Shown here one piece after another: positions 1 through 28,100 of a stretch of DNA of 28,100 bases; positions within the stretch are counted from its first letter, which is position 1, and every line of letters starts with the position of its first letter. Below the pieces are notes generated by a model, which searched no databases, was not told where the DNA came from, and worked only from the letters and a program-made list of their open reading frames with translations. The stretch is from Candidatus Bathyarchaeia archaeon (GTDB lineage Archaea; Thermoproteota; Bathyarchaeia; Bathyarchaeales; Bathycorpusculaceae), in NCBI GenBank assembly GCA_049969855.1, contig JBMFOB010000016.1, forward strand, positions 1 through 28,100. Direction: 5' to 3'. The position numbers and the translations under genes were made by a program.

Positions 1-78
1 CCAAAGCTTAAGGAAGACTTTTTAGCAGCCAAGAAAACGCTTGAAGAACAGACTCCGTGGTACTTTATTCACCTTTGA
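1..78 (+). CDS. 3' end of an unidentified gene entering from the left edge (partial)
   Basis: Frame 1 is open from base 1 (PKLKEDFLAAKKTLEEQTPWYFIHL) to TGA at 76-78, converging on the next gene. Too short to identify. Confidence 0.4.
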   Translation, partial: PKLKEDFLAAKKTLEEQTPWYFIHL

Positions 79-110
79 AAAATCCCTTCTTCAACGAGTA
101 TTCTGCACTT

Positions 111-1169
111 TTAGCGAAGAGCCTTAGCTTTCTCGTAGGCATACGCTACACTTTCGCTGGTTACTACACCTAAAACCTTGCCGGGCACTTCTCTTTCAAC
201 TACCGGCACCAAATCAATCTTTTCACGAAGCATTATCTTATAGGCTTCAAGTATCGATTCGTCAGAAAAAACCGAGATCTGCTTCATAGGCAACTGTTCC
301 ACCCGCAGCTGGCTTCTTTGCTCTTGCTTAACCTTCATGATTTCGTTCCATGTGACAATTCCTTGGAAGACACCGTCTTTTCCAACCAAAACGTCATGAT
401 ATCGTGCTTTAAACATAACTTCCAAAGCCTCTGAGAGGGTGGTTTCAGGTTTAACAGAAGCCACCTCAGAGTACATGACATCTTTAACGCGAACTCGCGC
501 CATAGTCGTTGATATGATTGTTGATTCTGTTTCCTCAGTTGCACCTATATAAATGAATATGCCTATTATAACAAGCCAAAGGTTATACCAAATTCCGAAA
601 AGCGCCATCATTATGCCCAGAATCTTGCCGATGAACGCGGCATATTTTGTTGCATCGGAAAACTTCATTTTTTCGGCTAAAAGGGCTCTTAAAATTCTGC
701 CGCCATCCATGGGGAATGCTGGAATCAAATTGAAGCCGCCGAGAATCAAGTTCAAGATGGCTAAATCATAAATCAAGGTTTGCGCTGTTGCGACGAATGG
801 GAGAGCTTCTGCAAATGGCAGTTTGATGGGTATCAACTGATCTAAGGCAAGTAGAAATAACCCTATTGCAAAACTGACCACAGGGCCTGCTGCAGCCATT
901 CTCCACTCAATTCCAGGTTTTTCAGGAATTTCCTCTATCTCTGAAACGCCACCTATGGGATATAGAATAATTTTGCGAACTTTTATGTGGTAATGCTTTG
1001 CAACCACAGAATGGCTCAATTCATGGATAGTCACGAAGAAAAATAGGCAGACAATTAAAAGAAAATAATAGGCTGAGAAGAACGCAACGATAATCAACAA
1101 AAGTATAAAGGTAATGTGAAGCTCAACCGGAATTCCCCAAACAGAACCAAATTTAAATGAATATTTCAT
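111..1169 (-). CDS. Site-2 (M50 family) zinc metalloprotease with C-terminal CBS pair
   Basis: HELSH (HExxH) and NLIPAFPMDGG motifs, several hydrophobic TM segments, C-terminal CBS-like repeats (VKDVM..., VPVV...VLGVVT). Confidence 0.93.
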   Translation of the reverse strand: MKYSFKFGSVWGIPVELHITFILLLIIVAFFSAYYFLLIVCLFFFVTIHELSHSVVAKHYHIKVRKIILYPIGGVSEIEEIPEKPGIEWRMAAAGPVVSFAIGLFLLALDQLIPIKLPFAEALPFVATAQTLIYDLAILNLILGGFNLIPAFPMDGGRILRALLAEKMKFSDATKYAAFIGKILGIMMALFGIWYNLWLVIIGIFIYIGATEETESTIISTTMARVRVKDVMYSEVASVKPETTLSEALEVMFKARYHDVLVGKDGVFQGIVTWNEIMKVKQEQRSQLRVEQLPMKQISVFSDESILEAYKIMLREKIDLVPVVEREVPGKVLGVVTSESVAYAYEKAKALR

Positions 1170-1273
1170 AAGACAATATTAAGGTGCAATTACTTTTTAG
1201 ACTTTCTAAAAGCTAATAAACCTTCAAAATAGAACAGTAATTGCTATTGCAGTCTATTGGATGGAATATTGAA

Positions 1274-1633
1274 ATGGAAGGCTATCTCATTTCAGAGTTA
1301 TTGAAGTTCTTGGAAAAGGAAAAAATTGAGATAAAACTGCGAAAGATCTCTGATTTTGAATTTTGGCTTGAAAGCCCAGACAAGTCCATCACAGCCAAAC
1401 TTGTCATAGACAATGATGCACGTGAAGTTCTGTATGACATTTTCTCAGTTGAACACGATGTGCATTTGAAGGAGGAAAAAATTAGGGATGTAGAAAAAAT
1501 AGATTTTATAGCTGAAGAGCATAAAAAATGGAAACTCGTAGAGACCGTAGAGGACTTCTGGTTAATTCTGGACGAAATCAGGCTTTGGGCACAAAAGAAC
1601 AAGTATCAAGTTAAAGAAAAAGAAATGATATGA
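1274..1633 (+). CDS. Hypothetical acidic/charged protein (~119 aa)
   Basis: ORF fills the gap between two minus-strand genes and has protein-like composition. ATG at 1274 is preferred over TTG at 1241. No motif recognised. Confidence 0.7.
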   Translation: MEGYLISELLKFLEKEKIEIKLRKISDFEFWLESPDKSITAKLVIDNDAREVLYDIFSVEHDVHLKEEKIRDVEKIDFIAEEHKKWKLVETVEDFWLILDEIRLWAQKNKYQVKEKEMI

Positions 1634-1650
1634 ACAGAAATTGGCATGTT

Positions 1651-2949
1651 CTACTTTTCCGCTTTCTTCAGCAAACCGATAAGCATAGGCAATAGTTTAG
1701 TGCCGCGTTCCAATATACCTAGACTTCCACTTTTGCATTCCTTTTCAGAGAACTTGGAAACGTTATCGCCTCTGATCTTATCTCCCGATATTAGAAGTGG
1801 AACTGGATCGTCGCTGTGAGCTTTAAGTTTGCAAGGTGTCGAATGATCTGCAGTAACGCAGATTATATGGTCTTCCAATTTTATTTTTTGCAAAAGTTTT
1901 CCGAAAAAGTGCTTATCGATTATAGATATGAGCTGAGCCTTAAGTTCGAATTTTCCGTCATGTCCAGGCTCGTCTGGACCTTTTAAGTGTATGTAAAAAC
2001 AATCATAAGCGGTGAGGCAATCAATTAACTTCTTCACTCGGAGTTTACAGTCACTTTCAAGGTCATGTGAAGGTGGTGGAAGAATTACGGTATCCATACC
2101 TGCTAATTTAGAGATTCCTCGTTCAACAGGCATATCGGTTAAGGAAACAAAACGCACTCCATAGTGTCTGTTAATGTTGAAGAATTTTGGCAGTTTATGC
2201 CCAGCATCTCTTGTAAGTATAATGTTTGCCTTAAGTTTACCTTCCCTTTCGCGTTTTCTGTTAATCTCGTGTGCATCTAGGATTTCACGGCTTTTTTTGA
2301 CAAATTCGTTCACAAGATCCGCAGAAATTTTTGCTCCTTCACTACTGTCCATGGGCTCGCATTTTTGGGGGAACATTCTAATTTTGGCTTCTGCTATTCC
2401 AAGCTCTTTTATTTTGGCGTAGCCTGGATCGGTATTTGTTATTCTGCTGGAGAGGGGTTTCTCATGGCTTCTTATGACCAAAACTCCTCTATGGCCAACG
2501 GTATTCTTAAACTCAAAATCTGCAGAGTGAGATTCAAGTTTCACATTTTCATTAATAGCTTTACATAACTCAGTAGCCTCTTCGGTGGTTAAGTTTCTTC
2601 CCACGCGTCTATCAATAAGCTCGCCTTTTTCGCCTAAGGTTGCAAAGTTACATCTTAAGGCAAGATCGCCATCTTTTACTTCAATGCCAGCGCCAACGGC
2701 TTCAAGGATTCCTCTGCCAGTGCCGTATTTGAAAGGGTCATATCCCAAAATTGAAATTACAGCTACGTCGCTTTCTGGAGCGATGCCTCTCTTAACAGTA
2801 TACATTAACCCTGTTTTTCCATGTGCAGCTAGAAAGTCCATATTTGGCGTGTCTGCAGCCTCAAGTGGGGTCTTATTGTCTAATTCTTCAATGGGTAAGT
2901 CGCCCATTCCATCAATAACAACGTAAATCAGTTTTAAAATTTTATTCAC
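1651..2949 (-). CDS. apgM: 2,3-bisphosphoglycerate-independent phosphoglycerate mutase, archaeal type
   Basis: DGMGD...TPLEAA.TPNMD, PESD (catalytic Ser), KGPDEPGHDG and TADHSTP...HS.DPVP alkaline-phosphatase-superfamily metal motifs. Confidence 0.92.
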   Translation of the reverse strand: MNKILKLIYVVIDGMGDLPIEELDNKTPLEAADTPNMDFLAAHGKTGLMYTVKRGIAPESDVAVISILGYDPFKYGTGRGILEAVGAGIEVKDGDLALRCNFATLGEKGELIDRRVGRNLTTEEATELCKAINENVKLESHSADFEFKNTVGHRGVLVIRSHEKPLSSRITNTDPGYAKIKELGIAEAKIRMFPQKCEPMDSSEGAKISADLVNEFVKKSREILDAHEINRKREREGKLKANIILTRDAGHKLPKFFNINRHYGVRFVSLTDMPVERGISKLAGMDTVILPPPSHDLESDCKLRVKKLIDCLTAYDCFYIHLKGPDEPGHDGKFELKAQLISIIDKHFFGKLLQKIKLEDHIICVTADHSTPCKLKAHSDDPVPLLISGDKIRGDNVSKFSEKECKSGSLGILERGTKLLPMLIGLLKKAEK

Positions 2950-2982
2950 CTCTTTATAGCTTGAAGCCCCAACATATAAAGG

Positions 2983-3426
2983 CTATTTCACTATTAGTAC
3001 GGGACAATGTGCCTCATCTGCAACTCTATCGCTAACGCTTCCTAAGAAGAACTCTTTCACTTTCCCTAATCCTCTATGTCCCATGACTATTAGGTCAAAG
3101 TTTCCTTCTTTAGCTGTTTCAACTATTTTATCTGACGGCCGACCTTCCTTAAGAACAGTTGAAATTTTCAAGTTGGGTTTAAGTTCTTCAGATTTTTTAA
3201 GAGCTTTGGATAATATTTGTTCATGAATCCCTTTCAATTCATTAGTAAACTCAGCCAAAAGGGCTGGATAAGCAAAAGGTTCACCTAAATAGCCAACCGT
3301 TGGTACTTGAAAAACATTTACTAATGTAATCGTTGCAGAATATTTCTCAGCCATATCGAGTGCGAAGTCCAGTGCTTTATCTGCATGTTCAGAACCGTCA
3401 ATCGCTACCAAAATTTTTGTAATCAA
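2983..3426 (-). CDS. Universal stress protein (UspA family)
   Basis: KILVAIDGSEHA N-terminus and DLIVMGHRG...LGSVSDRV...CPVLIVK C-terminus. Confidence 0.95.
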   Translation of the reverse strand: MITKILVAIDGSEHADKALDFALDMAEKYSATITLVNVFQVPTVGYLGEPFAYPALLAEFTNELKGIHEQILSKALKKSEELKPNLKISTVLKEGRPSDKIVETAKEGNFDLIVMGHRGLGKVKEFFLGSVSDRVADEAHCPVLIVK

Positions 3427-3500
3427 ATTTACCCCTTCTATTCAGTTTTCATTGTTCAGGTTCATAGATTTTTCGCAAAACAATTAACAAGAGCGTAGCA

Positions 3501-3722
3501 TTATTGCGATTCTTTACGCTTCTTCAAAAATCTTTCAACGGCTTTCCTGTTCGGTAAGGCTCTGGCTCCAACCCTTGTTATTTTTAAATTAGCCGTAGCA
3601 TTAGCGAACTCAACGGAATCTTCCAAATTTTTACCCTCCAATTGAGCCGTGATAAAACCAGCTGAGAATGCATCCCCAGCTCCAGTCGTGTCAGCAACCT
3701 TCACCGAATAAGCGCGCGCATA
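3501..3722 (-). pseudogene. C-terminal fragment of a PfkB/ribokinase-family sugar kinase
   Basis: The DTTGAGDAFSAGF PfkB signature and ANATANLKIT..GA..LP tail are present, but only ~70 aa of a ~300 aa family. The upstream DNA is the AT-rich spacer before the divergent GT gene. Confidence 0.8.
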
Positions 3723-3795
3723 TAATTGAGAGTAAAGGGATAAATATGGTTTAATACAAACTTGATTGAAGTATAAATTAAAGTGAGCGGGTAAA

Positions 3796-5034
3796 ATGAG
3801 AATCGGGTTTTTCGTTTGGGAATACCCACCAAAGCTTGTAGGCGGGTTAGGGACCTATGCAGAATACATTACCCATGAATTCGTCGAGTTAGGCCACGAT
3901 GTTACAGTCTTCACACTCAATCCTGGAGACCTAAATACAAGAGAAATACTAAAGGGAGTTGAAGTTCATCGACCTCTTATCGCAGATGCAAGCAACGTTT
4001 TTCCAATGTTTGTTACCGAGGATTTAAAGAAATGGGGAACAAACATCCGATTTTTCAACGACATCTTCATTTACAATGTTCTCAGCGCAACCAAATTCAT
4101 TAATGGACTAATCAGAAAACAAGGGTATAAATTTGACATTGTCTGTGTACATGACTGGTTGAGCAGCATAGCAGGCTTAATAATCAAAAATGAAACCAAA
4201 ATCCCAGTTGTTTTCCATGTCCACAGCACAGAATGGGGACGAAGCGGAGGACAAGGCTCAGAAGTTGTTTCACATCTCGAGTCAGCGACTGCACAGACGG
4301 CGGATAGGATAATAACAGTTAGCCACGCAATGAAAGACGATTTGACGCGCCATGGTTGGCCTCAACAAAAAATAAGCGTGGTATGGAACGGTGTAGATCC
4401 AATACGTTATGACCCCAAAAACTGTGAACCCGAAGATGTAAAGAAGATCAGAGAAAAGTATGACATTCCAGATGATTGGAAAATGCTTCTTTTCCTTGGA
4501 AGATTAACTTGGGTGAAAGGCGTTAAAAACCTAATACAAGCCATGCCCACAGTTTTGAGAGACTATCCGCAAACAAAACTCGTGATTTTAGGCAAAGGCG
4601 AAGAAGAAAAAGACATAGAAGAAACAGCATCCAGACTTGGAATAAAAGACAAGATCATATACCGTTTCGAGTTTGTCCCAGAAGACGAACGAATCTTGCA
4701 TTACGCCGCAGCAGACCTATGCATTTTCCCCTCAACATACGAACCATTCGGCATCGTCAGCCTAGAAGCAATGGCAATGGCAAAACCAGTTGTCGTCGGC
4801 GCCCACGGCGTAGTAGGCTTCCGAGAACAAGTGGTCTCCTCAGGCCCAGACCAAAACGGCATCCACATCAACGGCGAAGACCCAACTGACATAGCATGGG
4901 GAATAAAAGAAACCCTCAAAGACCCACAAAGAGCCAAAACATGGGGAGAAAACGGAAGAAAAAGAATTTTACAATACTTCACGTGGGAAAAAACTGCCGA
5001 ACAAACACTAGAAATCTACAAAACTCTCATTTAG
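3796..5034 (+). CDS. Glycosyltransferase family 4 (GT-B), glycogen synthase-like
   Basis: WEYPP..VGGLG, HDW, H.TE.GR, GRL...KG and YEPFGIVSLEAMA motifs. Confidence 0.92.
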   Translation: MRIGFFVWEYPPKLVGGLGTYAEYITHEFVELGHDVTVFTLNPGDLNTREILKGVEVHRPLIADASNVFPMFVTEDLKKWGTNIRFFNDIFIYNVLSATKFINGLIRKQGYKFDIVCVHDWLSSIAGLIIKNETKIPVVFHVHSTEWGRSGGQGSEVVSHLESATAQTADRIITVSHAMKDDLTRHGWPQQKISVVWNGVDPIRYDPKNCEPEDVKKIREKYDIPDDWKMLLFLGRLTWVKGVKNLIQAMPTVLRDYPQTKLVILGKGEEEKDIEETASRLGIKDKIIYRFEFVPEDERILHYAAADLCIFPSTYEPFGIVSLEAMAMAKPVVVGAHGVVGFREQVVSSGPDQNGIHINGEDPTDIAWGIKETLKDPQRAKTWGENGRKRILQYFTWEKTAEQTLEIYKTLI

Positions 5035-5384
5035 AGAATTTTAATTCCGTTAATTATTCGCCTTTTTCTGTTAGTAACCTTTATTCGCTGCGCTCTAAGG
5101 CTCAAGTTTTCGCCTCCAGCAGGAGCCAAGGCTAAAACTCGCATTAGGCTTTTTCCTCCGCCATTTTGGACTGCTGGGTCGCCAATGCCTTTCAGAAAGC
5201 ATAGGTTGCTGGCGGGTTGCCAGTGCCCCTCAAAATAAAGGCTTGGCTCGCCATCTTCGGGAAAAGGGATAGCTTCATCAATATTTTCTTCGCCCCAAAC
5301 ACGCCCACACTTAACGCATACAACTTCGCTTTCAGCCATCATTAGTGAGCCGCCACATTCGAGACACATTCCAGCGCTAAACAT
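5031..5384 (-). CDS. TFIIB/TFB-type zinc-ribbon protein lacking cyclin folds (possible truncated relic); start may be the ATG at 5369
   Basis: CLECGG...EVVCVKCGRVWGEENID resembles the TFB N-terminal CxxC-CxxC ribbon. Confidence 0.6.
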   Translation of the reverse strand: MFSAGMCLECGGSLMMAESEVVCVKCGRVWGEENIDEAIPFPEDGEPSLYFEGHWQPASNLCFLKGIGDPAVQNGGGKSLMRVLALAPAGGENLSLRAQRIKVTNRKRRIINGIKIL

Positions 5385-5598
5385 AACTCCTCAAACTGCT
5401 CAGAAGAAAGCTTTTCCCGCAAAAATCAACGCTAATCAGCAGCATAAACTACTCCAAAAGAAAAATATCTTCAAAACAAGCCCAAAAACAGAAAAAGAGG
5501 AGAATTTGTGGGGGAGAAATCTCCTTTTTCGAATACGAAATAATCCCGTAGTTTTTTATAATTGGTAGTCGAAAAATCTATGTGTTGGATAAGCTTTA

Positions 5599-6537
5599 AT
5601 GCTTCTAAAATGGGGTGGTGTAGGCTTGGTGGAGGCGCCAGTAGAAGATAAGCGATTAACTCTCAAAGAAGCTGTTAAACTTGTCCCAGATGGTGCGCAT
5701 TTATTTTGGGGAGGGTTCGGTTTTCAACGCCCACCAATGGCTTTTGCGCATGAAATGGTTCGGCAAGGTAAAAAAAACATGACAATTTACACTTGTGGGT
5801 CAGAAATGGACTTGGATATTTTGGTGGGCGCTAAGGTTGCTTCACGTCTTGAAGTTGCTTTCTACGCTATTGAAGGGATAGGTTTAGCTCCGAACATTCA
5901 GAGGAGAATGAGGGAAAAAACTGTGGAAATTGAGGATTATACGAATTTGGCTATGGCTTTACGCTTCTTAGGTGGTGCTTTGGGTGTGCCATTCATGCCA
6001 TTGAAAAGCATGTTGGGAACAGACATGTTAACAAAGAAAAGGTTCAGGGAGAAGAAGGCAGAGGTATTCACATGCCCGTTTACAGGAGAAAAGGTTGTGC
6101 TTGTCCCCTCTGTTCGTCCAGACTTCAGCATAGTCCACGTTTCGCGTGTGGACCGAGAAGGAAACGCTCAGATAGATGGTATAAAGGGCGAAGATGTTGA
6201 AGGTGCAAGGGCTGGGAAAAAACTGATTGTTATGGCTGAAGAAATTGTTGACACAGAATTTATAAGGGCTCAGCCAGATCAAACAGTTATACCGAACATT
6301 TATGTCACGCATGTTGTTGAGTGTCCATGGGGTTCTTATCCTATGATGGTTTACAATTATTACGATTATGACATGGAACACATCCGCAAGTATTATGAGC
6401 AATGCAAAACAGAGGAAGGATGGCAAAAATACTGCGAAGAATACATAACAAGCGTAAACAACCATGTGGAATTTCTACAAAAGATAGGCATAGAAAGACT
6501 GTTGAAGCTGAAGGCTAAAAAACCCTTCGCATATTAG
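5599..6537 (+). CDS. Family I CoA-transferase subunit A (glutaconate CoA-transferase-like); true start may be ~5629
   Basis: LKEAVKLVPDG..GGF..RPPMAFAHE, GALGVPFMP, CPFTGEKVVLVP and D.EGNAQI motifs; paired with a B subunit. Confidence 0.88.
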   Translation: MLLKWGGVGLVEAPVEDKRLTLKEAVKLVPDGAHLFWGGFGFQRPPMAFAHEMVRQGKKNMTIYTCGSEMDLDILVGAKVASRLEVAFYAIEGIGLAPNIQRRMREKTVEIEDYTNLAMALRFLGGALGVPFMPLKSMLGTDMLTKKRFREKKAEVFTCPFTGEKVVLVPSVRPDFSIVHVSRVDREGNAQIDGIKGEDVEGARAGKKLIVMAEEIVDTEFIRAQPDQTVIPNIYVTHVVECPWGSYPMMVYNYYDYDMEHIRKYYEQCKTEEGWQKYCEEYITSVNNHVEFLQKIGIERLLKLKAKKPFAY

Positions 6538-6546
6538 AGGGAGGAA

Positions 6547-7344
6547 ATGGAAATGAGTAAAAAATATGCAAAACCTGAAGAATTTTCAACCCTTGAACTT
6601 ATGGCTGTTTGCGGCTCAAAACAAATAAAAAACGGCGAAGTCGTCTTCATTGGGACAGGTTTACCATTAATCGCTGCAATGCTTGCAAAGAAAACTCACG
6701 CGCCGAAAGCGAAGATAGTTTATGAAGCAGGATTCATAGATTCAAACGCCATTGACATAGCCTTATCCATAGCTGATTCTAGGTTGGGATATCATGCGTC
6801 TGGAGCCATTGGTTTAATAGAAACATTGGGGTTGATGCTGCAAGGCGGGCATGTGGATGTAGGCTTCGTTGGAGCTGCCCAAATTGACGAGTATGGAAAC
6901 ATAAACACGACGTACATAGGAAACTTTGAAAACCCAACAGTTAGGCTTCCAGGAAGCGGAGGCGGAAACGACATAGTTTCTTCAGCAAAACGCATAGTAA
7001 TCATAATGACCCATGAGAAAAGGAAAACGGTGAAAAAACTCGATTACCTAACAAGCCCAGGCTTTTTAGATGGGCCAGGAGCCAGAGAAAAAGCTGGACT
7101 ATTAGGCGGAGGGCCATCGCTTGTGGTTACAAACCTTTGCCAGATGGATTTTGAACCAAAAACAAAACGCATAAGGTTGGCGACAGTTCATCCTGGCGTA
7201 ACAATTCAACAAATTAAGGAAAACACTGGTTTCGACTTAATTATTCCTAAGGATGTTCCAACCACGGAATTGCCAACATGTGAGGAGCTTGAACTTTTAA
7301 GAGCAATAGACCCTCATGGGATTTACATTCCGAAACCTAAATAG
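6547..7344 (+). CDS. Family I CoA-transferase subunit B
   Basis: VFIGTGLP, IVYEAG (catalytic Glu region), GAAQIDEYGNIN and RLPGSGGGND; GAGG-type RBS upstream. Confidence 0.9.
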   Translation: MEMSKKYAKPEEFSTLELMAVCGSKQIKNGEVVFIGTGLPLIAAMLAKKTHAPKAKIVYEAGFIDSNAIDIALSIADSRLGYHASGAIGLIETLGLMLQGGHVDVGFVGAAQIDEYGNINTTYIGNFENPTVRLPGSGGGNDIVSSAKRIVIIMTHEKRKTVKKLDYLTSPGFLDGPGAREKAGLLGGGPSLVVTNLCQMDFEPKTKRIRLATVHPGVTIQQIKENTGFDLIIPKDVPTTELPTCEELELLRAIDPHGIYIPKPK

Positions 7345-8659
7345 TTGGAGTTTTTTCTTGTGGAATTTTTGGTTTTTGCTTTGTTACCTGTTCAACTATT
7401 TTCCAGAATTCCTCTTCAGTTAAACCCTTTCTCAAATCTCTCATGAGCTTTTTTATCTGGTAGAAGGTCATTTGTGTTCCACCCTTGTCTAAGCTTTCCT
7501 GCACATTTTTTATTCTTCGGACTATTTCGTCTATCTGCCATTGCGTGGCTTTGATTCCAGCCGAAGCCAAGCGGTTTTCAACAAGATGTCTTCCGCTTTG
7601 TTTTCCAAAGTAGAATGTGGTTTCTCTTTCAATGATTTCTGGCGGAAAAGGCTCATAGATTAACGGATGCGCCAGCATGCCGTGAACGTGCTCATCCACT
7701 TCGTAGGAGAAGGCGTTTTCGCCTATTATAGGTTTATGATATTGTATTGGCAATGCAAAGCTTTTTTCAACAAGTTGTGAAAGTCTGTAAAGTTTCTTCA
7801 AGTCCAAGCCCGTGTCTATGTCATAGAGGAGTTCCAAAGCAACGACAACTTCCTCCAAAGGTGCCAATCCAGCCCTTTCCCCAAAACCAGCAACACAAGT
7901 ATGCACATAACTCACGCCTTCTTCCACTGCTGCTAATGTGTTGGCTGTTGCTAAGCCAAAGTCGTTGTGGCAGTGAACTGAAAGGGGAATTTCCTTGCCA
8001 AACTTTTGTGAAAGTCCTTCTCGCACGTGGGAGATTAGATAACGCATTGATAATGGTCTTAAAAATCCTACAGTGTCTGCAATGACAAGTCTATCCGCTC
8101 CAGCCTTTACGGCAGCCTCAAAAATTTGTAAAATGTCTTCGAGGGGCGTTCTGGAGGCGTCTTCTAAAACAAAATCTACAGTGGCTCCTTGTTTTTTTGC
8201 GTATCCGATGGCTTCGATGCTTTCTTTTAAAACTTGCTCCTTGGTCATTTTAAGTCTGTAATGCAGATTTAATCCATTAAATGGCGTGGACATTAGGATT
8301 TCTCTTATGCCGCATTCAAAACAAGCGTCTATATCACTTTTAATTGCGCGAGCGGAAGCGGCAAGGCGGGCATTTTGGAAGCCTTCATTTGCAATTCTTC
8401 TAACATCGTTTTTCTCTTCTTCGGATATGGCTGGAAATCCAACTGTTATTAGGGATACTCCCATTTCATCCATCATTTTAGCAAGCTTAACCTTTTCAAC
8501 GTAGGTTAGGAAAACTGTTGGGGTTAGGATTCCCTCCCTGAGGGTTTCGTCCCAAATGTAGACTCTTTCGGGAAGTTTTGGGGGCAAATTTTTTCTATAA
8601 TGGTTATAGTTTGCGATTAAGCCTTGAGCCTCAAGTTTCCTGAATATTGTTTTCCTCAT
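7337..8659 (-). CDS. DRE-TIM metallolyase of the LeuA/homocitrate/citramalate synthase family, with degenerate active-site motifs
   Basis: DETLREG, EDASR, ADTVG, HCHNDFGLATAN, GFGERAG and KPIIGENAF. No LeuA regulatory domain. Confidence 0.85.
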   Translation of the reverse strand: MRKTIFRKLEAQGLIANYNHYRKNLPPKLPERVYIWDETLREGILTPTVFLTYVEKVKLAKMMDEMGVSLITVGFPAISEEEKNDVRRIANEGFQNARLAASARAIKSDIDACFECGIREILMSTPFNGLNLHYRLKMTKEQVLKESIEAIGYAKKQGATVDFVLEDASRTPLEDILQIFEAAVKAGADRLVIADTVGFLRPLSMRYLISHVREGLSQKFGKEIPLSVHCHNDFGLATANTLAAVEEGVSYVHTCVAGFGERAGLAPLEEVVVALELLYDIDTGLDLKKLYRLSQLVEKSFALPIQYHKPIIGENAFSYEVDEHVHGMLAHPLIYEPFPPEIIERETTFYFGKQSGRHLVENRLASAGIKATQWQIDEIVRRIKNVQESLDKGGTQMTFYQIKKLMRDLRKGLTEEEFWKIVEQVTKQKPKIPQEKTPTI

Positions 8660-8794
8660 CTAATACACTTTCCAGCAATTAAGAGTCGGTGCGCATCTAA
8701 TATTTTAACAGCCGTTCATATAAAATTGACTTAGTTACCCTCACAGCAAACCTAAATTATTTAGGAGTAAAGTCCAATAAGGCAAATTGTAAAG

Positions 8795-9349
8795 GTGAAG
8801 TGTATGGACGTATTTGAGGGTATTGAGAAAAGAAGAAGCATACGAAAGTTTAAGCCCGAACCAGTCAAGGATGGCGCTTTGAAAAGGATTTTGGAGGCTG
8901 GACGTTTGGCTCCTTCAGGCAGCAATCGCCAACCATGGTATTTCATAGTTGTCAGAGACTTAGAAACAAAAAAGGCATTATCCATAGCTGCAAACAATCA
9001 AAGGTTCATCGCAGATGCAGGCGCTGTAATTGTGGCTTTAGGCGACCCGGGTGTTTCTCTAACAAAAATGCCTTACAAACTTTCTTCAACAAGAATATCT
9101 CATCTGCAAGACCCTATGATAGCCATAGAGCATATGGTTTTAGCTGCAACAGCCCTCGGATATGGAACATGTTGGATTGGAGCTTTCAACCAAGAAGAGG
9201 TTAAGAAGATTTTGAAAATTCCTGAAAATCTTGCAGTCGTCGCTTTGCTGCCCGTAGGCGTCCCAGACGAGAATCCGCTTGCGAGACCAAGAAAGGCGTT
9301 CAAGGAAATATTTTTCAAAGACTCTTATGGAGTTCCACTTGAACTATAA
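8795..9349 (+). CDS. Nitroreductase family flavoprotein (start may be the ATG at 8804)
   Basis: RRSIRKF, APSGSNRQPWYF and LAATALGYGTCWIG motifs. Confidence 0.93.
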   Translation: MKCMDVFEGIEKRRSIRKFKPEPVKDGALKRILEAGRLAPSGSNRQPWYFIVVRDLETKKALSIAANNQRFIADAGAVIVALGDPGVSLTKMPYKLSSTRISHLQDPMIAIEHMVLAATALGYGTCWIGAFNQEEVKKILKIPENLAVVALLPVGVPDENPLARPRKAFKEIFFKDSYGVPLEL

Positions 9350-9357
9350 ACGTATCT

Positions 9358-10047
9358 TCACTTCTTTTTTATTCTGCTTCCATAATCGCATAATTCTATG
9401 ATTGGGCATTCATGACATTTTGGATTCTGCGCTCTACAAGTGTATTTGGCTAGAAGCCAAAACAAGCCTCCTGTTCTTTCACCCTTCTCCCATGGTATGA
9501 AATGCTTAAGCGTCCTTTGAATTTCTTCGTATTGTGCTTCTGGCTTTACTAATCCTAATCTTTTTGCCATTCTCTCCATGTGAGTGTCGACAACCATAAC
9601 TTCAGCGTATGAATGCCTTTGCGCAAGCAAAACATCAGCTGTTTTCTTCCCTATTCCAGGAAGTTCCATAAGCCTTTTTCTGGCTTCTTCCTTGGGCAAA
9701 GCCAAAACCGCTGATAAGTCGCCTCCAAACTTTTCCAAAACTGCTTTGGAAATTTCCTTAATTCTTTTTGATTTAACATTGTATAAGCCTCCGCTTCTGA
9801 TTGCCTCTTTTAAATCTTCAACTTTCGCCTTTGCCAAAACTTCAGGTTTTACTTGGAATTTTGCGGTTAATCCCTTGTAGGCTCTAACGCAGTTTATTTC
9901 GCTTGTGTTCTGGGAAAGAACAGTTATTATCAAATTTTTGAATGGATCTTTCGAGACTTCTTCCGGGTATTCCACGGGCCACCAGTATCTTCCATATTTT
10001 TCCTCTAAAACTAGAATATACTTTGGGTCTAAAACCTTCATTATCAC
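9358..10047 (-). CDS. nth: Endonuclease III (HhH-GPD DNA glycosylase with 4Fe-4S cluster)
   Basis: LSQNT, HhH LPGIGKKTAD, VDTH and the C-X6-C-X2-C-X5-C cluster (CRAQNPKCHECPIIELC). Confidence 0.9.
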   Translation of the reverse strand: MIMKVLDPKYILVLEEKYGRYWWPVEYPEEVSKDPFKNLIITVLSQNTSEINCVRAYKGLTAKFQVKPEVLAKAKVEDLKEAIRSGGLYNVKSKRIKEISKAVLEKFGGDLSAVLALPKEEARKRLMELPGIGKKTADVLLAQRHSYAEVMVVDTHMERMAKRLGLVKPEAQYEEIQRTLKHFIPWEKGERTGGLFWLLAKYTCRAQNPKCHECPIIELCDYGSRIKKK

Positions 10048-10161
10048 CTTTCCCCCACCGATGGTTTATGCACTGTTATAGAATATAATTGTTAACAATT
10101 TATCAAGAAAGAGTTTTATACAGTTTCAAAATTATTCTGCAATAACCTTTGGTGATAAAAC

Positions 10162-11328
10162 TTGAATTTTGAATTAACCGCTGAACAGAAAATGATTGTT
10201 GAGGCAGCCTCTGACATAGCCCGCGATTTTGGTCCAGAATACTGGCGAGAGAAGGACAAGAAACACGAGTTTCCAGAAGACTTTTGGAAAAGCCTTGTGG
10301 ATGCTGGTTTTCCAGGAATAATAATTCCAGAAAAATATGGCGGCGGCGGAATGGGCATGTTCGAAATGATTTTGGCAATGGAAACCCTAGTTTCTGAGGG
10401 CTGCGGATTAGCTGGAGAATGGTTTCTATGTTTAACATCTGTTTTTGGCGGCTTGTCCATAGTAAAACATGGCAACGAAAATCAAAAGGCGAAATATTTG
10501 CCGAAAATTGCAAAGGGTTTAGAATTCTGCCTAGCCCTAACAGAACCAGACGCTGGGACGAATACGCTGAACATTAAAACAACCGCCACAAAAGAAGGAG
10601 ACCAGTATAGAGTTGATGGTCAAAAAATGTTTATTTCAGGCGCCGACAGAGCCAAAGGAATGCTTCTCGTCACAAGAACAACACCATTAGAGAAGGCTCC
10701 GAAAAGAACTTTGGGCTTAAGCCTTTTCCTTGTGGACTTGCCAAACCCAGCCATCGAAATCATCCCAATAGAAAAGCACGGAATAAACTATTCAAAAACC
10801 TTTGAAGTTTACATAAACGACCTTAAAATTCCAGCCGAAAACATGCTTGGCGAAGCAGACAAAGGCTGGTATCTCCTATTAGACACGCTTAATCCTGAAC
10901 GCATGTCCTTTTCAGCAGCAGCCTGCGGCATCGGACTTTTAGCCATAAAAAAGGCTGTAGAATACGCAAAGGAAAGAAAGGTTTTTGATGCGCCAATAGG
11001 TTCTCATCAAGCGCTTCAGTTTCCATTGGCGGAGGCTAAAGCAAAAATTGAGGCTGCAAGGCTTTTGAATTATAAAGCTGCATGGCTCTTTGACAAGGGA
11101 ATAGAATGCGGAGCAGAAGCAAACATGGCTAAAGTAGCTGCTGTAGAAGCCGGAACAAGCGCTGTTTATCATGCAATGCAAACTTTCGGCGGATATGGTT
11201 ATGCAGTGGAATATGATGTTGAACGGTGGTGGAGGGAAATAAACCTCATTCGATTGGCTCCAGTTACGCAGCAGATGGCATTAGCCTTCATAGGACAACA
11301 CGTTCTAGGACTACCAAAATCCTACTAG
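10162..11328 (+). CDS. Acyl-CoA dehydrogenase
   Basis: IPEKYGGGG, ALTEPDAGT, GQKMFIS, R.VF..PI..HQ and QTFGGYGY..EY.VER motifs; TTG start. Confidence 0.95.
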   Translation: MNFELTAEQKMIVEAASDIARDFGPEYWREKDKKHEFPEDFWKSLVDAGFPGIIIPEKYGGGGMGMFEMILAMETLVSEGCGLAGEWFLCLTSVFGGLSIVKHGNENQKAKYLPKIAKGLEFCLALTEPDAGTNTLNIKTTATKEGDQYRVDGQKMFISGADRAKGMLLVTRTTPLEKAPKRTLGLSLFLVDLPNPAIEIIPIEKHGINYSKTFEVYINDLKIPAENMLGEADKGWYLLLDTLNPERMSFSAAACGIGLLAIKKAVEYAKERKVFDAPIGSHQALQFPLAEAKAKIEAARLLNYKAAWLFDKGIECGAEANMAKVAAVEAGTSAVYHAMQTFGGYGYAVEYDVERWWREINLIRLAPVTQQMALAFIGQHVLGLPKSY

Positions 11329-11364
11329 ATGAAGCATCTCTTTCAACAATGAAGCACTTTAAAG

Positions 11365-12273
11365 GTGGAAAAAGTTCTGGGTTTTACAAAGAGTCATGGT
11401 TTGCTAGTTTTTGCAAGTTTTGGTTTCAGCTTTATCCTTATCTTTTCAACGATGCTTAAAAATGTTGGAGTTTCAAGTTTGCAGCAGGTTTTCTTTCGTG
11501 TGACATTGGCTCTTCCACTTATACTTTTGCTTATTAAGGGAAAATTTAAACTTGAAAAGAAAGACTTACCATACTTCATATTAATCGGCTTCGTCTTCTC
11601 AGTGTTTCTCTTTTCAGCCTTGTCTTCCATAGTTTTCGGTTGTCCCATAGCTGTTTCCATAGCCCTAATTTATACGCAACCATTCTTTACGGCAGTATTA
11701 GCCGCTCTCTCTAAGAGGGAAAGGGTAACTGTGGAGAAGGCGGTGATAATTGCTGTTGGAATGGGTGGAGCTCTTTTGGCAAGTGGAATATTAACTGAGC
11801 AAGACGCAAATCTTAACATTGCTGGAATCTCTTTTGCCTTGTTTGCTGGTTTTCTTTATGCTACATACTTATTCTTCAAAAGAATGCGGAAAACAAGTTA
11901 CACTCCGCTACAAGGATTGTTCAACACTTTTATGTTTGCAGCGCCTTGCACACTCATTTTAGGGTTAACCTTAAGGTTTTTCACAGTAGAGACAAGTTTC
12001 ATAGGCTTTTCAATGTTGGACGCATACCAGCTTCTCTTGTTAACGCTGTTCGCCTTTTTCAGCACAACGCTTCCCTATGGCTTGCTAAACTATACCAAAC
12101 CAAACGAAGTATCGCCAACAACTGAAGGAACAATACTTCTTTTAGACCCGTTCCTCCATAATGTTTGGGCAATACTAATTTTCCAACAGTACGTTTCAGT
12201 GATTCGCTATTTGGGAGTTGGATTGACGCTTCTAAGCGCTGCAGCCATGCTTAAAGCAAAACAGAAAACATAG
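11365..12273 (+). CDS. DMT/EamA family transporter
   Basis: About 10 hydrophobic helices in two repeats; LIYTQPFFTAVLA...ERV motif. Confidence 0.85.
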   Translation: MEKVLGFTKSHGLLVFASFGFSFILIFSTMLKNVGVSSLQQVFFRVTLALPLILLLIKGKFKLEKKDLPYFILIGFVFSVFLFSALSSIVFGCPIAVSIALIYTQPFFTAVLAALSKRERVTVEKAVIIAVGMGGALLASGILTEQDANLNIAGISFALFAGFLYATYLFFKRMRKTSYTPLQGLFNTFMFAAPCTLILGLTLRFFTVETSFIGFSMLDAYQLLLLTLFAFFSTTLPYGLLNYTKPNEVSPTTEGTILLLDPFLHNVWAILIFQQYVSVIRYLGVGLTLLSAAAMLKAKQKT

Positions 12274-12401
12274 AGGGACTATCCAATTTAGCTATGAGAA
12301 AAGGGTTAAAATTGACGTTTAAAAAGCATAATCTTCTCTGAAAACCTTTTTAATGAAACAACAAACAAATAATCTCGCACAATTTAAAAGGTGAAAAAGT
12401 T

Positions 12402-13265
12402 ATGGAAATTAAAAGGATAGCTGTTTTAGGCGCAGGTTTAATGGGACATGGCATAACACAAGTGGCGGCTCAAATAGGCAAATACGAGGTTTACATGCGA
12501 GACGTTGAACAACGCTTTATAGACGCTGGCATGAACATGATAAAGACAAGCTTACAAAAGTTTGTAGGCAAAGGGCAAATTACGGAACAGCAAATGAACG
12601 AAACTTTGGCACGAATCCATCCCACATTAGACCTTAAAGAAGCAGTTCAAAACGTTGACTTGGTTATTGAGGCAGTGCCGGAAAATGTGGAGCTTAAGAA
12701 GACAACATTCAAAGAAGTTGACAGTTATGCACCATCCCACGCCATAATCGCTTCCAACACGTCTTCAATAAGCATAACAGAACTCGCTTCAGCAACAAAA
12801 CGTCCAGAAAAAGTCTGTGGAATGCACTTCTTCAATCCGCCACAACTAATGAAGCTTATCGAAGTAATACGCGGAGCAAAAACATCAGACGAAACCATAC
12901 AAACAGTTTTAGAAGTAGCGCACAAAATGGAAAAAGAAACGGTGCTCGTCAAAAAGGATTGCCCAGGCTTTATAGTAAACCGCATATTAATCCCAGCCCT
13001 AAATGAGGCAGTAGCCCTCTACTGGGAAGGAGTAGCGGATAGGGATGATATAGACAAAGCCATAAAGCTTGGATTAAACTGGCCCATGGGTCCGCTGATG
13101 CTTTTAGACTATATTGGTGCAGATACAACCCTTTTCATTGCAGAGGTTCTTGAAAGGGAAATAGACGAGAAATTCCATCCGCATCCTGGGCTAAAGCTGA
13201 TGGTTAAGGCTCAGCTTCTTGGAAGAAAAACTGGAAAGGGCTTCTATGATTGGACACAAAAATAG
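12402..13265 (+). CDS. hbd: 3-hydroxyacyl(butyryl)-CoA dehydrogenase
   Basis: GAGLMGHGI, EAVPE, ASNTSS, GMHFFNP, PGFIVNR, PMGP and LGRKTGKGFY. Confidence 0.95.
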   Translation: MEIKRIAVLGAGLMGHGITQVAAQIGKYEVYMRDVEQRFIDAGMNMIKTSLQKFVGKGQITEQQMNETLARIHPTLDLKEAVQNVDLVIEAVPENVELKKTTFKEVDSYAPSHAIIASNTSSISITELASATKRPEKVCGMHFFNPPQLMKLIEVIRGAKTSDETIQTVLEVAHKMEKETVLVKKDCPGFIVNRILIPALNEAVALYWEGVADRDDIDKAIKLGLNWPMGPLMLLDYIGADTTLFIAEVLEREIDEKFHPHPGLKLMVKAQLLGRKTGKGFYDWTQK

Positions 13266-13279
13266 AGGAGCGCAGCAAA

Positions 13280-14062
13280 ATGGAGTTTAAATACATAATT
13301 TACGAGAAAAGCGGAGGAACAGCCACAATAACGCTGAACCGCCCAGAAGCACTAAACGCCTTCAGCAAAGAAGTCATAGAAGAAATCCTAAACGCCTTAG
13401 AAGACGTCAAAGCTGACGAAAACACCAGAGTTGTCATTTTAACGGGAGCTGGCGAAAAGGCGTTTTCAGCTGGTGCAGACATAAAAGCCATGAAAGGAAT
13501 GAACGCATTAAAAGCCAGAGAACTTTCTCTCATGGGTGAAAAACTCTGCAACGCTCTGGAAAATTTGGAGAAGCCAGTTATAGCCGCAATAAACGGTTAC
13601 GCTTTAGGCGGAGGTTTAGAAGTTGCCATGGCATGCGACATACGCATAGCTTCAGAAAATGCGAGGATGGGACAAACAGAAATCAACATAGGATTAATTC
13701 CAGGCTGGGGTGGAACCCAAAGGCTCCCACGCTTAATAGGGAAAACAAAGGCAACGGAGCTAATTTTCACTGGAAAAATTGTTGACGCAAAAACAGCTGA
13801 ACAGCTAGGCATAGTGAACATGGTTGTTCCAACAGAAAAATTTAGAGAAACGGTTCAGCAATTCGCTGCGGAGCTAGCTTCAAAAGCACCAGTGGCGCTT
13901 AAGGTGGCTAAAGCCCTAATCAATAAAGGCTCAGAAATAAGTTTGGATGCTGCCATAGCCCTTGAACGGGAAGGCTTCGGCGTAGTTGCCTCAACTGAGG
14001 ACCTGCAAGAAGGGGTTTCAGCATTCATCGAGAAAAGGAAACCGACATTCAAAGGCAAATAG
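13280..14062 (+). CDS. crt: Enoyl-CoA hydratase/crotonase
   Basis: LNRPEALNA, FSAGADI, NGYALGGGLE and GQTEINIGLIPGWGGTQRL. ATG 13280 follows a GAGGAG RBS and is preferred over 13250. Confidence 0.93.
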   Translation: MEFKYIIYEKSGGTATITLNRPEALNAFSKEVIEEILNALEDVKADENTRVVILTGAGEKAFSAGADIKAMKGMNALKARELSLMGEKLCNALENLEKPVIAAINGYALGGGLEVAMACDIRIASENARMGQTEINIGLIPGWGGTQRLPRLIGKTKATELIFTGKIVDAKTAEQLGIVNMVVPTEKFRETVQQFAAELASKAPVALKVAKALINKGSEISLDAAIALEREGFGVVASTEDLQEGVSAFIEKRKPTFKGK

Positions 14063-14214
14063 AAAACTCAATAATCCCTACTCTTTTTGTGTGCAACGCT
14101 TAATGCTTTCGACTTGCAACTTTGACATTAAACATTAATTCTGACTGTTTAAAACAAAAGTTATATTTGAAACAATAAGGTTAACAAAGTCTTCTAAAGA
14201 TTGAGGAGATATTA

Positions 14215-16092
14215 TTGCCAGATTTACGCATGTTATTAGCTGACAGTCCAAGAAAACGTGCGCTTTTGCTTGGAAACGAAGCCATTGCAAGAGGAATAAT
14301 AGAAGCTGGAATCGGCGTTGTAACCACTTATCCGGGCACTCCAGCATCTGAGATAGGCGATTCTATTTCTGAAATTGCTGCTGATGCTGGAATATACATG
14401 GAATACTCTGTTAACGAAATTGTCGCTGCAGAGGTTGCTGGTGGAGCAGCAAACAGTGGAGTTAGAGCTTTAACGGCGATGAAGCATGTTGGGTTAAATG
14501 TTGCTTCAGACTTTGTCATGACATTAGCTTATACAGGCGTAAGAAGCGGACTTGTCATAGTTACAGCCGATGACCCAGAATGTTACAGTTCACAAAACGA
14601 GCAGGACAACCGCTTTTATGCATTACTTGCAAACTTGCCATGCTTGGAACCTTCAGATCCTCAAGAAGCGAAGGACATGACAATTTCAGCCGTTAAAATT
14701 TCAGAAAAGCTGGAACTGCCAGTCCTACTTAGAACAACCACTCGCGTAAGCCACACCCGTGGACCAGTCGTTTATGGTAAGCTTACGAAACCGGTTTTGA
14801 AGGGGGAATTCGTAAAAGATGTGAAGCGTTTGGTTATGGTTCCAGCCAATTCAAGACCAAAGCATTCAGTGCTTTTGAGGAGTATGGAGAAGGCTAAGGA
14901 AATAAGCGAAACTTCGCCATACAACAAAATTACATTGGAAGGAAAAAGCAGCGAATTTGGCATTATCTCTTCAAGTGCAGCTTACAACTACGCAGTTGAA
15001 GCAGCAAATTTACTTGGTTTAGATGTTAGCATAATGAAGTTGGGCATGACTCATCCGCTTCCAGAAAAATTCATTGGAGAATTTCTTAAAGGACATGAAA
15101 AAATTATTGTTGTGGAAGAGCTTGAACCCTACTTAGAATTGCACGTTAAAGCCATAGCAAAAGATTATGCGCCAAACATTAAAATTTATGGAAAAACTGG
15201 AAAGCCATACTTTCCAAGGGACGGCGAACTTTCCACACGCACAGTTACGGTTGGCTTGGCGAAAATAACTGGTAAAGAATCTCCTATAAATTTTGAAGTG
15301 ATTGATGAGAAATATGCTGAAGTCTCACGGAATTTGCCATTCAGACCGCCAATATTGTGTGCTGGGTGCCCCCACAGAGCCTCCTTTTACGTTATGAAAA
15401 GGGTTGCTGGAGAAAAGGCAGTTTATTCTACAGACATAGGCTGTTATGCTTTGGGAGCTGCTCCACCGTTGAGAACTGGCGACATACTGACTTGTATGGG
15501 TTCAAGCATAGGTGCAGCCCAAGGAATAAGCAAGGCAACAGATGCGCCAACATTCGCCATTATTGGAGACTCAACGTTTTTCCACGCTGGGATTCCAGGA
15601 CTAATAAACGCTGTGTATAACAATCACAAAATAATCGTCACAGTCTTGGACAATTTGACAACGGCTATGACTGGACATCAACCCCATCCGGGAACTGGCG
15701 TGACTGGTATGCATAAGCAAGCGGAAAAGGTGATGATTGAAAAGGTTGCTGAAGGATGTGGAGTAAAATATGTGAAGGTTGTGAATCCCTTCAATTTAAG
15801 GGAGGCTGAAACCGTTTTGAAAGGGGCTATGCAGCATCCTGGTCCTTCGGTTATAGTTTTTAGGGCGCCATGCGCCTTAATGGTGGTTAGGGAAAGAAGG
15901 CGTAAAGGCGCAGAAGTTTTAGCTTGCAGAGTTACTGATAAGTGCACGAATTGTATGGTTTGCATTAAGCTTTTGGGGTGTCCAGCGTTAATCTTTGATG
16001 GAGGAAAAGTTGGCATAAGCGAGGCGTTATGTAATGCGTGTGGGTTATGCGCTTCTGTTTGTCCTTACAATGCAATAGAATGCGCAAGATAG
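14215..16092 (+). CDS. iorA: Indolepyruvate:ferredoxin oxidoreductase alpha subunit
   Basis: LLGNEAIARG, YPGTP, MKHVGLNVA, SSQNEQD, CAGCPH, DIGCY, GDSTFFH and C-terminal 2x[4Fe-4S] motifs. TTG start after GAGGAG. Confidence 0.95.
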   Translation: MPDLRMLLADSPRKRALLLGNEAIARGIIEAGIGVVTTYPGTPASEIGDSISEIAADAGIYMEYSVNEIVAAEVAGGAANSGVRALTAMKHVGLNVASDFVMTLAYTGVRSGLVIVTADDPECYSSQNEQDNRFYALLANLPCLEPSDPQEAKDMTISAVKISEKLELPVLLRTTTRVSHTRGPVVYGKLTKPVLKGEFVKDVKRLVMVPANSRPKHSVLLRSMEKAKEISETSPYNKITLEGKSSEFGIISSSAAYNYAVEAANLLGLDVSIMKLGMTHPLPEKFIGEFLKGHEKIIVVEELEPYLELHVKAIAKDYAPNIKIYGKTGKPYFPRDGELSTRTVTVGLAKITGKESPINFEVIDEKYAEVSRNLPFRPPILCAGCPHRASFYVMKRVAGEKAVYSTDIGCYALGAAPPLRTGDILTCMGSSIGAAQGISKATDAPTFAIIGDSTFFHAGIPGLINAVYNNHKIIVTVLDNLTTAMTGHQPHPGTGVTGMHKQAEKVMIEKVAEGCGVKYVKVVNPFNLREAETVLKGAMQHPGPSVIVFRAPCALMVVRERRRKGAEVLACRVTDKCTNCMVCIKLLGCPALIFDGGKVGISEALCNACGLCASVCPYNAIECAR

Positions 16093-16109
16093 TGTGAGGA
16101 GGGCATAAG

Positions 16110-16721
16110 ATGGAAGAGTTTAATGTGGTTTTGGCTGGTGTTGGTGGGCAGGGGATACTTTTGGCAGCGGAGATTTTGGGAACAGCAGCTGTTAAAGAGG
16201 GTTTGAATGTTCGGGTAAGCGAAATTCACGGGATGGCTCAACGGGGCGGAGCTGTGGTTTCCACTGTGAGATTTGGAGAGAAAGTTTTTGCACCAACAGT
16301 TTTGGAGGGGCAAGCAGATGTGCTTTTGGGTTTTGAGCCTTTTGAAACTTTGCGGAACTTGAAGTTTGCCTCAGAAAAGACGCTTGTAATAATGAGTTTG
16401 GAGAAGATTCCTCCAACAGAGTTAACGGCGAAAATGATGCTGTATCCGTCGTTGAAGGAAGTTGAAGAGAAAATTCGTTATTTCACAGAAAACTTGATGA
16501 TTGTGGACGCTCCAGGGTTAGCCAAGAAGGCTGGAAGCACTCTTACGCAGAATGTGGTTTTGCTTGGCGCTTTAGCGGCAACTGGAAAGGTTCCAGTTAA
16601 AACTGAAAGCCTATTGGATGCTCTTAGGGAGCTTATTCCAGCAAAATATTTAGATGTGAACATTAAAGCCTTTAACCTTGGATATGAATATGTGAAAAGG
16701 GAGATTAGGAAGGAACGGTAG
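16110..16721 (+). CDS. iorB: Indolepyruvate:ferredoxin oxidoreductase beta subunit
   Basis: GVGGQG, SEIHGMAQRGGAV, NVVLLGAL and N.KAF..G; directly follows iorA. Confidence 0.95.
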   Translation: MEEFNVVLAGVGGQGILLAAEILGTAAVKEGLNVRVSEIHGMAQRGGAVVSTVRFGEKVFAPTVLEGQADVLLGFEPFETLRNLKFASEKTLVIMSLEKIPPTELTAKMMLYPSLKEVEEKIRYFTENLMIVDAPGLAKKAGSTLTQNVVLLGALAATGKVPVKTESLLDALRELIPAKYLDVNIKAFNLGYEYVKREIRKER

Positions 16722-16731
16722 AATTTTCTTG

Positions 16732-17454
16732 TTAGTCCTTATGAATGTTCTTAAATATTCTAATTAAGTCATCGAAAATAGCTTCATAACGCTTTACTTT
16801 GTTACTTTCCCACTCCTTCTTGAACTCCTCTCGCAGAATATACACTCCGTCTAATTCATATTCTGCGATAATTCTGTTTCTGTCCATTCCGTCATATCGC
16901 TTTTTCTCACTTATGAAAAAGTCTTCATCATTATCCGTAGTAGCTAAGAAAACATGAACATTTTTGGTTACATCTGCCGAGAGAAGTTTCAATTTCCAAT
17001 AATATGCTTGGGCAATTCTTTCTCTCAAACTTGTCTTACATGATATTATTGCTAAAATCTCAGATTTCCAAGGCTCTACAAAGTTGTAATCAACTATAGC
17101 CATATCCGTATCAGGTAGCAATAAATATTTTCCATATTTTACAGCAAGTTTTCTTTGAATAATCTCGTTACTTTCGATTTCACTCTGTGTAAAAACATCC
17201 AAGCTTTTAAACTCTGGATTTTGTGATTTAAGCCTTGTAAGATATCCTTTTACTATGGAGTAAAATAATTTTTTCTCAAATATGTCGCCAATAAACTTAT
17301 GCCAAGATTGTTCTGAAAATTGTTGCACATATAACTCTTTTAATTTTTTAATTTCGCTCCAAGCTTTTTCTGGATTTATATTTCCTTTCTGAAGCCCCAG
17401 AATAAGAGTCTCTACTTTCTGTTTTGCATTGACCATGTTATTTGCCTCATTCAC
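16732..17454 (-). CDS. Type II restriction endonuclease, BsaWI-like (PD-(D/E)xK)
   Basis: LLPDTD...ISCKTSLRERIAQ.YYWKLKL...TTDND motif pattern; start overlaps the MTase stop; AT-rich. Confidence 0.78.
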   Translation of the reverse strand: MNEANNMVNAKQKVETLILGLQKGNINPEKAWSEIKKLKELYVQQFSEQSWHKFIGDIFEKKLFYSIVKGYLTRLKSQNPEFKSLDVFTQSEIESNEIIQRKLAVKYGKYLLLPDTDMAIVDYNFVEPWKSEILAIISCKTSLRERIAQAYYWKLKLLSADVTKNVHVFLATTDNDEDFFISEKKRYDGMDRNRIIAEYELDGVYILREEFKKEWESNKVKRYEAIFDDLIRIFKNIHKD

Positions 17455-18706
17455 GAGGATATTGTGTCCATTTAATTTCTCGAGGTTTAGGTTTTTCAGG
17501 TTTACTGCTTGGTTTTCGCATGATAATTAAGTATTTGAAACCGCGTAAAAAGAAATTGAATTTTCTAGCACGGTTAAACCATGTAGATGTATGCGAGGAT
17601 TGACCTCTTCTGGCAATACAGATAATATCTACAGGTTCAAAATATTTACATAAACGCTCGTATACTTTCAGCCCTACAGGAGTAAATTTTCCTTGAACCC
17701 ATTGGTCACCAATGAGCCATCCCAATATTTTTCCCTCTTTCAAAATTCTATAGGATTCTTTCATTACTTTTTCAAGCTCATCGTAAAATTGTTCGGTTTC
17801 GCTAGAAATTTTGCCTATATCATCCGGATGTTCGTTATATCTAACATTATCTCCATATGGAGAATCTATGAAAATCATATCTACGGAATTGTCTTCTAAC
17901 GGTATTTTTCTTGCATCGTTTTGAATAATATCTGGACGGGTAGGTGCGATATCGTAGCAAATACACCGTCTTTTCTCTTCTTTGCAAACATCAAGAGTTG
18001 TGCCGCTTCCCGCCATTGGGTCTACGACCAAATCTCCAGGGTTCGTGTATCTCCATACTAAGTTATAAATTATCAATGCTGGAGTAACTCCAGGGTATTT
18101 ATTGTCTCCTTTAGGGGTTAACCCATAACTTTGCCTTGGAAAGTCCCAGAATGTTGTAGCTTCAATGAGAGGAATCTCTTCCTCAATATCTACCTCTTTG
18201 ATTCTTTTTTTAAGTTTCTCTTTTTCATTACAGATTAAATGGACTGTTTCATTGCTAATCAATTTTGATGAGTTGTTTAATGTAGGGTGAGGTATAAAAA
18301 GGTCTAAGAACTCCAATAATTTCTTACCGAATAAAGGCGTATTTCTTTTTATTCTAAAAGTATTCAATATTCGTTTTGCATCATTTAATGCGATTTTTTC
18401 CCCAAGAATTTCCACTTTTACTTGATAGGGACACTTTCCATTCCATGCGTCAGGCTGAATATTAAATCCTCCGTCAGATGTGGCCCTAAAAACTCCGTAT
18501 AACGTATTAGTATTCATATTGTTTAAGAATAAAAGGTCGCCCTTTCTTATTCTAATAACAATTGGTCCATAGAATTTTTCAGTTCCGAATAGCATCCTCT
18601 TAAAACATTCATCTTCAGTTTTCTTAGTACAAGCGAAAACGAATCCACGAATTAACTGCTCCTCACATGCTTCTTTCATAGTATTTACCATTAGATATTT
18701 TTCCAT
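17447..18706 (-). CDS. Amino (N4C/N6A) DNA methyltransferase with N-terminal DCD-like domain
   Basis: Motif I DPMAGSGTT followed by motif IV-like FIDSPY. N-terminal GFVFAC...EC..RMLFG...LLFL.N...LYGVF.A.S.GG.NI.P.AW...P.QV. ATG 18706 has a GAGGGAG RBS; the ORF could start at 18766. Confidence 0.85.
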   Translation of the reverse strand: MEKYLMVNTMKEACEEQLIRGFVFACTKKTEDECFKRMLFGTEKFYGPIVIRIRKGDLLFLNNMNTNTLYGVFRATSDGGFNIQPDAWNGKCPYQVKVEILGEKIALNDAKRILNTFRIKRNTPLFGKKLLEFLDLFIPHPTLNNSSKLISNETVHLICNEKEKLKKRIKEVDIEEEIPLIEATTFWDFPRQSYGLTPKGDNKYPGVTPALIIYNLVWRYTNPGDLVVDPMAGSGTTLDVCKEEKRRCICYDIAPTRPDIIQNDARKIPLEDNSVDMIFIDSPYGDNVRYNEHPDDIGKISSETEQFYDELEKVMKESYRILKEGKILGWLIGDQWVQGKFTPVGLKVYERLCKYFEPVDIICIARRGQSSHTSTWFNRARKFNFFLRGFKYLIIMRKPSSKPEKPKPREIKWTQYPRE

Positions 18707-18786
18707 CTTAATCGCTCCCTCTTCATTTTTCACTTCGAACCATTCCTTAAATCTGTTTCTTTTCATCAGCCAATGCTGTCAATTTT

Positions 18787-19128
18787 TTACGGGTTTTTCT
18801 TGTTTTCGTTTAATATTGCTTTTAGGATGTTTTGGAATATTTGCATGTCTGAAACGTTGACCAGTGGCATTTGGACGCTTTTTTCAACTTCGTAGATTTT
18901 TTCGTATTTTGGGAATTCTGAATAGCAGATTTGGCTTATTGGGAATTCTCGCTTTTTTAATTCGTGTTCGAAGGATTTTTCGTAAACTTCTAAGCATAAT
19001 ACGTAACCGTTTATCCAGTAAAGCCTGTTTACGCCGTATGTTGTGGCGCACCATGCGATGTCGCTGATTGAGCGTTTGTCTAATCCTAATATTGTTATTT
19101 TTCTTGTTGGGGCAATTTCAACGTCCAT
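18787..19128 (-). CDS. Hypothetical protein, probably co-transcribed with xpf
   Basis: 113 aa ORF starting 7 bp after the XPF stop, with globular alpha/beta-like composition. No function recognised. Confidence 0.75.
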   Translation of the reverse strand: MDVEIAPTRKITILGLDKRSISDIAWCATTYGVNRLYWINGYVLCLEVYEKSFEHELKKREFPISQICYSEFPKYEKIYEVEKSVQMPLVNVSDMQIFQNILKAILNENKKNP

Positions 19129-19135
19129 GCGTTTT

Positions 19136-19852
19136 TCACCATGCGAATGGCGTGTCTAATACTTCTTTAACTTTGGCTGTTATTTTTGGTCCAAGTCCAT
19201 AAACTGTTTTTGACCAGTCGTCCACATTTGTTAGGGCGTTTATGGGGGTTTTGTAGGATTTAAGAATTGCTATGGCTTTTTCTCTTCCAATGTTTGGGAG
19301 GCTTGCCACGAAATAGACTTGGGCGTCCGCCACGGTTTCGCATTTTTTAATTGGGTGAATTGTTGGGATTCGCTTTTCTATGATTTGTTCTTGGCGGGCA
19401 GCCACTTGGAGAAAATCGATTGTTTCTTTGTATGATGTTGTGTTTACTATGGCTATGCCGTTTTTTGCCAGGTTAAACATGGCTCCCCAGACTGATGCGG
19501 GTTGGATTCTGCTGTACTTGTAGATTATTGGCAAGTACCCTTCTAAGAGGATTAGGGATTTTGGGTAGACTTCTTTAAGCTTAAACAATTGTTCGAAAAG
19601 ATATCGGCGTGTAAGCGTGTAGACAAAGTCTTGAACTGTTTTTCGCTCCACAGCGCAAATGTCGGACAGAACATAATCGCCTTTTTCTAAGGCTTCAATT
19701 TTGATGTTGACGCCTCGTTCTCTTAAGCCTTTAACAATTTTTGGGGCGGTGTTTGCTTCGCGGCTGTCAACTATTATTGTTGGTTCTTGTTCTTCGTTTT
19801 TCTTTTCTTTTAAGTATGGAAGCAGTGTTTCGGTTCCGGACATGAGGCTCAA
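19136..19852 (-). CDS. xpf: ERCC4/XPF structure-specific endonuclease, short helicase-less form
   Basis: IVDSRE, GDY...VERKT..DF and a C-terminal (HhH)2 (LPNIGREKA, VYGLGPK). Confidence 0.9.
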   Translation of the reverse strand: MSLMSGTETLLPYLKEKKNEEQEPTIIVDSREANTAPKIVKGLRERGVNIKIEALEKGDYVLSDICAVERKTVQDFVYTLTRRYLFEQLFKLKEVYPKSLILLEGYLPIIYKYSRIQPASVWGAMFNLAKNGIAIVNTTSYKETIDFLQVAARQEQIIEKRIPTIHPIKKCETVADAQVYFVASLPNIGREKAIAILKSYKTPINALTNVDDWSKTVYGLGPKITAKVKEVLDTPFAW

Positions 19853-19978
19853 CTCTTTTATGGTTTAATTGAGAACTTAGGGTTACTTACTGATAAAACT
19901 TGAGCATAAAATTGAATGGTTTCCTTTAGAGATTTTGGATAGACCCCCTAGGTTTTATTAGCCCCTTCCCCTCTAGGT

Positions 19979-20019
19979 TTTATCCATGCATTAGGGTTTT
20001 TAGTTGCTCTATTTCTTTG
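19979..20019. repeat. Direct repeat copy A (41 bp), a degenerate duplicate of the Type IIG gene 3' end
   Basis: tttatccAtgcattagggTttttagttgCtctatttctttg matches 20615-20655 at 38/41 nt. The minus strand reads KEIEQLKTLMHG* versus KEIEQLKALMQG*. Confidence 0.9.
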
Positions 20020-20055
20020 CTAATGTTTATTAGTTGTTTGGTTGTTTGTTGTTTT

Positions 20056-20498
20056 ATGGCTGTTGTTGGTGTTGATTTTAGTGGGAAGTTTTCGGATGCT
20101 CCTCCTTGTTTTTGTGTAGCTGTTAGAGATGAGCGTTTTTATTGTGTTTTGATGACTGGAAAAGCGAAGCGTGTTGTTAGAGTGCATAGGGTTCCGAAGG
20201 CTTTGGCTACTGCTGCTTTGATTTATTATACGGTTTTGCCTTTGGTTCAGGCTGGTGATGTTGTTTTGATTGATGCGGAGTATGATGTGAGTATTTGAGG
20301 AAAGTGCGTAGGTATTTGGAGAAGACTCTAAATGTGTCTTCTATAGCGGTTGGGCATATTTCTGATAGGGCTATCGAAAGGGCAGATAGGTTGTCGAAGG
20401 TTTTTAGGAGAAGGAGGTATTGTGATGAGAAAGACCCTGATATTTTAGAGTTTGTGAAAATGATTCATCCCGCTCGCGGAGCCCGTTTCACTCCGTGA
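20056..20498 (+). pseudogene. Small RNase H-fold (DUF3800-like) protein split by a -1 frameshift
   Basis: ORFs 20056-20298 and 20295-20498 join into ~147 aa if one T is added at agtatt(t)tgagg (~20294). Acidic motifs VGVDFSG / VLIDAE / IERADRLS are spaced like an RNase H-fold D-D-D triad. Confidence 0.55.
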
Positions 20499-20572
20499 TT
20501 GGTCTGGAATTTCCCAGTGGTGGTACTTTTCCTTAGGCTCTGATGAGCCTTCACGGCACGCCGCGAGGGGTT
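20469..20572 (-). ncRNA. Candidate structured non-coding RNA (three-way junction)
   Basis: Nested pairings: 20473-79/20561-67 (extended by 20469-71/20568-70), 20493-98/20551-56, hairpin 20535-40/20545-50 and hairpin 20504-08/20513-17. The last closes with G-U only on the minus strand. GC-rich island in AT-rich DNA, with a TATA box ~28 nt upstream on the minus strand. Confidence 0.65.
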
Positions 20573-20597
20573 ATCAGTTTAAATTAGTTTGTTTGGT

Positions 20598-20605
20598 CTT
20601 ATAAG
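20598..20605 (-). promoter_or_regulatory. Putative archaeal TATA box for the ncRNA candidate
   Basis: CTTATAAG lies 25-30 nt upstream (minus strand) of the first stem, just past the Type IIG stop codon. Confidence 0.45.
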
Positions 20606-20614
20606 GATATTGTC

Positions 20615-20655
20615 TTTATCCTTGCATTAGGGCTTTTAGTTGTTCTATTTCTTTG
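20615..20655. repeat. Direct repeat copy B (41 bp), the last codons and stop of the Type IIG gene
   Basis: 38/41 identical to 19979-20019, offset 636 bp. Confidence 0.9.
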
Positions 20656-23555
20656 GTTAATGCTGGGTATAGGTAGTCTAAGAGTTGGTTGGTTTCTGTT
20701 TCGTTGAAGCCTAAAATTTTGAGTATAGCCTTATCTATTTCAACTCTTGCCCAAAACCTACCCCGCAACTGCTCAAGAATGCTCGGAAACTTCTGCGTTT
20801 TAAACTTCTCGAATAAGTCAAGTAAAGCGTATTTTTCTTGCTGGGTCAATGTCTTTGGATTAAGCATCATTGAGTTTCTAATTTGATATTCGTGCAATTT
20901 TATCCAAGCCCCTCGCGTTTCCGTTCTATATATGAGCAATTGGAGAAGATTTAGAGTGCTGTTGAACCAGAGGGTGAAGATTTTGGCATCTTTATCGTTA
21001 AAGCCTTTAATGCTCCACATGTCTACTCCAAAAATGGGTGTTGCAGAGAAAAACGCCAGAAATTTGGTTCCTTTTGCGGATAAATCAAAGCGTCTGGAAA
21101 TAATCAAATTTGCCTTTTTAAGAAAAACTATCTTTTTCCAACGAGAAATGTCGGTTAATGCCTTTTTGGCTTGCTCTTCGTTAGGAAAGAGTTGATTAGC
21201 ATCTGAGAATTTATCGACAAGAATGTAATCAAGGTCATCAGAAATATCTAAAATATCACATCCGGCTGGTCTTCTGAAACCACGTTCCAGTACAAAAATG
21301 GGAATTGTGAGTGATTTTTGAAGGAATCTATGTTCAGAAATTACTGTATCTGGTTTTTCTTCTTTTACCACCCATACATCGTATTTTTTGATAGCTCGGT
21401 TTTTCTTTACTATAAAAGTGGAATTGAATGGTGGGATGTAAACGTCTTCGTACGCCTCAATTCTGTTTTCGTTAAAGTAAGAATTGCAATTTACCAGTTT
21501 GTTTTTAGCTTTTTGAGTAAATTGGTTAAGTAACTTTATTAAATGGAGGTCGGAAACCGAAATTAAAGGGAATAGATTATCCACAGACTCTTTCAATTCT
21601 CCTTGATTAATTACTGATAAAAGCATACCTTCGTCTTCATACGTATCACCAACAGCCATTTCCAACTTCTTATTTTGGATAATGTCAGCAATCCTTCGAG
21701 CGTCCTCTGTATTCTTAGGTAACTTTTTTAAAACAACTATACCGCATTTTAGAGAATTACTAATTTTACCACTTTCTTTATGACTCTTTAATTTCTTAGC
21801 AACTAATAAAATTTCCCTGAATTGAGCAGCTTCAGAGAAAGCTGCTCTTTCCCATGTTGTGATAATATACTCTATATGATAATTATCTACCCATAACTTT
21901 CTTGCCCCCTTCATCGATACTATCCGTAAGACTGTCGCAGGTAAGACAAAAGCTATTCTACCATCTGTTTTAGTGAACTTATCCGCCAAAAGCACGAAGA
22001 ATATGTGAAGCCCAACTCGACCATAAATTAAATTTTCGTATTCCTTGAGGCGGCTTTTCAGTTGTTCCTTATATATTTCTGGAAGCCTTTCAGCCCTTGT
22101 GAATGGTGGGTTCATTATTACTAGGTCTGCTTGCTCAAGTGGAATCTGTTCCCCACCAATTCCCTCCAGCGTTACTGCACCTTTCTCAACATAAGCCTCT
22201 TCCTTAAGCGGTTTCCCCTCCATAAACAACTCCAACGTCGGACGCTTATAAGCAGCTTTTAACTCTCTGGAAATAGCTGGAATAGTCTGTCCGGGCTCTA
22301 ATTCGGTTGAATCCCATACTGCTATGCGTACTTTTTCTGTTTCGTGCCCAGCAGCCAAAGCTTGAAGGGATAAATGCACAACAGCCATATGCGCAGCAAA
22401 AGGCATAATATCAACACCAGTCAAATCCTGCTCCAAAAACCGTTTATGGTCTTCAAGCGTAAAACCACCCTTCTCCCTCTGCAACAATTCCCTCTTACGC
22501 CTATAAGCTGCAACCAGAAGCGTCCCACTGCCACAAGCCAAATCCATAACCTTCGCATCAGCCCTATCAATGGCAAGCTGCGCCAAAATCTCAGCAGCCT
22601 CATTATTCGTGTAAAAAGCAGCAACAGCCTTCCTAACCTCAAAAGGAATCAACTCATGAAAAACCTTACCCAACAAATCATGCCTAATCTTCTCAGGAGC
22701 CAAAGCCTTAACAACCATAACAACCTTCCGCACAGTCTCAACAGCAGAATCAGGCAAACGAGAAGCCACATCAAAACCAAAAACGCTGCTAAAATCCCTA
22801 CGCAAAACAGGCTCAAAATAAGCCCTCAAATCACTTGGACGCTTAATCCTGTCCTCATCAATAACAGCAAAACTCGCATCAACCCGCGTCAAAACATGAT
22901 AAAACAACAACTGATTAACCAACAAATAAGTAACAGCCCTACGCATCTCCTCAAGCGGATACCGCCCCTCCTCATACTGCAAAACATTCTCAAAAACACT
23001 TTTACCACCAAAAATATCCTCCAACTCCCTACCCTGCAACATCCTAACACTAGCAGTAACATAATCAACAGCATCCCGCAAAACACGAATAGCAAAACCA
23101 GTATCAGCCTCAACAACAGGCGCCCTAAGAACATGCCCAGCCATCCAATCAGCAATCTCCGCCAAATTCCCAACAAAACGCTGACTAGGCCTCAAATCCT
23201 TGAAAATAGCCGTAACAACATACTCCGTCTTAGGGTTCAAAGCAATATTCAAAATCACCTCATGAGACCAAGGCCTCCGCAACTCCTCAGGAAACAAAAC
23301 AGCAAAAGCACCCTTAGCTTCAGTAACATACTTCGAATAATCATACAACCGCACCATAGCATCCAAAAGCTTAGGCTCAGCACCCAACTTAGTCTCAACA
23401 ACATACTCAGCCCCATTCTTCAACAACATATCAGGAGCCAAACGCCCAACAGGAGTCGAAACAGAAAACTCCGGAATAACAGTTACGCCTCTCTTACGCA
23501 ACTCCTCCTGCAACAAATCCCGAATCGTCATCTCAGTCGGCTTAGCCACACCCAC
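20616..23555 (-). CDS. Type IIG-like fused restriction endonuclease / N6-adenine methyltransferase with C-terminal specificity region
   Basis: N-terminal PD...ETK (PD-(D/E)xK), then gamma-class MTase motifs AFYT, DLACGSGTLL, GVDI, NPPF and FVLP; 979 aa. Confidence 0.85.
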   Translation of the reverse strand: MGVAKPTEMTIRDLLQEELRKRGVTVIPEFSVSTPVGRLAPDMLLKNGAEYVVETKLGAEPKLLDAMVRLYDYSKYVTEAKGAFAVLFPEELRRPWSHEVILNIALNPKTEYVVTAIFKDLRPSQRFVGNLAEIADWMAGHVLRAPVVEADTGFAIRVLRDAVDYVTASVRMLQGRELEDIFGGKSVFENVLQYEEGRYPLEEMRRAVTYLLVNQLLFYHVLTRVDASFAVIDEDRIKRPSDLRAYFEPVLRRDFSSVFGFDVASRLPDSAVETVRKVVMVVKALAPEKIRHDLLGKVFHELIPFEVRKAVAAFYTNNEAAEILAQLAIDRADAKVMDLACGSGTLLVAAYRRKRELLQREKGGFTLEDHKRFLEQDLTGVDIMPFAAHMAVVHLSLQALAAGHETEKVRIAVWDSTELEPGQTIPAISRELKAAYKRPTLELFMEGKPLKEEAYVEKGAVTLEGIGGEQIPLEQADLVIMNPPFTRAERLPEIYKEQLKSRLKEYENLIYGRVGLHIFFVLLADKFTKTDGRIAFVLPATVLRIVSMKGARKLWVDNYHIEYIITTWERAAFSEAAQFREILLVAKKLKSHKESGKISNSLKCGIVVLKKLPKNTEDARRIADIIQNKKLEMAVGDTYEDEGMLLSVINQGELKESVDNLFPLISVSDLHLIKLLNQFTQKAKNKLVNCNSYFNENRIEAYEDVYIPPFNSTFIVKKNRAIKKYDVWVVKEEKPDTVISEHRFLQKSLTIPIFVLERGFRRPAGCDILDISDDLDYILVDKFSDANQLFPNEEQAKKALTDISRWKKIVFLKKANLIISRRFDLSAKGTKFLAFFSATPIFGVDMWSIKGFNDKDAKIFTLWFNSTLNLLQLLIYRTETRGAWIKLHEYQIRNSMMLNPKTLTQQEKYALLDLFEKFKTQKFPSILEQLRGRFWARVEIDKAILKILGFNETETNQLLDYLYPALTKEIEQLKALMQG

Positions 23556-23694
23556 AAACCATCATCCAAAAATAAAATCCCACCCACAAGATAATATGCT
23601 TTATCATAACACCATCAACATATCAGACTCCAAATAGACGGGCTATGTGCTATTGCATATGCGAAAACAGAACATAAAAAGAAAATAAGGAAAA

Positions 23695-24999
23695 TTAAGG
23701 ACCTTTCTTAGTAATCTCCTTAACAACACCAGCAGCAATAGTAGTACCCATATCCCTAACAGCAAACCTTCCAAGCTCAGGAAACTCAGTATAAGTCTCA
23801 ATGGCAATCGGATGCAAAGGCTCCATCTTCACCAACGCTGCATCACCAGTCTTAAGGAAAGCAGGCTTCTCCTCCACAACATGTCCAGAACGCGGGTCAA
23901 TCTTCCTTATCAACTCAGTGAACCTACACGCAATCTGTCCAGTGTGATAATGCAGAACAGGCGTGTACCCAGCCGCTATAGCCGTTGGATGATAAATCAC
24001 AATTATTTGCCCAATGAACTCTTTAGCAACAGTAGGCGGATTACTAACATGCCCACAAACGTCTCCACGCCGCAAATCAGTCTTCGCAACACCCCTAACG
24101 TTAAAACCAATGTTGTCGCCAGGCTCAGCCCTAGGAATCCGCGTATGATGCATCTCAATAGACTTCACCTCAGCCTGCTTGTTCGCCGGCATAAAAACGA
24201 CCATGTCGCCTTCCTTGAGAACACCAGTCTCAACCCTGCCAACAGGAACAGTGCCAACACCAGTAATGCTGTAAACATCTTGAACTGGAATGCGCAAAGG
24301 CTTATTCAAAGGTTTAGATGGAACCTCAAAAGTGTCTAAAGCATCAAGCAAAGTTGGTCCCTTATACCACGGCATCTTCTCGCTTGGCTTAACAAGATTA
24401 TCACCCGTCCACCCAGAAGTTGGCACAAACGGAATCTTCTCAACCTTATAGCCAACCATTTTCAGCATCCGTGAAACCTCATTCTTCACCTCATTGTACC
24501 GCTCTTGACTCCAATTCACTGAAGCATCATCCATCTTGTTAACAGCAACAACCAACTGGTTAACACCCAAAGTAAACGCTAAGAAAGCATGCTCCCGCGT
24601 CTGACCACCAGGACCAATGCCAGCCTCAAACTCGCCTCTCTTAGCCGAAACAAAAAGTATAGCACCGTCAGCCTGGCTTGCTCCAGTAATCATGTTCTTA
24701 ACGAAATCTCTGTGTCCAGGCGCATCAATAACAGTAAAGTAATACTTCTTTGTTTCAAATTTTAAGAATCGAAGGTCAATAGTTAAGCCCCTTTCCCGCT
24801 CCTCTTTTAAATTGTCAAGCACCCATGCAAACTTGAATGTTTCCTTGCCCATTTTCCTAGCTTCTTCTTCATAAGCTTTTATTGTTCTATCATCAATTGC
24901 TCCCGCCAAGTACAACATGTGCCCAGTCGTTGTTGATTTTCCATGGTCAACATGTCCCATAATCACAAGGTTCAAGTGGGGTTTTTCTGGTCTACTCAT
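23695..24999 (-). CDS. tuf: Translation elongation factor 1-alpha (aEF1A)
   Basis: [42 protein letters not shown] and [10 protein letters not shown]. Confidence 0.99.
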
Positions 25000-25164
25000 T
25001 CTTTTTCCTCCTTTTATCCTACTCTTAATTTCCCTCTAAATTTAGTGGATTCGTTTACACAACTGTTCATTCAATTATTTTAACTTTATCATTACGCATT
25101 TACGTTTAATGGAAACGAATATTAACGTTAAATCTGGAAAACACTTCATGGAAGAGTCTAAATT

Positions 25165-26340
25165 ATGCCCACAAACCTACCAGCAGAAGCCAAACGCAAA
25201 TGGGCAGAAGTTTCAGCAACAAAAAACCCAAAAGAAAAACTTCAACTTATGCAAGAATTTTTAAGCCTAGTTCCAAAACACAAAGGAACAGCCAAACTTT
25301 GCGCCCAAGTTAAAAAACAAATGGCAACACTGCGAAAAGAAATCGAAGAAAAGAAACAGAGAAAAGCCGGCAGAGGCGGACCAAAATTCTTCATAGAAAA
25401 AGAAGGAGCCGCCCAAATAGCCATCATAGGCTTAACAAACGTTGGAAAAAGCAGTCTCCTAAAGGCTATAACAAACGCCAAAGTTGAAGTTTCACCAAAC
25501 CCATACACGACAAGAGAACCAGTTCCAGGCGTACTGAATTATCATGACATCCAATTCCAAATCGTAGAAGCCCCAGCCTTGATGGAAGGCTCCGCCGACG
25601 GAAGAGCTTGGGGACTTCAAACTTTAGCTTTAGCCCGCAACGCAGACGGCTTAATATTAATGGTTGATTTATCCCAAGAACCAGTTAAACAGTTGTCCCT
25701 CATTTTAAGCGAAATGGAAAAAGCAAGAATATCAGTCAACAAACCAAAAGCTCACGTTGAAATTGAAAAAAAGTTCATGGGCGCTGGTTTACGAATAATT
25801 TTAACTGGAAACCTCACAGACTGCACAATAAAGGATGTTGAAGAACTACTCAGAAGCTACAAGGTTAATGATGCAGTTGTCAAAATTTATGGAGAAGCAA
25901 CACTTGACAATGTTGAAGACGCAATTTTTGAAAGCACAGTCTACAAACCCACAATAATAGTTGCAAACAAAATCGAAACAGAAGACGCAGAAAAAAACCT
26001 AAAACTGTTAGAGGCTTACATAGGCGAAAGACTGCCAATACTCCCAATCTCATGCAAAAATAGACTAAACACAGAAAAGCTCGGCGAAATCTTGTTCAAA
26101 ACATTAGACATCATACGCATCTACACAAAAGAACCTGGCGAAAGAGAGTTTTCAAAAAAGCCATTCACATTAAAAAGAGGCTCAACAGTTTACGATTTAG
26201 CCAAAAACATTCACAGCGATTTTAGCAAGAATTTTTCCTTCGCAAAAGTTTGGTCCAAACGCCTCGTTTTTAGTCCCCAAAAAGTTGGGGCTGGATTTGT
26301 TCTTGAAGATGGAGATATAGTGGAGATTCACGTGAAATAG
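25165..26340 (+). CDS. DRG/Rbg-like OBG-family GTPase with C-terminal TGS domain
   Basis: MPTNLP, PKHKGT, G1 GLTNVGKS, G2 PYTT, G4 NKIE and TGS (IYTK...IH...LEDGDIVEIH). Confidence 0.9.
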   Translation: MPTNLPAEAKRKWAEVSATKNPKEKLQLMQEFLSLVPKHKGTAKLCAQVKKQMATLRKEIEEKKQRKAGRGGPKFFIEKEGAAQIAIIGLTNVGKSSLLKAITNAKVEVSPNPYTTREPVPGVLNYHDIQFQIVEAPALMEGSADGRAWGLQTLALARNADGLILMVDLSQEPVKQLSLILSEMEKARISVNKPKAHVEIEKKFMGAGLRIILTGNLTDCTIKDVEELLRSYKVNDAVVKIYGEATLDNVEDAIFESTVYKPTIIVANKIETEDAEKNLKLLEAYIGERLPILPISCKNRLNTEKLGEILFKTLDIIRIYTKEPGEREFSKKPFTLKRGSTVYDLAKNIHSDFSKNFSFAKVWSKRLVFSPQKVGAGFVLEDGDIVEIHVK

Positions 26341-26341
26341 C

Positions 26342-26935
26342 CTATCTTGAGGCTTGAGCTACTCTCTCTGTTTCGTGCCGTTTTGAAACCGCATAACTTT
26401 TCATGTCATGGTTTGCCGCCAAGATCAACTCTTCTGCAAGACATTCTTCTATCGAACGGGGATTATTTATTGAAGCAGTCCTCGCTCCTTCACAAATGTT
26501 TCTTAAAGCCAAGTCCACCCTTCTCTGCGGAGAAACATCAACTGACAAGTGATACACTATACCGCCATAACTAATCCTCGTCGTATCTTCGCATGGAGCC
26601 GAATTTTCCACAGCCCTAACCAAAACCTCTATTGGATTTTTGCCAGTACGCAAATGAATTATTTCAAAAGCTTGCCTTACAATATTCATAGCCTTAGCCT
26701 TCTTACCAGCATTTTTGCCAGGCCTCATAAGATTGTTTACCAGTCTTTCAACTATGTTGACGTTTGCCTTTCGGAAGCGTTTATGCTCATGTCTTCCCAT
26801 GCTGTGAGGGAGAACCATGGGTTTCAGGGATATATACCTCTGCAATCCTAAATCTCTAACTTGAATATCCCTAAAACTCCACTTTTCAAAAAGTTTAACA
26901 TCTTTCTCTTCTTCTTTTTGACCCAAACCTTTCAC
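26342..26935 (-). CDS. rps7: 30S ribosomal protein S7 (uS7)
   Basis: [44 protein letters not shown] and ERVAQASR. Confidence 0.98.
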
Positions 26936-27372
26936 CGCGCCGGTTTCTGTTTCCTTCCATAAACAAGCTCGTTTAAGGAAACGCCGTTAACCATTATGAC
27001 TTTCCAACGCACTCCAGGGATGTCGCCCATGCTTCTGCCTCTGGAACCGCCAATGCCTTCAACTATAACTTCGTCATGCTCGTCAACAACGTTTAGGGCT
27101 CCGTCTCCAGGCAAAAAGGCTGTTATAACCCGACCATTTTTAATCAGTTGAGTTCTAACACATTTTCTTATGGCACTGTTGGGCTGTTTACTTTCTACGC
27201 CAACTTTCTCCAAAACTATGCCCCTTGCCATAGGTGCACCTTCAAGAGGGTCCGCCTTAACATCAAGCATTAACATTCGCCTTTTATAGTACATGCTACT
27301 CCAACGGAATTTTTTCCGCTTTTCCATCAGTTTTCTTGCGGCAAACTCGCCTCTCGGAGATTTCGAACCCAT
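26932..27372 (-). CDS. rps12: 30S ribosomal protein S12 (uS12)
   Basis: [20 protein letters not shown] and [10 protein letters not shown]. Confidence 0.99.
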
Positions 27373-27520
27373 AGCGCAATTTTCCTCTCGCTACGACTAA
27401 TCACACAACTAATATTTAAACAATAACATACATTTTTATCGTAATGCACAGAGAAAATCATATGAGAAGGAAAAGGCAAAATCAAACCAAACATCTAAAA
27501 CGCTCAGAGAAGCTGATTTA

Positions 27521-28100
27521 ATGAATGACTGGCGCCTGCTAAAACTGGAAACCCACAACGCTTACACAAATATGGCTATTGATGAAGCCATTTTAACCGC
27601 AAGAATACATAACCTTATTCCAAACACAATAAGATTTTATCGTTGGAAACCTTCCGCCGTTTCAATTGGAAAATTCCAAAACATCCAAAACGAAGTAAAC
27701 ATCGAAAACTGCAAGAAATACGGCGTCGACGTTGTTAGACGAATAACAGGAGGAGGCACAGTTTACCACGACGCAGAAGGCGAAATCACATACAGCATAA
27801 TCGCAGACAAAAAAGACCTAAAAGCCAAAGACATAACAGAAGTTTACCAAAAAATTTACGCTGGAATAGCAGAAGCCCTAAAAATTTTAGGCATAAACGC
27901 AGACTTCAACCAAGGCAATGCAAAAGCATGTCCAAACCTAACAGTTAATGGCAAAAAAATTTCTGGAAGCGCCCAATCCCACAAAAGAGGTATAGTCCTC
28001 CAACACGGCACACTCTTATTAGACGTGAATCTTGAAAAAATGTTCACTTTTCTACATGTTCCATGGGCAAAAACATGCATGGAAATCTTAACAATTGCAA
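27521..28100 (+). CDS. Lipoate-protein ligase A family protein (partial, runs off the right edge; absent from the ORF track)
   Basis: Manual translation from ATG 27521: MNDWRLL...NMAIDEAIL...RFYRW.P..VSIG.FQ...RRITGGGTVYHD...KKISGSAQ...LQHGT. Confidence 0.92.
   Translation, partial: MNDWRLLKLETHNAYTNMAIDEAILTARIHNLIPNTIRFYRWKPSAVSIGKFQNIQNEVNIENCKKYGVDVVRRITGGGTVYHDAEGEITYSIIADKKDLKAKDITEVYQKIYAGIAEALKILGINADFNQGNAKACPNLTVNGKKISGSAQSHKRGIVLQHGTLLLDVNLEKMFTFLHVPWAKTCMEILTIA

Follow-up and report, generated by a model that had tools for sequence, protein, structure and literature searches.

The window, i.e., the whole 28,100-nt stretch of DNA analyzed here, carries a minus-strand gene for a structured non-coding RNA of Bathyarchaeia, convergent with a gene for a 147-aa protein (Table 1). 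The copy of the RNA in the window is a genuine gene. Its product is GC-rich and ~110 nt long, with a core of ~102 nt (20469–20570, minus strand), and sequence, coordinates and strand are as described in an earlier sequence-only reading of this locus. RNA and protein gene form one cassette of ~0.65 kb between direct repeats, beside a type IIG restriction-modification gene on the RNA strand. The overlap of the RNA with the 3′ end of the convergent gene and the mobile nature of the cassette were absent from that reading.

Table 1. Features of the RNA locus, with positions within the window.
Feature	Positions	Strand	Basis
3.7-kb island: cassette and restriction-modification gene	19910–23670		Comparison with same-genus genomes
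Left direct repeat, copy of the 3′ end of the type IIG restriction-modification gene	19979–20027	+	Sequence comparison
Gene for the 147-aa RNase H-fold protein	20056–20498	+	Homologous loci; predicted fold
3′ tail with U4 run (20457–20460), possible terminator	20457–20468	-	Sequence
P1 closing stem, 3′ strand; antisense to codons ..HPARGARF of the convergent gene	20469–20486	-	Covariation and overlap
Junction strand J3-1, AGACCAAUCACGGAGUGAA, unpaired in the supported fold; holds antisense of the protein stop codon (UCA)	20487–20505	-	Alignment
P3 arm: helix GGAA/UUCC, internal loop AAGUA/(G)AAA, 2-bp tip helix, variable loop	20506–20532	-	Covariation
Junction dinucleotide opposite GA	20533–20534	-	Alignment column 55
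P2 hairpin AGGCUC AUCA GAGCCU	20535–20550	-	Covariation
Junction GA (part of GUGA), partner of the tandem G.A/A.G beside P2	20551–20552	-	Alignment
P1 closing stem, 5′ strand CCCCUCGCGGCGUGCCGU, with C.U mismatch and one-base bulge	20553–20570	-	Covariation and RNAalifold
Inferred region of the transcription start, with a short 5′ leader (..CUGAUAA) that is unpaired	20571–20577	-	TATA spacing
TATA box of the RNA gene, CTTATAAG	20598–20605	-	Read in sequence; conserved in homologous loci
Right direct repeat, true 3′ end (..EQLKALMQG*) of the restriction-modification gene	20615–20664	+	Sequence comparison
Type IIG restriction-modification/methyltransferase gene (979 aa), upstream neighbor on the RNA strand	20616–23555	-	Pfam Eco57I, N6_Mtase, MmeI_Mtase; PADLOC REase_MTase_IIG

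In the window, a 1-nt frameshift near 20289 divides the protein gene into ORFs 20056–20298 and 20295–20498; at related loci the ORF is intact (147 aa) in 43 of 53 cases. At one locus (L091) the RNA is kept although the protein gene is broken or internally deleted. The predicted topology of the protein is an RNase H fold with invariant D7, D68 and D73, and the protein is basic, with Arg/Lys-rich helices at residues 35–43 and 104–120. Its structure matches are nucleic-acid enzymes of the RNase H superfamily (retroviral integrase cores, one RuvC, Argonaute PIWI); they are weak (Foldseek TM ~0.4; VIA Z ≤ 7.6) and point to a generic RNase H-like protein of no specific family. No model in Pfam, NCBIfam, PADLOC or PHROGs matches the protein family, those for RuvC, TnpB and IS110 included, and a search of the PDB by protein sequence returned nothing. 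DUF2209 (PF09974), an ESM Atlas lead at 0.85, was not confirmed: six members of the protein family gave no HMM match at E ≤ 10, and the DUF2209 model found no match in the genome at E ≤ 0.01. Distant homologues have 144–159 aa and include one from a Micrarchaeota genome; none were found in 400 other genomes of the phylum or in viral contigs. An ORF antisense to the protein gene, seen at 48 loci, is spurious, because its length is variable, its composition is of low complexity and codon-position entropy marks the plus frame as coding.

The central proposal of the sequence-only reading, an independently promoted and structured minus-strand RNA, is supported by the homologues. The box that it had placed at promoter spacing, CTTATAAG (20605–20598), indeed precedes GAUAACC (20575–20569) by about 25–30 nt, and a (C/T)TTATA(A/C/G) box occurs at a constant distance of ~30 nt upstream of this motif in ~50 homologous loci; the start region given in Table 1 is placed by this spacing. 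We infer that the RNA is transcribed from this TATA promoter, with transcript ends as predicted from sequence. A T5 run lies at 36 nt past the closing stem P1 in 27 of 53 homologues and within 36 nt in 30 of 53, versus a T4 run at +8 past P1 in the window, and this U4 stretch may possibly serve as the terminator of the RNA. With regard to the strand, the homologue alignment in its minus-strand reading contains 149 G-U cells versus 33 A-C cells, and the RNA strand is therefore minus; the same pairs are 96% paired when read as minus strand and 87% when read as plus strand. The folding energy of the minus strand is −42.7 kcal/mol (z = −3.70), which 0 of 200 shuffles equaled, and the predicted fold thus withstands the comparison with shuffled controls. 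The plus strand also folds (z = −2.04; 5 of 200 shuffles equal or better) and the protein mRNA probably extends into the region. To take the element for a plus-strand 3′ UTR or terminator hairpin of this mRNA, or for a chance palindrome, is nevertheless scarcely credible: besides the lower overall pairing just given, the plus-strand reading has mismatches at pairs 16-122 (40 of 52 sequences), 26-111 (50 of 53) and 19-118 (22 of 53), the promoter is oriented the opposite way, and the observed covariation was reached by 0 of 500 shuffles.

The underlying alignment (A4) comprises 53 distinct copies and excludes identical duplicates (L085, L052, L055, L077), a copy cut by the contig end (L045) and a partial copy (L065). 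In these 53 copies, 97.5% of the pair cells are paired, compensatory change occurs in 14 of 26 pairs and slid controls reach at most 57% pairing. The predicted core architecture is a three-way junction of the helices P1, P2 and P3, and RNAalifold independently returns the same helices, P1 included. P1 (alignment columns 14–31 with 107–124) is paired in 98.9% of cells with compensatory change in seven pairs, and P2 shows such change in four of five pairs below a loop that varies in length and sequence. These are the closing stem (20555–20570 with 20469–20484) and the first hairpin of the sequence-only reading, which therefore stand, whereas its two other helices do not. CCGUGA:UCACGG is paired in 89.9% of cells, but compensatory change is seen in none of its six pairs, one of which is disrupted in 20 of the 53 sequences; CUGGG:UCCAG is paired in 47% of cells and is not conserved. 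Instead, GGAA:UUCC (20529–20532 with 20506–20509; columns 57–60 with 83–86) covaries as the helix of P3, with 99.1% pairing, compensatory change in three of four pairs and one position found as A-U (41), G-C (9), C-G (1) and U-G (1). At the tip of P3, the pairs C67-G79 and C68-G78 are standard (C-G or U-G) in 51 of 53 sequences each, C-G proper accounting for 50 and 46 of the 53, respectively. The CCGU:ACGG pairing, mentioned earlier as a hint of an alternative fold, proved to be the better-supported helix, with 97.6% of cells paired and a clean swap between C-G (41) and U-A (12). The remark that the element is not a tRNA was correct: ARAGORN finds no tRNA or tmRNA gene in the window.

A different picture also emerges for the 17-nt strand at 20518–20534, previously taken for an unpaired, guide-like segment. 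This segment (GAGGGAAAGUACC) ranks with the best-conserved parts of the RNA, is invariable between homologues and half paired, and is not a free linker, because it forms one strand of the covarying GGAA:UUCC helix together with the AAGUA internal loop. In the 53 homologues, only two short hairpin loops vary and no guide-length hypervariable segment is present. Exact 9-mers of each RNA with a complement in its ±1 kb flanks are scattered, with no common RNA position or target, and Tandem Repeats Finder detects no tandem repeats within the RNA.

At the junction, G32 and A33 are invariant (53 of 53 sequences), and the dinucleotide opposite them is GA in 52 of 53 homologues and AA in the window, where 20534 is A and all others have G. 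With this replacement of an otherwise invariant G of the G.A pair and with its frameshifted gene, the cassette copy of the window looks partly decayed. The AAGUA/(G)AAA internal loop of P3 presumably resembles the sarcin-ricin AGUA/GAA module. A k-junction is defined by tandem G.A/A.G pairs beside one helix of a three-way junction whose third helix is inserted on the non-bulged strand (PMC10573300). Similar to the k-junction RNAs (TPP riboswitch, DUF-3268), the RNA has opposing GA/GA dinucleotides beside P2, which may form sheared pairs, and P3 directly follows the GA on the 3′ side of P2. Yet, its bulged-strand loop has 0–2 nt and not 3, a value that depends on pairs 30-108 and 31-107, the link from the third helix to the first measures 19–21 nt across homologues and not 1–2 nt, and neither of the two Rfam families matches it in sequence. 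Box C/D RNAs are recognized by the consensus RUGAUGA/CUGA. The pattern GUGA(A/U)GG...CUGA around P2, read from the alignment, flanks a short hairpin in a C′/D′-like manner as in archaeal box C/D sRNAs, but here there is a single C/D-like pair, with neither a second one nor 10–12-nt guides, in an RNA of twice the size, and the sole Rfam match to a C/D family is at chance level (SNORD33, plus strand, 14.8 bits vs. a gathering score of 44, E = 9.2). A hammerhead-like reading of GUGA, helix, GA and GAAAC was rejected on account of misfitting core positions and the lack of an Rfam match. Pairing of the leader GAUAACC with GGUUAUC (gene codons 3–5) was rejected as well; its variants were inspected by eye and the covariation is unconvincing.

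RNA and protein gene are always convergent, tail-to-tail, and the RNA overlaps the last ~13 codons of the gene over about 40–42 nt (20457–20498), its 3′ third and tail being perfectly complementary to the 3′ end of the protein mRNA. The RNA structure constrains this overlap and dictates the C-terminal peptide of the protein, because third-codon-position entropy, 0.83 for the initial 400 nt, drops to 0.27 for the final 42 nt, because C-terminal changes that are radical for the protein (G to E, G to R, R to C) convert G-C to G-U or U-G to U-A in P1, and because the protein tail (137–147) has a pLDDT below 50 and is absent from distant homologues.

The RNA represents a family that is absent from Rfam and was previously uncatalogued. 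The whole window gave 0 matches to Rfam 15 at gathering score, a permissive Rfam scan of 20350–20700 returned only chance-level matches (E ≥ 2) to unrelated families, and our literature searches returned no description of a comparable RNA in Bathyarchaeia. The source genome has one copy. BLAST of the RNA against 40 relatives yielded one true match (G026), the rest being chance (E > 0.01), and a covariance-model search of 151 genomes from the same archaeal order detects the RNA in three, each time with the protein gene or a remnant of it. Among metagenome loci, the RNA adjoins the protein gene in 54 of 59 (nhmmer); the remaining five comprise one cut by the contig end, one without room for the RNA and three decayed copies (L088, L090, L092), in which the covariance model finds no RNA. 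An RNA without protein gene or remnant was not found in the 151 genomes or at any locus. This constant company argues against an RNA that works independently of the protein, e.g., as a regulatory or architectural RNA that is directed at the host, is bound by general RNA-binding proteins and would be a hitch-hiker in the cassette. Such an RNA would be consistent with the own promoter, with modules resembling generic protein-binding RNA motifs and with the retention of the RNA in copies whose protein gene is disrupted or has an internal deletion (L091, window). However, the conserved overlap of 40 nt ties both genes together across subfamilies whose proteins share only 50–70% identity, and k-junction RNAs gave no L7Ae response in the experiments of PMC10573300, and we consider this alternative highly unlikely.

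The pair of RNA and protein gene is a mobile cassette, inherited and lost as a unit. It encodes nothing besides these two genes, its direct repeats measure 48–90 bp, and the same repeat flanks it in most main-clade loci. The island is missing from three genomes of the same genus (G001, G003, G004), in which the ERCC4 gene abuts the EF-1alpha gene. Because of the direct repeats and this absence from close relatives, the cassette must have been moved by something. Cassettes nearby that are bounded by the same repeats encode ParE and HepT with a nucleotidyltransferase, and the general setting is one of restriction-modification and toxin-antitoxin genes, with arrays of ~0.7–1-kb cassettes separated by a repeated site. 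No convincing flanking repeats were found in six divergent loci. An 18-nt inverted repeat between RNA and gene in L086 is weaker in the related L004 and absent in the window, and was dismissed as chance.

In the work on archaeal integrons (PMC9668308), similar arrays of ~0.7–1-kb cassettes with a repeated site and with toxin-antitoxin and restriction-modification genes are described. The repeats here differ in being copies of the 3′ end of a type IIG gene, no RYYYAAC/GTTRRRY cores are seen by eye, and the RNA lies away from the cassette boundary. The sequence-only reading had itself raised the possibility of a DNA-level transposon end or palindrome. As an imperfect ~100-nt palindrome within a mobile cassette, in a domain where integrons are known, the element could be regarded as an attC-type recombination hairpin or transposon end, but this is exceedingly unlikely: the boundaries of the cassette are set by the direct repeats 60–90 nt beyond the palindrome, the TATA box is conserved at promoter distance, the strong excess of G-U over A-C and the conservation of unpaired motifs are features typical of an RNA, and the ends of the palindrome do not show the two integron cores, as judged by eye only.

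We propose that the RNA is probably a partner or regulator of the small nuclease-like protein. An antitoxin-like function, in which the RNA as a dedicated partner would regulate or neutralize the protein and so hold it in check, falls a little short of an even chance in our judgment. It is suggested by the ParE and HepT cassettes in the neighborhood, by the copies with a broken protein and an intact RNA, and by the RNase H topology with its three invariant aspartates. Two routes are conceivable: the RNA could bind the protein via its protein-platform-like modules, as type III antitoxins do, or it could pair with the 3′ end of the protein mRNA, as type I antitoxins do. At least nine copies combine a broken protein gene with an intact RNA (window, L004, L086, L084/85, L087, L071, L077, L091) versus a single one (L062) with an intact protein and an altered RNA, a count biased by the length of the gene, four times that of the RNA, and by the fact that point damage is invisible in the RNA. 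The neighboring toxin-antitoxin cassettes indicate the setting and not the function. Against an antitoxin, most of the antisense segment of the RNA is held within P1 and thus poorly suited for fast pairing with the mRNA, and the elaborate conserved junction fits a structural or catalytic RNA-protein complex equally well.

Bacterial type I pairs include examples of convergent antisense RNAs that overlap the 3′ end of their partner. The present RNA is like them a small convergent RNA with its own promoter and perfect complementarity to the 3′ end of the partner mRNA, located in mobile DNA among other toxin-antitoxin modules, and by geometry alone (the ~42-nt convergent overlap and the conserved TATA box) it would qualify as a type I antisense RNA. 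Type I toxins are small hydrophobic peptides (PMC6563280). In our case, however, the partner is a 147-aa soluble, basic alpha/beta RNase H-like protein, and the RNA is a conserved three-way junction and not a simple stem-loop. In type III (ToxIN-like) systems, the genes are tightly linked and a structured RNA made of tandem repeats neutralizes a nuclease by direct binding, with ToxN-type endoribonuclease toxins having a fold that is not known to be RNase H-like. Tight linkage and a structured RNA that could neutralize a nuclease-like protein are shared by the cassette, yet its RNA has no tandem repeats and lies on the opposite strand with its own promoter, and its protein has an RNase H-like fold.

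Alternatively, and as the main competitor of the antitoxin view, the RNA may be indispensable to a minimal ribonucleoprotein with the 147-aa protein, as its scaffold, activator or guide; the complex would be a nuclease or recombinase that defends the cell or moves the cassette. We regard this as possible but unlikely. RNA and protein strictly co-occur and are physically interlocked, the protein has its basic helices and fold matches among enzymes that act on nucleic acids, the conserved junction and internal-loop modules resemble protein platforms, and the repeat-flanked cassette, in an island missing from close relatives, encodes nothing else. On the other hand, a guide-length variable segment is absent, as is consistent 9-nt complementarity of the RNA to repeats or flanks, the divergent subfamilies have the pair without detectable flanking repeats, and the fold matches are weak and unspecific. 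Moreover, other cassettes in the same arrays are without this protein, and a trans-acting recombinase elsewhere is therefore equally possible. OMEGA systems (TnpB/IscB with omega-RNA) and IS110 elements with their bridge RNA combine an RNase H-superfamily protein with a structured ~100–200-nt RNA at the gene end in a small mobile element. The cassette resembles them in its RNase H-fold protein, the structured RNA overlapping the gene end and its small mobile nature, but its RNA is antisense to the gene and not sense as an omega-RNA, variable guide or target-binding loops were not found, the protein is 2–3 times smaller and matches no RuvC, TnpB or IS110 model by sequence, with one RuvC among its weak structure matches, and the element is flanked by long direct repeats. 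Quite unlikely, in our view, is the specific form in which the ~110-nt RNA and the protein would make up the smallest known RNA-dependent RNase H-fold enzyme, its k-junction-like scaffold activating or directing a minimal nuclease or recombinase in host defense or in movement of the cassette of 0.65 kb; such an enzyme would define a new class apart from the Cas, TnpB/IscB, IS110 and Argonaute systems.

In summary, a well-supported structured RNA family is added to Bathyarchaeia, an abundant uncultured archaeal class, and this RNA is coupled to a protein family without annotation in Pfam, NCBIfam, PADLOC and PHROGs. The overlap of both genes is a clear case of RNA structure setting the C-terminal peptide of a protein, and the attachment of the cassette arrays to the 3′ terminus of the type IIG gene suggests that archaeal defense islands have a mechanism for capturing cassettes. 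If the RNA neutralizes the protein, the cassette would represent an archaeal toxin-antitoxin-like pair with an RNA as antitoxin and an RNase H-fold toxin; if the two act together as an enzyme, they would make up an unusually small nuclease or recombinase that depends on RNA, interesting for evolution as well as for use as a tool.

The minus-strand structured RNA of the window and the small protein gene that converges on it are interlocked, co-inherited and mobile. The window is archaeal, with ~40% G+C, and carries EF-1alpha, ERCC4 nuclease and restriction-modification genes. The minus-strand sequence of the element at 20469-20575 is as the sequence-only reading had given it, with CTTATAAG at 20605-20598 (−). 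Its folding energy as minus strand is −42.7 kcal/mol (z = −3.70), which none of 200 dinucleotide shuffles equals; the plus strand reaches −40.7 kcal/mol (z = −2.04), equalled by 5 of 200. As had been stated, it is not a tRNA, given that ARAGORN makes no tRNA call. Rfam 15 has no match at gathering score in the whole window, and a permissive Rfam scan of 20350-20700 returns chance-level matches only (E ≥ 2).

Using the small protein as query, 59 metagenome loci and two genome records were gathered. In 54 of these metagenome loci, and in the divergent locus L028, nhmmer places the RNA directly behind the protein gene on the opposite strand. The loci lacking it are one cut by the contig end (L065), one without room (L089) and three decayed copies (L088, L090, L092). 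Locus L075 has two RNA copies (nhmmer); its two diverged RNA-protein cassettes, at 176-302 and 2901-3026, belong to a single array and are separated by 2.7 kb that include a HepT/nucleotidyltransferase pair. The distribution among genomes is sparse: BLAST against 40 related genomes gives one true match (G026, from another family of the same order), the RNA model matches 3 of 151 genomes of the order and the protein profile 3 of 401 sampled from the class.

The RNA alignment (A4) comprises 53 distinct sequences, after exclusion of L045 (end-cut), L065 (partial) and four identical duplicates. Mutual information, pair counts, a counting tool and RNAalifold all yield one common architecture (see table). 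Three irregularities interrupt the long stem P1: a bulged C, a C.U mismatch and a bulged G/A. Beyond its helix, the P3 arm has AAGUA/(G)AAA as internal loop, then a two-pair tip with a variable loop. Standard pairs make up 97.5% of the 1376 cells of the whole structure, with compensatory changes at 14 of 26 pairs (77 cells). None of 500 shuffles matches the observed percentage paired, the number of compensatory pairs or cells, or the covariation score, and a single one reaches the count of further pair types; with the partners shifted by 1-3 columns, pairing falls to 31-54%. Pair 60-83 of P3, for example, is A-U in 41 copies, G-C in nine, and C-G and U-G in one each. The internal loop of P3 presumably resembles a sarcin-ricin module, and we take GUGA../CUGA to resemble box C/D.

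Coordinates of the RNA architecture, the cassette repeats and the genes of a second restriction-modification island
Feature	A4 columns	Window position	Strand	Remark
P1, long stem	14-31 with 107-124	20553-20570 with 20469-20486	−	
P2, hairpin	34-38 with 49-53	20535-20550	−	
P3, helix	57-60 with 83-86	20529-20532 with 20506-20509	−	
AAGUA of P3 internal loop		20524-20528	−	
Junction strand back to P1		20487-20505	−	19-21 nt across A4
Left direct repeat		19979-20027		cassette
Right direct repeat		20615-20664		cassette
BsaWI-like endonuclease gene		16732-17454		second island
N4/N6 methyltransferase gene with Dev_Cell_Death domain		17447-18766		second island

The closing stem and first hairpin proposed from the sequence correspond to P1 and P2, whereas the remainder of that fold has to be redrawn. 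Only 47% of cells allow the hairpin CUGGG:UCCAG, and P3 takes its place. The helix CCGUGA:UCACGG (columns 28-33 with 95-100) is pairable in 89.9% of cells, but none of its six pairs is compensatory and 30-98 fails in 20 of 53 copies; coding keeps part of it constant, since this part is antisense to the stop codon and a Pro codon. The alternative pairing CCGU:ACGG, mentioned in the sequence-only reading, fares better, with 97.6% of cells paired and a clean swap at 29-109 (C-G in 41 copies, U-A in 12). A switch between these two pairings is conceivable, and the comparison lends it no support. Likewise, the supposed 17-nt unpaired linker at 20518-20534 supplies the 5' strand of the P3 helix and a tip pair, together with the AAGUA loop and the junction GA, which is AA in the window. 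This stretch is among the most conserved of the RNA, the opposite of a guide.

The strand is indicated by the pairs themselves. Across the 25 pairs first tested, 149 cells are G-U or U-G and 33 are A-C or C-A, 19 of the latter in a single doubtful pair, such that 96.0% of cells are paired when read as minus strand and 87.2% as plus strand. A plus-strand reading mismatches pair 16-122 in 40 of 52 copies, 26-111 in 50 of 53 and 19-118 in 22 of 53. Beside these figures and the shuffles, a plus-strand hairpin or a chance fold is extremely improbable, and a site acting at the DNA level scarcely less so. In about 50 loci a (C/T)TTATA(A/C/G) box follows an A-rich stretch ~30 nt upstream of GAUAACC, in keeping with the archaeal promoter originally proposed. 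As this is the usual archaeal TATA-to-start distance, the start is predicted near 20575, where it had been expected, and we infer from these sequence features that the RNA is transcribed on the minus strand. Based on the T-runs downstream of P1 (T5 at 36 nt in 27 of 53 copies and within 36 nt in 30; T4 at +8 in the window, 20457-20460), the 3' end probably lies 10-40 nt beyond the core.

This 3' part of the RNA is interlocked with the protein gene. The plus-strand ORFs 20056-20298 and 20295-20498, which run into the RNA, are one frameshifted gene of the ~147-aa family. Among 41 distinct intact genes, the codon-position entropies are 0.33, 0.27 and 0.83 over the first 400 nt and 0.26, 0.25 and 0.27 over the last 42 nt. 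The gene is truly coding, and its synonymous sites are frozen exactly at the RNA overlap. An antisense ORF over the protein gene in 48 loci is spurious, as the same entropies mark the plus-strand gene as coding. Variation in the C-terminal peptide (M/L)IHPARGA(R/C)F(T/I)P consists of G to E, G to R and R to C, changes that are radical in the protein but amount to G-C to G-U or U-G to U-A within P1. In addition, the last 11 residues have a pLDDT below 50 (AlphaFold), and the tail is absent from distant homologues. The 3' end of the gene is thus shaped by RNA structure and not by protein function.

The small protein has 147 aa in 43 of the 53 ORFs found, and 154 aa in the intact L028 copy. Its AlphaFold model (pLDDT 72, pTM 0.65) has the order b1-b2-b3-a-a-b4-a-b5-a-a. 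Foldseek relates it to RNase HII, retroviral integrase cores, RNase HI and phage RuvC (E 2e-4 to 7e-3, TM ~0.4), and VIA-align, with Z up to 7.6, to Argonaute PIWI domains, sugar kinases, actin-like ATPases and RNase H2/H3; these matches assign the modeled protein to the RNase H-like fold superfamily but to no particular family. Residues D7, D68 and D73 do not vary among distant homologues, and D111 is almost constant; a search of 1.8 billion representatives gives 20 such matches at E ≤ 0.001, one from a Micrarchaeota genome; one named relative belongs to Candidatus Bathyarchaeia. No match was found in Pfam, NCBIfam, PADLOC, PHROGs or PDB sequences, and profile comparison did not bear out the DUF2209 identity suggested by the ESM Atlas. 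Three giant proteins, P0017 (2614 aa), P0022 (6660 aa) and P0024 (1239 aa), show 6-19 repeated weak matches to profile residues ~38-99, which may be a repeat or composition effect.

In three genomes of the same genus the ERCC4 gene directly adjoins the EF-1alpha gene, whereas in the window an insertion of 3.7 kb separates them (~19910-23670), occupied by the cassette plus a type IIG restriction-modification gene of 979 aa. The right direct repeat of the cassette is the real 3' end of this gene (..EQLKALMQG*) and the left one a copy thereof. Most main-clade loci are alike, their repeat covering the final 48-90 nt of a gene of this type. In several loci the same repeats also bound further units of 0.7-1 kb, which are arranged in arrays and encode ParE, HepT with nucleotidyltransferase, aspartyl proteases and asparaginase (L037, L053-L055, L059, L067, L068, L075, L091; in L055 at 1424, 2381, 3090 and 3888). 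The layout is integron-like, but attC cores are not visible. The gene beyond the RNA belongs to the type IIG family of the window (cluster c2) in the window itself and in 10 of 61 other loci compared. Eleven other large neighbors were scanned: two are Eco57I-type, one AlwI-type and one a ResIII helicase; one has a HATPase domain, one contains an intein and one has no family match; four have no evident restriction or defense role (Fe-S/FAD oxidoreductase, ketopantoate reductase, HMG-CoA reductase, DUF6786). In L080, the neighboring 486-aa ORF (3581-5038) has an intein splicing domain. The divergent subfamilies L028, L078-L087 and L004/L086 show no such flanking repeats but keep the gene-RNA pair, which makes this pair the unit that is conserved.

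Three further features were seen around the island. A short internal repeat (CCCCTAGGTTTTAT.. / CCCCTCTAGGTTTTATCC) at 19925-19990 lies inside its left edge, adjoining the left direct repeat. A 406-aa ORF at 22374-23594 (+) runs opposite to the restriction-modification gene, where the GC skew is strongly negative; present in six loci and without a Pfam match, it probably is a spurious shadow ORF. A second restriction-modification island (16712-18784) is missing in the three same-genus genomes, where its flanking genes are adjacent.

Every genome copy found is damaged, while most metagenome copies are intact. The copy in the window has a frameshift near 20289 and an A instead of the otherwise invariant G at 20534; it may be decaying, or else the MAG may contain a 1-nt assembly error. 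G026 has a frameshifted protein gene; in G421 the gene is internally deleted and the RNA degenerate. At least nine copies combine a broken gene with an intact RNA, and one (L062, AAGUA loop deleted) an intact gene with an altered RNA. In two deletion derivatives, L091 (1567-1814) and L095 of G421 (~1500-1730), the gene has lost its middle but keeps the C-terminal overlap along with its ~40 initial codons, and the RNA is still present, intact in L091. That the RNA functions independently of the small protein is nevertheless quite improbable.

The main rival to a regulatory role is that RNA and small protein together form an RNA-protein enzyme. The integrase-, RuvC- and PIWI-like fold speaks for it, as does a cassette holding nothing else able to move it, yet the RNA shows neither a guide-like variable segment nor target complementarity, and we consider such an enzyme unlikely. 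OMEGA-type nuclease-RNA pairs resemble this pair at the system level but not in their defining features. A k-junction is defined in the literature by tandem G.A pairs plus a third helix placed on the non-bulged strand (PMC10573300; PMC5061560). With its putative tandem G.A pairs, the RNA's junction agrees with that written definition at motif level, while loop and linker lengths differ. Since L7Ae is described there as failing to fold k-junctions (PMC10573300), its binding by the RNA is not to be presumed. In the abstracts retrieved by literature searches, no comparable RNA is described for Bathyarchaeia.

In summary, the RNA is a new family, real and well supported, with a new protein partner. 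We tentatively favor, at somewhat less than even confidence, that the RNA restrains the small protein; it would bind the protein, pair with the 3' end of its mRNA, or both. Likeness to type I and type III toxin-antitoxin pairs exists at the system level, without the defining features of either: the protein is not a type I-style peptide and the RNA lacks type III-style repeats. Moreover, its antisense portion is buried in P1, and the junction is more elaborate than regulation requires. Restraint is nonetheless supported by the convergent complementarity, the separate promoter, the toxin-antitoxin and defense neighbors, and the broken genes with kept RNAs.
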